A DNA stretch of 64,000 nucleotides, taken from positions 64,001 through 128,000 of the forward strand of contig CAVTHO010000005.1 in assembly GCA_963734545.1 (NCBI GenBank), read 5' to 3'. The position numbers were made by a program, and so were the translations under genes. The notes beneath the pieces are model-generated. The model was not told the DNA's origin. It saw nothing but the letters and a program-made list of their open reading frames with translations, and ran no database searches. Origin of the DNA: an uncultured Spirochaetota bacterium (GTDB taxonomy: Bacteria; Spirochaetota; Spirochaetia; SZUA-6; Fen-1364). Shown one piece after another: positions 1-64,000 of this stretch (the stretch's first letter is position 1; the number at the start of each line of letters is the position of its first letter).

Positions 1-598
1 CATATGCCGATTCTATTCCCTGGGCAGCGGCCGCATCCTGGTGGACGGCGCCGACATCACCCGCTGGGACGTGAAGAGCTGGAGACGACGCATCAGCTAC
101 GTTGCGCAGGACAGCTTCATCTTTTCCGGGACCATCCGGGACAACATACGGTTCGGAAAGCCCGAGGCATCGGACGATGAGGTCGAGCGCGCGGCCGCGC
201 TTGCAAACGCGCTGGACACCATCAGGGCGATGCCGCGGGGGTTCGACACTGTCGCGGGTGAGCGGGGCATCACCCTTTCGGGAGGACAGCGCCAGCGCAT
301 CGCCATCGCGCGCGCCCTGGTCCTGGACCCGAGCATCATCATCATGGACGAGCCGACCAGCGCGCTGGACGCCGAGAGCGAATCAATCCTCCTGGAAGCC
401 CTCGACTCGGTATTCAAGGGCCGTACCTGCATCGTCATCGCGCATCGTCTCTCGACCGTCGTCAACTCGGACACGATATTCGTGCTCTCCGAGGGAAGGA
501 TCGTGCAGCAGGGCAGGCACGCGGAGCTCCTTGCCGCACCGGGGATCTACCACGAGCTGTGCACCCGGCAGTTCCTCCTGGGCGGCACCCGGGTCTAG
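1..598 (+). CDS. ABC transporter ATP-binding/permease (ABCB type), C-terminal fragment
   Basis: LSGGQRQRIAIARAL signature, Walker B IIIMDEPTSALD and IAHRLST switch; runs off the window start. Confidence 0.92.
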   Translation, partial: ICRFYSLGSGRILVDGADITRWDVKSWRRRISYVAQDSFIFSGTIRDNIRFGKPEASDDEVERAAALANALDTIRAMPRGFDTVAGERGITLSGGQRQRIAIARALVLDPSIIIMDEPTSALDAESESILLEALDSVFKGRTCIVIAHRLSTVVNSDTIFVLSEGRIVQQGRHAELLAAPGIYHELCTRQFLLGGTRV

Positions 599-702
599 CG
601 CATCAGGTGCAGGGGCTCCCGGCGCGCACGCGCGCCTGCCGCCCTGCGGATGCACGAAGGCGTCCTTGTTCCACGGCGGCCCGTTCTGCTACACTCCGCG
701 CC

Positions 703-1795
703 ATGAACGCCATCGACGGGGCTCTCGGCTTCGTCCGCCCGGCCGTGCGCGGGATGGACGGCTACGTGCCCGGGCTCCAGCCCGGGCCGACAGAGCGGAT
801 CGTGAAGCTCAACACGAACGAAAACCCCTATCCCCCTTCCCTCCGGGTGCTCGAGGCCATGCGGAAAGCATCGAATGAATCGGTGCGGCTCTATCCGAGC
901 CCCGATGCGGCGCCCCTCCGGGAGCGCGCCGCGGCCACGTATCGGCTGCGCCCCGACCAGGTCCTCTGCGGCAACGGCTCCGACGAGATCCTCGCCCTGC
1001 TCATGCGCGCATTCGTGGATACCGGCGACACGATCGCCTACTTTCAACCCTCCTATTCCCTGTATCCGGTGCTCGCTGCAATTGCGGAGGCGCGCACGGC
1101 GGAATTTCTCCTGCCGCGTGTGGCGCGCGGGGAAGAGATGGCCGCGGTCCCGATGCCCGCCGCCAGGGCAAAAGTGTTTTTTCTCACGACACCGAACTCT
1201 CCTTACGGGGTGGTATTTCCTCCTTCCTGGATCGCGCGCCTGCTCGGCGATTTTCCGGGCATCGTGGTTGCGGACGAGGCCTACGTGGATTTTGCGGACG
1301 AATCCAGCCTTTCCCTGCTCGCCGACAACCCGCGGCTGGTGATCGTGCGGACCCTGTCCAAGGCCTACTCCCTGGCGGGCATGCGCGCCGGTCTCGCCTT
1401 CGCGCACGCGCTCCTGATCCGGGAAATGATGAAGGTGAAGGACAGCTACAATGTCGAGCCGGCTCGCCCAGGTTGCCGCGTGCGAAGCACTGGCCGACGA
1501 GCAGTACTTCAGGAAGACGCGCGACATGATCCTGGCCACACGCGCGCGGTTTTCGGGCCTCCTCGGCGGCATGGGCTTCACGGTGCTTCCCTCGGCGGCG
1601 AACTTCGTTTTCGCCGTTCCCCCGGCAGGCCTGGCGGCCCGGTCGCTGTTCGAGAGACTTCTCGCGCGCGGCTTCCTCGTGCGCCACCTGCGCGCGCCCG
1701 CCGTCGCGGACGGGCTTCGCATAAGCATCGGCACGGACGCGGAAATGGATGCCCTTGCCGATGCCATGAAGGAGGAAACCAGTGGCCATCAGTAG
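703..1795 (+). CDS. hisC: Histidinol-phosphate aminotransferase (frameshift near 1455)
   Basis: KLNTNENPY, GNGSDE, DEAY and RTLSKAYSLAGMRAG motifs; C-terminus (PSAANFVF...LRISIG) continues in ORF 1451..1795. Confidence 0.9.
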
Positions 1796-2966
1796 CAGGA
1801 TCCGCGGCAGCATCGAGAGCTCCTCCTGGATACGGAAGATGTTCGAGACAGGCAACGTGCTGCGGGCCGCGCACGGGGCGGACAAGGTGTGCGACTTCAG
1901 CCTGGGAAACCCGGACGTCGAGCCTCCGCCCGCTTTCCAGCGCGCGCTGGAAGAGGTCGTGTCCGCTTCCGTCACGCGCAAACACGGCTACATGCCCAAT
2001 GCCGGCTACCCCGAGTCGCGCGCGGCCGTGGCGGAACAAGTGGCGCGGGAGCAGGGCGTTGCCGTCACGGCAGACCATGTGGTCATGTCGTGCGGGGCAA
2101 GCGGCGCGATGAACTGCGTGCTGAAGACCATCCTGGATCCCGGCGACGAGGTGATCGCCAGCGTCCCCTGCTTCATGGAGTACGTCTCGTACGTCGACAA
2201 CCACGGGGGAAAGCTGGTGCTGGCTCCCAGCCGGCCCGACTTCGACCTCGATGTCGACGCCATCGAAGCCCTGATCGGCGCGCGCACCGCGGCGCTCATC
2301 ATCAACTCGCCGAACAATCCCACCGGCCGGATCTACCCGGAAGCCACGCTGCGGCGGCTCGCCGATATGCTCCTCCGGGCGGGAAAGAGCACGGGCCGGA
2401 CCATCTATCTTCTCAGCGACGAGCCGTATCGCAAGATCGTATACGGGGGAGCAGCTGTTCCTGCCGTCATGCGGCTCTACCCGCACTCCCTCGTCGTTGC
2501 CTCGTACTCGAAGGACCTGTCGCTGCCCGGCGAGCGGATCGGTTTTGCCGCGGTGAGCCCGGCTGCCGATGATGCGAAGAGGCTGGTGGACGGGGTTATC
2601 CTGTGCACGAGGATCCTGGGCTACGTGAACGCCCCCGGCCTGATGCAGCGTGTCATTTCCCGGATCCAGGGCGTGTCGGTGGACGTGGAGATCTATCGGC
2701 GCAAGCGCGACCTCTTCTGCGCGGCCCTTTCTTCCATTGGATATCAGACTACCGTGCCCGAAGGGGCCTTCTATATATTCCCGCGCGCGCCGGGAGGGGA
2801 CGATCTCGCATTCGTCCAGGAGCTGCAGAAGGAGCTCGTGCTCGTCGTACCGGGGCGCGGCTTCAGCCTGCCGGGCTATTTCCGCATTGCGTATTGCGTG
2901 GACACTCCGGTGATCGAGCGTTCCTTCGCAGGTTTTGAGCGCGTCTTCAAGAGGTTGGGCGGATGA
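1782..2966 (+). CDS. PLP-dependent class I/II aminotransferase (aspartate aminotransferase-like)
   Basis: DFSLGNP, INSPNNPTG, SDEPY and SYSKDLSLPGERIG motifs. Confidence 0.92.
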   Translation: MAISSRIRGSIESSSWIRKMFETGNVLRAAHGADKVCDFSLGNPDVEPPPAFQRALEEVVSASVTRKHGYMPNAGYPESRAAVAEQVAREQGVAVTADHVVMSCGASGAMNCVLKTILDPGDEVIASVPCFMEYVSYVDNHGGKLVLAPSRPDFDLDVDAIEALIGARTAALIINSPNNPTGRIYPEATLRRLADMLLRAGKSTGRTIYLLSDEPYRKIVYGGAAVPAVMRLYPHSLVVASYSKDLSLPGERIGFAAVSPAADDAKRLVDGVILCTRILGYVNAPGLMQRVISRIQGVSVDVEIYRRKRDLFCAALSSIGYQTTVPEGAFYIFPRAPGGDDLAFVQELQKELVLVVPGRGFSLPGYFRIAYCVDTPVIERSFAGFERVFKRLGG

Positions 2967-3946
2967 GAAGCATCAGAACAAGCGCCGGGCTGCTTTCCCT
3001 GTTCACGCTTGCCGCGCTCCTGGCGGCCCCCGTCTTTGCCCAGGCCGCAGAGACCGCCGCGCCCGGGCCGAGCTTCAATGCCGGCGGCAGCGATCTTGTT
3101 CCCGCGGAACCCCGCGCCATGAGCGTGCCGCAGGCGGTGATTCTCGGCATCGTAGAAGGGGTCACCGAATACCTTCCGGTCAGCTCCACGGGACACCTGA
3201 CCGTGGTGCAGGATCTCCTGGGGCTTTGGGCCACCCCGGAGGAAAAAAGCGCCTCCGATGCTTACGCCATCTGCATCCAGGCAGGCGCCATCCTCGCGGT
3301 GCTCCTGATCTACAGGCGCAGGATCACGGGGATGGCGCGCGGCATCATCGGCAGGGACCCGGGCGGGCTTCGCCTGCTCGGCAGCCTGGTCGTGGCCTTC
3401 ATTCCCGCCGCCTTTTTCGGTCTCTTCCTCGAAGGGCGCATCAAACACTACCTGTACGGGATCTGGCCTGTTGCCGGCGCATGGCTCGTGGGGGGTATCT
3501 TCATCCTGGCCGTGCTCGCCCGACAGGGCACGCGGGAGGGCAGGACGCTGGAGGGGCTCACCTGGCGGATGGCGCTTCTCGTGGGGCTTGCCCAGGTCAT
3601 CGCCCTCTGGCCGGGTGTCAGCAGGAGCCTCGCCACGATCGCCGCCGGTCTGTTCGTCGGTCTCACGCTGTCCGCGGCCGTGGAGTTCAGCTTCCTGCTG
3701 GGCCTGCTCACACTGGGCGCGGCCACGCTCTACGAGGGGTTCAAGCTCGGGCCCGAGATCGTGCGCACATTCGGATGGGTTGCGCCCGTGACCGGCCTGG
3801 TGGTGGCGGCAATTGCCGCATTCCTGGCAGTGAGATGGATGGTGGAGTACCTGCGCACGCGCAGCCTCGCGGTCTTCGGCTGGTACCGGATCGGCATTGC
3901 GCTCCTGGTCGGCGTGCTGGTGCTGACAGGGATTCTCAAGCCCTGA
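2963..3946 (+). CDS. uppP: Undecaprenyl-diphosphate phosphatase with N-terminal signal-like extension
   Basis: GIVEGVTEYLPVSSTGH and PGVSRS motifs of BacA/UppP. Confidence 0.93.
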   Translation: MRSIRTSAGLLSLFTLAALLAAPVFAQAAETAAPGPSFNAGGSDLVPAEPRAMSVPQAVILGIVEGVTEYLPVSSTGHLTVVQDLLGLWATPEEKSASDAYAICIQAGAILAVLLIYRRRITGMARGIIGRDPGGLRLLGSLVVAFIPAAFFGLFLEGRIKHYLYGIWPVAGAWLVGGIFILAVLARQGTREGRTLEGLTWRMALLVGLAQVIALWPGVSRSLATIAAGLFVGLTLSAAVEFSFLLGLLTLGAATLYEGFKLGPEIVRTFGWVAPVTGLVVAAIAAFLAVRWMVEYLRTRSLAVFGWYRIGIALLVGVLVLTGILKP

Positions 3947-3989
3947 GCGCGGACCTCCGCGGCCTTCCCGTCGACGTGCCGGCCAGGAC

Positions 3990-4826
3990 TCAGCCCACCA
4001 GCTTCAGGATCCTTTCCCGGAACGCCACGTAGCCGCAGCAGATGAGCACCAGCGCGGAGCCAGCCAGGGTGGCGGCACGCATCTTCTCTCCGAACACGAT
4101 GACCCCGAGAAGCACGTTGAGCACGGGCACGAGAAAGGCCAGGAGGCTTCCCTCCGTGGCCGGCACGTGCTTGTACGCCCAGGTCATGGCAAGCTGCGCC
4201 GCGGTGGCGAGGGCGCCGACGCCCAGAAGTATCAGCCAGATCCGGCCGCCGAATGCAAAGGAGCTCGTCAGGGTGGGCCACCCGACCACGAACAGGCCGA
4301 AGATGCACTGCGCGAGGTAGATAACGTACGGTGTATCCGTCTCGCGAAGTTTCTTGATCGCGACCACCGCGATACCGGAGAGGACACCGCCCAGGAGGGC
4401 CAGCAGCTCCTCCACGCCAACCGACTGAATCCGGCCCGGATTCACCACGAGCGCGATTCCCAGGAATGACACGAGCACCGCCACGACCACGTCCCAGGAC
4501 AGCTTTTCCTTCAGCATCAGGGGAGCAAGCAGAGCGGCAAAGACGGGGTAAGTGTAGTTGAGGATCGTGCCTTTCCCCAATCCCAGCATCGTGATGCCCC
4601 GGAAGAAGAAGTAGACCGAGGTGGCGCCGATCAGGCCGCGGGCGATCAGCCACCAGCGGTTGACCGGCTTCAAGCGCGTGACTCCCGCCAGGGCAAGCCC
4701 CACTATTACCACGATCCCCGTGACAAACCGGGCCGAGGCCACGAGCGAGGTGTTGACCGACCGCAGGAGGGGGATCAGCAGGGACATGGCGGAAAACAGC
4801 ACGCTGGATGCGGCCATGACAGCCAT
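3990..4826 (-). CDS. DMT/EamA family transporter
   Basis: About 10 hydrophobic segments in two EamA repeats (YTYPVF...LKEK); GGAGG before the ATG at 4826; alternative start 4865. Confidence 0.85.
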   Translation of the reverse strand: MAVMAASSVLFSAMSLLIPLLRSVNTSLVASARFVTGIVVIVGLALAGVTRLKPVNRWWLIARGLIGATSVYFFFRGITMLGLGKGTILNYTYPVFAALLAPLMLKEKLSWDVVVAVLVSFLGIALVVNPGRIQSVGVEELLALLGGVLSGIAVVAIKKLRETDTPYVIYLAQCIFGLFVVGWPTLTSSFAFGGRIWLILLGVGALATAAQLAMTWAYKHVPATEGSLLAFLVPVLNVLLGVIVFGEKMRAATLAGSALVLICCGYVAFRERILKLVG

Positions 4827-4864
4827 GCCTCCGCCCGTGGGAGGATGAAAGCGGGTACCCGCCA

Positions 4865-6185
4865 CTAGAGCCGCGCCGACAGTTCCACGTATTGCCGGGA
4901 GGTCTTGCCCACATAGATCTGGCGCGGGCGCATGATCCGGAAATCCTCGCCGTGGTACATCTCGCGCCAGTGGGCCAGCCAGCCGGGGGTGCGGCCGATT
5001 GCGAAGAGCACGGTGAACATGTCGTAAGGCATGCCGGCGGCGCGCAGGATGAGGCCGGAGTAGAAGTCCACATTCGGGTAGAGATTGCGCGAAAGGAAGT
5101 ACTCATCCTTGAGGGCGATTTCCTCCAGGCGCAGCGCGATATCGAACAATGGATCGTCCATCCCCGGCTTTTTCAGCAGGGTGTGGCACGCCGCCTTGAG
5201 GATATTCGCGCGCGGGTCGGTGCTCTTGTAGACCCGGTGGCCGAACCCCATGAGCCTGTCCGGCGTGTTCCTGTCCTTGGCCCGCGCGACGTATTCCGTG
5301 CCGTCCCCGTGCGCGTCCCGTATCTTCTCCAGCATCGTGATGACTTCCTGGTTTGCCCCGCCATGACGCGGGCCCCAGAGAGCGGATATGCCCGGCGGAT
5401 ATGACTGCATACACATTGGCCAGGCTCGAGCCCGTCATCCGCACCGTGGAGGTGCTGCAGTTCTGTTCGTGATCCGCGTGCAGGATGAGGAACAGGTCGA
5501 TGGCCCGCACGATGTCGTCGTCCAGCTTCGACTCCTTCACCGGGGAGGAGAACATCATGTTCAGGAAGTTGGGCACGTAGCGGAGCTGGTAGGACGGGTA
5601 GACAATGGGCTCCCCGATGGACTTCTTGTATGAAATTGCCGCGATCGTGCGGACCTGGGAGATGAGATTGGCCAGGATCTGCCGCTCGGCCTTCTCGTCC
5701 ATCACCTCGGGAATCGGGTAGAATGTGGAGAGTGAGGCAACGGTCGTGGCGAGGATTCCCATGGGATGCGAGCCGCGCGGGAAGCCCACGAAAAAGTGCA
5801 GCATGTCCTCGTGAATGAGGGAAGACTCGTTCAGGAAAGTGGAGAACTCATCGAGCTGCGTGGTGGTGGGCAGCTCGCCATAGAGAAGAAGGTATGCCAC
5901 TTCCGTGAACGTGGAATGCGCGGCGAGATCCTCGATGGGGTACCCGCGGTAACGCAGGATGCCTTTTTCCCCGTCGATGAATGTGATCGCGCTCCGGCAG
6001 GACCCGGTATTCTCGTAGCCCTTGTCCAGCGTCACGTAGCCGCTGGCCTTGCGGAGGCCGCTGACATCGACGGCCTTTTCTCCCTCGGTCCCCCGCACGA
6101 CCGGCAGCTCGTACTCCCTTCCCTCGAGAATGAGCTTCGCGGTCTCGGGCGTCCCTTGCCCGCCTGCGATCTTCGGCAGCGCCAT
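4865..6185 (-). CDS. gltA: Type II citrate synthase (frameshift near 5390)
   Basis: [20 protein letters not shown] and [12 protein letters not shown] in ORF 5103..6185; [16 protein letters not shown] and YPNVDFYSG in ORF 4865..5416. Confidence 0.93.
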
Positions 6186-6307
6186 GTTTTCCCCTTTCGT
6201 GTATAAGCATACACGGAATGAAAAAAGTCAATGGCGCAGGCGCCGGGAGGCCCGCGGGGCCTGCGGCGGTATTGCCCGGCGCGAAGCGTCGGGCTACCGT
6301 GTACCGC

Positions 6308-7096
6308 ATGGACCTTTCCTGGCGGGCGCTGGGCGGCGAGGGCGCCCCGATCCTCATCCTGCACGGGCTTTTCGGCTCCTCCCAGAACTGGTCCGGCATG
6401 GGACGCAGGCTGGTCTCCCACGGGAAGGTATGCTGCCTGGACCTGCGCAACCACGGGGATTCGCCGCACGCGCCCACCCACTCACTCGCCGACTGTGTGG
6501 GAGATCTCCACGACTGGACGACGGCCCACGCGCAGGGCCCGGTGCGGCTGATCGGCCACTCGATGGGCGGCCAGGTTGCCATGGGCTTTGCCCTCGCCCT
6601 GCCCGATCTCGTGTCGGGGATCGCCGTCGTGGATATCGCGCCGCGGCCTTATCCGGCCGACCACGAAATGGAGCTCCGGGCCCTCCGGACGGACATCCGG
6701 GCATGCAGAACGCGCGCCGAGGTGGATGCGCTCCTGTCGCCGCACCTTCCGGACCCACGCGTCCGCCAGTTCATTCTTACGAATGCCGTCCGGGCGGAGG
6801 AGGGCTTCCGATGGCGGCTGAACGTCGAGGCGCTGGCCGCGAGCACCCTGTCGAGCGACTTCGCCGAATTGGCGGGTCGATACGAGGGGGAGGCGCTCCT
6901 GGTGGCCTGCGGAAGGTCGGCATACATCAAGGAGGAGGACCGTGGGCTGATGCAGCGCTTCTTTCCGGGTGTCCGAATCGAGACGCTGCCCGAAGCGGAC
7001 CATTGGCCGCATATCTCCGCCCCTGCCGCGCTGGAGAGAATCCTGGGTGAGTTCCTGCGGCGCACGGGCGGGAATTCGGCCCGGGAAATGCAATAA
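6308..7096 (+). CDS. Alpha/beta hydrolase (YbfF-like esterase)
   Basis: LHGLFGS, DLRNHGDS, GHSMGG nucleophile elbow and DIAP. Confidence 0.9.
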   Translation: MDLSWRALGGEGAPILILHGLFGSSQNWSGMGRRLVSHGKVCCLDLRNHGDSPHAPTHSLADCVGDLHDWTTAHAQGPVRLIGHSMGGQVAMGFALALPDLVSGIAVVDIAPRPYPADHEMELRALRTDIRACRTRAEVDALLSPHLPDPRVRQFILTNAVRAEEGFRWRLNVEALAASTLSSDFAELAGRYEGEALLVACGRSAYIKEEDRGLMQRFFPGVRIETLPEADHWPHISAPAALERILGEFLRRTGGNSAREMQ

Positions 7097-7123
7097 CTTT
7101 GCCCCTGCCCCGTCGTTGATACC

Positions 7124-7633
7124 GTGAGCGCGGAAACGCAGAAAAAGCGGATTGCGGGCTTTATCGCGACCGAGTGGACCCGGCTGGTGGGCTACGTGCG
7201 CGCCTGGATTGCCGACACCGCGGACCGCGACGCGGAGGACGTGGTCCAGGACGTGATCGAGAGGCTGTTCGAAAAGGCGGACGTGACCGAGCCGGTCGCG
7301 GACCTCTCCGCGTACCTGTACCGCTCGCTGCGGAACAAGGTCATCGACCTCTACAGGAAGCCGAAGCGCGCGGCGGAGCTCCCCGAGGATCTTTCCGATG
7401 TGCGGTTCGAGGCATCGGAGGCGATGGATCGGGAGGAGGCGCGCGAGGCCTTGTTCGAGGCGATCGACGAGCTTCCACCGGCGCAGCGGGAGGTCCTGGT
7501 TGCCACGGAGCTCGAGGGAAGGAGCTTCAAGGAGCTTGCCGAGGAGTGGGAGACGCCGATCGGAACTCTCCTGGCAAGAAAGCACCGCGCCGTCCGCGCG
7601 CTGAAAGAGACGCTCACGGGAGGTATCGAATGA
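7124..7633 (+). CDS. ECF-type RNA polymerase sigma-70 factor
   Basis: Region 2 DAEDVVQD...RNKVIDLYRK; region 4 LPPAQREV...SFKELA...IGTLLARK. Confidence 0.92.
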   Translation: MSAETQKKRIAGFIATEWTRLVGYVRAWIADTADRDAEDVVQDVIERLFEKADVTEPVADLSAYLYRSLRNKVIDLYRKPKRAAELPEDLSDVRFEASEAMDREEAREALFEAIDELPPAQREVLVATELEGRSFKELAEEWETPIGTLLARKHRAVRALKETLTGGIE

Positions 7634-8096
7634 TGGGAAAGAGAATGCGCGACATGTGGCCCGGCGTGCACCCGGCGGTGAAGGCGCTTCGCGTCGCGGG
7701 CCTGGTTGTCATGGGTGTGGTCGGGGCGGCGTTGTTCGCCCTGGTCTTCGGCTGGCTGGTGATGATCCTGTGGAACTGGCTCATGCCCGCCATCTTCCAC
7801 CTCGGGCTGATCACCTACTGGCAGGCTTTCGGGATAGTGATCCTGTCCAAGCTGATCTTCGGCGCGGCAGGCGGCGGCAGGCACGGCGGCGAGGCACGGC
7901 GGCCCGTGGAAGGGCAACCCCTGGGCGCGGATCGCACGGCAACGCCAGGGACAACTGGCGGTACTATCGGGACTTCTGGGAAGAAGAGGGCAGGCACGCC
8001 TTTGACCGGTATCTCGAGCGCAAGAAAGCGGAAGAGGCCGGGCAACCGGGGCCCGAGCAACCGGGCGGCCATCCGGAGCCCGGGCGCCGTGAATGA
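7630..8096 (+). CDS. Small membrane protein coupled to the ECF sigma gene (frameshifted after ~7890)
   Basis: ATGA overlap with the sigma stop; TM segments with LWNWLMP..F....ITYWQAFG; charged C-terminus in ORF 7656..8096. Confidence 0.7.
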
Positions 8097-8118
8097 CGAC
8101 GCGCAGCGAATGAGCAAA

Positions 8119-8148
8119 GAAGGGGGGTGAATGCCCCCCTTCCCTTTT
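8119..8148 (+). terminator. Probable intrinsic terminator
   Basis: GAAGGGGG...CCCCCTTC stem followed by CCTTTT. Confidence 0.55.
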
Positions 8149-8177
8149 CCCGAGGACTCAGGCTAGTGTGTCGAACC

Positions 8178-9057
8178 ATGAACACGAGCACGGTCGGCAG
8201 GGCGGAAAAGCTCGCCATGTGGATGGGGATCGTGGGCAACACGGTCCTCTTCGCGTGCAAGATCCTCGTCGGGCTTCACGTTCAACAGCATCGCCATCAT
8301 CTCCGACTCATTCAACTCGCTCACCGATATCGTGGCCTCCACGATCGTGCTCATCAGCGTCCAGGAGCTCGTACAAGGAGCCCGACGCGGACCATCCCTT
8401 CGGCCACAAGCGCGCCCAGCCCATCGCCGGACTCGTGGTGGCGATATTCACCGGTATCGTCGGTTTCGAGATCATCACGCAGTCGGTCGGGCGCCTGCTC
8501 AACGGTGAGCAGATCGAAATGGGAGTCCTGCCCATCCTCCTGGTGAGCGGCGTCATGGTCGATCAAGCTGGGCATGCACATCTTCGCGCGGCAGGTGGCG
8601 AGCATGACCGGCAGCCCCGCCATCATGGCCTCTGCCACGGATCACCGCAACGACGTGCTGGTTTCCGCGGCGGTGCTTTCCGGCGTCGTCGCTTCGAACC
8701 TCGGCTTTCCCGTGTTCGACCCCATTGTGGCCATCCTCGTCGGACTGTGGATCATCCGGGCGGGCTTCCTGCATCGGAAAGGACAACATCAAGTACCTCA
8801 TGGGTGAGGCACCGCCGCCTGAGCTGGTGGACAAGGTCCGGGAAAAGGCGAAGGCCGTGGAAGGGGTCATCGGACTGAACGACGTATTCGCCCATTACGT
8901 GGGCACCACGGTGGAGATCGAAGTCCACATCGACGTGGACAGGCGCCTGAGCATCGAGGACGCGCACGGCATCGGCAAGAAGGTGCAGTGGGCAATCGAG
9001 GACATGGAGGAGATCTCGCGGGCCTTCATCCACATCGACCCGCTGGAAGCCACGTGA
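8178..9057 (+). CDS. Cation diffusion facilitator (FieF/MamM-like) with several frameshifts
   Basis: Fragments SDSFNSLTD, PDADHPFGH, ATDHRND and C-terminal EVHIDVD...AHGI...FIHIDP spread over three frames. Confidence 0.85.
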
Positions 9058-9085
9058 GCGGATGCAGTCCCGTTGGGCGCGCAGC

Positions 9086-9724
9086 TCAGGGAGCCGCGAG
9101 TTCCCGCGACTCCACCATGACCACCCCCACTTTTTCCATTGCCGCGAGGGCCTCCTGCACGCTCCCCTTCGGATGGTCCACGCCGCGGCACGCATCCCGC
9201 ACCAGCGTGACGCGAAAGCCGAGCTTGCGGGCATCCATGGCCGAGGCAAGAACGCAGTAGTCGGTGGCAAGGCCGCAGAGATAGATCTCCCGGGTACCGA
9301 GACCCTTGAGATAGTAGCGCAGACCCGTGTCGGTCCTGCGGTCGTTCTCGAAAAAGGCGGAATACGAGTCGAGGTTCCTCCGAAGTCCTTTCCTGAGCAC
9401 CAGCTCGATCCTGCCCGACTCCAGCCGCGGGTGGAGCTCCGCCCCGCGCGTTGCCTGCACGCAATGATCGGGCCAGAGCACCTGCTCGATGCCGCCCGCA
9501 TCCACGAGATCGAGGGGCTTGTGCCCGGGGTGACTGGAAGCGAAGGAGACGTGATCCGGCGGATGCCAGTCCTGGGTGGCTGCCACCCGGTGAAAGAAGG
9601 GCATGATGGCGTTGATGACCGGAACGACGGCGTCTCCCTCCTCCACCGCCAGGCTTCCCCCGGGGCAGAAGTCGTTCTGCACATCGATGATCAGGAGCAT
9701 CCGCTCCACGCCGTTTCCCCGCAT
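9086..9724 (-). CDS. pncA: Nicotinamidase/pyrazinamidase
   Basis: IDVQNDFCPGGSLAV, TQDWHP, WPDHCVQ, DSYSAF and GLATDYCV. Confidence 0.95.
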   Translation of the reverse strand: MRGNGVERMLLIIDVQNDFCPGGSLAVEEGDAVVPVINAIMPFFHRVAATQDWHPPDHVSFASSHPGHKPLDLVDAGGIEQVLWPDHCVQATRGAELHPRLESGRIELVLRKGLRRNLDSYSAFFENDRRTDTGLRYYLKGLGTREIYLCGLATDYCVLASAMDARKLGFRVTLVRDACRGVDHPKGSVQEALAAMEKVGVVMVESRELAAP

Positions 9725-9765
9725 GAGGCACCCCGCGATCAGTGTAACACGCCGGGAGCCCGTGG

Positions 9766-10338
9766 ATGAAGGTCCTGATCATCGATAACTACGATTCGTT
9801 CACGTACAACCTCGTGCAGGCGTTCGGCGAGCTGGGCGCCCGGGTCAGCGTCATCCGCAACAACCAGGCGAGCCTCGATGAGATCGAAAGCCGGAAGCCG
9901 GCCCGGATCGTCCTTTCACCCGGCCCGGGAGGCCCGTCGGACGCGGGAATCTGCGTCGACGCGGTCCGACGATTCGCGGGACGCATTGACATCCTGGGCG
10001 TCTGCCTGGGTCATCAATGCATCGGCGCTGCCTTCGGCGCGCGGATCGTGCACGCGGCGCGTCTGATGCATGGAAAGACCTCCGCAGTGTTCCACGAGGG
10101 GGAATCGGTTTTCAGGGGGCTCCCCAATCCATTCGAGGCTGCCCGGTATCACAGCCTCGCGGTGAGCAGGCGCGGGTTTCCCGCGGCGCTGCGCATCATC
10201 GCCGCCGCGGAGGACGGAACCATCATGGGACTCCGCAGCCGCGCGCATCGTGTCACCGGGATCCAGTTCCACCCCGAATCATTCATGACAAGGCTCGGGC
10301 TTTCGATTCTGCGGGCATTCCTGGAGGGGAGGGGATAG
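9766..10338 (+). CDS. pabA: Aminodeoxychorismate/anthranilate synthase component II (glutamine amidotransferase)
   Basis: IDNYDSFTYNL, SPGPG, GVCLGHQ and QFHPES; next to pabB- and pabC-like genes. Confidence 0.88.
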   Translation: MKVLIIDNYDSFTYNLVQAFGELGARVSVIRNNQASLDEIESRKPARIVLSPGPGGPSDAGICVDAVRRFAGRIDILGVCLGHQCIGAAFGARIVHAARLMHGKTSAVFHEGESVFRGLPNPFEAARYHSLAVSRRGFPAALRIIAAAEDGTIMGLRSRAHRVTGIQFHPESFMTRLGLSILRAFLEGRG

Positions 10339-11868
10339 GTGGCGGCGCGAAAGAACCTGACAGGACGAGCGCACGCGCAGTCAGTCTACCCGCGGTCGAC
10401 CCGGGTTCGGTCAGCCGAGATCGACCTGGCCGCGACTCCCGAGAGAGTATTCGCCGCGCTTGCCGACGAGCCATACGCGGCATTCCTCGATTCGAGCGCG
10501 GGAAGCCGGGGTGAAGCGCGCCGCTCGTACATCGGCTGGCGTCCCGTTCTCGTTCTGCGCGCGCGCGGCAGGACCTTGGAGACGATACAGGACGGGAAAA
10601 GCGTCATCTCCACGGAAGACCCGCTCGAAGCGCTGCGGCGCGTCCTGCGCGCAATGGGGCCGTGCCGCTCAGGCCGGGACCAGGGATTGATCGGCGGCCT
10701 GATCGGCTACCTCGGGTACGAGCTCGGAGGCCAGATCGAATCCGTGGCGATGAGGCACCGACAGAATGCAGGCGCGCCGGACCTGTATTTCTGTCTCTAC
10801 GACACTGTCTTCATCTACGATCATGCGCGCTCCGCGTGGAGCATGAGCTCCTTTGCTCCGCGGAGCCTTGCGGAAACGAGCCGGGAGCTGGTGCGCGCGC
10901 TGAACCCGGGCTCCGCGCCCCGGCCCGGGAGAAAAGAGCATGTCTCCCTGATGCGGCCGCTGAAATCCAACTTCACCCGCGCGCAATATCTCGCCGCGGT
11001 TCGGCGCGTGAAGCGTCTCATACGTGACGGCGAGGTCTACCAGGTGAACCTGTCCCAGCGTTTCTCCACGGAGATCTCCTGCTCACCGTGGGAGCTCTAC
11101 CTCGCTCTCCGGCAGCTCAATCCCGCCCCCTACTCGTGCTACCTCAAGTTCCCCGAGCTGGTCCTTGCCAGCTCGTCGCCGGAGCTTTTTCTGCGCGTGC
11201 GCGGACGGGAAGTGGAGACCCGGCCGATCAAGGGAACGCGTCCCCGTGGACGGAACCCCGCGGAAGACCGCGCGCTGCGCAAGGAGCTTGCCGCGAGCGG
11301 AAAGGACGCGGCGGAGCTTGCCATGATCGTCGACCTGGAGCGAAATGACCTGGGGAAGGTCTGCGACTATGGATCGATCCACGTGAAACGCCGCTCCCGC
11401 ATCGAAAGCTACGCGACCGTATTCCATTCCGTTGCGAGCGTGATCGGCCGCCTGGCGCCGGCGAGAGATATCGTGGACCTCATCCGCGCGGCCTTTCCCG
11501 GCGGCTCGATCACCGGCTGCCCGAAAATCAGCGCCATGCGGATAATCGATGAGCTCGAAACGGCTGCGCGCGGTCCGTACACGGGCTCGATCGGCTACAT
11601 CTGCGCCAATGGCAATGCGGAGCTGAATATCGCCATCCGCACCTTTGTCGTCAGGGGGAGGACCGTGAGCTTCCATGTGGGCGGGGGGATAGTGGCCGAT
11701 TCAGATCCGATCGCCGAGTATCAGGAGACGCTGCACAAGGGCAAGGCCCTGGCCAACGCGCTCCGTGACGCAGAATCCGCGGAGTACCGTGACGCAAATC
11801 CGTGGAGTACGGCGTACTCGCCGAACGGGTACTCCCGTACCGCGATGCCTGTGGGACGACTGCAATGA
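10339..11868 (+). CDS. pabB: Aminodeoxychorismate synthase component I
   Basis: YQVNLSQR, SSSPELFL, PIKGT, MIVDLERNDL and FPGGSITGCPK. Confidence 0.9.
   Translation: MAARKNLTGRAHAQSVYPRSTRVRSAEIDLAATPERVFAALADEPYAAFLDSSAGSRGEARRSYIGWRPVLVLRARGRTLETIQDGKSVISTEDPLEALRRVLRAMGPCRSGRDQGLIGGLIGYLGYELGGQIESVAMRHRQNAGAPDLYFCLYDTVFIYDHARSAWSMSSFAPRSLAETSRELVRALNPGSAPRPGRKEHVSLMRPLKSNFTRAQYLAAVRRVKRLIRDGEVYQVNLSQRFSTEISCSPWELYLALRQLNPAPYSCYLKFPELVLASSSPELFLRVRGREVETRPIKGTRPRGRNPAEDRALRKELAASGKDAAELAMIVDLERNDLGKVCDYGSIHVKRRSRIESYATVFHSVASVIGRLAPARDIVDLIRAAFPGGSITGCPKISAMRIIDELETAARGPYTGSIGYICANGNAELNIAIRTFVVRGRTVSFHVGGGIVADSDPIAEYQETLHKGKALANALRDAESAEYRDANPWSTAYSPNGYSRTAMPVGRLQ
11763..11840. repeat. 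Cluster of four AGTA/TACT-loop hairpins (REP-like family) within the pabB 3' end
   Basis: 24/23-bp tandem CCGTGACGCA(G)AATCCGYGGAGTA, then CGGCG-TACT-CGCCG and ACGGG-TACT-CCCGT. Confidence 0.75.
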
Positions 11869-12707
11869 CGCAGGTTGTCTATTTCGACGGGTCTTTTGTG
11901 TCAGCTGACATGGCCCGGCTTCCGGTGCTCTCACGCGCCGTGCTCTATGGCGAGGGCCTGTTCGAGACGCTGCGCACGTACGACGGCCTGCCCTCAGCGC
12001 TCGCTCCGCACCTGGCTCGACTGGAGCTTTCCGCCCGGGCCCTCGCCATCCCGCTGCCGGCCAATCTGGCAGGCGCGGCGCGCATCATTCCGCGGCTGCT
12101 CGCGCGCAACGCGCTTTCCGATGCCGTTGTGCGTATCTCGGTCCTGGCGGGACGGTCCGCCGAAGGCCTGCCGGCAATCGCCGACAGGTCGCACCTGCTG
12201 ATCGCCGTCAGGAGAATTCCCGCCGCGCTGGAAAAGGAACGGGCTCGCGGCATCAGGGCGGTGACGATCCGCGCCGGCTCGCTCCCGCTGTCCGCCCACA
12301 AGACAACCTCGTACCTGCGCAGCGTGGCTGCCCTGCGCGGGCACGCGGGAGCGCGCGAGGTGGTGTACGTGGACGAGGCAGGCAGGATACTCGAAGGATC
12401 GACATCGAACATATTTGCCCTTGTGGGCACCCTTCTCGTCACCCCGCCGGCAGACGGACGGATTCTCCCCGGCGTGACGAGGCGGATTGTGCAGGAGATC
12501 GCCGGCCAGGCGGGGTTGAAGGTACAGGAGAGGCCGATGTCCGCGCAGAGCGCCGCGGGGGCGGACGGCCTCCTGATCACGAACTCCGTGATCGAGCTCC
12601 TGCCCGTCATCGAGCTCGATGGACGGGCAATCGGCGGAGGCAGACCGCATCCCCTCACGAAAGTCCTTCACGGTCTTTACCGGGCACGGGTCCGCAGTCA
12701 GGGATGA
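11865..12707 (+). CDS. pabC: Class IV aminotransferase / 4-amino-4-deoxychorismate lyase
   Basis: YGEGLFETLR, HLARL, HKT, EGSTSNIF and ILPGVTR; ATGA-coupled to pabB. Confidence 0.8.
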   Translation: MTQVVYFDGSFVSADMARLPVLSRAVLYGEGLFETLRTYDGLPSALAPHLARLELSARALAIPLPANLAGAARIIPRLLARNALSDAVVRISVLAGRSAEGLPAIADRSHLLIAVRRIPAALEKERARGIRAVTIRAGSLPLSAHKTTSYLRSVAALRGHAGAREVVYVDEAGRILEGSTSNIFALVGTLLVTPPADGRILPGVTRRIVQEIAGQAGLKVQERPMSAQSAAGADGLLITNSVIELLPVIELDGRAIGGGRPHPLTKVLHGLYRARVRSQG

Positions 12708-12771
12708 CTACCGCGCCAAAATGACGCGCAAGCGCGTCGGGGCGCGGTGAGAGGGCGAGCGAGGGCAGGGT

Positions 12772-12801
12772 CGGCGTCCGCGCCGAACGGGTACTCCCGT
12801 A
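12772..12801. repeat. REP-like double hairpin, direct repeat of 11810..11839
   Basis: CGGCG-TCCG-CGCCG-A-ACGGG-TACT-CCCGT-A; CGCCGAACGGGTACTCCCGTA is identical in both copies. Confidence 0.75.
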
Positions 12802-12914
12802 TGCCCGTAAGCGAGCCCGCAGGGTGGACTATGGCGCCCCCGCAGCCAGCCGTTTTCTGTTGTCCGCCGGAACGTCGAGCAGGCTGACGGTCCCATCCGG
12901 CCCGGGGAAGTTGA

Positions 12915-13619
12915 TCAAGGACGCGTCAGCTTGAAGCGAACGGGTATGATGAGGCGGAACGGGACGGACCTGCCTGCCTGCAGCGCCGGCTCGAAAGAAG
13001 CATGCCGGACCGCCTGGAGCGCTGCCTGGTCAAGAGCATTGTGGCCCGAAGAGGTGAGGACTTCAGCGCTGACCACGACGCCCGATTCGTCGATGAAAGC
13101 CGAGATTCGGACGACTCCCTCGAGCCCTGCCTTCCGCGCGCTCCGCGGATAGGTCGGCAGAATCTCCGCCTTCGGACGGGGAGGAGAAAGCGCAGGTGCC
13201 GCGGCAGTACCATGGGCCCGGTCGTCGGTTCCACCGGTGCCTGCCCTGCCCGCTTCAGTTCCAGCCCCTGCGCCTGAAACCGTCGCCTGGTCGCCCGGGC
13301 CGGATGGTCCTGCGGCGCGCTGCATCGTCACGGGCAGAGCCGCGGCGTCGCTTGGATCGCTCGGGGCCTCAGCAGCGGGGAAAGCAGCGGATGCGGCAGC
13401 CTGCGTCGGCAAGGGAACGGCTGCTGCCGCAGCGGCCCGGCTCACCGGCGCCGGGCCCGCGTTGCTGCCGGCATTGGGCGTCTCTGCATACTCAAGGGCA
13501 AGCTCGACTGTCGGCACCCTCGTATCAATCTGTCCCGGGGACCGTGGGACGAGCAGGATGAGGGCATGGAGGCTGCCTGCCACGACGAGGGAAAGGGTGA
13601 ATACAAGCCGCGGCCCCAT
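12915..13619 (-). CDS. tonB: Energy transducer TonB
   Basis: N-terminal TM with SLHAL, Ala/Pro-rich spacer, C-terminal PTYPRSARKAGLEGVV...SSGHNALDQAA. Confidence 0.9.
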   Translation of the reverse strand: MGPRLVFTLSLVVAGSLHALILLVPRSPGQIDTRVPTVELALEYAETPNAGSNAGPAPVSRAAAAAAVPLPTQAAASAAFPAAEAPSDPSDAAALPVTMQRAAGPSGPGDQATVSGAGAGTEAGRAGTGGTDDRAHGTAAAPALSPPRPKAEILPTYPRSARKAGLEGVVRISAFIDESGVVVSAEVLTSSGHNALDQAALQAVRHASFEPALQAGRSVPFRLIIPVRFKLTRP

Positions 13620-13639
13620 TGTGCTCCCCTGCCTCCTCC

Positions 13640-15607
13640 TTACCAGTGCAGGCGCACGCCGGTCTCGATGGAGAACGGGGGCATCGGGAAACCCGCCTGG
13701 GTATAGTACAGCGTATTGAAGATGTTGTTCAGCGCGAGCGTGAACGCGATGTTTTCGCTTGCCGTCAGCCTGTAGTCGGCATTGGCAACGAAGTATCCCG
13801 GGAGCGCGCCGGACTCGACATTCGCGATGTCCGTATATTTTTTGCTCACGTACTGGGCTCCGATTCCGAAGGAGTGGGTCTTGTTCTGGTACCGGGTCTC
13901 GAGGCTGAGAGTGTGCAGGGGCACAAAGGGCACCCGCCGGCCTTCGTCAATCGGAACCGTCTGTCCCAGGTACCGCAGGATCAGGCTGTATATGAATGTG
14001 TAGCCGGCCTCAATGGATATCCGGTCCGTGAGCGCAACCCTGGCATGGAGCTCGACGCCTGGCTGCAGCGATTCTCCGATGTTCACCGCGAAGTAGGTTG
14101 CGGCGCTCGGGTCCCAGCTTATGCTGTTGTAGAGCAGCCTCGCGAACACGGACGCGTCAAGCGCGAGACCCGGCCTCTGCAGGGTCCAGCCGATCTCGCC
14201 GCTGAACGAGGTTTCCGGCTTCAGATCCGGATTCCCCACGTCTCCGTACGGGTCGATCCAGTAGAGCTCGTTCAGCGTGGGCACGCGGTAGGCGCTCCCG
14301 AACGAGGCGCGCAGCGAGGATTCGTCGGAAAGGAGCACGACGGCGCTGAGAGAGTACGAAAGACTGCCGTTGAAATCGGAGAAGTAGTCGTAGCGCGCGG
14401 TCGGAGTGATCGTCAGCCAATCCACGGGGGTGACGGGCGCCGAAAGAAAGCCGGCAACGTTGAGCCTGTTCTTCAGACCTGCCAGGTTCGTGCTGTCCGC
14501 AAAATCGTCGATGACGCTCCCGCCATAGATCAACGCGGCAAGGTCGGAAAGCGTGAGCTTCTGTGTCACGTCCACGCTCCCGGTCCGGGTGCGGTGAGTG
14601 CTGGCCGGAGGAGAGGCGGGATCATGCAAGGCAAGCTCGTCATAGCGATAGAAGGCCTTGAGATCGAGGGTCAGCGCGTCGGTCAGGAACCGGTTGGTCT
14701 TCCAGGAAAGGGTCCCGGAGACCGCCGAGTCGGTTTGTCGCGCCGTTGTGCTGACGTAAGTCAACGAGCCGGGCGTCCCCGTGTCGGAAGTGTCGAGCAC
14801 CGCTTTCAGACCGATCTCGCCGCCGAAGAGGGGGGCATCGAGCCCGGCGAACCCGCTGCCGGAGAGGGAGTCTGCATTCGTCTTCCTTCTCCAGGCGTTG
14901 ATGCCGGTGGGATCGTTCCAGGTGAACCCGTTCGCGGCCCGGGTGAAGGATCCGCCGCCGCTGAGGCCGATATCTCCCAGTTTCCCGGCAAGCGACAGGG
15001 TGACTGCCTGGCTGTCCAGGAGATCCAGTGGGTCGGCGGAAACCGGAGTCGCGGCAAGGGTGGGGGAAACGGTGTGCGCGTCATGCGGAATATAGCTGCC
15101 GTTCAGAATGCTCAATGTGAGCTCGGACGCGCGCGCCTTTTTCGTGATGATGTTGATCACCCCGCCGCTGGCCATCGTCCCGTACAGCGCGCTCTCCCCG
15201 CCCCTCACGATCTCGATGTGGTCGATGATCTCCATCGGGATCGACGACAGGTCCACGGCGCCGTCACGGCTCGAGTTCAGCCGTATGCCGTCAAGGAGGA
15301 CAAGGACCTGGCTCGAGGTGGAGCCTCTCAAGCTCACCGTCTGGCTGGCGCCGACCGGTCCGTAGTCGTTGACAACGACTCCCGGCTGGCCGCTGATCAC
15401 CTGCGCGACATCGGTAGCGCCCGATTCTGCGATCTGCGCGGCACTGATGACGCTGACCGAGCTCGGTGATTCGAGGATCGTCGAATCGACCCGGGTCGCG
15501 GTCACGACCACCTCGTTCAGCTCGGCGGTGTTTTGCGCCCCGAGGGGCGCGGACGCAGGAGCGATGCACGCAAGAGCGGCGCTTGCGAAGAGGATCTTTC
15601 TGTTCAC
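13640..15607 (-). CDS. btuB: TonB-dependent receptor, probably for cobalamin (BtuB-like)
   Basis: Signal peptide, TonB box EVVVTATR, plug LRGS...VLVLLDG...IEIVRGGESALYG, C-terminal aromatic residue; cobalamin riboswitch upstream. Confidence 0.85.
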   Translation of the reverse strand: MNRKILFASAALACIAPASAPLGAQNTAELNEVVVTATRVDSTILESPSSVSVISAAQIAESGATDVAQVISGQPGVVVNDYGPVGASQTVSLRGSTSSQVLVLLDGIRLNSSRDGAVDLSSIPMEIIDHIEIVRGGESALYGTMASGGVINIITKKARASELTLSILNGSYIPHDAHTVSPTLAATPVSADPLDLLDSQAVTLSLAGKLGDIGLSGGGSFTRAANGFTWNDPTGINAWRRKTNADSLSGSGFAGLDAPLFGGEIGLKAVLDTSDTGTPGSLTYVSTTARQTDSAVSGTLSWKTNRFLTDALTLDLKAFYRYDELALHDPASPPASTHRTRTGSVDVTQKLTLSDLAALIYGGSVIDDFADSTNLAGLKNRLNVAGFLSAPVTPVDWLTITPTARYDYFSDFNGSLSYSLSAVVLLSDESSLRASFGSAYRVPTLNELYWIDPYGDVGNPDLKPETSFSGEIGWTLQRPGLALDASVFARLLYNSISWDPSAATYFAVNIGESLQPGVELHARVALTDRISIEAGYTFIYSLILRYLGQTVPIDEGRRVPFVPLHTLSLETRYQNKTHSFGIGAQYVSKKYTDIANVESGALPGYFVANADYRLTASENIAFTLALNNIFNTLYYTQAGFPMPPFSIETGVRLHW

Positions 15608-15636
15608 GGAAATCTCCCGACGGCCTTCTCGATCCC

Positions 15637-15718
15637 CATCCGCGTGCTCGTGCGCGAACTTGCGCACCTGCGGGTTTCATCCGCGAGCTCGTGCGCGTGC
15701 TTGCGCACCCGCGGGTTT
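15637..15718. repeat. 41-bp tandem duplication, each unit a nested hairpin
   Basis: CATCCGCGWGCTCGTGCGCGWRCTTGCGCACCYGCGGGTTT twice, 37/41 identical. Confidence 0.85.
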
Positions 15719-15826
15719 ATCGTGTCATCCGCACGGGATGCAGAGATGAGGTCCAGGCATTGATGCGCGGGGAATCAGCGGTTGGGAAAACGGCACGCCA
15801 GGCATCCTCTCTCCACGAAGGGTAAA

Positions 15827-15990
15827 GGTTTCAGGAATCGTCTCCTGGCTTCCGGGTCAATCTCCCCGCAGCGCCTTCTCGCCTCCCTCAGAGGCAATGG
15901 CCGGGATGTCTCCATCCGTGCTGCAGGAATCCCCGGTTACAGTGGCGGGACCGCTGCGGAATTGCACCGCATTCCGTGTTCCCTGAAACA
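15827..15990 (-). ncRNA. Cobalamin riboswitch
   Basis: Minus strand reads TTTCAGGGAA...CGGTGCAATTCCG...CCCGCCACTGTAA...GAAGCCAGGAGAC...TCCTGAAA (P1 pairing and B12 box); upstream of btuB-tonB. Confidence 0.92.
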
Positions 15991-16030
15991 GGCAACGCGG
16001 ACTAGAATCTAACAGGGGCGGCCTTTCCGG

Positions 16031-19000
16031 TCAATCGGGCTTTTTCTGCATCGGGACCTGCGCGAAATCTTCGGGCTTCAGGAGGTCCATGTTTTTCTCC
16101 TGGGAGGGAGGGTATGCGCGCAGGAAGTCCTCCTGTCCCGGGCTCCGCCCGTCGGGCCAGGCCACATCCATCACACGCGTGTGATTTGTATCAGCGGCGC
16201 CGCCGCCGATCCTCCACTGCTCGGCCCTTGGAAGCACGTCCCGCACCCGGCGAACGCCCGGGGCGGGAAAGCCATCCTGGCTCAGCACGAGCCCCACGTA
16301 CGCGCACGTCGTGGGGTCCAGGCCGCCCAGGGCCGCGCGAGGCACGATGATCGTCACCTCCCGGCGCGGCGCGTTCACGACCGCCCGAACAGGGCTGCCG
16401 GGGACCTCCGCGGGCTTTCCAGAAGCGTCGGGCACGATGAGCTTCTGGTTCCACCCTTCCACCCAGATGGCATACTCCCAGCCGAAACCTTCAGGCAGCG
16501 ACGCGTTTCGCCCCTCCAGCAGCATGCGGGGGCCGGTCCCTGCGCCGGGGTCCCTGTCGATATAGATGTCGAATGTCTGCAGCGACAGACCGATGCCCGA
16601 ACCCCACGGGTTGCCGATCGGTGCCCCCATGCGGAACCGGAAAACGAGGTTGGCGTCATTCGCGGTGACAACAAAGCTTTGGATATCGAACGCTCCTTTG
16701 TCGAATACCGCATCTGTCGGATAGGTGTATGATCCCGGGCCGTGGTCGTCCCCCGAGGGGTCCCGGACATCCAGAACGACCCTGCCGGTGCCAAGGTCGG
16801 GAACCACCACCTGCGCGGGTCCGGGTGCGGGAAAAACCACCAGATCCCTGTCTCTTGTCGAAAGCACGACCTGCATCTCGAGCTGGTCTCCGATCGATAG
16901 TTCGCCGATGGCTGACAGAGGCAGCGCGATCTCGGCAACCTGCCCTGTCACGGCCGCTTTCACTTCGGCGTTCCCGGGATCCCACGTATCATATGGACCC
17001 TGCGTGAGGAACCGGGCCGAGGCGGTGCCCTCCCCCGGCGTGACCTCAACTGCGAACCCTGCCTGGAACCCGAGCACGCTCCTCCTGAGGGTGAATGAGC
17101 TCGAGGTCTTCTGCCCGGGGCGCGAGAGGTACACCTGCAGCGAAGAGCCCGGTCCGCCGGCGCGTATCTCCTGCCCCAGGTCAATGCGAAAATACGCGTG
17201 GGACAGGTCAAAACCGTAGTAGAAAGCGCGCAGCCGGTCCGACCCCTTTGCCATGGCCCCGCCCTGGAAAATGACCGCACCCGCCTTGTCCCATTCGCCC
17301 GGGCCTGCCACGCCGTCTATCGTGGGCGTGAAGGGGAGCTCGAATGCCCTGGTCGGAGCCACCGGCTTCCGCGCGATGATCGGCACCTTCAGGAATTCGG
17401 GCGCGGGCAGGGCGAGCGCGGCGTATACCTCGCCGAGAAGTGCGCGGAATGCCTCGTCGAAGTATTCGTCATTTCCGGAGTCCTGGTCTTTGCCGAACCA
17501 CCAGAACCAGTCCGATCCCTCGGCAAGATACATTGCGTCGAGCGCCCGGGCCAGCCTCTGCGGGCTGGTCTTCTTTTTCTTGTAGAAATCGTACTGGGCC
17601 AGGGCATTGCGCGCCTTTCCGAGATAGTTCCACGCCGTCGTTTCCTCCGGCTCTCCTATCCACGTGGAAAAATCCGGGGAAAACCAGCAGCCGGCCCAGA
17701 GAGAGTCGAGCCTGCGCTGGTCGGGGAACAGTTTCAGATATCTGGACGGCGTCACGGTGAGGACCGTCGTGCTTGCGGAGAGCTTTCGGTACAGCGCGTT
17801 GAGAAAATCCTTGCCGTCATTGGGATAATTTTCCCACGCGTTTTCACCGTCGAGTATCACGCTCACCAGGTGCGGGCCTTTCGCGCCCTGTGCGCGCAGC
17901 CTTTCCCGGATGGCCTCCAGCCTGTCCATGAAGTCCTGCGCCGCCTCCTCTCCGGGGGTCCCGGAGTACTCGAAAGCGACAAGGTCCGAGATCCGGTTGT
18001 CGCGGAACGTGACCGCAACCCGGGGCCCGGACCTGAATTGCACGTAATAGGGCCGGTAGAGGTCGTCTGCGTCGGTCACGACATCGCCCGCATCCCGATT
18101 GAAGCCGGGTTTGCCCAGCGATTTTGCGAGCACCTGCTCGCCGGATGCCATCCACCGATAGCCGGCCTCCGCCACCAGCTTCACGATGTCCTGCGCAACG
18201 GCGCCTTCCGCGGGCCACAGGCCGACGGGCTTCCTTCCGTAGTGGCTCTCGTAGACCTCGACGCTCCTCGCAAGCTGCGCAATTGCGTCTTGCGGATAGG
18301 AGAATCGCGCCGGCATCTGGGCAGTGGGATCGCTCCCGGCGGCCAGGTCGGAGTTGTAGACGAGCGGAAGGATGGGATGGGCGTACGGAGTGGTGATGAC
18401 CTCGATCTGGCCCGCGTCCTGGAGCTTTCTGTGCTCGGGAATGATTTTTCTGATGATGTCACGCGCGCTCTTGAAGAGGATGGCCTTGTCCCGCTCATCG
18501 AAGTCCCTGCCTTTGCGCACAAGAGACGCGAGCGGCTCCTGGGCCAGGAAGTCAGGATCGAACCAGGCGAGGTTGAACCAGACCTGCAGGTCCCGGAAAT
18601 CCTGAGCGGAAAACGTATGGAGAGCCGATTGGATTGCCTCCTCGGTCGTCCCTCCCCTCTTGTCCAGGAGCTCCTTGTAGCGGGGAAACCGGGCAATCAC
18701 GCGGCTCCAGTTCGTGTCGAAGAACCTCTGGAGGATGAAGACCTTGTCCGCGGCGGCAAGCTTCTCCGCGGGGATCCCGGCCGCCACCTCGTAGGAATCC
18801 CGGGCGCCGGAGGCCAGGTCGTCGAGCTGCCGTATCAGGACCGGCGTCAGGTCGAAGGTGACACGGATGTCGGGATACTTCTCGAGCATGGCAGCCATGT
18901 CGTAGTAATCCTTGGTGGCATGCACCCGCACCCATGGCCGCGTGTACACCCCGGACGCGTTCTTATAGTAGAGAGGCTGATGCTGGTGCCAGACCAGGCT

Positions 19001-19108
19001 GAGGTAAAGCGCGTCTCCCTCGCGTCCCTCCGCAGGGAGCAGCGAAGGGGCAGCAAGGAGAGCACCCGCAAGTGCCAGTGAGGCGAGGAATGCGGCGCGC
19101 GCGGACAT
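16031..19108 (-). CDS. Secreted GH57 amylopullulanase with C-terminal glucodextranase-like (DOMON-type) domain
   Basis: Signal peptide; WHQHQP, TPYAHPILPL, GLWPAEGAV, ILDGENAWE and AEGSDWFWW; C-terminal DPSGDDHGPGSYTYPT. Confidence 0.92.
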   Translation of the reverse strand: MSARAAFLASLALAGALLAAPSLLPAEGREGDALYLSLVWHQHQPLYYKNASGVYTRPWVRVHATKDYYDMAAMLEKYPDIRVTFDLTPVLIRQLDDLASGARDSYEVAAGIPAEKLAAADKVFILQRFFDTNWSRVIARFPRYKELLDKRGGTTEEAIQSALHTFSAQDFRDLQVWFNLAWFDPDFLAQEPLASLVRKGRDFDERDKAILFKSARDIIRKIIPEHRKLQDAGQIEVITTPYAHPILPLVYNSDLAAGSDPTAQMPARFSYPQDAIAQLARSVEVYESHYGRKPVGLWPAEGAVAQDIVKLVAEAGYRWMASGEQVLAKSLGKPGFNRDAGDVVTDADDLYRPYYVQFRSGPRVAVTFRDNRISDLVAFEYSGTPGEEAAQDFMDRLEAIRERLRAQGAKGPHLVSVILDGENAWENYPNDGKDFLNALYRKLSASTTVLTVTPSRYLKLFPDQRRLDSLWAGCWFSPDFSTWIGEPEETTAWNYLGKARNALAQYDFYKKKKTSPQRLARALDAMYLAEGSDWFWWFGKDQDSGNDEYFDEAFRALLGEVYAALALPAPEFLKVPIIARKPVAPTRAFELPFTPTIDGVAGPGEWDKAGAVIFQGGAMAKGSDRLRAFYYGFDLSHAYFRIDLGQEIRAGGPGSSLQVYLSRPGQKTSSSFTLRRSVLGFQAGFAVEVTPGEGTASARFLTQGPYDTWDPGNAEVKAAVTGQVAEIALPLSAIGELSIGDQLEMQVVLSTRDRDLVVFPAPGPAQVVVPDLGTGRVVLDVRDPSGDDHGPGSYTYPTDAVFDKGAFDIQSFVVTANDANLVFRFRMGAPIGNPWGSGIGLSLQTFDIYIDRDPGAGTGPRMLLEGRNASLPEGFGWEYAIWVEGWNQKLIVPDASGKPAEVPGSPVRAVVNAPRREVTIIVPRAALGGLDPTTCAYVGLVLSQDGFPAPGVRRVRDVLPRAEQWRIGGGAADTNHTRVMDVAWPDGRSPGQEDFLRAYPPSQEKNMDLLKPEDFAQVPMQKKPD

Positions 19109-19118
19109 GAGGGGCCTT

Positions 19119-20018
19119 TCAGTCCCCCTTCACCGAACCAAGGGTGAGGCCGGATACGAGCCATTTCGAAGTGAAGAGGAACAGCCCGCCCACCGGTATC
19201 GAGATCAGGATCGACGCGGCCGCGTAGGCTCCCCACTGGGTCTGGAACTGCTGCTGGAGGCTCTGCAGGCCCAGGGGCCACGTGAGGACCGCCGGCCTCT
19301 GGAGCATGATGCGCGCCAGGAGAAAGTCGTTCCACGAGTTCATGAAGTTGAAGAGGAACACCACGGCAAGGGCCGGAGCCGCCAGGGGCAGAACGATCCG
19401 GTAGAGCGTGTACATCCGTGAGGCGCCGTCGATCATGGCCGCCTCCTCCAGGGAGCTGGGGATCGTGTCGTAATAGCCTTTCATGATCCAGATGCTGAAC
19501 GGGATCGAGCTCACCGAGTAGCTGAGGACAAGACCGGTGTAGGTGTTGATGAGTCCCAGACGCGCCGCGATGATGTACAGGGGAACCATCATCATGGCGG
19601 CCGGTATCATCTGCGTGGTGAGCAGGAAGATGAGGAAGCCTGAGCGGCCGTGGAATCTCCATCGGGAGAAGGCGTAGGCGGAGGTTGCCGAAAGGAGCAG
19701 CCCCATGATCGAGGTGGAGATGGTGATCAGGAGACTGTTCCAGATCCAGAGGGGAAAATCCTTTTCAAAGAGGATCGCACGATAGTTCCCCAGGTCGGCG
19801 TCCGGCGGGATGATGGCGAGCGAGGTGCTGAGCAGCCGATCATGCGGCCGCAGCGACACCGCCAGGATCCGCAGCGCGGGGAAAAGAGCGATCACGCACG
19901 CCGCGATCAGAATGAGGTTGACGAGGAGTCGAAACCAGATGCTCTCCCCTTCTATGCGCGCCGTGAGGAGCCGCGCCGGAAGGCTTCTTTTCCTTCGTAC
20001 GACGAGTGTGTCTTCCAT
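19119..20018 (-). CDS. Maltodextrin ABC permease (MalG-like)
   Basis: EAA loop YYDTIPSSLEEAAMIDGAS; six TM segments. Confidence 0.9.
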   Translation of the reverse strand: MEDTLVVRRKRSLPARLLTARIEGESIWFRLLVNLILIAACVIALFPALRILAVSLRPHDRLLSTSLAIIPPDADLGNYRAILFEKDFPLWIWNSLLITISTSIMGLLLSATSAYAFSRWRFHGRSGFLIFLLTTQMIPAAMMMVPLYIIAARLGLINTYTGLVLSYSVSSIPFSIWIMKGYYDTIPSSLEEAAMIDGASRMYTLYRIVLPLAAPALAVVFLFNFMNSWNDFLLARIMLQRPAVLTWPLGLQSLQQQFQTQWGAYAAASILISIPVGGLFLFTSKWLVSGLTLGSVKGD

Positions 20019-20028
20019 GCTCTCCTCC

Positions 20029-21048
20029 TCAGCCCCGCACGCTCTTCAGCGCGCCGGTGAACCGGATGTAGAACGCGGAAAAGACGAACAGGATCAGGAA
20101 AATGACAATGGCGAAGGCCGCCGAGAATCCGTAGCGGTTGTACTCGAAAGCTGCGCGGAACAGGGCCGTCACGAGGATGTCGGAAGTCTCCAGACGGTTT
20201 TCATTGATGAAGTAGGGGACATTGAAGTTGTTGAACGTCCAGATCACTCCCAGGATGACGGCGGGCGTGAGAATGGGCGCCATGAGGGGCAGGCTTATGG
20301 AGCGCAGCTTGCGCCACCCCGTGGCCCCGTCCAGGTAGGCTGCCTCGTAGTACTCCTTGGCGATGCTCTGGAGCGCACCGAGGCAGATCACCATCATGAA
20401 GGGAACGCCCAGCCAGATGTTGGTGATATTCATGGCAACGAAGTTCCAGAAGGGATCCGATTTCCACTGCACCCCGGGGATGCCGACAGCCCTCAACAGG
20501 ATGTTGACGAACCCGTATTCGAAGTGGAACTCTCCGCGCCAGGTGAGGCACGAGATGACCTGCGGGATCGCCCACGGGATGATCAGCAGCACCTTGTAGA
20601 GGCCTTTCAGGAGCAGTTTGCGATTCAGGAGCAAGGCAAGCCCCAGGCCGAGCGTCACGTGAAAGACGACCTGGATGCCGGTCCACAGGATGGTGCGGAG
20701 AAAAACCGGGAAGAACATCACCTGCTTGAGCACGGGCTCGGTGAAGATGAGCTTGAAGTTATCCCAGCCTTGCAGCAGCCCGTAGTCCGGATTCTTGAAT
20801 CGGCGCAGGCTCATGTTGCTGAAGGCCAGGCGCAGCTCGAGCAGGATGGGATACACGATCAGGACGGCAAGCCCGATGATGGCAGGGGCCAGCAGCATGT
20901 AGACCAGCGCATTTTTTGCCCGGAAGAGCTTTCCCGCGACCAGGTAGACGAGAAGCTCGATCAGGACAACGCCGACGACCAGGGCGAGCACCGTCGCGCC
21001 TACCTGACCCAGGCTGCTTGTGATGACTTGGGATGTCAGGGAATGCAT
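20029..21048 (-). CDS. Maltodextrin ABC permease (MalF-like)
   Basis: LQSIAKEYYEAAYLDGA and IWTFNNFN. Confidence 0.9.
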   Translation of the reverse strand: MHSLTSQVITSSLGQVGATVLALVVGVVLIELLVYLVAGKLFRAKNALVYMLLAPAIIGLAVLIVYPILLELRLAFSNMSLRRFKNPDYGLLQGWDNFKLIFTEPVLKQVMFFPVFLRTILWTGIQVVFHVTLGLGLALLLNRKLLLKGLYKVLLIIPWAIPQVISCLTWRGEFHFEYGFVNILLRAVGIPGVQWKSDPFWNFVAMNITNIWLGVPFMMVICLGALQSIAKEYYEAAYLDGATGWRKLRSISLPLMAPILTPAVILGVIWTFNNFNVPYFINENRLETSDILVTALFRAAFEYNRYGFSAAFAIVIFLILFVFSAFYIRFTGALKSVRG

Positions 21049-21077
21049 ACGTCCCTCCGTTCATGTCGGCGGACGAG

Positions 21078-21116
21078 AAAAAAGGGACAGGGCGCGCGTG
21101 CGGCAGTCCCTGTCCC
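21078..21116 (-). terminator. Hairpin plus U-tract downstream of the binding-protein gene
   Basis: GGGACAGGG/CCCTGTCCC stem followed by TTTTTT on the minus strand. Confidence 0.6.
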
Positions 21117-21136
21117 CGTGAATGCAACGATTCCCG

Positions 21137-22366
21137 CTACTGGAGCGACTTGATCGCGGCCACCGCGGCTTTCTGCATGTCCGCTGCCGCAGCCTCGGCC
21201 TTCTTGGTGCCGGCGAGCACAGCAGCCATCTCGGGCTTCATGGCATCCCAGTTGGCGCGCATCTCGAGGACGGTCGGCATCGGGGTCCCGACGACCATCT
21301 GATCCGAGGAGCCCTTCAGGATCGGGTCGCTCGTGATGAGCTCGTCACTCAGCGCGTCTTTGAGCCCCGGCAGGCGCGAGAGCTTGGCAACCATCATGAC
21401 CTGCATCTCCCTGCCGGTCACGAACTGGATGAAGCCGCGAACCGCAGTGAGCTTGTCACCCGAGAGGTCCTTGGGCAGCATGAAGAAGGCGCCGCTGGTG
21501 TAGGGAGCGGGCCACGTGCCCGTCGCCGCCACCCGGGGGATCCGGGCAACGCCGAGGTCGTCCTTCAGGGCATCCTTGTAGGCGCCGAGCGACCAGTCGC
21601 CGTTGATGATCATGGCGGCCTTGCCCTCCTTGAAGAGGGTATCCGCCCCGTTGTAGTCGCTTTCAGAGGGAACGATCTTCCTGTCCTTCAGGCTCTTCAG
21701 GAACTTCAGAGTATCCACCATCTGCTTGGTGTTGAGCGTGGGGGTGATGCCGTCCCGGGCGAACACGGCGCCCTTGAACCCGCCCAGCCAGGGCACCAGC
21801 CAGAAAGGCTCGGTCTGGTTGTACACAAGGGGATAGACGCCTTCCGGCATCTTGCCCGCCAGCGCGAGGAGCGCCGTGGTCGTGGCAGGCGGCGTCTTGA
21901 TGAGGGACTTGTTGTACAGGAGCATGAGGTGATTGCCGTTGGCAATGGGGACTCCCCAGACTTTTCCTTTGAGAGTCACCGCCGCGAGGGCCGCATCCAC
22001 GTACTTCTTCAGATTGAATAGCGGGTCCACCGGCTGGATGATGTCAGCGGTCGTGAAAGGGCCTGCGTGATCGTTCACCGTCCAAAGGAGGTCCGGAGCG
22101 GAGCCGGCGAGGCTCGACGTCTGGAAGTCCTGTCGGAGCAGCTCCACGTCCTTGTTGACCACCTCGAAGGTGATGTTCGGGTAGAGTTTCGTGAAGAGAT
22201 CGGTCTCCAGCTTCACGAACTGCAGGGCCCCGTCCTGCTCTCCTTCCTTTGTCCAGAAAAGGATGCTCGTGGGTCCCACCGCGGCAAGGTCCTTTGCCGT
22301 GACCTCCGCCATGACCAGCGGGGCTACGGACGCAAGGATGAGGAACACGAAGAGAAGCTTCTTCAT
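21137..22366 (-). CDS. Maltodextrin-binding protein (MalE-like)
   Basis: GGAGG RBS, signal peptide MKKLLFVF..., LLYNKSL, FKEGKAAMIINGDW and PMPTVLEM. Confidence 0.9.
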   Translation of the reverse strand: MKKLLFVFLILASVAPLVMAEVTAKDLAAVGPTSILFWTKEGEQDGALQFVKLETDLFTKLYPNITFEVVNKDVELLRQDFQTSSLAGSAPDLLWTVNDHAGPFTTADIIQPVDPLFNLKKYVDAALAAVTLKGKVWGVPIANGNHLMLLYNKSLIKTPPATTTALLALAGKMPEGVYPLVYNQTEPFWLVPWLGGFKGAVFARDGITPTLNTKQMVDTLKFLKSLKDRKIVPSESDYNGADTLFKEGKAAMIINGDWSLGAYKDALKDDLGVARIPRVAATGTWPAPYTSGAFFMLPKDLSGDKLTAVRGFIQFVTGREMQVMMVAKLSRLPGLKDALSDELITSDPILKGSSDQMVVGTPMPTVLEMRANWDAMKPEMAAVLAGTKKAEAAAADMQKAAVAAIKSLQ

Positions 22367-22535
22367 TCGACACCTCCTCCACTCAAGAAAGATTGAGAGA
22401 AAATCCAAAGAACACAAGGCAGCGGATAAGAAACTACCGCCGCCTTCCGGGATGGTCAAACAGGCACCGCCTGCACGATTTTTCCCCCGGAATCGTCCGC
22501 CCTGTTGCACTTTCTCCGAATTCGATGTAACATAA

Positions 22536-22579
22536 TGCAACCGGTTGCACCAGTATAACAACTCCGAACCGATTGTCAA
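22536..22579 (-). promoter_or_regulatory. sigma70 promoter of the mal operon with LacI-family operator
   Basis: TTGACA-16-TATACT (extended TG) on the minus strand; perfect palindrome TGCAACCGGTTGCA at 22536-22549. Confidence 0.8.
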
Positions 22580-22599
22580 GCGCGATTTCCGGAGGGGGC

Positions 22600-23678
22600 A
22601 TGGAGCGCAAAAAACGGGTGACCATCTACGACATCGCGCGGATGACCGGGGTGACCACGGCCACCGTGTCCCGGGTCATCAACGGCAAGCACGGCATCTC
22701 GCGCGAGACGCGGGATCGCGTGATCGCCGTCATGCAGAGGGAGCGCTACTTCCCCTCGCCCGCCGCCTCGGGTCTCCGGAAAAAGAGCACGCGGGAGATC
22801 GGCATCCTCTCCCCCTTCTTCATCGGGGACTTCTTCCTGAAGATCTTCGAGAGCCTGCACCGCCAGCTCAAGGACTTCGACCTGATCCTCTACAATGCGC
22901 AGACCCCTGCCCATCGCCGGGAGGTCATCGACAGGATCGTGGCGGAGGAGAAGCTCTGCGCCCTGATCGTGGCCAGCACGCCGATCCTCCTCGAAGAGGA
23001 GATGCTCGTTTCCAGTCTCGGCGTCCCGGTCGTCATGCTGGAGGCGCGTCACCCCGCCTACAGCTCTGTCGACTATGACCACCAGATCGGCGCGTTCAAG
23101 GCGGTCAGTCACCTCATCGAGCTGGGCCACCGGGAGCTCGCCATCATCGGGGGCAAGCCCGAGACCCGGCTGTACTCCCCCATCGGCAAGGAGAGGCTCA
23201 AGGGATACCGCATGGCGCTCGCGGCAGCGGGCATCCCCGTCCGGGAGGAGTACATCATGAGCGGGGAATGGACGAGCGCCGACGCGAGCGCCAGCGCGAG
23301 GAAGCTGCTCACGCAGAGGGCCCCGCCCACCGCTATCTTCGCCACGTCGGATGTCCAGGCGGCCGGCGTCCTGATGGCGGCCCGGGACCTGGGCGTCAAG
23401 GTACCCCGGGAGCTCTCTGTCGTCGGGTACGACAACATCCCGTTTGCCGAGTTCCTCTCCCTCACCACGATGTGGCAGCACCACGACCAGCTTGCCCGCA
23501 ACACGGCCAACCTCCTGCTGGAAGAGCTTCGCACCGGGGTACGGACCGGTGAACGGGTCATGCTGCAGCCCGAGCTCGTCATCCGAGCCTCTACCGGGGC
23601 GCCTGCCCGCTCCCACCGGGGAAGAGGGGCCCGTTCCGGGCAACGAGGGGCCCGTCCCGGGCAGCGAGGGGCCCGTGA
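22600..23678 (+). CDS. LacI family transcriptional regulator (3' end uncertain)
   Basis: VTIYDIARMTGVTTATVSRVIN HTH; PTAIFATSD, LSVVGYDN and PELVIRAST; no in-frame stop until 24222, probable indel near 23600. Confidence 0.88.
23624..23676 (+). repeat. 21-bp tandem repeat (2.5 copies) at the lacI/malQ junction
   Basis: GAGGGGCCCGTTCCGGGCAAC / GAGGGGCCCGTCCCGGGCAGC / GAGGGGCCCGT. Confidence 0.85.
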
Positions 23679-25198
23679 GCGCGGAAGCGCCCCGCGCAAG
23701 CGGAATCCTCCTGCATCCCACGTGCCTGCCGGGGCCATATGGAATCGGAGACCTGGGCCCCGCGGCGTACCAGTTCCTCGATTCCCTCGCGTCCGCCGGA
23801 CAATCGCTCTGGCAGGTCCTTCCCCTGGGGCCGACGGGGTTCGGGGATTCTCCTTACGCCTGCTTCTCGTCATTCGCCGGCAACCCGCTGCTCGTGAGCA
23901 TCGATATTCTTCGGGAGTGGGGCCTCATCCTGCCGGAGGACCTTCACCCTCTTCCCCGATTTTCCGATGCGCGCGTGGACTATGGCGCGGTGATCAAGTG
24001 GAAGATGCCGCTCCTGCGTCAGGCCGCGTCGCGGTTCCTTCGCTCGGCGGACGGACCGCACCGGGAAAAGTTCGAAGCCTTTCGCAGGGAAGAATCCTGG
24101 TGGCTCGAGGACTATTGCGTCTTCATGGCGGTCAAGCAGGTGCACGAGGGGGCATGGAACCAGGCGTGGGAAAGGCAGATCGCCCTGCGAGTCCCCGCTG
24201 CCCTGGCCCGGTTCGCACGTGAGCGCGTGGATGCCATAGCGGTCGAGGCGGTCGTCCAGTACTTCTTCTTTTCGCAGTGGGATTCCCTGCACGCGGCAGC
24301 GGCGGGCAAGGGCATCCGGGTCATCGGCGACCTTCCGATTTTCGCGGCACCGGACAGTGCGGACGTGTGGACGAACCGGGCGCTCTTCCTCCTCGATTCC
24401 GACGGAAGACCGACCGCCGTGTCCGGGGTGCCACCGGACTATTTCGCAGTGACAGGCCAGCTCTGGGGTAACCCCCTCTACAACTGGGATGCCCTGGAGA
24501 ACCAGGGCTTTCGATTCTGGATCCAGCGGATCCGGGCCGCCCGTCGGCTGTTCGATTTCGTGCGCATCGATCACTTTCGCGGGTTCGATGCCTGCTGGTC
24601 CGTGCCGGCCGGAGCGCCTACGGCGGAGAACGGCCGGTGGGTGAAGGTGCCGGGCGCGCGCCTGTTCGAGGCCATGGAACGGGAACTGGGCGCCCTGCCG
24701 ATCATCGCGGAGGATCTGGGCCTGATCACGCCGGAGGTGCGCGCGCTTCGGGAAAGATTCGGGTTCCCCGGCATGCGCGTCCTGCAGTTCGCGTTCGACA
24801 GCCGGGAGGCAGGGGTCTTGAGCGCGGACAATCCATTCCTTCCCCACAACCACGCGCCGGACTCCGTCGTCTACACGGGCACCCATGACAATGACACGAC
24901 CCGTGGATGGTACGCCACCCGGACGCCGCAGGAACGGGCGTACCTGGATGAGTATGCGCCGCTCGGCGAGCCTGACGTGGAATGGCGTCTCATCCGGATG
25001 GCCCTCGCATCCGTGTGCCGCTTCGCCGTGATCCCGCTTCAAGACGTGCGGGGTCTCGGCACCGAGGCACGGATGAACACGCCGGGCACACGCAGTGAAC
25101 GCAACTGGTCCTGGAGGGTCGGCGAGACCGGCCTCGATGAAGCATCGGCGGCCAGGCTGCGCTCTCTCTCCGTGCTCTACGGCCGCGCCCGGTCCTGA
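23675..25198 (+). CDS. malQ: 4-alpha-glucanotransferase (GH77 amylomaltase)
   Basis: SGILLHPT, WQVLPLGPT, GQLWGNPLY, RIDHFRGF, IAEDLG, YTGTHDNDT and RMNTPGT. Confidence 0.95.
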   Translation: MSAEAPRASGILLHPTCLPGPYGIGDLGPAAYQFLDSLASAGQSLWQVLPLGPTGFGDSPYACFSSFAGNPLLVSIDILREWGLILPEDLHPLPRFSDARVDYGAVIKWKMPLLRQAASRFLRSADGPHREKFEAFRREESWWLEDYCVFMAVKQVHEGAWNQAWERQIALRVPAALARFARERVDAIAVEAVVQYFFFSQWDSLHAAAAGKGIRVIGDLPIFAAPDSADVWTNRALFLLDSDGRPTAVSGVPPDYFAVTGQLWGNPLYNWDALENQGFRFWIQRIRAARRLFDFVRIDHFRGFDACWSVPAGAPTAENGRWVKVPGARLFEAMERELGALPIIAEDLGLITPEVRALRERFGFPGMRVLQFAFDSREAGVLSADNPFLPHNHAPDSVVYTGTHDNDTTRGWYATRTPQERAYLDEYAPLGEPDVEWRLIRMALASVCRFAVIPLQDVRGLGTEARMNTPGTRSERNWSWRVGETGLDEASAARLRSLSVLYGRARS

Positions 25199-25303
25199 AC
25201 TGCCTGGATGATCGAACGGGCACTGCACGCGTCGGCGTTTACTTCTTGCCTTCGATGCGGCAGCCCTCATAAAATCGAATCCTGAGAAAAAGGAGAATGC
25301 CCC

Positions 25304-27145
25304 GTGCAGCCGCGAGGATCCATCGCCGCGAGATTCGCGCGCATCCAGAGTGCCTTCAGAAAAGACGGATTCTCGGTGCGGCATCTCCCTCATGCAGAGG
25401 GGCGCGGACAGATGGCCGGGTGCTGGCTGAAGGACGGACGAATGGGCGTGGCCGCCGAACACCCAGGTGCCGGCAGGCCCAAAAGAGCCTACTACCTGGA
25501 AGGGAGCCCCCGGGTAATGGGCTGGCTGCTCGGTGCCATGGCGGAAGGGGATATTTCGCGCATGGCGAACGAATACGTGCAGAACGTGACGTTCGCGTAC
25601 TTCGACAGCGCGGCAGCTTCCCGCGGCGGCGTGCTTGCACCCTTGAAGGAGCTGATGGTCCGTCTCATCGCCGAGGCTTCCCAGGTGATGCTCCCGGACA
25701 TTCCGCCTGCCTATATCGAGGAGATTGACGGCATCGTGGAGGGATGCAGGTCGGTCAACCCCTGGACTCTGGTGCGCCGCGAGAACCTCCTGGCTCTCAA
25801 TCTCGGGTTCGACTACCTGCTCGCCCACATCTACTCGGGAAAGCCTTTTGCGGAAAGAGGATACAATCCGAGACTCCTCAAGACCCCCCTGGGATGCAAC
25901 GCTTTTTCCCTGTCCGGTGCCGCGGCGGGCGGCAAACATTTTTTCGGCCGGGATTTCATGTTCCCCACCGCGGACGTGCTGCAGGATACGGCGTGCCTGA
26001 TCATCCATCGGCCCGACGAGGCCGCGGGACGCTCGCCGCTGGCTTTTGTCAGCCAGACCGCTCCCGGCATCGTGGGGTCAATGACGGGATTGAACGCGAA
26101 AGGCGTGGCCATGGGCGTGGACATGCTTCCGATCCGATTCTGCAATCCGGATCGGCCGGGCTTCAATTCCCTTCTTCTTGTCCGGGATTGCCTGCAATCG
26201 TGCAGCTCGGCAGAGGAGGTGGTTCGTCACGTCACCGAAGCCCCGCGCGGTGTTCCCTGGCTGTATCCGGTTGCCGACGCCCGCGGCGGCGCATACGTCA
26301 TTGAAGCCGGCCCTCGTCTTTCTCCGGGGGAAGAGTTTCCATACGCCACCTACGTCCCCCGGTATTACCGCGGACGTCTTCCGCGGCGGCACTATATCGA
26401 GATGGTGCGGCGCAAGTACGGCACGCCATTGCCGGACAGAGGGCTCTTCGCGCGCAGCCGTGACTACCGGTTTCCACAGGAATACATCGAGGACTGGAAC
26501 GAGCAGCTCTGGCATGCCTTTGATCGAAGCTGGCTTCTCAAGCTTGCGGACGCCTCGGTCGCTGTCATGGAGAGCATTGCGGATGCTTTCAAGCCAAAGA
26601 CCGGCAACCTCTGGAGAATGCTGGGCGGCGAAATAGAAAAGCTCAACCAGGGTTCCGCCGCCTGCTCCCCGTCCTACTTCATGGAGCGCGGCTACATCAA
26701 CGCGACGTGGACGGACAGCAACTGCCCGGGACCCTTTTACTTCGCCCCCCAGCGTGAAGACCGGTCCGACGTGCTCGTGGCAACGAATCACTGCATCTCG
26801 CCCGAGATGAGGCTCGCCGGCATGAACGAATGGACGGCAATCCTTACCGGCGGCACCTTGAACGACATGCAATGGCGGTACGATGAGCTCAACCGCGAGA
26901 TCCTCGATGCCCTCGAGGCCGCCCCTTCCGGGATCGATGAGAAGGTTGCCTGGCAGCTCATCGACTTCCTCAGGCCGAACGGGAAGTTCCCCGCGTACTA
27001 CAATCCGGGCGGCACCCGTGACTGGCGCGAGGTGCAGGTGCACGGCAGCGTGAGCCTCTGTGAGCTCACCGGAAGGACATTGACCAGCCTGTTCGGCTAC
27101 TACGGGGACGCGCCGGTCACCATTCGCCTGGGCGCCTACGTGTAA
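25304..27145 (+). CDS. C45-family Ntn hydrolase (acyl-CoA:6-APA acyltransferase / acid ceramidase-like)
   Basis: IPPAYIEEIDGIVEG...LN.GFD, G|CNAF nucleophile site, GRDFMF, TGLNAKGVAMG and ATNH. Confidence 0.72.
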   Translation: MQPRGSIAARFARIQSAFRKDGFSVRHLPHAEGRGQMAGCWLKDGRMGVAAEHPGAGRPKRAYYLEGSPRVMGWLLGAMAEGDISRMANEYVQNVTFAYFDSAAASRGGVLAPLKELMVRLIAEASQVMLPDIPPAYIEEIDGIVEGCRSVNPWTLVRRENLLALNLGFDYLLAHIYSGKPFAERGYNPRLLKTPLGCNAFSLSGAAAGGKHFFGRDFMFPTADVLQDTACLIIHRPDEAAGRSPLAFVSQTAPGIVGSMTGLNAKGVAMGVDMLPIRFCNPDRPGFNSLLLVRDCLQSCSSAEEVVRHVTEAPRGVPWLYPVADARGGAYVIEAGPRLSPGEEFPYATYVPRYYRGRLPRRHYIEMVRRKYGTPLPDRGLFARSRDYRFPQEYIEDWNEQLWHAFDRSWLLKLADASVAVMESIADAFKPKTGNLWRMLGGEIEKLNQGSAACSPSYFMERGYINATWTDSNCPGPFYFAPQREDRSDVLVATNHCISPEMRLAGMNEWTAILTGGTLNDMQWRYDELNREILDALEAAPSGIDEKVAWQLIDFLRPNGKFPAYYNPGGTRDWREVQVHGSVSLCELTGRTLTSLFGYYGDAPVTIRLGAYV

Positions 27146-27154
27146 AAGGCGGCC

Positions 27155-27976
27155 CTAGCGCGCTCCCTTCAGAGCTTCAGCCGCCAGAATCACGGCGCTG
27201 ACGTGAATCGAGGCGCCGGAGATGGCGTCCGTGGTTCCGTCTGCCTTCAGGGGAATTCTGGCAGGGTCCTGGACCTTCAGGATCGCGGCCTGCACAGCGG
27301 CGGCCTGCACGTTCCACTCGCCTTTCTTGGCTGCCTTCGCCATCCCATAGCGCCCTTCCTGCGCCTCGACGAGCTTGGACTTCAGCTTGGGAGACTTGTT
27401 GGTGCCGTTCCAGAGCACATCCACGATGGTGCCGTTGACTACCGTGATGAGCACCGAATCCTTCCAGCCGGTCTGCTTGTCGAAATCCGCCTGCTCCTTG
27501 AAGAACCAGCCGTCCTTCTTGTAGATGCCTTTCGCCACCGGGCCCGCGGCAAGCGCCTTGTTGACCAGGTCGTAGAAAGTCTTGACGTGGAGTGAGGCCC
27601 CTGATATCGCGTCAGTTGTTCCGTCCTGCTTGAACTTGTCGAATGCCGGGTTCTGGGACTTCAGCAGATAGGCTTCCACATTGGCGGCCTGCTGGTCCCA
27701 TTCAAGCCCTATCTTCGAAGCTTTCTTCATGCCGTACCCGCCGGCAGCGGCAACTGTCTTCCTGTCAGCGACGCCGAGATTGGAGACCCCGTTCCAGACG
27801 ACCTTTGTGATCTTGCCCCCGGCCACGGTCACGACCACCTGTTCCTTCCAGCCGCCCTGCGGCGCGAAACCGGGATCCTGGGCAAAGTAGACACCATTTG
27901 CGGCTTTGACCTGGCCGAACGCAATGCCGGCCATTGCGACAGCCAGGATCAGTGAAAGAGCCATCATGCGCTTCAT
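27155..27976 (-). CDS. Exported protein with two FMN-binding (flavinylation) domains
   Basis: Signal peptide; internal duplication GWK..V..TV..G.I..V.WNG...GYGM.KA...EW..QAA.V.A...DGTTDAISGAS. Confidence 0.85.
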   Translation of the reverse strand: MKRMMALSLILAVAMAGIAFGQVKAANGVYFAQDPGFAPQGGWKEQVVVTVAGGKITKVVWNGVSNLGVADRKTVAAAGGYGMKKASKIGLEWDQQAANVEAYLLKSQNPAFDKFKQDGTTDAISGASLHVKTFYDLVNKALAAGPVAKGIYKKDGWFFKEQADFDKQTGWKDSVLITVVNGTIVDVLWNGTNKSPKLKSKLVEAQEGRYGMAKAAKKGEWNVQAAAVQAAILKVQDPARIPLKADGTTDAISGASIHVSAVILAAEALKGAR

Positions 27977-28068
27977 TGTATTCCTCCAGATTTCAAGAGC
28001 AGGTGACCCATATATAGGACCGCGTGTCGGCAGTTCATGTCAAGGGAGAATGGCCGGGGAGCCCGCAC

Positions 28069-29607
28069 TCAGCCTGCTGCGGCGAGCCTGCGCTCCACGA
28101 AAACTCCCGCAAGGGCGGCGCCAATCCATGCCAGCGCCGCGCAGATCAGCATGACCACCTTGAAGGTGTCCACAAAGGCAAGCCGTATTGCCATCTGGAC
28201 CTCTCCCGCCTTTTCAGGGGAGACCTCGGCCGGCACAGCGGCGGCCCCCAGACGGGGTGCCTCAGCGGAAAGCGCTGCGCGGGCCGTGTCGGCAATGTTG
28301 ATCGGCGTCGTGCGCGCCCTCAGGGAGTTTGAAAACAGAAAGAGCGCGGCGCCGCCCACGACTGCAATCGCCAGCACTCCCGCAGTCCGGGAGACTGCGT
28401 TGTTGATGCCCGAGGCGGTGCCCGCGAAATGGGTAGCCACCGAGCTCATGACCGCTGTGCTGAGCGGCGCGACCGTGATTCCCATGCCGACTCCCAGCAG
28501 GACCACACCGGGGAAGAATGTCACCCAGTAGTGTGAGGGACCATCGGAAAGGCCGCTGAACGCCATGAAGAGGAACGCGGCCCCCGCAATTGCCGGCCCG
28601 ACAATGAGGGGCAGGCGGGGTCCTGCCTTGTCCACCAGTCCCCCTGCCCAGCGCGAAAGCGCCATCAGTATCAGCGCAAACGGGGTGAACGCAAAGCCCG
28701 CGGCGGCCATGCTGTAGCTCTGCGCCTGGATGAGATCCAGGGAGAGGAAGAACGTGCCGGCGCTCAGCGCGCCGTACAGTCCGAAGGTGAGAAGGTTCGT
28801 TCCGCTGAAAGTGCGCGAAGAGAAGAGCGTCAGCGGGATCATCGGGTGAGCGCTGCGCGCCTCCACGACGACAAAGACGGCCATCCCGACGACTCCCACG
28901 ACGAGTGACGCAAGCACGCGCGTGCTCCCGAAGCCGAGATCCGGCGCGGAGATGAACGCGTAGGTGAGCCCGGCAAGGCCGACCGCGAGCAGAGCGGCGC
29001 CGGCGAAATCGATACGCCCATCGGAACGCTCGTTGCGGCTTTCCGGGACCTTCAATAGTACAACGGCGAGGGCGGCCACGCCGATGGGAAGGTTGATCAG
29101 GAAGACGCCGCGCCACAGCCCGGCGCCGGAAAGCACGCCGCCAAGGACGGGCCCGGCAACCACAACAATCGTGGTGACTGCGGACCACGTTCCGATGGCC
29201 CGTCCCCGCTTCGTAGGATCGAAAAAGGCGCTGATGATGGCGAGACTGCCCGGTATCATGAGCGCGCTCCCGATTCCCTGCGCGAGCCTCGCGCCGATCA
29301 GGAACTGAACGCTCGGTGCGACGCCGCACACGAGGGAGGCTGTCATGAACAACCCGATGCCGATCGCAAAGACCCTCTTCCTGCCCAGAAGGTCGCCGAG
29401 GGAGCCCCCGATCGGGATCAGGGCAGCGAGCATCAGGAGGTAGGCATTCACGACCCAGAGAAGCTGCACGCCGTTCGCGCGCAGCCCCGTCTGCAGCGCG
29501 GGAAGCGCCACGTTCAGGGCTGTGCCGTCGATGAATGCCATGCTGGAGGCAAGAATAGTCGACGCGAGGACCCACGGACCGGGGTTCGATCGGATAGCGG
29601 CTGTCAT
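28069..29607 (-). CDS. DHA2-type (14-TM) MFS transporter
   Basis: MAFIDGTALNVALP, GSLGDLLGRKR, WRGVFLINLPIG and ASGINNAVSR. Confidence 0.92.
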   Translation of the reverse strand: MTAAIRSNPGPWVLASTILASSMAFIDGTALNVALPALQTGLRANGVQLLWVVNAYLLMLAALIPIGGSLGDLLGRKRVFAIGIGLFMTASLVCGVAPSVQFLIGARLAQGIGSALMIPGSLAIISAFFDPTKRGRAIGTWSAVTTIVVVAGPVLGGVLSGAGLWRGVFLINLPIGVAALAVVLLKVPESRNERSDGRIDFAGAALLAVGLAGLTYAFISAPDLGFGSTRVLASLVVGVVGMAVFVVVEARSAHPMIPLTLFSSRTFSGTNLLTFGLYGALSAGTFFLSLDLIQAQSYSMAAAGFAFTPFALILMALSRWAGGLVDKAGPRLPLIVGPAIAGAAFLFMAFSGLSDGPSHYWVTFFPGVVLLGVGMGITVAPLSTAVMSSVATHFAGTASGINNAVSRTAGVLAIAVVGGAALFLFSNSLRARTTPINIADTARAALSAEAPRLGAAAVPAEVSPEKAGEVQMAIRLAFVDTFKVVMLICAALAWIGAALAGVFVERRLAAAG

Positions 29608-29691
29608 ATATATGAAAGTACTGGAGCCTCGATTTCCCGGTCAATGAAAAACCGCTGTCGCCGGCCGCCGCCGCACCAGACGGGCGGGAGA

Positions 29692-31066
29692 CTACTTGTG
29701 GGCTTTTTCCTCGGTATTCTTGAGCCGCTCCTCGACGACCTTCTTCACCTGCGCGTCGAAATCGGGGTAACGGACGCGCAGGGCGTCGAAGTCGGACTTC
29801 GACAGCTTGTACACGTCGCAGTAGGTGAGGGCGCGGATGCTCGCCATTGCGGTTCTCTCCCTGGATGAGGGCTGTCTCGCCGAAGGGCGAGCCCTGGCCG
29901 AGCTGGGCGACGCGCGGCGCCTCCCACGAGCACCTCCACGTCCCCCTCGACAGGAAATACATGCAGTCGCCGAATTCGCCCTGGCGGATGATGTAGTCAT
30001 CCGGCAGAAACACCATGGGCTGAAGGAGCTGCACGATTTCGCGGATGAAGATCTCGTTCGCGTTCTTGAAGAGGGACACCTTCTGGAGGATCTTCTGGTT
30101 CATGAAGAGCAGGATCTCCATGGAGAGGGTGTGGGGAAGCTCCTCCGTGATGGATACCGACGAGATGCTCTTGCGCGTCTCCCACAGGTACGCGTAGTAG
30201 TCGCGCACCCGCTTCTGCAGCGGGCCGGGCACTCGCTTGGTGCGCAGGAAGTCGTTGATCTCCTCCATCTTCGTCCTGGTAGCTGGCGCGCGCGACGTCG
30301 AGGTTGGCGATGAGGGTGGCCACGTTACCGATGATGTACCCGTACATACCCACGCCGAAAATCATCACGACGATGGTGTAGATGATCTGCGCGTTGCTGT
30401 CATGGCTGGGCGTGTAGTCCCCGTAGCCGATGGTGGCGATGGTGGTCACGCACCAGTACAACACCGCGCAGGTACTGGTCGAACGCGGGCCGGGCCCTTT
30501 CGCTGGCCCCGATGAGCACCCAGCCGCACGCCATGAGGTGGATGACGGTGACGAACCAGAAGGCAAAGGTCACCAGGCGCATGAGAGCGGGATTCACGCT
30601 CAGGCTCTCGCGGATGTCACGGAAGATGGCGCTCACCTTGCTGATCTTGGCCATCTTCAAGACCTTGGTGAACACGATGACGTCCAGGAGGCAGAGCTCT
30701 GGACGTCGTCGCGCTTGTCACGGCGCTGAAAGACAGGGAGAAGAGCGCAGTGAAAGGGATGGCGGCAATGACATCGACGCGAACCAGCCGCGCAGGTACT
30801 GCCGCGCAATGCTCCGCCTGTCCGCGTACAGAACGAGGCCTTTCTTGACTGCCTGGTTGAAGGTGTACGGAATGTCGAGAAGGTAGACTGCCGTGATCAG
30901 CCAGTACACCGTGTCGAGCTGAAGATAGCGGAATGTGAGGCGATAGGATGTGATGATCGTGCCGGCAAGGGCGGCAGAAGATGAGGAACGCGTTGTAGAC
31001 GACCTTTGCCGTGCCGTCATAGCGGAAAACGGGGATTGCGCGGAGAATTTTCCTTGCATCGAACAT
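29692..31066 (-). CDS. Cyclic-nucleotide-gated K+ channel (SthK-like), several frameshifts
   Basis: TTIATIGYGD filter, C-linker RVRDYYAYLW, CNBD FGETAL...ASIRALTYCDVYKLSK in ORFs 30718/30400/29997/28262/29692. Confidence 0.85.
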
Positions 31067-31136
31067 CCACTTGAATAGTATAGTGACGGCGAAACCCGTT
31101 TCAAGAAAACCTGAGGCTCCAGAAGGATTGCACACC

Positions 31137-31988
31137 ATGAAACAGTTCTTATTGCGGACGGTCTTTCTTGTTATAGTGCTTGCCGGAAATGCGAGCACAG
31201 GTATGACTGAAAACATTATCCTGGCGGACTCTCCTGCCGCGGCCGACTGGAAAGAGCCGGCAGGGATGACACTCGTCTGGCAGGACGCGTTCAACGGCAC
31301 GGCGATCAACACCTCGGACTGGGGATACGAAACAGTCGAGACAGGATGGAGCCCGTCCTGGAACAAGGAGTGGCAACGCTACACGGACAACGCCACCGGC
31401 GGTCCCAACGCCTTTATCGAAGCCGGCAGCCTCGTCATCAAGGCCATGAAAACAAATGGCGGCGACGGCGGATATACCGCTGCCCGCATGGTCACGAAGG
31501 GGAAAAAGCATTGGAAACACGGTGTCATTGCCGCCAGGATGAAGCTCCCCTCCGGCCAGGGGATCTGGCCCGCCTTCTGGATGCTCCCTGAAAAGGGGAC
31601 CTGGCCCCGGGCGGGCGAGATCGACATCATGGAGCTGATCGGCGGCGGCCCGGGCCGCGACAACAGGATGTACGGGACACTCCACGGCCCGGGGTACTCC
31701 GGCGCCGGTGGCATCCAGGGAAGCTGCAGCCTTTCGAGCAGGAACTTCAGCGACGCGTACCATGTCTTCGAGATCAGATGGAGCACGGGAAGGATAGAAT
31801 GGTATGTCGATGGACAACTTTTCCACACGGTAACGAAAGGGATGGTCCCCGGCACCTGGCCGTTTGACGATGGCGATTTCTACATACTCTTCAATCTGGC
31901 CGTAGGCGGCTTATGGCCGGGATATCCTGATGCGGCGACGGTTTTCCCCCAGGTCATGTCGATCGACTGGGTGAGGGTGTACCAGTAG
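31137..31988 (+). CDS. Secreted GH16 glycoside hydrolase (beta-1,3-glucanase-like)
   Basis: Signal peptide; GIWPAFWML, catalytic GEIDIME and NLAVGG.WPG. Confidence 0.92.
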   Translation: MKQFLLRTVFLVIVLAGNASTGMTENIILADSPAAADWKEPAGMTLVWQDAFNGTAINTSDWGYETVETGWSPSWNKEWQRYTDNATGGPNAFIEAGSLVIKAMKTNGGDGGYTAARMVTKGKKHWKHGVIAARMKLPSGQGIWPAFWMLPEKGTWPRAGEIDIMELIGGGPGRDNRMYGTLHGPGYSGAGGIQGSCSLSSRNFSDAYHVFEIRWSTGRIEWYVDGQLFHTVTKGMVPGTWPFDDGDFYILFNLAVGGLWPGYPDAATVFPQVMSIDWVRVYQ

Positions 31989-31989
31989 C

Positions 31990-33217
31990 TCAGATCACGA
32001 GGGAGTAGCAGTCTTCGAGCAGCGTCTTGATCCTGCCGAGAAAAGCGGCGGCCGGCGCACCATCGATGTGACGGTGGTCGTGCGTGAGGCAGAGGCTCAT
32101 GAGCTGACGGGACTCGATGCCTCCGCCCCTCGCGGAGGTCCGGAAGGCCTCCTCGATCGCACCCACGCCGAGGATCGCGCTTTCCGGGATGTTGATAAGA
32201 GGAGTGAACTCCGTAATCCCGTACATGCCGAGATTGGTAATCGTGAACGTACCTCCCCGGTATTCTTCGGGCGCGAGCGTTCCTGCCCGCGCGCGGTCCG
32301 CCAGCTCCCGGGCGGCTGCCGCGATCTGTCGGACGCCGAGCGTGTCCGCATCGCCGGACGACGGGCACGATGAGCCCTGCCTCCAGCGCGACCGCGATGC
32401 CGATGTTGATTTCCTTCAGCAAGAGGATCCTGTCTGCCTCGATGACGGAGTTTATGAGAGGGTGCTCCCGCAGCGCCAGGGCAACGGCCCGCAGGACAAA
32501 ATCGGTGTAGGAGATTTTCGGGGCGCCGCGGTACTCCGCGGATTGGGCGCCGCGGTACTCCGCGCCGTCTGCGTTCATGCGCGCGCGAAGCGACACGAGC
32601 TCGGTGACATCCGCCCGTGTAATCAGCGTGACCGATGGTACCTGCTGGTGGCTGCGAAGCATCTTCTCGACTATCGCGCGCCTCATGCCGGTCAACGGCA
32701 GGGAGTCTCCTTGTGCCGGGGAGAAGTCCCTCAGGCGAACTGCCCCGCCGGGGCCTGATCCGGCAACAGAGGAGAGGGCGATCCCGGTCCGGGCTGCATA
32801 TGCGCGCGCAGCCGGGGTTGCCGGCGGCTTCCCGGCGGCTGCATCCGCAGGCGGCCCGGCCGAGGCAGGCGCGGAGACGGCAGGCGCGACAGCGTCTGCC
32901 CCGTCCGCGGTGTCGTGAGTGCCGGCGGCCGGCATCTGGTGCGGCGGCTCTTTTTCCGGACCGGTCGGGACTTCCTCCCCCGGCACGCCGATCCACGCGA
33001 TGGTGTGCGTTGCCTTGACCACCTCGCCATCACCGTGCACGACCGCCAGCAGAGTGCCCTCGTAGTCCGACTCGAGATCCATGGTGACCTTGTCCGTCTC
33101 AATGACGGCGATCGCCTCACCCTTGGATATCCTGTCTCCCGGTTTCTTCAGCCACCGGATGACGGTCCCCTCTTCCATGGCCATTCCGGTTTTCGGCATG
33201 ATGATGCTGTGCGCCAT
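31990..33217 (-). CDS. Dihydrolipoamide acyltransferase E2 (AcoC/PdhC-like; frameshift near 32350)
   Basis: Lipoyl domain IETDKV, E3-binding ATPAAR...GSGPGG, catalytic THDHRHIDGA in ORF 31990..32226. Confidence 0.9.
32521..32564 (-). repeat. 24-bp tandem REP-like hairpin, in-frame inside E2
   Basis: GGGCGCCGCGGTACTCCGCGGATT followed by GGGCGCCGCGGTACTCCGCG; translates as AEYRGAQSAEYRGA. Confidence 0.85.
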
Positions 33218-33221
33218 GGTC

Positions 33222-34358
33222 CTACTCCTGCGCGGCGGGCTTCATCCGCGCGCTGGTGTCGCGAATGCGAAGCTCAGGACTGATGCGGTACACCTCGTCT
33301 GCAAAGGCTCCTCGGCTCATCGCTTCCATGGCCGTGGTCAGGACGCGCTCCGCAAGTCTGTCGAAGCAGGGATCGATGGTGGTCATTCCCATTCCCTGGG
33401 CAAGACGGGTGTTGCCGCAGCCAATCACCGAGCAATCCCTGCCGGGAATGAGGCCCGATTCACGCAGGCTGCGGGCAACACCCGCCGCTGTCTCATCGGT
33501 GGTGCAGAGGAACGCGGAGCAGTTCGGATCCCGGTCATGCATTCTCCCGGCCGCAAGGGCCCCTCCCTCGATGCCCGGCGCGCAATTTTCGATCGTACCG
33601 GTTTCCGGCGGCGCGCCCCGGGCTGCCAGTTCCTCCTCGAAACCCTGCCGCATGCCGGGACTCGCGGAGGAGAACGCGGGAGCCAGCAGAGCAATCCGTC
33701 GATGACCCAGGTCCAGAAGGTAGCGCACCGCCTTCCGCGCACCCTCTGCGTCGTCCACCACGACCTGGGGACATTGAACGGAAGAATCGGCGGAGCGGAT
33801 GACGATCGTGTTGCGCAGGGGGGCGCCGGAGTGCGCGAGGGAATCCTGGGAACCGGCAGGCTCGATGATGACGAGGGCACCGGCCTCCGCCGCCTCGCGG
33901 TAGAGGCTCTGTTCGAGCAGCACGTCGCCCCGATGGCAGGAGAAACGCACGGCAAGCGGCACCTTGCGAAGCTCCTCCTCGAGGGTTTCGAGAATATGCG
34001 CGTTTGCCTCGTCCAGGCCGGCAAACATGAGGTGCGCATACGGGAACCTGAGCGACATTCGCGGAGGTGCTGTTCGCTCCCGGGAGTAGATGACGAGGGT
34101 CCCCTTGCCGCTGTAGCGCTCGATAAAGCCTTCCAGCACGAGCTTGGCAAGGGCGTTTCTGACGGTCAGATGCGTGGTGCTGAACCTGTCCTTCAACACG
34201 CGCTCGGGCGGGAACCAGTCACCCTTTCGGTAGGCGCCGGAAAGGATCTCGTTCTTCAACTCGCTGTAGATCTTCTCGTACAGGTATCGATTGACGTCGA
34301 CCGGTTCCATGGACCTGCCGCTTTGCGCAACTGCAGGGCGCGGCGCCTGTCGTTTCAA
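33222..34358 (-). CDS. GntR-HTH / LacI-type sugar-binding regulator (AraR-like)
   Basis: LYEKIYSELKNEILSG...FPPER...TVRNALAKL, followed by periplasmic-binding-like domain AVRYLLDLGHRRIA; alternative start 34310. Confidence 0.85.
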   Translation of the reverse strand: MKRQAPRPAVAQSGRSMEPVDVNRYLYEKIYSELKNEILSGAYRKGDWFPPERVLKDRFSTTHLTVRNALAKLVLEGFIERYSGKGTLVIYSRERTAPPRMSLRFPYAHLMFAGLDEANAHILETLEEELRKVPLAVRFSCHRGDVLLEQSLYREAAEAGALVIIEPAGSQDSLAHSGAPLRNTIVIRSADSSVQCPQVVVDDAEGARKAVRYLLDLGHRRIALLAPAFSSASPGMRQGFEEELAARGAPPETGTIENCAPGIEGGALAAGRMHDRDPNCSAFLCTTDETAAGVARSLRESGLIPGRDCSVIGCGNTRLAQGMGMTTIDPCFDRLAERVLTTAMEAMSRGAFADEVYRISPELRIRDTSARMKPAAQE

Positions 34359-34625
34359 GAAGCGCTCCTCCTGGGCTGCAGTGCCGGTGGCTTCACGAGG
34401 CGTCTCAAAGGTCCTTTGCCAGGTCGCGTTTTCCGCATGGTTATTCCTCTATCCGCTATATATATTATCACCGAGTTAGTCAACAGGCAGGACTCGCCAG
34501 ATAATGTCCCGGCTCGAGATGTTTCTTGATGCGTAAAGATGTTTTGATATAATTAATTATATTAAATATAGTTACAAATCAGAAGATTTTTATGAGAAAT
34601 AGTTTTGAAAACCAGAAACTCCCTG

Positions 34626-34664
34626 TTGACAAGATTGACCCTATGCTTTATATAGCGCTATATA
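34626..34664 (+). promoter_or_regulatory. sigma70 promoter with 16-bp palindromic operator
   Basis: TTGACA at 34626; perfect palindrome TATATAGCGCTATATA at 34649-34664; partial copy CGCTATATA near 34454 at the divergent promoter. Confidence 0.65.
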
Positions 34665-34682
34665 CGGTGGAGGTGACAAAAC

Positions 34683-35448
34683 ATGGATCTGGGTTTGAAA
34701 GGAAAAACCGCCATCGTGACAGGCGGGGGAACGGGGATCGGCGCGGGGATCTGCGAAGCCCTCGCCCAGGAAGGGGTGAATGTCGCCGTCAACTGGATCG
34801 TCGGAAAGGACGAGGTCGATGGCGTTCGCCGCGGACCTGTCGAAGAAGTACGGGACCGACTGCCGGCCTTTCTATGCCGACATCTCGAAGGCGGAAGACC
34901 TGGACGCGATGGTGAAGGACGTCATCGCGGCATACGGTCACATCGACATCCTCGTCAACAACGCGGGAATCTGGCCTACCGAGAACATCCTGGACATGTC
35001 GGACGGCAACTGGGAAAAGGTCATCAGGATCAACCTCAACGGTCCCTTCATGCTCTGCAAGCGTGTGGCTCAGCACATGGTGTCCGCGGGGATCAAGGGC
35101 AGCATCATCAACCTCTCTTCGAAGTCCGGTCTCACGTACAACACGGCGGGCCACGCTCATTACGCCTCGGCAAAGGCCGCGATCAACATGATGACAAAGA
35201 CCCTGGCCCGCGAGCTGCTCCCGCACGGGATCCGCACGAACGCGATCGCCCCGGGCATGGTCCGCACCCCGATCAACGAGGACAAGTGGACCGATCCCGA
35301 GCTGAAGAAGGCGTACGAGGCGCGGATCCCGTCCGGCCGGTTCGCCCAGCCCGTCGAGATCGGCTATACTGTCGCGTTTCTCGCTTCGGAGAAGTCATTC
35401 AACATCATGGGCACGGTGATCGACATCACCGGCGGAATGCTCATATAG
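34683..35448 (+). CDS. SDR family oxidoreductase (frameshift near 34810)
   Basis: TGGGTGIG, ILVNNAG, YASAK and NAIAPG. Confidence 0.9.
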
Positions 35449-35460
35449 GGCGCCGCACGT

Positions 35461-36141
35461 ATGAAGATGATCGTCCCATCGATCCTCTCGGCGGACTTCA
35501 CCCGCCTGGGCGACGAGCTCAGGGCCGTTGAGAGCGCCGGAGCGGACTGGATCCACGTCGATGTGATGGACGGGCATTTCGTGCCCAACCTCACCATGGG
35601 GCCGATGACCGTGCAGGCAGTCCGCACGGTCACGGCGCTGCCCATCGACGTCCACCTGATGATCGACAACCCGGACGGGTTCATCGAAGAGTTCGCCGCG
35701 GCCGGCGCGACCCATATCAGCGTGCACGCCGAATCGGTCAGGCATCTCAACCGGTCGCTCCAGCTCGTGCGGAGCTGCGGCGCGCATCCGGGCATTGCGC
35801 TGGGGCCCGCGGCGCCCCTTTCGCTCCTGGAGTGGTCCCTGGACTACGCCGACTACGTGCTCCTTCTTGCCGTGAATCCCGGGTTCGGCGGGCAGGAATT
35901 CCAGCCCGCTGTGCTGGACAAGATCCGGGCGTTTCGCAGGGAGCTCGCGCGACGGGGGCTCTCCACGATCGTGGAGTCCGACGGCGGCATCAACGAGCGG
36001 ACGATCGCGGAGTTCGCCGCGGCCGGGGTGGATGTGTTCGTGGTCGGCTCGGCGCTGTTCGGCACCACGGACTATCCCGCCGCCTTCGCCCGGCTGCGCG
36101 GCGAAGTGGAACGTGGTATAAAGTCCATGGGAACACCATGA
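35461..36141 (+). CDS. rpe: Ribulose-phosphate 3-epimerase
   Basis: PSILSADF, HVDVMDGHFVPN, DVHLM, VNPGFGGQ and DGGIN. Confidence 0.95.
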   Translation: MKMIVPSILSADFTRLGDELRAVESAGADWIHVDVMDGHFVPNLTMGPMTVQAVRTVTALPIDVHLMIDNPDGFIEEFAAAGATHISVHAESVRHLNRSLQLVRSCGAHPGIALGPAAPLSLLEWSLDYADYVLLLAVNPGFGGQEFQPAVLDKIRAFRRELARRGLSTIVESDGGINERTIAEFAAAGVDVFVVGSALFGTTDYPAAFARLRGEVERGIKSMGTP

Positions 36142-37004
36142 TCACCCTCACCAATGGACTCTGGGGCGCACGTATTGCGGAAATGGGCGCGGAGCTGAAA
36201 AGCCTGATGAACCTCTCCACGGGTCAGGAATACATGTGGAACGGCGACCCGGCCTGGTGGAACGGCTCCGCTCCCGTTCTCTTCCCCGTCATCGGAGGAC
36301 TGAAGGCCGGGGAGTACCGGCATGAAGGCAAATCGTACAAGCTGCCCTCGCATGGCTTTGCCCGCGGCAGCGAGTTCGCCGTTACCCACACAGGGGGAGA
36401 TTCGGCCGAGCTCGCCCTTTTGTCCAGCGCGAAGACCCGCGAGGGATATCCCTTCGAGTTCCTCCTTGCGGTCTCCTTCCAGCTCGAGCGCGCGGGAATC
36501 ACCGTCCGCTACAGTGTGACGAACACCGGCATCGCGCGCATGTATTTCTCCATTGGCTCGCACCCGGCTTTCGTCGTTCCTTTCGCCGGCGGAGTGCTGG
36601 AAAACTACTACGTGCTGTTCGAGCAGGAGGAGAATCTCGAGCGGTGGTTTTTCAATGACGGCATGGTAACGGCCGGAAAGACCGAGGAGGTGTTCGAGAA
36701 CAGCAGGACGCTCAGCCTGTCCCGCACGATGTTCGACCAGGGCATCATGATCTTCAAGCACCCCGTTTCACGCGAGTTCACCATCGCGAACAGCCGAAAC
36801 ACCCACGCCCTCACAGTGGCAACCGACGGCGTGCCCTACGTGGGAATCTGGTCGAAGCCGGGTGCCCCGTTCCTGTGCATCGAGCCCTGGCACGGAATTC
36901 CCGACATGAGCGACACCTCGGGCAACATCGTGGACAAGGAAGGCATTCTCAGCCTGGAGCCGCGCGCCGCATTCACGACAGGCTACAGGGTACAGATCGT
37001 CTGA
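36138..37004 (+). CDS. Aldose 1-epimerase family protein (LacX-like)
   Basis: GAELKSL...EYMWNGD, PVLFP, HGFAR, GSHPAF and FLCIEPW. Confidence 0.9.
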   Translation: MITLTNGLWGARIAEMGAELKSLMNLSTGQEYMWNGDPAWWNGSAPVLFPVIGGLKAGEYRHEGKSYKLPSHGFARGSEFAVTHTGGDSAELALLSSAKTREGYPFEFLLAVSFQLERAGITVRYSVTNTGIARMYFSIGSHPAFVVPFAGGVLENYYVLFEQEENLERWFFNDGMVTAGKTEEVFENSRTLSLSRTMFDQGIMIFKHPVSREFTIANSRNTHALTVATDGVPYVGIWSKPGAPFLCIEPWHGIPDMSDTSGNIVDKEGILSLEPRAAFTTGYRVQIV

Positions 37005-37088
37005 CGGATCCCTTCCGCGCTGGCGCGGAGTCAGGCTCGCCGTGCATCAATTGACTCCCGCGGTGGTATCCGCATACATTTTCGGGCC

Positions 37089-37395
37089 ATGGCAGTGCAG
37101 AAATCACGGAGGTTCGCGCGGCAGGTGGAGGAAGTGCTCGAGACCTTCGATTTCGAGCGCGTCCACCGCGTGATGGAATCTCTTTCGTGGACCTGGGCCA
37201 ACCTCGACCGGGTGCCGACCCGGGACAGAGCTCGCAGCTGAAGCCCGCAGGCTGCTCGCGGAGCTGGACGGCAAGCCCGGCGTTCTCGGCAGCGGCGGGC
37301 TTCGCGCGAGCTACAAGGAAGACGGCACTCTCAGCCTGAAGTTCATCCTGTGCGAGAGCTGGTCCGACCTGAACGAGGATTCCCCCGCTCGATAG
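37089..37395 (+). CDS. Small hypothetical protein (~101 aa) hidden by a frameshift near 37228
   Basis: Manual translation MAVQKSRRFARQVEEVLETFDFERVHRVMESLSWTW...VPTRD / ELAAEARRLLAEL...GSGGLRA...LSLKFILCESW; GC3-rich codons. Confidence 0.6.
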
Positions 37396-37414
37396 CACCG
37401 CCCCCCATCCCTGC

Positions 37415-37443
37415 TTGACATTTTTACCAGTAGAATGTAATTT
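37415..37443 (+). promoter_or_regulatory. sigma70 promoter of the IclR gene
   Basis: TTGACA-17-TAATTT. Confidence 0.55.
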
Positions 37444-37464
37444 GTTTAATAACAGGAAGAGATA

Positions 37465-38328
37465 ATGAAAGACCGTGCCCGCATCAAGACTCCCGTTCGC
37501 ACGTATTCGGCCCCTGCCGTGGACAGGACTCTCGATATTCTCGAGTTCATGGCGCTCCATCCCCGGCCCTACGGGGCAACGGAGCTCTCCCGGTGCCTGA
37601 AGATCCCGATGAACTCCGTGTTCCGTATTCTGAAAAGGCTCACCGACAGGGAATATACGGCGCAGGATCCCCTCTCCGACGGCTATCAGCTCAGCACGAA
37701 GGTCTTCTCCCTTGGAATGAGCCTCTACACCCGGTTCGAGCTTCGCCAGCGTGCGCGGCCGCACCTCGAATGGCTGAGCCGTGAAACGGAGGAGACCTGC
37801 CAGCTGCAGATCCCGCGCGGTGACAGGGTGCTGGTCCTGGACACGGTGAGCCCCGAGGTCTCCTACTACATTCGGATCGTTCCGGGCGGCCTGGTCTACT
37901 ATCACCCGAATGCGTATGGAAAGGTCATGCTCGCCTTCATCTCCGAGGAGGCAATCAAGAAGATCATCCCCCCTCGCCTGCCGTCATTGACGCCGCACAC
38001 GATCCTGCTGCGGACTGAGTTGATGAGGCAGCTCGAGGAAGTGAGAAAAACCGGCCTGGGCTACGACAACGAGGAATACAACGAGGGAATACGCTGCATC
38101 GGCTCTCCCGTCTTCGACGTGGAAGGAAGAGTCGTGGCCGGCCTCGGCGTATCAGGCCTTGTCAGCACTTTCCACAGCAATCGGCAGGAGACCTTCGAGC
38201 AGCTCGTCCTCGAGTGCGCCTACCGGGTGTCCAAGGACATCGGATACTCGGGCGACTACTTCGCCGACAAAATCGGCCACCCTATCACCAATCAGCTCCG
38301 CCGCAGCGCCGCAGCCGGCGGATTGTAG
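37465..38328 (+). CDS. IclR family transcriptional regulator
   Basis: APAVDRTLDILE HTH; GKVMLAF and GYDNEEYNEGIRCIGSPV. Confidence 0.93.
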   Translation: MKDRARIKTPVRTYSAPAVDRTLDILEFMALHPRPYGATELSRCLKIPMNSVFRILKRLTDREYTAQDPLSDGYQLSTKVFSLGMSLYTRFELRQRARPHLEWLSRETEETCQLQIPRGDRVLVLDTVSPEVSYYIRIVPGGLVYYHPNAYGKVMLAFISEEAIKKIIPPRLPSLTPHTILLRTELMRQLEEVRKTGLGYDNEEYNEGIRCIGSPVFDVEGRVVAGLGVSGLVSTFHSNRQETFEQLVLECAYRVSKDIGYSGDYFADKIGHPITNQLRRSAAAGGL

Positions 38329-38384
38329 CGCCACCGTATCCGGTGGATTCTGGGCGCCATCGTATCCGGTGGATTCTGGGCGCC
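38328..38384. repeat. 26-bp tandem REP-like hairpin between convergent genes
   Basis: GCGCCAYCGTATCCGGTGGATTCTGG twice; stem CCACCG/CGGTGG. Confidence 0.85.
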
Positions 38385-38395
38385 CGACCGATACA

Positions 38396-39436
38396 TCAGG
38401 CACGGATCGGGTAGGTCCCGTACTCCTTCAGTGTGTGAAGCAGAGCCAGGTAGTTCTCGGGCTTCACCGAGGAATGGATCGAATTGCTCGAAGAAAGGAT
38501 GAATCCGCCTCCCGGCGCACCGACGCGAAGAGCGTCCCGTGTCGCGGCCGCCACCTGCTCGGGAGTCCCGAGAGTCATGAGATGGGAGCAGTCCACGTTT
38601 CCCTTCAGAGCGATACGGCTCCCGAACCTTGCCTTCACCTCGCCGAGGTCCATGCCCGCAATCGGGTCGATGGGATCCAGGCAGTCGATACCGGAATCCA
38701 CGATCATGTCGATGAGGGGCCAGATCATGCCGTCGGTGTGCTTGATCACGCGGAGGCCCAGGTCCTTGTACCCCTGCATGACCCGGCAGAGGCCCGGATA
38801 GAAAAGCCGGCGGAAATGTGCGGGGGACATCAGCGGCCCCGTGCCCCCTGCAAAGTCGTCTCCCGTGTAGACGATCCGGACCCCGCGGGCGGCGACTTCC
38901 CTCGCCATCGCCAGGTTGACATCAACGGACATCGTGACCAGGGCGATGACCAGCTCAGGCTCCGCGGCAATGGCCATGAGGAGGTTTTCGTAGCCCATCA
39001 GGTATCGGGGAATGGAGAAGACATCGTTGAGGTGGACGATGACGGCGTGGGTCTTTCCGTATTCCGCCAGGGTCTTCTCGATAGCCGCATACCGGCCCGC
39101 CGCATGTGGATCCGGCGGCGCATAGCGGGAGAAATCTTCCATGGACTGGATGGGGGAATCCACTTCGACCCCGTGCTCCTCTTCGGATTCCTGGATCGTG
39201 TACCCCCATTCGGTTCGCCATTGGCCGGGAGCCGCCTGAGCACGGGAGAAATCGGGATCCGCAAGCACGGCGTCGAGCCCCATCCTCGCGGCGAACTCGT
39301 TCAAGGACCGGCACCCGGGCGCAAGCGCGGCGCGCACCTTCCTGTCGATGCTCCACTCGAAGTGCGGCACCCGGTCCGGTTCCTCGCGCGCCAGCACCCG
39401 CAGGATTCGTTCTTTTCCCGATAACTCGGCCCTCAC
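38396..39436 (-). CDS. Uroporphyrinogen decarboxylase / MtaA-CmuA superfamily TIM-barrel protein
   Basis: KERILRVL.REEPDRVP, GDDFA..TGPLMSP, KHTDG, LKGNVD and GGFILSSSNSI. Confidence 0.82.
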   Translation of the reverse strand: MRAELSGKERILRVLAREEPDRVPHFEWSIDRKVRAALAPGCRSLNEFAARMGLDAVLADPDFSRAQAAPGQWRTEWGYTIQESEEEHGVEVDSPIQSMEDFSRYAPPDPHAAGRYAAIEKTLAEYGKTHAVIVHLNDVFSIPRYLMGYENLLMAIAAEPELVIALVTMSVDVNLAMAREVAARGVRIVYTGDDFAGGTGPLMSPAHFRRLFYPGLCRVMQGYKDLGLRVIKHTDGMIWPLIDMIVDSGIDCLDPIDPIAGMDLGEVKARFGSRIALKGNVDCSHLMTLGTPEQVAAATRDALRVGAPGGGFILSSSNSIHSSVKPENYLALLHTLKEYGTYPIRA

Positions 39437-39481
39437 GGATCTACCTCCCTCCGGGCATCTGCGCCCCGTCAAAAGCACCCT

Positions 39482-39540
39482 ATCAAATTCTATTTTTTTT
39501 GTAAAATTCTATTTGACAAATACCATTTGATATGTAATAG
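39482..39540. promoter_or_regulatory. AT-rich divergent promoter with three CAAAT-N3-ATTTG-like boxes
   Basis: TCAAATTCTATTTT, AAAATTCTATTTGA and CAAATACCATTTGA; TTGACA at ~39513. Confidence 0.5.
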
Positions 39541-39594
39541 TGTCAAGTGCCGTGAATCGTGCATTCACATGAGATGAGTCAGGGAGGTGTTTCG

Positions 39595-40344
39595 ATGAGC
39601 GAATCGCTAAAAGGAAAAGTCGCGGTCATTTCCGGCGTCGGCTCGGGCTTCGCGAAAGCAACGGCGGAGCTTTTCGCCCGCGAGGACCAGGTAAGCCTCG
39701 TCATGTTCGACATCAATGAAACCGGCTTGAAGGCAACGGCCGCCGCGTGCGAAGCAGCGGGCTCAAAAGTGGTCGCATTCAAGGGCGACGTGACCAGGCC
39801 GGAGACATTCACCCGGGCGCTGAAGGAGTGCCTGGACAACTTCGGCCATGTCGATTTCCTCATTAATTACGCGGGTGGCGCCGTGAAGGTCGCCCCGATC
39901 GAGGAGATGGACGATGCGGTCAACCGCACGATCATCGACCTGAACCTCACCAGCACGATCATGAGCTGCCGCACCTTCACGCCCCAGTTCAAGAAGCAGG
40001 GCTTCGGCAAGATCATCAATGTCTCCAGCGCCTGCGACCGCCGCTCGTGGCCGGGGTGGTCGGTATATTCGGCGGCCAAGGCAGGCGTCAACGCCTTCAC
40101 CAAGTGCCTCTATACCGAGCTTCGTCCCGCGGGCATCGCGGTCACGCTCCTGGTGCCCGGCGGCTCGAATACCGGCTTCCAGAAAGCGGCGCACGGTGTG
40201 AACAAGTTCGAGTGGGACGAGTCCCTTGCGGTCCGTCCGGAACACTTTGCCGACATGGTCTACCAGACCTGCGCGCTTTCGAGAGGCGGGTGCGTGTCGG
40301 AGATGCTCGTCTACGGCCTGGCCCAGGACGTGAGCGGGTTCTGA
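39595..40344 (+). CDS. SDR family oxidoreductase
   Basis: SGVGSGFA, LINYAG, IINVSS and YSAAK. Confidence 0.9.
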   Translation: MSESLKGKVAVISGVGSGFAKATAELFAREDQVSLVMFDINETGLKATAAACEAAGSKVVAFKGDVTRPETFTRALKECLDNFGHVDFLINYAGGAVKVAPIEEMDDAVNRTIIDLNLTSTIMSCRTFTPQFKKQGFGKIINVSSACDRRSWPGWSVYSAAKAGVNAFTKCLYTELRPAGIAVTLLVPGGSNTGFQKAAHGVNKFEWDESLAVRPEHFADMVYQTCALSRGGCVSEMLVYGLAQDVSGF

Positions 40345-40345
40345 C

Positions 40346-40855
40346 ATGAAACAGATCACGTACAAGAATCTGAGCTCCGAAGGATTCGCCAGGTACGGAA
40401 CCTACGCGCGCATGATCAATCCCGTAGGTCCCCGGCTGGGAGCGGAGCCGATCGAGTTCTTCCGGGACATGGTGCAGTCCCAGCTGGGAAGTGTGCCGGT
40501 GGCCTCCTTCGGGGTCTGTCGGGTCGTGAAGCGCCCCTTTGTGATGGACGTGTCGGAGTACCACGATACCTGTTGCGAAGTCGTCCTTCCTCTGGACGGA
40601 GACGTCCTGATGCACGTAGCGCCGGCAGTCCCCGAAAAGGAGTTCCCTTTCGACCAGGCCGAAGTGTTCCTGGTGCCCCGAGGGACGCTCTGCTGCCTGA
40701 GGCCCGGCGTCTGGCATCACGCGCCCTATGCATTTCACTCGGACGTGGTGAATTGCCTGGTCGCGCTGCCGGAGCGGACGTACATGAACGACTGCAAGGT
40801 CTACGCGTTCCCCGCGGACAGGCACGTGAGCATTTCCGGCGAGGGGGTGCGGTAG
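40346..40855 (+). CDS. Ureidoglycolate lyase-like (AllA) cupin
   Basis: FARYG, SEYHDTCCE and LRPGVWHHAPY. Confidence 0.7.
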   Translation: MKQITYKNLSSEGFARYGTYARMINPVGPRLGAEPIEFFRDMVQSQLGSVPVASFGVCRVVKRPFVMDVSEYHDTCCEVVLPLDGDVLMHVAPAVPEKEFPFDQAEVFLVPRGTLCCLRPGVWHHAPYAFHSDVVNCLVALPERTYMNDCKVYAFPADRHVSISGEGVR

Positions 40856-40966
40856 AAAGAGAAGACGAGAACTTTAAAGCGTGAACGGTGCGGTGCACCG
40901 GCATAGTCAAATAATTTATTTCCTGGCAATAAATTACCTGATTTGATATTTGAAATGATATTTTTC

Positions 40967-40995
40967 TTGACAAATGGAGTCGGGTGCCGCAAAAT
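40967..40995 (+). promoter_or_regulatory. Probable sigma70 promoter of the ABC operon
   Basis: TTGACA-17-CAAAAT in an AT-rich stretch containing ATTTGATA. Confidence 0.45.
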
Positions 40996-41122
40996 ATTGG
41001 GACCATCAGCCAGGAAGTGAAGGGGGGCGAGCAGAGCACAAGGAAGGCTTGATTCAAGAAGTGAAATGGAAAATGTGCGAGGTCTTGTTTTTCACACACA
41101 TATTGAGGAAGGGAGAAGAGAG

Positions 41123-42148
41123 ATGAAGAAAGCACTTTTGTTGCTGGTCGCGCTCGCGATCCTGGCCCCGATGGCATTCGCCGGCGGAGCAGCTGAGTCG
41201 CAGAAGCCCATGAAAATCGCGTTTTTCGTGTCGGACCTGTCCAACGTGTTCCACCAGGGGCAGTTCACCGAGGCAAAGAGGTACGCCAAGGAAAAATACA
41301 ACGCCGAAGTGTACGCCTTTGACGGCAAGTCCGACGGCGCTGTCATGACCCAGAACGTGGACCAGGTCGTGGCACAGGGCATGGACGCGGCCACCCTGCA
41401 CATCTGGGACGCTGAAGCAGCGACGCCCGGTGTCAACGCGGCGCTCAAGAAGGGCATCATCATGACGTCGTTCTTCAGCCCGCTGGGCGACACGGGCATT
41501 CCCACGGCCCGCAGCGATGAGGCAGGTATCTCCTTCGCGATGGGCGTGGAGATGGCCAAACAGTGGAAAGCGGCATTCCCGAACAAACCGATCGTGATGG
41601 TGCAGCTCGGATGGCCGAACCACACGGAAGTGAAGTCCGGACGCACCGACCCCTTCGTGAAGGGCGTTCTCTCTGTGGATCCGAAGGCCACGAATCTCGG
41701 ATGCCAGGATGCAAGCAAGGGACCCGACGCGACCAAGCAGATCGTCCTGGACCTCGTGACCCAGCATCCCGAAGTCAACCTGATCTACTCCGAAGCGTCC
41801 AACCTGACGGTCGGCACCATGGCCGCCCTGACCCAGGCCGGCAGGGGCAAGTTCGCCAACGGCAAGCCGCTCACGGAAATCGTCTGCAGCGTCGACTTCG
41901 ACGAGGTCGAGATGAAGAGCCTGTACGATCCCAACAGCTCGCTGAAGCTCTCCATGGGTCTTCCGCCCATCGAAACGGGCCGCGGCAGGATCGACCTCAT
42001 CATGGACATCAAGAACGGCAAAGTGAAGCCGACTTCGCAGCCCGCGGTGGAGAAGTTCTACAAGGCGTACAACATCTCCTATTGGACGATGCCGCGCGCC
42101 GACGCCGTGAAGTGGCTCAACAGCCAGTTCGGAACCAGCGTTCAGTAG
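41123..42148 (+). CDS. Sugar ABC transporter substrate-binding protein (RbsB-like)
   Basis: Signal MKKALLLL...AFAGGAAE; KIAFFVSDLSNVF, periplasmic binding protein type I. Confidence 0.88.
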   Translation: MKKALLLLVALAILAPMAFAGGAAESQKPMKIAFFVSDLSNVFHQGQFTEAKRYAKEKYNAEVYAFDGKSDGAVMTQNVDQVVAQGMDAATLHIWDAEAATPGVNAALKKGIIMTSFFSPLGDTGIPTARSDEAGISFAMGVEMAKQWKAAFPNKPIVMVQLGWPNHTEVKSGRTDPFVKGVLSVDPKATNLGCQDASKGPDATKQIVLDLVTQHPEVNLIYSEASNLTVGTMAALTQAGRGKFANGKPLTEIVCSVDFDEVEMKSLYDPNSSLKLSMGLPPIETGRGRIDLIMDIKNGKVKPTSQPAVEKFYKAYNISYWTMPRADAVKWLNSQFGTSVQ

Positions 42149-42163
42149 ACTGACCTGATTTTC

Positions 42164-42199
42164 GGCAGGGGGAAGGCGCGCACGCTTCCCCCTGCTGCC
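42164..42199 (+). terminator. Intercistronic stem-loop after the binding-protein gene
   Basis: GCAGGGGGAAG/CTTCCCCCTGC stem; no U-tract, so possibly an mRNA stabiliser. Confidence 0.5.
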
Positions 42200-42214
42200 G
42201 TGAGGGAGCCGACG

Positions 42215-43705
42215 ATGAAACTGACAGACAACGTCTTGGAGATCAGGGACCTTCTGAAGGAGTTCCCCAGCGTGCAGGCAGTCAACAACGTCAGCTTCGA
42301 CATCAAGAGAAATACCGTCCACTGCCTGGTGGGCGAAAATGGCGCGGGGAAATCCACCCTGATCAAGATCCTCACGGGCGCGACAATGCGATCGGGCGGC
42401 ACGATGCTGCTCAACGGTGAGGAATACAATCCGCACAGTCCCAAGGAAGCAAAGCAGAAAGGGATCAGCACGCTGTTCCAGGAGCTGAACGTGGTGGACC
42501 AGCTCACGGTGGAAGAAAACCTGACGCTGGGCATGGAGGACACGACGTTCGGTTTTCTCCGCAAGACGGACAAGATCAACAAGATCGTCAGCGTGATGAA
42601 CAGCCTGGAGCCCTCCATCAACCCGCGGCAGCTGGTCTCCACCCTGAGCGTGGCAAAGAAGCAGATCGTGGAGATCGCAAAAGCGGTGGCCACCGAATCC
42701 GATATCATCATCATGGACGAACCGACCGCCGCGATCTCCGAAAGCGAGATCGCCCGCCTGTTCAAGATCGTCAAGGGTCTGCGCGAGAAGAACGTGACCG
42801 TCATCTACATATCCCACCGGCTGGACGAAATATTCGAGCTCGGAGACTACGTCACGGTCATGCGTGACGGCAGGCACATCGACACGAAGCCCGTGTCCGA
42901 GATAAAGGAACGCTCCGACCTCATCAAGATGATGATCGGGAAGACGGTTTTCGAGCAGTACACGCCGAAGGAGGGCGCCTGCAAGGACGTCATCCTCCAG
43001 GTCAAAAACCTTTCCAACCACAAGCTGAACAATGTGTCATTCGACGTCCACGAGGGGGAGATCGTCGGCTTCTACGGCCTGGTAGGCGCGGGCAAGACGG
43101 AGCTCGCGCGCGCCATCTACGGCGCCGACGCGTACACCGGCGAGATCACTTTCAAGGGAAAGAAGCTGTCCCCCGCTCCCGACAAGGTGATCGAGGCAGG
43201 GATCGCCCTGGTGCCGGAGGAACGAAGGTCCCAGGGGCTTTTTACCGTGCTGACGATCCGCGGCAATGTGCCCGTGATGAACATGGGAAAGATCTCCCGC
43301 AATGGCTTCATCAATGCGGGGCAGGAAAAAAAGGCCACTCTCGAATACATCGACAAGCTCAGGATCGCCACCAGCAGCACGGAAAAGGAGGCATCGAAGC
43401 TTTCCGGAGGCAACCAGCAGAAGGTGGTTCTTTCCAAGTGCCTGTTCGCGGACGCCGATCTCCTCATGCTGGACGAGCCGACGCGCGGCATCGACGTAGG
43501 CGCAAAGAGCGAGATCTACGGCATCATCCGCCGGCTCTCCGCGGAAGGAAAATCCATCATGATTTTCTCCTCGGAGCTGCCGGAGGTGGTCAACATATGC
43601 GACACGATCTATCTCCTGTTTGACGGGAGCGTGAAGGACATGATCAGAAACGGATGCGACATCGACAGTGAGAAGATCATCCACGTTGTCACAGGGGGAA
43701 ACTGA
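42215..43705 (+). CDS. Sugar ABC transporter ATP-binding protein (RbsA-like, two NBDs)
   Basis: GENGAGKST, MDEPT, LSGGNQQK and DEPTRGIDVGAK. Confidence 0.95.
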   Translation: MKLTDNVLEIRDLLKEFPSVQAVNNVSFDIKRNTVHCLVGENGAGKSTLIKILTGATMRSGGTMLLNGEEYNPHSPKEAKQKGISTLFQELNVVDQLTVEENLTLGMEDTTFGFLRKTDKINKIVSVMNSLEPSINPRQLVSTLSVAKKQIVEIAKAVATESDIIIMDEPTAAISESEIARLFKIVKGLREKNVTVIYISHRLDEIFELGDYVTVMRDGRHIDTKPVSEIKERSDLIKMMIGKTVFEQYTPKEGACKDVILQVKNLSNHKLNNVSFDVHEGEIVGFYGLVGAGKTELARAIYGADAYTGEITFKGKKLSPAPDKVIEAGIALVPEERRSQGLFTVLTIRGNVPVMNMGKISRNGFINAGQEKKATLEYIDKLRIATSSTEKEASKLSGGNQQKVVLSKCLFADADLLMLDEPTRGIDVGAKSEIYGIIRRLSAEGKSIMIFSSELPEVVNICDTIYLLFDGSVKDMIRNGCDIDSEKIIHVVTGGN

Positions 43706-43706
43706 C

Positions 43707-44726
43707 GTGGAAACGAACCAGTCGAGAAGACGGATCGGCAGCCGATTGAGCAACGAGTCGTTCAATACCCTTTTCATGATCGGGGTCCTTGTCGCCCTCT
43801 TCGGCATTGCCTGCGCGGTCGTGCCCAACTTCTATCTGCCGCAGAACATGCTCAACCTCCTGACGAACAACTGGTTCGTCATCATCATAGGGATCGGTGT
43901 CACGTTCCTGCTGATCACGGGCAACTTCGACATGTCGGTCGGCGGCGTCATCGCGTTGACGGGCGTGCTGTCCGTCTATTTCTGCCAGGGGGTGAATGTA
44001 TCCCAGAACGCGCTGGCCAACGGGCTGGGATTCCCGTACGGCGTGGCGGTTGCGCTGGCCCTCTTGTGCGCCATGGGAATCGGGGCGATCAACGCATTCT
44101 TCATCGCCCGCCTCAAGGTGCCTTCCATCATCATCACGCTGGGCACGATGATGCTCGCGCGCGGCATTGCCCAGGTCATCACGCTGGGCGCCCAGAGGAA
44201 TACCAGCCTGCCGGACGTATTCGGTGTCGTGGGAAACATGGCCATCGGCGGCACCTCCATCAAGGTTTCGGTCCTGATCATGGTTCTCCTCGTGGTCGCT
44301 GCATTCATCTTCGAAAAGATGACGGTGTCCGGCCGCCGCACGTATCTCATCGGGGCCAATCCCGTCGCTGCCCGGCTTTCGGGAATAAAAGTGGGACGGC
44401 ACCTCACCTCGCTGTACCTGATCAGCGCCCTGCTGGCGGGCATCACGGGGATCCTTCTTGCCTCCGAGTTCAAGGCCGGTGTGTCGAACCGTGCAACGGG
44501 ATACGAGTTCGATGCGCTGGTGGTATCTCTCCTGGGCGGCGTGAGTATCGCGGGCGGGTTCGGCTCCGTGCTGGGGATGTTCGTCGGCGCGGTGATTCTC
44601 TCCGTGATGACCACGTCCGCCACCGGCCTGCTGCTGTCGCCGGACTGGCAATTCACCCTCAAGGGCATCGTGACATTCATCGCGATCCTCGCGCAGCGGT
44701 TTGCCCTGGACAGAAGGAAGGGCTGA
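43707..44726 (+). CDS. Sugar ABC permease (RbsC-like)
   Basis: GNFDMSVG, IITLG, GANPVAARLSGI and LLGGVSIAGG.G. Confidence 0.92.
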   Translation: METNQSRRRIGSRLSNESFNTLFMIGVLVALFGIACAVVPNFYLPQNMLNLLTNNWFVIIIGIGVTFLLITGNFDMSVGGVIALTGVLSVYFCQGVNVSQNALANGLGFPYGVAVALALLCAMGIGAINAFFIARLKVPSIIITLGTMMLARGIAQVITLGAQRNTSLPDVFGVVGNMAIGGTSIKVSVLIMVLLVVAAFIFEKMTVSGRRTYLIGANPVAARLSGIKVGRHLTSLYLISALLAGITGILLASEFKAGVSNRATGYEFDALVVSLLGGVSIAGGFGSVLGMFVGAVILSVMTTSATGLLLSPDWQFTLKGIVTFIAILAQRFALDRRKG

Positions 44727-44730
44727 CGAC

Positions 44731-45774
44731 ATGAACGTGAACAACGGGAAGCAGGAAATGCTGCGCGCCGAGCGGGATCGATCGGAGTCGCTCAGAAAGA
44801 ATATCAAGAACCTCTATATCTACGTCGTCCTGGTCCTGATCGTCGTGGTCTTCAGCGTGGTGAAGCTGGGCCAGGTGGAGATGTTCGGCCGCGGGCACTT
44901 TCTCAGCCCGGACAGCATCATCAATCTCCTGCGCTCCGCCGCTCCCATACTCACCCTCGGAGGCGCTTTCACGCTGTTGATGATCTCCGGCTACATCGAC
45001 CTGTCCGTGGGCAGCGCGATGAGCTTGAGCGCGGTCGTGTTCGCCTGGCTGATCCTGAACGGGTTCCCGTTTCTTCCCGCTTTCATCATCACGGCGATCG
45101 TGGGAGTCGGGATGGGATACCTCAATGGTTTCCTGGTCGTGAAGCTGCGCATCACGCCCGTGATCGCCACGCTGGTGACGCTGAACCTCTTCAAGGGCAT
45201 CGCGCTTCTGATCGTGCCGGGCGGTTTGTCGGCCATCAAGGGGAGCGCGGCCAGGGTCATGCCGGCCTGGATCAATGACTACGGCCGCAAGGACGTGATT
45301 CTCGGCCTGCCATGGGCGTTCTTCGTCGCGCTTGCCGTGATCGCCGTGCTGGTCATCGTGCAGAGGAAGACGATCGTCGGCAAGTATGCCGCCGCAATCG
45401 GCGGTAACCGGACTGCGGCGGAGTTGTCCGGCATCAACGCGGTGAAGTGGGTGTGGGTTCTGTATATCATGGTGGGGTTCTTTGCTGCGTTCGCCGGCAC
45501 CGCGCGGGCCAGCTACATGTCCCTCGGGGACCCCCTTTCGGGGGACGGCATGGAGCTCGACTGCATCATCGCCGTCCTGCTGGGGGGCACTGCCTTCTCC
45601 GGCGGCGAGGGATCGGTTGCGAAAACTATCGTCGGCGCGCTCATCATCATGTGCGTGACAACGGGGCTGATGACGGTCATTCCCGCGTTCTGGCAGGTGG
45701 TGGCCAAGGGCAGCGTGCTCCTCCTCGCCGTCGTCCTCAACCACGTGCTGGTGCAGGAAAAGGCGACCGCATAG
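44731..45774 (+). CDS. Sugar ABC permease (RbsC-like)
   Basis: GYIDLSVG, IGGNRTAAELSGIN and ELDCIIAVLLGGT...GGEG. Confidence 0.92.
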   Translation: MNVNNGKQEMLRAERDRSESLRKNIKNLYIYVVLVLIVVVFSVVKLGQVEMFGRGHFLSPDSIINLLRSAAPILTLGGAFTLLMISGYIDLSVGSAMSLSAVVFAWLILNGFPFLPAFIITAIVGVGMGYLNGFLVVKLRITPVIATLVTLNLFKGIALLIVPGGLSAIKGSAARVMPAWINDYGRKDVILGLPWAFFVALAVIAVLVIVQRKTIVGKYAAAIGGNRTAAELSGINAVKWVWVLYIMVGFFAAFAGTARASYMSLGDPLSGDGMELDCIIAVLLGGTAFSGGEGSVAKTIVGALIIMCVTTGLMTVIPAFWQVVAKGSVLLLAVVLNHVLVQEKATA

Positions 45775-45776
45775 TC

Positions 45777-47048
45777 ATGATCCGGGAAAAGGAGGTCCAG
45801 TCACTGCGGAGGCTCGCCGGCCGCTGGATGGAACATGCCTCCCATCCGGTGATGGCCGAAAGGCGCCGGCAGTGGCGGGCGGTGAAGGACCTGAAAGCGG
45901 AAAGGCCCATGATCCTCGTGGAAACCTGCATGCTGGCGGACTACATCGGCAGGAACGAGCTGATCTGCGAGGACCCCTATGTCCGCAACATCGAGAAGTC
46001 CCTCTACGAAATCGTGCGGCACGCCGACGAGATCGGGGACGACATCGTGGTGGACCCGTATTTCCGGATCCCCTGGGTCCTGGAGATCTCCGACTACGGT
46101 GTGCCGATCGAGGCGCACCATGCCGTCACCTCCAGCGGCAGCGACCTGGGCTATTCCTTCAACTTCGGGGTGCAGTCGGAAAAGGACGCGCGCAAGCTCC
46201 ACGTGCGCACCCGCAGCGTGAACCGGCGGGAGAGTCTCCACCAGAAGGACCTCCTGGAGGACATCTTCGGCGACATCCTGCCGGTGCGTCTTGGCGGCTA
46301 CGATCATTTCGATCCCGACCCGGGCTATCGTCCCTGGCTGGGCAACCTCTACGCCGGCCTTACCATGGACCTGTTCAAGCTGATCGGCAATGACAACCTG
46401 CTCACCTGGGTCTATGACAAGCCGGCCCTGCTCCACGCCATCATGACGGTGATCCGCGACGATCGCAAAGCGCACTTCCGGTTCCTGGAAAAGGAGGGGC
46501 TTCTCTACCAGAACACGGACACGTGGATGCCCTGCCCCGGCAGCTACGGCTTCGTGTCGGACCTGCCGCAGCCGGACCACGACGGCAAGGTGCGGCTGGC
46601 GGACTGCTGGTGCTGGACCGAATCCCAGGAGAGCGCGCCGATATCACCGACCATGTTCGAGGAGTTCTTTCTCCCCGCCATCGCCGAGGTCACCCGGCCG
46701 TTCGGGCTCACCTACTATGGGTGCTGTGAAGGGCTGCATGACCGGTTCCCGCGCATTGCAAGAGCGATCCCGAACCTCCGCGCGGTCTCGGTGTCCGGGT
46801 GGAGCGATCTTGCCTGCATGGGCGAGATGCTGGGCAGGAAGTACGTGTACTCGCGCAAGCCGACGCCCGCCTACATCAGCGGCGCGCACCCGAACTGGGA
46901 GCTTCTGAAAAAAGACGTGCGGGACACGCTGAGTGCCGCGAAAGACTGCAGCCTCGAGTTCTGCTTCCGCGACATCTACACCATCGACGGCGACCGGTCC
47001 CGGCTGTCGCGATGGGTCCGCATGACCCGGGCGATGATGGGAGAGTGA
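45777..47048 (+). CDS. Uncharacterised URO-D-like TIM-barrel protein
   Basis: ESQE...ISPTMFEEFFLP, YYGCCE.LH, VSVS.W and YSRKPTP; last gene of the ABC operon. Confidence 0.65.
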   Translation: MIREKEVQSLRRLAGRWMEHASHPVMAERRRQWRAVKDLKAERPMILVETCMLADYIGRNELICEDPYVRNIEKSLYEIVRHADEIGDDIVVDPYFRIPWVLEISDYGVPIEAHHAVTSSGSDLGYSFNFGVQSEKDARKLHVRTRSVNRRESLHQKDLLEDIFGDILPVRLGGYDHFDPDPGYRPWLGNLYAGLTMDLFKLIGNDNLLTWVYDKPALLHAIMTVIRDDRKAHFRFLEKEGLLYQNTDTWMPCPGSYGFVSDLPQPDHDGKVRLADCWCWTESQESAPISPTMFEEFFLPAIAEVTRPFGLTYYGCCEGLHDRFPRIARAIPNLRAVSVSGWSDLACMGEMLGRKYVYSRKPTPAYISGAHPNWELLKKDVRDTLSAAKDCSLEFCFRDIYTIDGDRSRLSRWVRMTRAMMGE

Positions 47049-47088
47049 TCCTCCGCCCCCGACTCCCGCCGTCCGCGCGGCCCGAAGT

Positions 47089-47117
47089 TTGACGAACGTC
47101 ATGGCACATGCTAGTGT
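47089..47117 (+). promoter_or_regulatory. sigma70 promoter of the kinase-SorC-kinase operon
   Basis: TTGACG-17-TAGTGT; spacer similar to the promoters at 53395 and 53447. Confidence 0.6.
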
Positions 47118-47127
47118 GGGGAGAAGT

Positions 47128-48636
47128 ATGAACGCGCGCACCTGGCTGATGGGAATCGACAACGGGGGCACGGTGACGAAAGCCGCGCTGTACGACACGG
47201 CAGGCAGAGAGATCGCCGTTTCGAGCGTGAAGACGGAGATGCTCTTCCCGCACCCGGGGCACACGGAAAAGAATATCGATGACCTCTGGGCAGCCAACGC
47301 GGGCGTGATCTCAGAGGTCATGCGGAAGGCGCGGGTCGCGCCGGAGGAAATAGCCGGGCTCGCCGTGACCGGGCACGGAAACGGCATGTACCTCGTCGGA
47401 GCCGACGGGAGACCCGTGCATGACGGGATCAACTCTGCCGACAGCAGGGCCGCTGCCTACGTGGCCCGGTGGTACGAGGACGGCACCTACGAGAGAATTC
47501 TTCCCCGCACGTGTCAGTCGATCTGGGCAGCCCAGCCGGCGGCGCTCCTTGCCTGGTTCATGGACCACGAGCCCGAGACCCTGGCGCGGACGCGCTGGGT
47601 CTTCATGTGCAAGGACTATGTCCGCTATCGCCTCACCGGTGAGGCGTGCGCCGAGGTCACCGACTATTCGGGCCTCAATCTCATGAACGTGCGGGACCTG
47701 CGCTACGACCCCGAAGTGCTTTCCGCGTTCGGGATCACCGGCATCAAGGACAAGCTTCCGCCCATCCGAAAGTCCGGTGAAATCTGCGGCACGGTGAGCA
47801 GGAGCGCGGCGGCGGAAACAGGTCTCCGGGAAGGCACCCCTGTGGCGGGCGGGCTCTTCGACATCAGCGCGTGCGCAATCGGCACGGGCATCACGACCCC
47901 TGACAGGTTGTGCCTCGTCGCGGGCTCCTGGAGCATCAACGAGTACATCAGCCCGGCCCCGGTGCAGGATCGGGACCTGTTCATGACATCCGCATACTGC
48001 ATCCCCGGCTACTGGCTCATCACCGAGGCGAGCGCCACCTCGGCGAGCAACCTCGAGTGGGTGGTTTCGGAGCTGATGCCTGCCGAGCGCAGGGCGGCAC
48101 AGGAAAAGGGCGGCTCCGTGTTCGAAGCGGTCAACGCGATGGTGGACGGCATAGCCCCGGAAGATTCCGATGTGCTGTTTCTGCCCTTCCTCTTCGGCAG
48201 CAGCGCCGGCCCGAAGGCCACCGCGGGCTTCCTCGGCATGCGCGGCTGGCACGGAAGGCCGCACATGCTGCGGGCCGTGTACGAGGGTGTCGTTTTCTCA
48301 CACAAGACCCACATTGACCGGCTCCTCCGGCACCGCGGAAAGCCGCAGGCGGCGCGGATCGCCGGCGGCGCCGCGAAGTCGGAAGTCTGGGTGCAGATGT
48401 TCGCCGATGTCCTGCAGCTTCCCATCGAGCTGACGGCCTGCGAGGAGCTGGGAGCCATGGGCGCCGCAATCTGCGCGGGGGTCGGGGTCGGGTTGTTCGG
48501 CACCTTTGAGGATGCGGTGGAGCGCATGGTGCGCGTGTCCCGCACGGTGGAGCCCAAGAAGGAAAACAGGCAGGTCTACTGCGACAAGTACGGGCGCTAC
48601 ATGCGGCACATCGAGGCGCTGCGTACCGCGTGGTGA
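47128..48636 (+). CDS. lyxK: FGGY kinase, L-xylulose/3-keto-L-gulonate kinase-like
   Basis: GIDNGGTVTKA, TGHGNGMYL, MCKDY, GGLFD, AGSWSINE and SATSASNLEW. Confidence 0.75.
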   Translation: MNARTWLMGIDNGGTVTKAALYDTAGREIAVSSVKTEMLFPHPGHTEKNIDDLWAANAGVISEVMRKARVAPEEIAGLAVTGHGNGMYLVGADGRPVHDGINSADSRAAAYVARWYEDGTYERILPRTCQSIWAAQPAALLAWFMDHEPETLARTRWVFMCKDYVRYRLTGEACAEVTDYSGLNLMNVRDLRYDPEVLSAFGITGIKDKLPPIRKSGEICGTVSRSAAAETGLREGTPVAGGLFDISACAIGTGITTPDRLCLVAGSWSINEYISPAPVQDRDLFMTSAYCIPGYWLITEASATSASNLEWVVSELMPAERRAAQEKGGSVFEAVNAMVDGIAPEDSDVLFLPFLFGSSAGPKATAGFLGMRGWHGRPHMLRAVYEGVVFSHKTHIDRLLRHRGKPQAARIAGGAAKSEVWVQMFADVLQLPIELTACEELGAMGAAICAGVGVGLFGTFEDAVERMVRVSRTVEPKKENRQVYCDKYGRYMRHIEALRTAW

Positions 48637-48642
48637 GCATGC

Positions 48643-49641
48643 ATGGATGATCTCCAGCTCATGGTGAGTGTGGCGCGCATGTACTACCAGCAGGGTCTGA
48701 AGCAGGAAGAGATCGCGAAACGCATGAAGGTCTCCCGCGCCTCCATCTCCCTCATTCTCGCCGAGGCGCGCCGCAGCGGCATCGTCGAGATCACGATCCG
48801 TAACCCCCTGGAGGACAATGCGGAGCTCTCGCGGGCGCTGTGCGCCCAGTTCGGTCTTGCCCGCTGTGTCGTCGTGCCGACCTCCCTCCGGGAGACCGAC
48901 ATCCTCATCGACCTGACCGCCTCCCGCGCCGCGGAGATCTTCGATGAAGAGGCAAAGAGCGGGGACACGGTGGGCATCGCCTGGGGCAGGACCTGTCACG
49001 CCTTCATGTCCCGCTATGCGGCGCGCGGCTTCCTGCAGGGAATGCAGGTGATCCCGATGATCGGGGGCAGCAACAGGAACCTGGAGCGCTACCAGCTGAA
49101 CGAGATGGTGCGTCTGTTCGCGGAGAAGCTGCAGGCCACCCCGTCCTTCATTCATGCACCGGCGCTTGCGTCCTCGCGTGAGGACTTCGCGCTCTACATG
49201 GGAAGCTCGTCCATGAAAGGGGTCATGGAGAAGTGGCGCGCGATCAATATCGCGGTGGTCTCGGTGGGGGCCCCGCCGGTCTCCCGGGAGTTCGACGGCT
49301 CCCGGGTCCTCGCGGCGCGGAAGTCCGCGGCACCCGAGGCGCTCCCCATCGGCGACATCTGCGCGCGCTATTTCGACGTGAAGGGGCGTTTCGTGGAAGA
49401 CGAGCTCTCCGGCCGGATCATCGGCATCCCGGTGGAAAGCCTGCGGCGGATCCCGAAGATCCTCTGCGTGGTCGGGGGACCGGAGAAGGCCTACTCGCTC
49501 CTCGGCGCTCTGAAGACCGGTCTCATCACCATCCTCGTGACGGACGAAAAGACGGCGGCGGCGGTCCTCGAGGCACGCCATGAAGAGGAGTCGGGCCGGA
49601 TCGGGCGAAGCATTGCGCGGCTGTTCGACCAGTCGGAATGA
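48643..49641 (+). CDS. SorC/DeoR-family sugar-binding transcriptional regulator
   Basis: VARMYYQQGLKQEEIA...SRASIS, GIAWGRT, GDICARYFD and LVTDE. Confidence 0.92.
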   Translation: MDDLQLMVSVARMYYQQGLKQEEIAKRMKVSRASISLILAEARRSGIVEITIRNPLEDNAELSRALCAQFGLARCVVVPTSLRETDILIDLTASRAAEIFDEEAKSGDTVGIAWGRTCHAFMSRYAARGFLQGMQVIPMIGGSNRNLERYQLNEMVRLFAEKLQATPSFIHAPALASSREDFALYMGSSSMKGVMEKWRAINIAVVSVGAPPVSREFDGSRVLAARKSAAPEALPIGDICARYFDVKGRFVEDELSGRIIGIPVESLRRIPKILCVVGGPEKAYSLLGALKTGLITILVTDEKTAAAVLEARHEEESGRIGRSIARLFDQSE

Positions 49642-49677
49642 AGGATGCGCGCTCTCGGCGCGCGGGGAGAACTGAGC

Positions 49678-51243
49678 ATGCGGCATACCACGGGAAACGA
49701 CGCGTACCTGGCGGGTATCGACCTGGGCTCCACGAGCTTGAAGTGCGTCGTGTACGACCTGTCGGGCAACGTCCTTGCCAGCGGCTCGCGGCCGACGGAA
49801 AGATTCCATCCGCACCCCGCGCATCCGGAGTGGACCGAGTGGGACCCGGCGCAGATCTGGGGCGGGACCGCCGCAGCCGTCCGTGACGCACTCGCGAAGG
49901 TGGACCCCGCGCGCATCGCCGCCGTGGCGGTGACCGGCATGGGCATGGACGGGGTTCCTGTCGATGAGAGCGGAAAATGGCTGTACCCGTTCATCAGCTG
50001 GCTCTGTCCCCGGACCGAGCCCCAGCGGCTGTGGTGGGAGAAGAACATCGGGACCGGGAAGACATTCTCCATCGGCGGCAACAACCTCTGGGCGTTCAGC
50101 ACGGCTCTCCGCCTTCTGTGGATGGCAGAACACGAGCCGGATATTCTCCGCCGCACCCGGAAGTGGCTTCTGATCGAAGACTTTCTCAATTTCATGCTCT
50201 GCGGCCGGCAGGCCACTGATTACAGCATGGCCTCCTGCACGCTCCTTTTCGATCAGAAGGCGCGCCGCTGGTCGAAGGAAATGCTCGGGTTGTCCGGCAT
50301 CGACGGCAGCCTCCTGTGCGATCCTGCTCCCAGCGGCACTGTCCTGGGTGAGGTCACCCGCGCAGCCGCCGAGGCCACGGGACTCGGGGAAGGCACCCCC
50401 GTCGTGCTCGGCGGCCACGACTATCTCTGCGGTGCGCTGCCGGTGGGTGCGCTTTCCCCGGGAGTCTTCCTCGATGTGAGCGGGACATGGGAGGTGGTGC
50501 AGGCCACAACGGAAAAACCGGTGCTGACTCCCGAGCTGCAGAGCATCGGGGCCACGGTGGAATGCCATGTTGCCCGGGATCAGTACTCGGTCATGGGCGC
50601 GGCGGTGTCCGCGGAGATGCTCGAGTGGTACCGGCGCGAGTTCGGCGCGGAGGCGCGGGCAAAGGCCGCCGCGCGCGGCTGCGTGGACTGGGAGACTCTG
50701 ATGGAAGAGGCCGCTGCCTCACCGATAGGCAGCCACGGCGTCATGTTCCTGCCCCACATGGGCGGCGCGGGCTGCCCGGTGGTGGACTCCCGTTCGCGGG
50801 GAGGGTTCACCGGCCTGGGCACCACGGCCACGCGCGGCGACATGCTGCGCGCCGTGATCGAAGGGCTGGACTACCAGCTCCTGGACATCATCCAGGAGAT
50901 GAAGAAGAACCTCGGGTTCGACATGCGCACGCTCGTGGTGGCAGGGGGGGCCGTGCGGAACGAGTTCTGGATGCAGAACAAGGCCGACATGACCGGCCAG
51001 CCCATCGAGATGCCCGAGGTGGAGGACGCGAGCCCCCTCGGCGCCGCGATGCTCGCCGGAATCGGTGTCGGCATCTATCGCAATGAGAAAGACGCATACG
51101 ACCATGTGCGGAAGCCGGGCAGGACGTACCAGCCGGATCTCCGGGTTACCGCGCAGTACGCTGAATGGTTTTCCCTCTACAAGTCGCTGTATCCGGCCCT
51201 GAAGCCGGTGAGCCACGCGGTCTCTGAGAAGCTCGGGAGCTAG
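49678..51243 (+). CDS. FGGY carbohydrate kinase (xylulokinase/fuculokinase-like)
   Basis: GIDLGSTSLK, GGHD, SGTWE, FLPH, AGGA...W.Q.KAD and GAAMLAG. Confidence 0.88.
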   Translation: MRHTTGNDAYLAGIDLGSTSLKCVVYDLSGNVLASGSRPTERFHPHPAHPEWTEWDPAQIWGGTAAAVRDALAKVDPARIAAVAVTGMGMDGVPVDESGKWLYPFISWLCPRTEPQRLWWEKNIGTGKTFSIGGNNLWAFSTALRLLWMAEHEPDILRRTRKWLLIEDFLNFMLCGRQATDYSMASCTLLFDQKARRWSKEMLGLSGIDGSLLCDPAPSGTVLGEVTRAAAEATGLGEGTPVVLGGHDYLCGALPVGALSPGVFLDVSGTWEVVQATTEKPVLTPELQSIGATVECHVARDQYSVMGAAVSAEMLEWYRREFGAEARAKAAARGCVDWETLMEEAAASPIGSHGVMFLPHMGGAGCPVVDSRSRGGFTGLGTTATRGDMLRAVIEGLDYQLLDIIQEMKKNLGFDMRTLVVAGGAVRNEFWMQNKADMTGQPIEMPEVEDASPLGAAMLAGIGVGIYRNEKDAYDHVRKPGRTYQPDLRVTAQYAEWFSLYKSLYPALKPVSHAVSEKLGS

Positions 51244-51258
51244 CGGCTCGAGTGCCCG

Positions 51259-52242
51259 CTAGCGCACGAGGTCATGCGCGGCAGCGATGATCTTCGGAAC
51301 CGTCGGGACCACATTCGCCTCGAGCACCGGATTGTACGGGATCGGCACATCGAGGCCTGCCACCCGCCGGATGGGCGCATCGAGATGGAAGAAGGCTTCG
51401 CTGTCCGCGATCACGGCGGCGATTTCCGCGCCGTATCCCGCTGTCTGGCACGCCTCGTGAACGATCATGGCGCGCCCCGTCTTCTTCACTGACTGGATGA
51501 TGCATGCCCTGTCCAGGGGCACGAGGGTGCGGATGTCGATGACCTCCGCGTCGATGCCCTCCGCGGAGAGCATCTCTGCGGCCTCGAGACAGCGTGCCAC
51601 CATGCGCCCGTATGTGACGATCGTGATGCCCGTGCCTGTCCGCTTGACGTCCGCAACGCCAAGAGGGACGTCATACAGGTCGGACGGATCGGGCACGGGT
51701 CCCTTCTGACGGTAGAGGAGCTTCTGCTCGATGAACACCACCGGGTTGGGATCCCTGATGGAGGCTTTCAGCAGGCCCTTCGCATCATAGGGAGTCGAGG
51801 GGATGACGACCTTCAATCCCGGCACGTGGCAGACGAGGGCTTCCAGGCTCTGCGAATGCTGCTCCGCCGCGCCGGTTCCGGAGCCGCCGGCCGTGCGCAG
51901 CACCATGGGAACGGAGACCTGGCCGCCGAACTGGTAGCGGGCCTTGGCCGCCTGGTTGGCGAGCTGCTCGAGGGCGATGGTGAGAAAGTCGCTGAACATG
52001 ATCTCCACAATCGGTCTCATGCCGGTCATTGCCGCCCCGGCAGCGGCGCCCGTGATCGCGTGCTCGGACAGTGGAGTGTCGCGGACCCTTTCTTCCCCGA
52101 ACTCCTGGACCATGCCCCTGGTCACGCCGAAAGCGCCGCCATAGATGCCGATGTCCTCACCGAGGAGAAACACGCGCGGATCCGCCCGCATCTCCTCGCA
52201 CAAAGCCTCGCGGATCGCATCCGCGTAGGTGATCTCTCTCAT
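51259..52242 (-). CDS. TPP-dependent dehydrogenase E1 beta subunit (AcoB/PdhB-like)
   Basis: [38 protein letters not shown] and [10 protein letters not shown]. Confidence 0.93.
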
Positions 52243-52281
52243 TGCAGTCCCCTCAGAACCTCGGCCGACTGGACGCGGAAT

Positions 52282-52322
52282 GCGGACGTAGTCCGCTCCG
52301 GGCGGCCAGAGCGGTACTCCGC
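52282..52322. repeat. Pair of REP-like hairpins between E1 alpha and E1 beta
   Basis: GCGGAC-GTA-GTCCGC and GCGG-TACT-CCGC. Confidence 0.6.
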
Positions 52323-52356
52323 ACCTCGCCATCCAACTGCGCCAGGAGCGCAAGGG

Positions 52357-53364
52357 CTACGCATATACATCCCGCGCAGCCTCATCGATACGGGGGTCCG
52401 GGCTGGACTCGGCAAAACGCACCGCTTCCTCGACGTCGACTGCGGCCTGCGCATCGATGACATCGAGCTGCTCCGCCGTGAAGACCCCCTCGGACACCAT
52501 CCGCTCACGCATCCTCTTGATAGGGCAGCGTTTCTTCCACTCCTCGATCTCCTGCTTCGTGCGGTACACGTTCGCATCGCTCTTGGAATGGCCCATGTGG
52601 CGGTACGTGTTGAGCACGAGGAGCATGGGTCCATTCTCCCTGACGTATTCACGCGCATCCCGCGCGGCACAATAGATACCCACCGCGTCGTTGCCGTCCA
52701 TTGACACGCTCTTGATGCCGTACGCCTGTCCGCGAAAAGCAAGGTCGGGGATATTGGCCTGCTTGCGCAGGGGCGTGGACATTGCATAGAGGTTGTTCAC
52801 GCAGACGAACAGGACGGGGAGCTTCCAGACAGAGGCGAGATTGACCGACTCGTGGAACGAGCCGGTGCTCGTGGCCCCGTCCCCGAAGAAGCATGCGGTA
52901 ATTCCCGGCAGCCCCTGCATGTGCTGGCTCAGCGCCGCTCCGACCGCGATCGGGATGCCGCCGCCGACAATGCCGTTCGCTCCCAGGCTGCCCGAAGCGA
53001 AGTCGGCGATGTGCATGCATCCCCCGCGCCCCCTGCAGTAGCCGGTCTCCTTGCCCAGGAACTCCGCCATCATCAGGTCCAGCCGCATTCCCTTGCCGAT
53101 GCTCTGCCCGTGTCCCCGGTGTGTCGCGGTCATACGGTCCTCGGGATGGAGGGCCGCACAGACCGCGATGCCCGTGGCCTCCTCGCCGATGCAGAAATGC
53201 GCGGTGCCGTGGACTTTGCCTTCCGTGAAGAGACGCGCCGCGGCCTCTTCGAAACTGCGGGTCTGCGCCATCCGGGTGTAGAGGAGTCGAAGCGTGTCCA
53301 CGGAGATTCCGGACAAGTTCTCGACAGAGAGCGCTTTTCGAGCGCGCGTGCTCACCATGGCCAC
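52357..53364 (-). CDS. TPP-dependent dehydrogenase E1 alpha subunit (AcoA/PdhA-like)
   Basis: HFCIGEEA, THRGHG, GRGGCMH, TPP motif FFGDGA...NN and TYRHMGHS. Confidence 0.93.
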   Translation of the reverse strand: MAMVSTRARKALSVENLSGISVDTLRLLYTRMAQTRSFEEAAARLFTEGKVHGTAHFCIGEEATGIAVCAALHPEDRMTATHRGHGQSIGKGMRLDLMMAEFLGKETGYCRGRGGCMHIADFASGSLGANGIVGGGIPIAVGAALSQHMQGLPGITACFFGDGATSTGSFHESVNLASVWKLPVLFVCVNNLYAMSTPLRKQANIPDLAFRGQAYGIKSVSMDGNDAVGIYCAARDAREYVRENGPMLLVLNTYRHMGHSKSDANVYRTKQEIEEWKKRCPIKRMRERMVSEGVFTAEQLDVIDAQAAVDVEEAVRFAESSPDPRIDEAARDVYA

Positions 53365-53394
53365 CTCCTTTCAATCGTTTTATGCTTGTCCAAA

Positions 53395-53475
53395 ATGGTA
53401 ACATATGTTATAACATTCGTCAACGCCAGGGAGCGGACGAGCTGGATTGACATTTGTTATTTAGCATGATACAAT
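53395..53475. promoter_or_regulatory. Divergent sigma70 promoters with TAACATATGTTA palindrome
   Basis: Minus strand TTGACG-17-TACCAT (53423..53395); plus strand TTGACA-17-TACAAT (53447..53475); palindrome at 53399-53410. Confidence 0.75.
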
Positions 53476-53537
53476 CACCAGTAAAATAAGCAAACGCGCC
53501 CCTGCAGAGGGACCGCAGGCAAACAAGGAGACCAGTC

Positions 53538-54179
53538 GTGTACGAAAGCGAAAGACAGCAGATCATCGATGTCGGGATCAGCCTCGACCGCTACAGGCTC
53601 ATCAGCCTTTCCGGGGGAAACGTGAGCATGAGGATCGGCGGCCATATCCTCGTCACGCCGTCAGGCATGTCCTATGAGAAGCTCGTGCCGGCGGACGTGG
53701 TGGTCATGGATCCCAAGGGCAAGGTGATCGAAGGCGAGCGCCGCCCCTCTGTGGACACCGTGGCGCTCCTTCACATCTTCAACAACATGCCGGACGTGAA
53801 CGCAATCATCCACACGCACCAGCCCTACGCGACCGCCGTCGGGCTTGTCATGGATGAGCTGCCTGCATTCTGCACCACGCTCGTCAATGCCACTCTGGGC
53901 GCGGTGACGGTTGCTCCGTACAGCTCGGCAGCGAGCCTCGACATGGGGGTGAGGACCGTGGAGTACATCGGAGACAAGAGGGCCGTGATTCTCCGCAACC
54001 ACGGCGTGGTGACCGTTGGGCCCACGTTGAAGGACGCCTTGTACGCGGCCGTGTACCTCGAGGACGCATCTCGCTCCTACTGCGCCGCCCTGGCCATGGG
54101 AACGCCGCGCCTCCTCACGCCCGAGCAGGTCGCGGAGGCGGTGGAATCGTTCAAGCACTACGGCCAGGGGAAGAAGTAA
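53538..54179 (+). CDS. Class II aldolase/epimerase (AraD/UlaF/FucA-like)
   Basis: GGNVS, TPSG, RPSVD, HTHQPYAT and LRNHG. Confidence 0.88.
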   Translation: MYESERQQIIDVGISLDRYRLISLSGGNVSMRIGGHILVTPSGMSYEKLVPADVVVMDPKGKVIEGERRPSVDTVALLHIFNNMPDVNAIIHTHQPYATAVGLVMDELPAFCTTLVNATLGAVTVAPYSSAASLDMGVRTVEYIGDKRAVILRNHGVVTVGPTLKDALYAAVYLEDASRSYCAALAMGTPRLLTPEQVAEAVESFKHYGQGKK

Positions 54180-54184
54180 GGCCC

Positions 54185-55069
54185 GTGAAAGGTACCGTTC
54201 ACAACGGGAACTCCCCGGCCTCGACTTTCCGGTGGGGGATCTACGAGAAGGCGCTTCCCCTCACTCTCTCATGGCCGGAGAGGCTTTCCGCTGCCGCGGC
54301 CTCGGGTTACCAGTTTCTCGAGATATCGATCGATGAGAGCGAGGACAGGCTGGCGCGGCTCGCGTGGCCGCGCGAGACCCGGCAGGACCTCCATCGCGCG
54401 CTTGCATCGGCTGCCGCCTCCATCGACACCATGTGCCTCAGCGCTCACCGCAAGTACGCGCTGGGAAGCGGGTCCAAGCCCCAACGGCAGGAGGCGCTTG
54501 CCATCATGCGCCGGGCAATCGATTTCGCGGCCGAGTTCGGTATCCGGATCGTGCAGGTTGCCGGCTATGACGTGTTCTACGAGGAGTCCACCGCGCACAC
54601 GCGCGCGCTCTATATGCAGAGCATCCTGCAGTCCGCCGAATGGGCGCGGCAATCCTGCGTGACGCTCGCGCTGGAGAACGTGGACCGGCCCACGGTGGAT
54701 TCGATCGTGAAAGGCATGCACTTCGTGCAGGCAGCCGACACTCCGTGGTTCCAGATGTACCCTGACATCGGCAATCTGGCTGCCCGGGAGAAGGACGTGA
54801 CGAGCGAGCTCCTGGCAGGCGGGCGGCACATCGTGGGACTGCACCTGAAGGACACGAGGCTCGGGGAGTTCCGCAGGGTACCGCTCGGCGAAGGGCGGGT
54901 CGATTTCGAGGGGGCATTCAGAACCTTGAAACGCATGGGCTACCGCGGCCCTCTTGTTGTGGAGATGTGGAACGAAGCGGTGGCAGACCCCCTGGCCACC
55001 GTGTCCGCCGCGCGATCCTGGCTGGCGGAGAAGCTGAACGCAGCGTTCCGCAAAGAGAGTGATTCCTAG
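54185..55069 (+). CDS. ulaE: L-ribulose-5-phosphate 3-epimerase
   Basis: GIYEKALP, EISIDESEDRLARL, MCLSAHR, QVAGYDVFYE, YPDIGN, HLKDT and EMW. Confidence 0.9.
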   Translation: MKGTVHNGNSPASTFRWGIYEKALPLTLSWPERLSAAAASGYQFLEISIDESEDRLARLAWPRETRQDLHRALASAAASIDTMCLSAHRKYALGSGSKPQRQEALAIMRRAIDFAAEFGIRIVQVAGYDVFYEESTAHTRALYMQSILQSAEWARQSCVTLALENVDRPTVDSIVKGMHFVQAADTPWFQMYPDIGNLAAREKDVTSELLAGGRHIVGLHLKDTRLGEFRRVPLGEGRVDFEGAFRTLKRMGYRGPLVVEMWNEAVADPLATVSAARSWLAEKLNAAFRKESDS

Positions 55070-55166
55070 CAGACGAATCCCACCCGGTCCAGGCTCATAC
55101 GGAGCCTTGACAGGCCGGCTGCCTCTCCTAAACTGTCGTCAGCCCGACAGGCGGAAGGAGGTCCCC

Positions 55167-55940
55167 GTGCTGCTCGCCGTGTCCGTTGGCAATTCGCATA
55201 TTATCTTCGGGGTTCACGAGAATGGGGGTTGGATCCATCGCTGGAGGATCCAGACCGTGCCTGCCAAGACCTCGGACGAGTACCAGGCCCTCCTGCGAAC
55301 GCTCTTCGATGCGGCGGGACTCGGGGCCGCGCGGATCGATTCCGCAATCCTTTCCAGCGTCGTCCCTCCCCTCACCAACACAATGGTGGAAATGGTGCTC
55401 CAGCTCGCCGGCAGACAGCCTCTCCTCCTCGGACCTGCACTGGATCTGGGCCTTCGGATCACCACGGAGAATCCGGCGGAGGTAGGCGGGGATCTCGTGG
55501 CGAACGCCGTGGCGGCGTACGACAGGTTCCATGGCAACTGCATTGTCATCGACTTCGGCACGGCCCTCACTTTCACCGCGGTCGCCGCTCCGGGAGAGCT
55601 GCGGGGGGTGGCAATCGCTCCCGGTCTCAGCTCGGCGGTCAACTCTCTGGCTCACGACACGGCGCAGCTTCCGCGGATCCCCCTTGCGCCTCCGCCTGCG
55701 GCGGCCGGCAGGAACTCGGTTCATTCGATCCAGGCAGGCATCGTGCTCGGCTACATTGGTCTTGTGGAGGGCCTCATCTCCCGATTGCGGAAAGAGCTGG
55801 GCGGCTCAGCCGGGGTCGTTGTGACCGGGGGACAATCCCAGATCATGGCACCCCTTCTGGCAGGACCCGTGGTCCACGAGCAATGGCTGACCCTGGAAGG
55901 ACTGAGGATCGTCGCGGAGAGAAACTCAGGACGACCCTGA
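55167..55940 (+). CDS. coaX: Type III pantothenate kinase
   Basis: VGNSHI, SSVVP, EVGGD, IDFGTA and VTGG...LTLEGL; TTGACA-16-TAAACT upstream. Confidence 0.92.
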   Translation: MLLAVSVGNSHIIFGVHENGGWIHRWRIQTVPAKTSDEYQALLRTLFDAAGLGAARIDSAILSSVVPPLTNTMVEMVLQLAGRQPLLLGPALDLGLRITTENPAEVGGDLVANAVAAYDRFHGNCIVIDFGTALTFTAVAAPGELRGVAIAPGLSSAVNSLAHDTAQLPRIPLAPPPAAAGRNSVHSIQAGIVLGYIGLVEGLISRLRKELGGSAGVVVTGGQSQIMAPLLAGPVVHEQWLTLEGLRIVAERNSGRP

Positions 55941-55961
55941 CGGGTACGGCTTTCGGGCCGA

Positions 55962-55998
55962 GCGCGTCCTCGCGCACTCCCGAACGGGTAACGCCCGT
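55962..55998. repeat. Degenerate REP-like double hairpin
   Basis: GCGCG-TCCT-CGCGC then CCGAACGGG-TAACG-CCCGT, similar to the copies at 11810 and 12772. Confidence 0.6.
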
Positions 55999-56047
55999 GC
56001 TGCTTTTCCTGCCCCCGCAGGACAGGATGCACGCCTCGCGCCGCCGG

Positions 56048-56522
56048 CTAATACGAAAGCATTGCGTTGAGCTTGCTCACGTGGGCCTGGTCCTCCGCGG
56101 TTACCGTTGCCAGGTCGGCTGCCAGCGGGGAGGCGGCCCGGAAGGTCTTTGAGCACGGCATAGAAGTCGACGATTTTCTGTTCCATCGAGACCCCGAACT
56201 TCAACGCTTCCGCATTGGACTCGATCTTTTTTGAGGAAATCAGCTCCTCGAGCGGGTCTGTGAACTCCCGGCGGAGGAGAGCATCCAGGGCTGCGCTCAG
56301 CCGGCCAGAGGCCGATTTGCCCTTCTTTTTCAGCATTTCCTGGAAGAGCACCTTATGCCGAGCCTCCTCCTCCCTGAGGAACCTGATCTCGTTCTTGACC
56401 CTCCGTTCGGGGCTCTTCTCGATAACGGCGGAGTAGAAGTCGTAGCCCTTCTGCTCCACGAGCACCGCCATCTGCAACAGGTCCTCCAGCTTGAACTCAG
56501 CAAGATTCCACTCACCTGCCAT
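56048..56522 (-). CDS. Ferritin-like/rubrerythrin family protein (frameshift near 56145)
   Basis: MAVLVEQKGYDFY, EEEARH, MEQKIVDFY and, after frame correction, AEDQAH. Confidence 0.8.
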
Positions 56523-56748
56523 GTCGTTCCTCCTCCGCCGGCAGCGCCTCGCCTTTGCGGGGAACGCCACACACCGTGATGACTCTGGCCCCGGACGCGG
56601 TAATTTGCAAGTGGCAGCCGCCTCAATTGTGCATTATAATCGTCCGTGGATGGGAGAATCCGCGGACATCATCATAGTCTCTTAGCGCGCCCGCGTGTGC
56701 CGCGTATGTGCCATGCGGTCGGCAGTCGGTAGCAAGGAGGAAGATTGT

Positions 56749-57154
56749 ATGCCGAAGAACAAGAAAAAGAGCCCCAAAGCCAAACCGGCCAAAAAGAAGG
56801 CTCCGAAGGCGAAAAAAGCGGCCAAGGCGAAGAAGCCGGTAAAGGCCGCAGTTGCGAAGGTCGGAGCGCGGGGACCAAAGGGCGAGCCGGGAGCTGCCGG
56901 GCGGCCGGGGGAAAGAGGGCCCCAGGGCCTGACAGGACCGCAGGGACTAATGGGACCGCAGGGGGCAAGAGGCGAGCCGGGGCCTCGAGGTGAACAGGGG
57001 CCTGTCCGGACAGAAGGGCGAGCCGGGAGCGGGGATTCGATATGCAGGCGGCATGACCGCCGCGTCTGCCCATTACCTCCTTGTGGAAGCGGACGGAACG
57101 CTCCGCTACGTCTCGAACGGAAGGACATTCACCGTCCAGGTGACATCGTCCTGA
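56749..57154 (+). CDS. Lys/Ala-rich (histone-H1-like) plus collagen (Gly-X-Y)19 protein; +1 frameshift near 57007
   Basis: AAGGAGG RBS; MPKNKKKSPKAKPAKKKAPKAKKAAKAKK; GAR GPK GEP...GPV/GQK GEP GAG; tail HYLLVEADGTLRYVSNGRTFTVQVTSS*. Confidence 0.78.
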
Positions 57155-57189
57155 TACGAGGGCCTCGTCGGGAGCTGCATGCCAGCCCG

Positions 57190-57225
57190 GCTGCGGTATT
57201 CCGCAGCTCAGGCGCGGTACTCCGC
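57190..57225. repeat. Pair of REP-like hairpins between convergent genes
   Basis: GCTGCGG-TATT-CCGCAGC and GCGG-TACT-CCGC. Confidence 0.7.
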
Positions 57226-58446
57226 TAGCTCAGAAGCCGCACGGCAGCTCCCGCCGCAGCGCCCAGTCCGACAACCATCCAGGGCCTCGCGCGCCAGACG
57301 ACCAGGAGCATGAAGGCCGAAAGAGCGATGCAGAAATCAGGCACGCTTCGAATCGTGCCCGTCCAGCCGGGAGTGTAGAGCGCGGCGGCCAGCAGACCCA
57401 CGACCGCCGCGTTGATCCCCGCCAGCACGGACTGGAAAGCCGGTTTCGCGCGCAGCCCTGCCCAGAACGGAAGCACTCCCACCAGAAGCAGGAAGGACGG
57501 GAAGAAGATCGCGCCAAGCGCGATGAGCGCGCCGAGCACCCCGCTCGGTGACGGGCTCATGAGCGCGCCCAGGTAGGCGGCAAACGTGAACAGCGGCCCG
57601 GGCACGGCCTGCGCTGCTCCATACCCGGCCATGAACTGCGCCTCGCTGATCCAGGAGGAAAGAACGACCTCGCGGTGCAGGAGGGGCAGCACCACGTGCC
57701 CGCCGCCGAACACCATCGACCCCACCCTGTAGAAGCTCTCCACGAGCGCCAGCCAGTGAGCGGGAAAGCGTTCCCGCAGGACAGGGAGACCGGCAAGAAG
57801 AAGGAAAAAGAGGGAGAGACAGAAGTATCGATACCCCCCTCGGTATGTGAAAGGGGAAGTCGTCTCCCCGGAGATCGTTCCGCGCAGGAAGAAGCAGCCA
57901 CCCGACAAGACCGCCCGCCGCGATGAGAAGCACCTGCGCAAGGGCCGTGGGCAGCAGGATGCTGAGGACGGCGGCGATCACCGCCATGGTGGCGCGCTTC
58001 TGATCCGGTGCCAGCCGCGCGGCCATGCCCCAGAGTGCCTGGGCGACAACCGCGACTGCCGTGATCATGATACCGTGCAGCCATCCGGAGCTCAGAACGT
58101 CCAAAGCGCCCACGAGGAACGCGAACGCCACAAGGGCGACGGCGGAAGGAAGAGTGAACCCGGCCCAGGCCATGACGGCTCCCCAGGCTCCCGCGCGCGC
58201 GAAACCGATGGACATGTTCACCTGGCTGCTCGCGGGCCCCGGAAGCACCTGGCAGAGGGCGACCAGATCGGCGAATCCTTCCTCACTCAGCCAGGCGCGC
58301 CGTACGACATACGCATCGCGGAAGTAGCCGAGATGCGCGATGGGTCCGCCAAACGAGGTAAGCCCGAGACGAAGCGAGACCGCGAACACTTCGAGGACCG
58401 AGCGGACACGCGTCCGTGGGGGAATCATTCGCTCGCCGTCAGGCAC
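57225..58446 (-). CDS. chrA: Chromate efflux transporter (frameshift near 57835)
   Basis: LGLTSFGGPIAH, LPGPASSQ, VFGGGHVVLP and AQAVPGPLFTF. Confidence 0.9.
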
Positions 58447-58564
58447 GTCTCATTCCTCCGCGGCCGTCCTTAATGAAATCCTCGGCTCTTCTCTTCCCTG
58501 TCCGGCACCGGCTTCCACGACCCCCTCGTCCTAAGTATATTTCTGCTGGGGATCAGCCGGACAA

Positions 58565-59911
58565 ATGAGATACTGCCTGCTGCATCTGGGGTGCCAGATG
58601 AACCAGTCCGACGCGGAACGCGTCCGCACCGTCATCGAGGCGCTGGGCTACGAGCGCACGGAGTCTGAAGAGGAAGCCGATCTCCTGGGCATCGTCGCGT
58701 GCTCGGTGCGCCAGAAAGCCATCGACAAGGTGTACGCGCGGATCCATACGTGGAACTCCTGGAAGAACAGGCGAAACCTGCTCACGTTCGTCACCGGCTG
58801 CGTCCTCCCGGCGGACAAGGAGGCGTTCCTCAAGCTCTTCGACCTTCTCTTCGACATCACCGAGCTTCCCCAGCTCCCTGACATGATCAGGCAATACGGG
58901 GTGGTGACCCCCGTGGGGACGATCGACGTCATCCCCCGGGAGAGCCTCGTCGATCCTTCCGTGGGCTATTGGGGAATTCGGCCCCGCTACACGTCACCCT
59001 TCGAAGCCTACGTGCCGATCCAGAACGGCTGTGACAAGTACTGCACTTTCTGCGCGGTTCCCTATACCCGGGGCCGGGAGGTTTCCCGGCCCTCGGGGGA
59101 GATCCTCCACGAGGTGGCCGGGCTGGTGGAACGCGGATACAGGTCGATCACCCTCCTGGGCCAGAACGTAAACTCCTACGGTCAGGATCGGGCCGGCGCC
59201 GAGATCTCATTTGCGGACCTGCTGCGCGGAGTCGGCGACCTGGGAAGAGATTCCGGGGCTGACTTCTGGCTGTACTTCACCTCCCCGCACCCCCGGGACA
59301 TGAGCCAGGAGGTCGTCCAGGTCATTGCAGAGTGCCCCTGCCTTGCCAAGCAGATCCATCTCCCCCTTCAGTCCGGCGATGACAAGATCCTCATCAGGAT
59401 GAATCGCAACTACATGGTCGACCAGTATCGGGAAAGGGTCGCCACGATCCGCGCCCTGCTGCCGGAGGCCACGCTCTTCACGGACATCATAGTAGGCTTC
59501 AGCGGGGAGACCGAGGAACAGTTCGAGAACACCCGCGCGGCCATGCGGGAGTTCCAGTACAACATGGCCTATGTGGCGATGTACTCGCCGCGGCCCGGCG
59601 CGGCGAGCTGGCACTGGCCCGATGATGTTCCCCGCGAGGAGAAGAACAGGAGACTGCACGAGCTGAGCGACGAGCTGGCGAAGAGCTCCTCGGCGTACAA
59701 CAGACGCATGATCGGCGGCACGTATCGGGTCCTCGTGGAGGGCCCTGACCGCAAGCACGGGTATCTCTCCGCAAAGACCGAGGGCCGGATCACGGTGCGC
59801 TTCCCGTCCGAGGACCGCACGCTCGTCGGACGGTTTGTCAGCGTCACGATAACTTCAGCCGCGGCCCTTTCCGTGCAGGGCGAGCTCGCCGCCGTCCCGA
59901 TAGCCCGCTGA
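58565..59911 (+). CDS. miaB: Radical SAM methylthiotransferase (MiaB-type)
   Basis: GCQMNQSD, CSVR, GCDKYCTFC, LLGQNVNSY, FTSPHP, HLPLQSG and a TRAM tail. Confidence 0.88.
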   Translation: MRYCLLHLGCQMNQSDAERVRTVIEALGYERTESEEEADLLGIVACSVRQKAIDKVYARIHTWNSWKNRRNLLTFVTGCVLPADKEAFLKLFDLLFDITELPQLPDMIRQYGVVTPVGTIDVIPRESLVDPSVGYWGIRPRYTSPFEAYVPIQNGCDKYCTFCAVPYTRGREVSRPSGEILHEVAGLVERGYRSITLLGQNVNSYGQDRAGAEISFADLLRGVGDLGRDSGADFWLYFTSPHPRDMSQEVVQVIAECPCLAKQIHLPLQSGDDKILIRMNRNYMVDQYRERVATIRALLPEATLFTDIIVGFSGETEEQFENTRAAMREFQYNMAYVAMYSPRPGAASWHWPDDVPREEKNRRLHELSDELAKSSSAYNRRMIGGTYRVLVEGPDRKHGYLSAKTEGRITVRFPSEDRTLVGRFVSVTITSAAALSVQGELAAVPIAR

Positions 59912-59996
59912 AAAGCGCGCCCGCGCCCGCGCTCGATTGCCATGCGTCGCCGCGCTTGATACATTTCAGGGGGGCATACCCCGAGGAGGCTGCAGA

Positions 59997-60410
59997 ATGG
60001 CCAGAACCAGACCGTCTTTCGACGCGACCCTGCTCATGCAGATCGCCGTTGCGCTTTTCCTGATCACTCTCGGTATCATCGGCATCGTGTACTACAACTC
60101 CCGGTTCAGCGAATGGGGCAGATCGATCGACCGGTTCTTCGGGAGCCCCAGCAATCCCATCAACATCATCGTTGCCATTGCGGAACTGGTCGCCGGCATC
60201 ATCATCGCCCTCGCCTTGTTCTCGCCGGTTACCGGCAGGGCGGCGTGGATCGCGAGCCTGGTCATGGTGATCGTGTGGATCGTGAAGATCCTCTGGATCT
60301 ATTTTCTCAACAGTATCTTCGATCCGACCTTCATCATCTGGCTGAACGGACTCGCCGTCGCGCTGATCGTGCTCATCGGTCTCTGGGTGGTGAACCGCAA
60401 GTACGCCTGA
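59997..60410 (+). CDS. Hypothetical 4-TM membrane protein
   Basis: GAGGAGG RBS, four hydrophobic segments, GC3-biased codons. Confidence 0.75.
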   Translation: MARTRPSFDATLLMQIAVALFLITLGIIGIVYYNSRFSEWGRSIDRFFGSPSNPINIIVAIAELVAGIIIALALFSPVTGRAAWIASLVMVIVWIVKILWIYFLNSIFDPTFIIWLNGLAVALIVLIGLWVVNRKYA

Positions 60411-60422
60411 GCTTCCGCTCCT

Positions 60423-61176
60423 TCAGTCCTGGCGCACCCACCGATCGCGGAACCGGACGAGGCGGTCCACCTGGTCGGTCACAATCATGCGCGCCGCATG
60501 GACCACGCGGGCGGCCTGCTCATCCGTGTTCACGGTCCAGAAGAGAAGCGAAAAACCCATGACCCGGAGCAGACCCAGCAGAAGAGAGGCGCGGCCCGCG
60601 CCAAGCCTTTCCACGAGCTGAATGGGAAGGTTGAGGTACTGCGGCCGCAGCCGAAGGAGAGCGCACACCACGGCGCCGGCGCCCCTGTCAAATGTCTCTT
60701 CGCCCAGAAGGAATCCCACCGTGAACCCGCGTCGCCTGAAGGGCAGGAGCAATTGCGGATCGAACGAGGACACCATGAGATTCCCCCTCTGGATCCGCGC
60801 ATCCAGAATATCTGCCAGGGGATCGCAATCATTGGAGGTGAGGGTTTCCGCTTTCAGCTCCAGGTCGAGGTAGCTGCCCGGAAGGGATGGCTTCCAGAAG
60901 CTCGGAGAGCTCAGGGACTCTCTCGCCGTTTCCGAAATCGAGGCGCCGCAAATCCTCAAAGGGCGTTCTTGCGATCTCTCTTCTGACGCCGGTCACCCGG
61001 TCGGTTGTGGGGTCGTGAATGACGACATAACGGCCGTCAGCCGTCTTCTGAATATCGCACTCCACGCCGTCGGCCCCGCCGGCCCAAGCCTTGTGGAAAG
61101 CGAGCAGAGTGTTCTCGGGATACAGGGCGCGGAAGCCCCGATGGCCGAGCACGAGCGGCCTTCTCCGAATCCGCAT
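60423..61176 (-). CDS. Glycerophosphodiester phosphodiesterase (frameshift near 60890)
   Basis: GHRG...PENTL.AF...VECDI, IHD; then LELK, SSFD, WTVN and VTD. Confidence 0.88.
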
Positions 61177-61283
61177 GCCAATGCATTAAGGAAGTGCCCG
61201 ACATATGTCAACTGGCGCTGCATTCCGCCGGGTACGTCGGCGCGCACGGCATGCGCGTGCGTCCTAGCGTCGCGGCAAGGCGC

Positions 61284-61565
61284 TTAGTTCCCGCACGCCT
61301 CGTCCGTTGCCGTCAGGTAGCCGCTTCCCCCGCAGAGAGTGCACGAGCGCCACGCGTGCCCCCTCCAGTCCCACGAGGACCCGAGGGTGCGGCACTTGGG
61401 ACATTCGTAGAGACCGATCTCTTCTTCGTGCACGTGTCGTCGGAAGCATCGAAGATGATAGAATCTTCCCTCGTCCACGCGTACCACGTCGTGCGAGATT
61501 TCCTCCGCGCAGATCTCGCACGCAACCGTCTTCCTCACTCCCGCAGGAACGATATTCGTTGACAT
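61284..61565 (-). CDS. Small Cys/His-rich protein with two putative zinc fingers
   Basis: GGAGG RBS; CEIC...HLRC and CPKC...CTLCGGSG. Confidence 0.7.
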   Translation of the reverse strand: MSTNIVPAGVRKTVACEICAEEISHDVVRVDEGRFYHLRCFRRHVHEEEIGLYECPKCRTLGSSWDWRGHAWRSCTLCGGSGYLTATDEACGN

Positions 61566-61621
61566 CGCTTTCCTCCGAAGAGAACATGGCGGGGCGGTGT
61601 TAAGATCGATTTAAGGCTGAG

Positions 61622-62253
61622 TTAATTCCGGGGTGCGCGGGCGCCGGCACCGGGCCGTGCGCGGGCGCGCGTGGAAACGCGCGCCTGGACTTCCTTCCAC
61701 CGGAAGCAGCTCTCCAGGTGATCGTTCACCACGCCCACTGCCTGCAGATGCGAGTAGATGATTGTCGAGCCGACAAAGGAAAAGCCGCGCGCCTTCAGGT
61801 CTTTCGAGATCGCGTCGGAAAGCTCGGTGCGCGGGGGCACCTCTGACTGCTTTTTCCAGCGGTTCACGACGGGTTTCCCCCCGTCCATCGCCAGAGGTAG
61901 GCATCGAAGCTGCCGAACTCTTTCTGTACCTCGAGGAAGCGCTTTGCATTGTTGATCGAGGATGAGATTTTCAGCCCGTTGCGCACGATGCCCGGATCGC
62001 CGAGCAGCCGCTCGACGTCTCGCGCGGAAAACCGGGCAACGCGCAAAGGATCGAAACCGCGGTAGGCCTTCCGATAGGCTTCCCGCTTCTTCAGCACGGT
62101 GAGCCAGCTCAGCCCCGCCTGCGCCGCCTCCAGGACGAGGAACTCGAAGTGGCGCACGTCGTCGTGACAGGGAGCCCCCCATTCCCCGTCATGATAGGGG
62201 GTCAGAAACTCGTTGTCGGCGCCCCACGGGCAGCGCGTCTTTTCCCTCTTCAT
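61622..62253 (-). CDS. tag: DNA-3-methyladenine glycosylase I (frameshift near 61895)
   Basis: RCPW, YHDGEWG, QAGLSW, IVRNGLKI; then FVGSTIIY...GVVNDHL..C. Confidence 0.92.
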
Positions 62254-63100
62254 CCCTGCATCCCTTCCTTTGTCCGCGAGGTGAACCAGTCAATCGAGCC
62301 GGCGCGCAACCGTGATGGGGTCAGGCAGGCTGGGAAGCGCGTTCGCGGCATACCATCCGGCATCCAGGAGCTCGGATTCGTCGATCCTGATTTCTCCGCC
62401 CGCGTACTCCGCGGTGAAGGCGACCATGAGTGAATGGGGGAACGGCCACGGCTGGCTGGCGAAATAGCGGAGGTTCTTCACCTCGATACCGGTCTCTTCG
62501 CGCACCTCGCGCGCCACGCACTCCTCGAGGGTCTCCCCCGGTTCAACGTATCCGGCCAGCACGCTGTAGAAGCCGGGCGGAAACCTGCGGGCCCGTGCCA
62601 GCAGGAGCTTGTCTTCCTTCACGACCGCCACGATCACCGCGGGCGAGATTCGTGGATAGCTCAGGTGGCCGCACGACGGGCATTCCCGTGCGCGCTCTCC
62701 TTCCTTGAACGTCGTTGCCGCGCCGCACGTGCCGCAGAAGCGGTGGGTGCGGTCCCACTCCAGCACCTCCAGCGCGCGCGCTGCCACGGCGAAAAATCCA
62801 TCCGAGATCCGTCCGAAAAGAGATCGGATGCCTTCAAAGGTCCAGGCTTCGGGGGCGGGCACGTCGGTGGGGATCTCAACTGTCCTGCAGGGATTTCCGT
62901 CGGCCACTCCCAGGTAGTGCGCATGATCCACTTCGAGACCGAGGCTGGACAGGTCTTCGAGGAACGGCGAGCCGGCTGTTTCCCTCACCCGCGGAGATGA
63001 GAATCCTCCCGCCCTGAAAAATCAGCCAGTGTGAGGGGCCGGGAAGACGGGCCGGCTCCTGATTGCCAGGAGCGAACTCATCGAATGAGGGAACTATCAC
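62250..63100 (-). CDS. nudC: NAD(H) diphosphatase NudC (frameshifts near 62990 and 62295)
   Basis: FCGTCG, CPSC...YPRISPAVI, Nudix box GYVEPGETLEECVAREVREETG and SQPWPFP. Confidence 0.92.
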
Positions 63101-63339
63101 AGATTGGAAAATAGCAGGATAGCTTCTAAGTGAAAAGTGTATCAAAAATACCCACAATGGGCCATAATATTACGCCATGAGTCATAACACCACAGTTATT
63201 TGCCAAAACCCATGGGCCATTCGCTTGGCAGCCCCGGCATTAATTGTATACTCCATATGTATTTATATGAAATTGCCTACCTTGGCACGCATTCATGCTT
63301 AATGAGGGTGTGATTCATGAAACCAATAGGAGGTACGAT

Positions 63340-63767
63340 ATGAACCTGATCCGTTACAACCCCAGCTCGCTGGACCTTCTGGACAATGTTTCCAGCTGGT
63401 TCGACGACTTCTTCACGGAGCCCGACTGTTCGGCCGAACCGCGATCCCCGCGGTGGACGTGCGGGAGACCGACGCCGAGTACCTCATGGAGGTGGAGCTC
63501 CCCGGCCTGACCGAGAAGGACGTCGAGGTCAAGCTGGAGAACACGCTGCTCACCATCTCCTCCAGCAAGGACGAGAAGAAGGAAGAGAAGAAGAACGGCT
63601 ACGTCTTGCGCGAGCGCAGGTCGTCGCAGTTCAGCCGCAGCTTCGTTCTCCCCGAGGGCGTCGACCGGGAGAAGATCGCCGCGGAGTTCAAGAACGGCAT
63701 CCTGAACCTGACCTTCCCCAAGGTGCCGGCCGCGAAGCCGAAAACGATCGAAGTAAAGTCCAGCTAA
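63340..63767 (+). CDS. Hsp20/alpha-crystallin small heat-shock protein (frameshift near 63430)
   Basis: AGGAGG RBS; VDVRET...ELPG, RER...FSRSFVLP and AEFKNGIL. Confidence 0.92.
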
Positions 63768-63775
63768 AGGTCCGT

Positions 63776-63820
63776 TCGCAATACCGCGGCGCGCTATCCG
63801 CGAATACCGCGGCGCGCTAC
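63776..63820. repeat. 23-bp tandem REP-like hairpin
   Basis: AATACCGCGGCGCGCTA twice; CCGCG-AATAC-CGCGG stem. Confidence 0.75.
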
Positions 63821-63857
63821 AGCGGCCTTTCTTCTGCGGACCCCCTCTGGGGGCATG

Positions 63858-63883
63858 GGACCCCCCTTGCGGGGTCCTTTTTT
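63858..63883 (+). terminator. Intrinsic terminator after hsp20
   Basis: GGACCCC/GGGGTCC stem followed by TTTTTT. Confidence 0.7.
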
Positions 63884-64000
63884 ACTTCACAACGGCGCGG
63901 ATACTTCTCGTAGGTCCTGCTCCCACGTCTCCCGGTCGCGCGGCGTGAACTCGTGGATGGGGAAGGCGGAGCGGATCATGGCCTTGGCGTCGGACAGCTT
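63882..64000 (-). CDS. C-terminal fragment, possibly a rhamnulokinase-like FGGY kinase
   Basis: LSDAKAMIRSAFPIHEFTPRDRETWEQ resembles the RhaB C-terminus; only ~38 codons visible. Confidence 0.45.
   Translation of the reverse strand, partial: AVRRQGHDPLRLPHPRVHAARPGDVGAGPTRSIRAVVK

Follow-up and report, generated by a model that had tools for sequence, protein, structure and literature searches.

A small collagen-like protein with a lysine-rich tail and no recognisable export signal in an uncultured Spirochaetota bacterium

Collagen triple helices are found in bacteria in fibres of the surface, the spore coat or the virion, where they are formed without hydroxyproline, and the helix rises by 0.286 nm per residue. 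To our knowledge, every bacterial collagen that has been characterised stands on the surface, the spore or the virion. A small trimeric unit at the end of a rod, the foldon, has been used to nucleate collagen peptides.

A second group of described proteins carries low-complexity tails rich in lysine, alanine and proline. According to the available portions of the respective papers, the tail of AlgP localises to polyphosphate (polyP) granules and is needed for granule spacing, and AlgP binds DNA (PMC9239181), while the tail of PhaF is a DNA binder and tails of this kind tie granules to the nucleoid (PMC7590123). In the accessible text of a review on bacterial collagens the word "cytoplasm" is absent (PMC8968730), and our literature search, with supplements outside it, has found no description of a lysine-tailed or intracellular bacterial collagen.

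Here we describe a gene whose product joins a tail of the second kind to a collagen region. It lies in a stretch of 64,000 nucleotides from an uncultured Spirochaetota bacterium, and the whole stretch analysed is called the window below. The architecture of this protein is really unusual, and its function, as we infer it, would lie inside the cell.

The gene, its reading frame and its predicted trimer

The gene starts at the ATG at 56749 and occupies 56749..57154 on the forward strand (134 codons plus the stop), which can be read in one frame only if a spurious T at 57005 is ignored. Its product consists of a tail of 38 residues, 19 GXY triplets and a C-terminus of 39 residues. A Shine-Dalgarno sequence, AAGGAGG (56734..56740, +), stands 8 nt before the start codon and is conserved in the orthologues of two related genomes, G014 and G002. 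Further upstream we have observed a sigma-70-like promoter candidate, GTGGCA-18-TATAAT (56611..56640, +), proposed from a 10/12 consensus match only; one such site was found upstream of the gene against a mean of 0.1 in shuffled sequences.

The N-terminal Lys/Ala/Pro tail (56749..56862, +; residues 1-38) has 17 K/R and no D/E, i.e., a net charge of +17, with a lysine fraction of 0.45 and repeats of the PAKK/KAAK/KPAK type. Its length varies among the orthologues through in-frame insertions, up to 75 residues and a net charge of +28 in G002; the tail has gained repeats in frame during evolution with its composition kept. The collagen region (56863..57034, +; residues 39-95) contains 10 prolines and 12 charged residues among its 57 residues according to the translation, and it would span ~16 nm as a triple helix (57 residues x 0.286 nm per residue). 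It gives the only Pfam match in the protein, to Collagen (PF01391; E 1.1e-10, 41.6 bits against a cut-off of 27.2). The conserved C-terminal domain, which we call the knob (57035..57151, +; residues 96-134, IRYAGG...TVQVTSS), is predicted to be a three-stranded beta meander (HYLLV / LRYVS / RTFTV) with DG and NG turns, and is followed by the stop codon at 57152-57154. The maximal Kyte-Doolittle mean over 19 residues is 0.75 in the window protein, which therefore has no hydrophobic segment, and neither LPXTG nor a signal peptide nor a wall, membrane or exosporium anchor has been found in its sequence. This confirms the preliminary description, which had listed a K/A/P tail of 38 residues, 19 uninterrupted triplets, a beta-rich end of ~40 residues, a strong ribosome-binding site and the lack of a signal peptide, transmembrane segment and anchor.

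In the assembly as given, the frame opened by the ATG at 56749 carries the triplets up to GEQ GP and then 74 arbitrary residues ending at 57228, and the next frame carries GQK GEP GAG followed by the knob, so that one skipped base joins both frames. The remark made earlier that the ORF track mistranslates the C-terminus is thus correct, and so is the removal of a single base; the position proposed for it, near 57007, has to be moved. The DNA alignment (window cct gTc cgg, G002 cct g-cc, G014 ccc g-cg) places the inserted T at 57005 (57005..57005, +), and the true reading is therefore GEQ GPA GQK. Near-identical DNA was found in public wetland, sediment and soil metagenome runs, among which no RNA runs are listed. 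We compared contigs of four of the DNA runs (X1-X4), of which X3 and X4 do not cover 57005; the T is absent from the one covering contig each of X1 (depth 4.11/4.11) and X2 (6.82/6.82). This supports the earlier claim that the indel is an artefact and the gene whole.

The break is not the only one in this part of the window. Set against the intact G014 proteins, the reading frame shifts within five genes located between 55.1 and 63.8 kb: the ferritin-like gene (55926-56570, -; near 56130, with one base absent at 56135 in public contigs of X4), the family gene itself, chrA (57225-58446, -; near 57795-57823, with one base absent at 57823 in X1, X2 and part of X4), a GDPD gene (about 60441-61212, -; near 60876) and a NUDIX gene (about 62296-63118, -; near 62968). 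Since four neighbouring genes carry similar breaks, we regard the frame breaks as assembly errors. Behind the shift, the codon differences are 10 synonymous and 3 non-synonymous against G014, and 12 synonymous and 6 non-synonymous against G002, i.e., dS exceeds dN; judged by these codons, the window gene is under purifying selection. An assembly out of frame at 57005 would also result if the source organism had a pseudogene here or a site of programmed +1/-1 frameshifting. We have rejected both and consider them highly improbable, as the base is absent from both covering public contigs, the orthologues and all other relatives have the gene in one frame, the neighbouring genes break as well (two further break sites are contradicted by public contigs) and dS is larger than dN behind the shift. 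Single-base insertions are frequent in this assembly, so broken frames in it should not be taken as pseudogenes. As a side observation, one X4 contig skips 70 bases within chrA (window 57623-57694), the shorter side of the joint being only 20 letters long, and another organism may be its source.

For the knob, neither a Pfam family nor a PDB sequence relative has been found. Its monomer model is a three-stranded meander with a pLDDT of 84-88 over the strands; the best fold match has a Z of 2.6, and the matches are WW-like three-strand rows only. To model a homotrimer, as had been suggested before, we took residues 40-141 of the intact orthologue from G014 in three copies, together with 3 controls; over the last 48 residues this orthologue and the window protein are 94% identical. 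The model passes the controls, with an ipSAE of 0.73 against 0.00 for the best control, a partner pLDDT of at least 86, and three runs that agree in at least 94% of the contacts. Confident inter-chain contacts are predicted along the GXY part (residues 40-103 of the G014 orthologue) and within the knob (104-141). In the calibration of the mark used for this judgement, 21 of 30 proteins solved as one-chain pairs reached it and none of 23 solved as single chains did; because the calibration was done with pairs of copies, it applies to three only roughly. Likeness to solved triple helices may be the reason why the collagen part of the model passes, and the new information that the prediction offers is in the knob contacts. 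That the window protein would form a triple helix is a prediction.

The family and its genomic surroundings

The window protein is a member of an undescribed family. In the window's own genome (5.14 Mb, 10 contigs, 89% complete), the 54-residue C-terminal ORF is present in a single copy. Of 20 other genomes of this uncultured Spirochaetota genus, 17 yielded the family gene; it was not found in 40 genomes sampled from other genera of the same family and order. A profile of the C-terminal domain, run on 400 genomes sampled across the phylum, gave one further true member, a protein of 153 residues in a low-G+C genome from another class of Spirochaetota (G266); its second match (G374) was rejected as spurious, and no further member was found among 43 genomes of the class of G266.

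Searching 1.84 billion representative proteins with the knob profile has given 75 matches at E <= 0.001, of which 32 were inspected. Twenty-nine of these are small proteins (93-194 residues) of the same build with a single C-terminal match; the other three are repeat proteins that were matched via short hairpin motifs only, and they are not counted as members. The profile also matches several giant repeat proteins (P0003, P0013, P0014, P0035, P0046) through many short stretches. We do not take this as kinship of the knob with giant FG-GAP/propeller-like repeat proteins; it reads as a likeness of motif, i.e., a hydrophobic strand, a DG turn and a strand. A contig scan for the collagen motif GPQGPVGPQGPQG, written as a degenerate DNA pattern, was unspecific: the knob was present in 6 of 80 loci inspected, all six from Spirochaetota. 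A scan of metagenome contigs with one relative (P0037) returned unrelated collagens only, with no match to the profile of the knob or to that of the U proteins described below in 79 loci.

Among 51 members tabulated, nearly all start with M-(A/P)-K followed by lysines, and every tail is net positive, with a charge of +6 or more in 48 members. The tails of many relatives are of mixed K/E/D composition, with a net charge of only +6 to +11. The GXY run ranges from 0 triplets in two members that consist of tail and knob only (P0044, P0069) to 27 (P0042). Most members have an extra domain of ~35 residues between tail and collagen (consensus V.V..L.PGE.P.A..D..TG.L.L.IP.G), which is absent, judged by eye, from about a dozen, the window protein included. 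In the Atlas, this middle domain comes nearest to the Mtd_N cluster of phage-type fibres, at a sub-threshold score of 0.84, and for one relative the best score in the Protein Atlas was 0.88, below the useful range. From the comparison of the members, it follows that tail and knob are the constant parts and that the collagen is a spacer of adjustable length.

The maximal 19-residue hydropathy mean across the 51 members is 1.49, hence none of them has a TM-like segment. No signal peptide, lipobox or TM segment was found in 50 of the 51; the remaining one (P0038) is the only member with a signal-peptide-like start, and it lacks the lysine tail. As to what had been asked about homologues, the conservation of the basic tail and of the C-terminal domain holds throughout the table, at the charges given above. 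The three-part architecture is kept in its two ends but not as a whole, since most members have the additional domain and two have no collagen. Signal peptides in homologues, which had been named as an argument against an internal protein, are absent with the single exception of P0038, and TM-like segments are absent from all 51.

In the window, the gene is flanked by a ferritin-like gene in divergent and chrA in convergent orientation, with PanK upstream and MiaB downstream, and the same gene order surrounds it in G014 and G002. In the relatives, its neighbours are metabolic, polyP or regulatory genes, i.e., a chromosomal housekeeping context. Phage genes or a prophage tail module, the other location that had been said to speak against an internal protein, were found around none of the 17 loci examined, and a search of viral contigs, which reaches close relatives only, found no relative of the knob. 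The ferritin-like neighbour (L022:9031-9531 (-), equivalent to window 55926-56570 (-)) has ~166 residues and no Pfam match at 1e-5; its NCBIfam matches are only faint, with E 0.0095 for MbfA and E 0.019 for the encapsulin EncB ferritin-like cargo family.

In relatives, the collagen gene is immediately preceded by two small paralogous genes, U1 (~54 residues) and U2 (66-77 residues), the latter with a lysine-rich N-terminus of its own. Examples are the tandem pairs at L037:12911-13072 and L037:12668-12895 (-) and at L034:3780-3989 and 4011-4211 (+). The pair is present in 14 of the 20 genus genomes, always in tandem, and in 13 of these 14 it lies within ~0.6 kb upstream of the family gene; the order U1-U2-collagen recurs in the distant G266. 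In 10 of 17 loci, the next gene downstream of the collagen gene codes for a double-ACT protein of ~132 residues. The U family comprises 261 clusters at 90% identity, for which the names given by the source are all "hypothetical protein"; three with an organism are from Spirochaetia or Brevinematales. The U2 model (pLDDT 76.7) begins disordered, is extended over 14-20 and forms helices at 21-35 and 47-61; the solved folds nearest to it are, with few exceptions, ribbon-helix-helix (RHH) DNA binders (omega, CopA, ParD, TraM, PutA, NikR, ParG) at a weak Z of 3.5-4.5. No match of the U proteins was obtained by Foldseek against the PDB (for U2), in Pfam, in NCBIfam or by sequence search of the PDB. 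In some relatives, a SpoIIE-type PP2C phosphatase and several STAS (anti-sigma-antagonist-like) genes adjoin the collagen operon (L026:4927-7250, L028:10798-14229).

In the window's genome (89% complete) no U gene was found, and the only ACT relative there is 25% identical and located elsewhere; the pair was not found in G014 (74% complete) either. The window copy is thus a solo gene whose tail, rod and knob have been kept under selection. The C-terminal trimer knob, the RHH-like pair and the operon that they share in uncultured wetland spirochaetes are three components without a name in Pfam or NCBIfam.

A further feature of the surroundings is polyP. The family gene lies within 6 kb of a CHAD gene in eight genus genomes (G020, G008, G003, G011, G006, G017 at about 1 kb, G015 and G007), and 16-36 kb from it on the same contig in three more. 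The neighbourhood contains PhoU, Ppx/GppA, PPK1, CYTH-CHAD, a ParA/MinD-like ATPase and a metallophosphatase. Within it, PPK1 and CYTH-CHAD form a cluster with the ATPase (AAA_31) and the metallophosphatase in several relatives (L024:19-8603, L025:12794-19974, L026:66-4131, L029:13376-19989), which may be a granule-positioning set. Since these genomes are close kin, their synteny counts as a single observation. G266 has its CHAD on another contig than the family gene, whose neighbours there are acyl-CoA ligases and a TonB-type receptor. No CHAD, PPK1 or PPK2 was found in the window's genome at 89% completeness, and none of the three in its closest relative G014 at 74%.

Proposed working and competing explanations

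Overall, we tentatively favour the explanation that the window protein is a small cytoplasmic trimeric rod of ~16 nm which presents three polycationic tails to a polyanion, most likely DNA; this could well be correct, short of being probable. The C-terminal beta knob of ~39 residues would set three chains in register and lock them, in the manner of the foldon or the Scl2 V domain in other collagens, although the knob belongs to neither, and the 19 triplets would then zip into a rigid ~16-nm rod. At the opposite end, the three disordered Lys/Ala/Pro tails (~+17 each, ~+51 per trimer) would bind a polyanion without sequence specificity. In the source organism this would most likely be DNA, and the protein would be a multivalent nucleoid binder in the cytoplasm that bridges DNA segments via its three tails. 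Alternatively, it might act as a tether by which a partner, if the knob binds one, is held ~16 nm from DNA.

DNA is taken as the most likely ligand because K/A/P tails of like composition bind DNA in AlgP and PhaF, because the operon partners of relatives have a fold of DNA-binding type (at weak Z), and because the window's genome (89% complete) yielded neither polyP-synthesis nor CHAD genes. What supports the cytoplasmic rod as a whole is the intact and selected gene with its strong Shine-Dalgarno sequence, the lack of a TM-like segment throughout the tabulated members, the trimer model, the RHH-like partners in relatives and the lack of phage genes. Against it stand the surface, spore or virion location of the characterised bacterial collagens known to us, the signal-like start of P0038, the Mtd_N lead of the middle domain (0.84), the mixed charge of many relatives' tails and the window genome without the operon partners. 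As this genome has neither the RHH-like pair nor a close ACT partner, the operon argument is borrowed from the relatives. An extended form of the cytoplasmic rod, possible but rather doubtful, is that this is the first collagen working inside a bacterial cell: a ~16-nm spacer with its tails on the nucleoid or another polyanion and its trimeric knob holding a partner, within a spirochaete-specific system that includes two RHH-like proteins and the ACT protein and organises DNA or storage granules at a fixed distance.

Other explanations have to be weighed against the cytoplasmic rod. That the protein is an extracytoplasmic fibre, i.e., a short collagen stalk with a binding knob at the surface or in the periplasm, perhaps derived from a phage, exported by a non-classical route and anchored by its basic tail to an anionic envelope polymer, is unlikely in our judgement, even if known bacterial collagens are proteins of the surface, the spore or the virion. 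The domain schemes in the accessible part of the review point the same way (PMC8968730), and so do the P0038 N-terminus, the weak lead to Mtd_N and the PHROG matches, which are to tail-fibre families. Yet the PHROG matches lie almost entirely on the GXY stretch, 50 of 51 members have no signal peptide, lipobox or TM segment, no phage genes surround the 17 loci, the viral contigs have yielded no knob relative within the reach of a close-relative search, and the operon partners are small proteins of cytoplasmic type (RHH-like, ACT). An alternative that stays inside the cell takes the operon as its starting point: the order U1-U2-collagen in 13 genus genomes and in G266, together with the ACT gene directly downstream in 10 of 17 loci, would suit a spirochaete module of unknown role (RHH-like, RHH-like, collagen, ACT) with RNA, ribosomes or an acidic protein partner, and not DNA, as the ligand of the tail. 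The window's copy, in a genome without any of these partners, would then be a leftover with a reduced or changed function. This we think improbable, as the solo copy is still under purifying selection with a strong ribosome-binding site, its tail is of the most basic kind in the family, and nothing points specifically to RNA.

The polyanion could also be polyP, and the preliminary description had offered a polyanion scaffold as its second choice. This choice gains a lead from the many relatives whose gene lies near ppk1 or CHAD, and fits the window's genome poorly since no PPK1, PPK2 or CHAD was found there. Spelled out, the tails would bind polyP, and the rod would be a coat or spacer of the granule or tie the granule to the nucleoid, as in AlgP with its K/P/A tail at polyP granules (PMC9239181). 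CHAD is a polyP-binding module, according to the portions available of the paper concerned (PMC6537752), and the family gene is near CHAD in eight plus three genus genomes, in the neighbourhood of the polyP genes listed above. However, all these genomes belong to one genus and their synteny is not independent, the distant G266 has its CHAD on another contig, and the gene has been kept in both the window's genome and G014, in which neither CHAD nor PPK1 was found. A polyP-granule protein therefore seems quite improbable to us.

If the cytoplasmic rod holds true, a signal-less collagen with a histone H1-like tail would be a new use of the fold: inside the cell, it would serve DNA or another polyanion as a rigid, trivalent spacer. 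As the protein is small and easily expressed, trimer, triple helix without hydroxyproline, and binding of DNA or polyP could be put to the test within weeks. A trimerising knob of ~39 residues could in addition serve as a tag for recombinant collagens.

Comparison with known systems

The collagen-like phage tail fibres (PHROGs 819, 6320, 366 and 5073) share GXY repeats with the window protein, and in most of its relatives the collagen is preceded by a short beta-rich domain as a further likeness. The matches, however, fall almost entirely on the GXY part, and the window protein is small, has no phage neighbours and bears a knob for which the close-relative search found no viral counterpart. 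With the foldon of T4 fibritin, the knob shares its tiny size, its beta-hairpin build, its C-terminal place where a rod ends and its predicted role of keeping three chains in register; there is no match in sequence or fold, and each chain would contribute three strands where the foldon has one hairpin, so the likeness is in the proposed working only.

Closer in general plan are Scl1 and Scl2 with their V domain and BclA with its C-terminal domain. Like these, the window protein has an uninterrupted GXY stretch without hydroxyproline, rich in proline and charge, with a globular non-collagen domain beside it as the expected nucleus of the trimer. On a relative, the NCBIfam models for SclA, Lcl and SclB reach 31-45 bits against cut-offs of 325-500, on the GXY part only. 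Unlike Scl1, Scl2 and BclA, the window protein has no signal peptide, LPXTG or membrane anchor; its rod is far shorter (19 triplets), its knob is a three-strand unit of ~39 residues with no sequence relative in the PDB, and a histone-like tail stands at the opposite end. Since it has neither signal nor anchor, we place it outside the class of surface adhesins (Scl1/Scl2, Lcl, BclA).

The tail itself resembles those of AlgP, Hc1/Hc2, HupB/MDP1, PhaF and PhaM in being of low Lys/Ala/Pro complexity with repeats of PAKK/KAAK type, in having no acidic residues and in varying in length through the gain of repeats. Because the sequence is of low complexity, this likeness to histone H1-like tails is one of composition and not of demonstrable homology. 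In contrast to these proteins, where such a tail is joined to a helical or HU-type domain, the window protein has it at the N-terminus, and would present it in three copies on a collagen rod.
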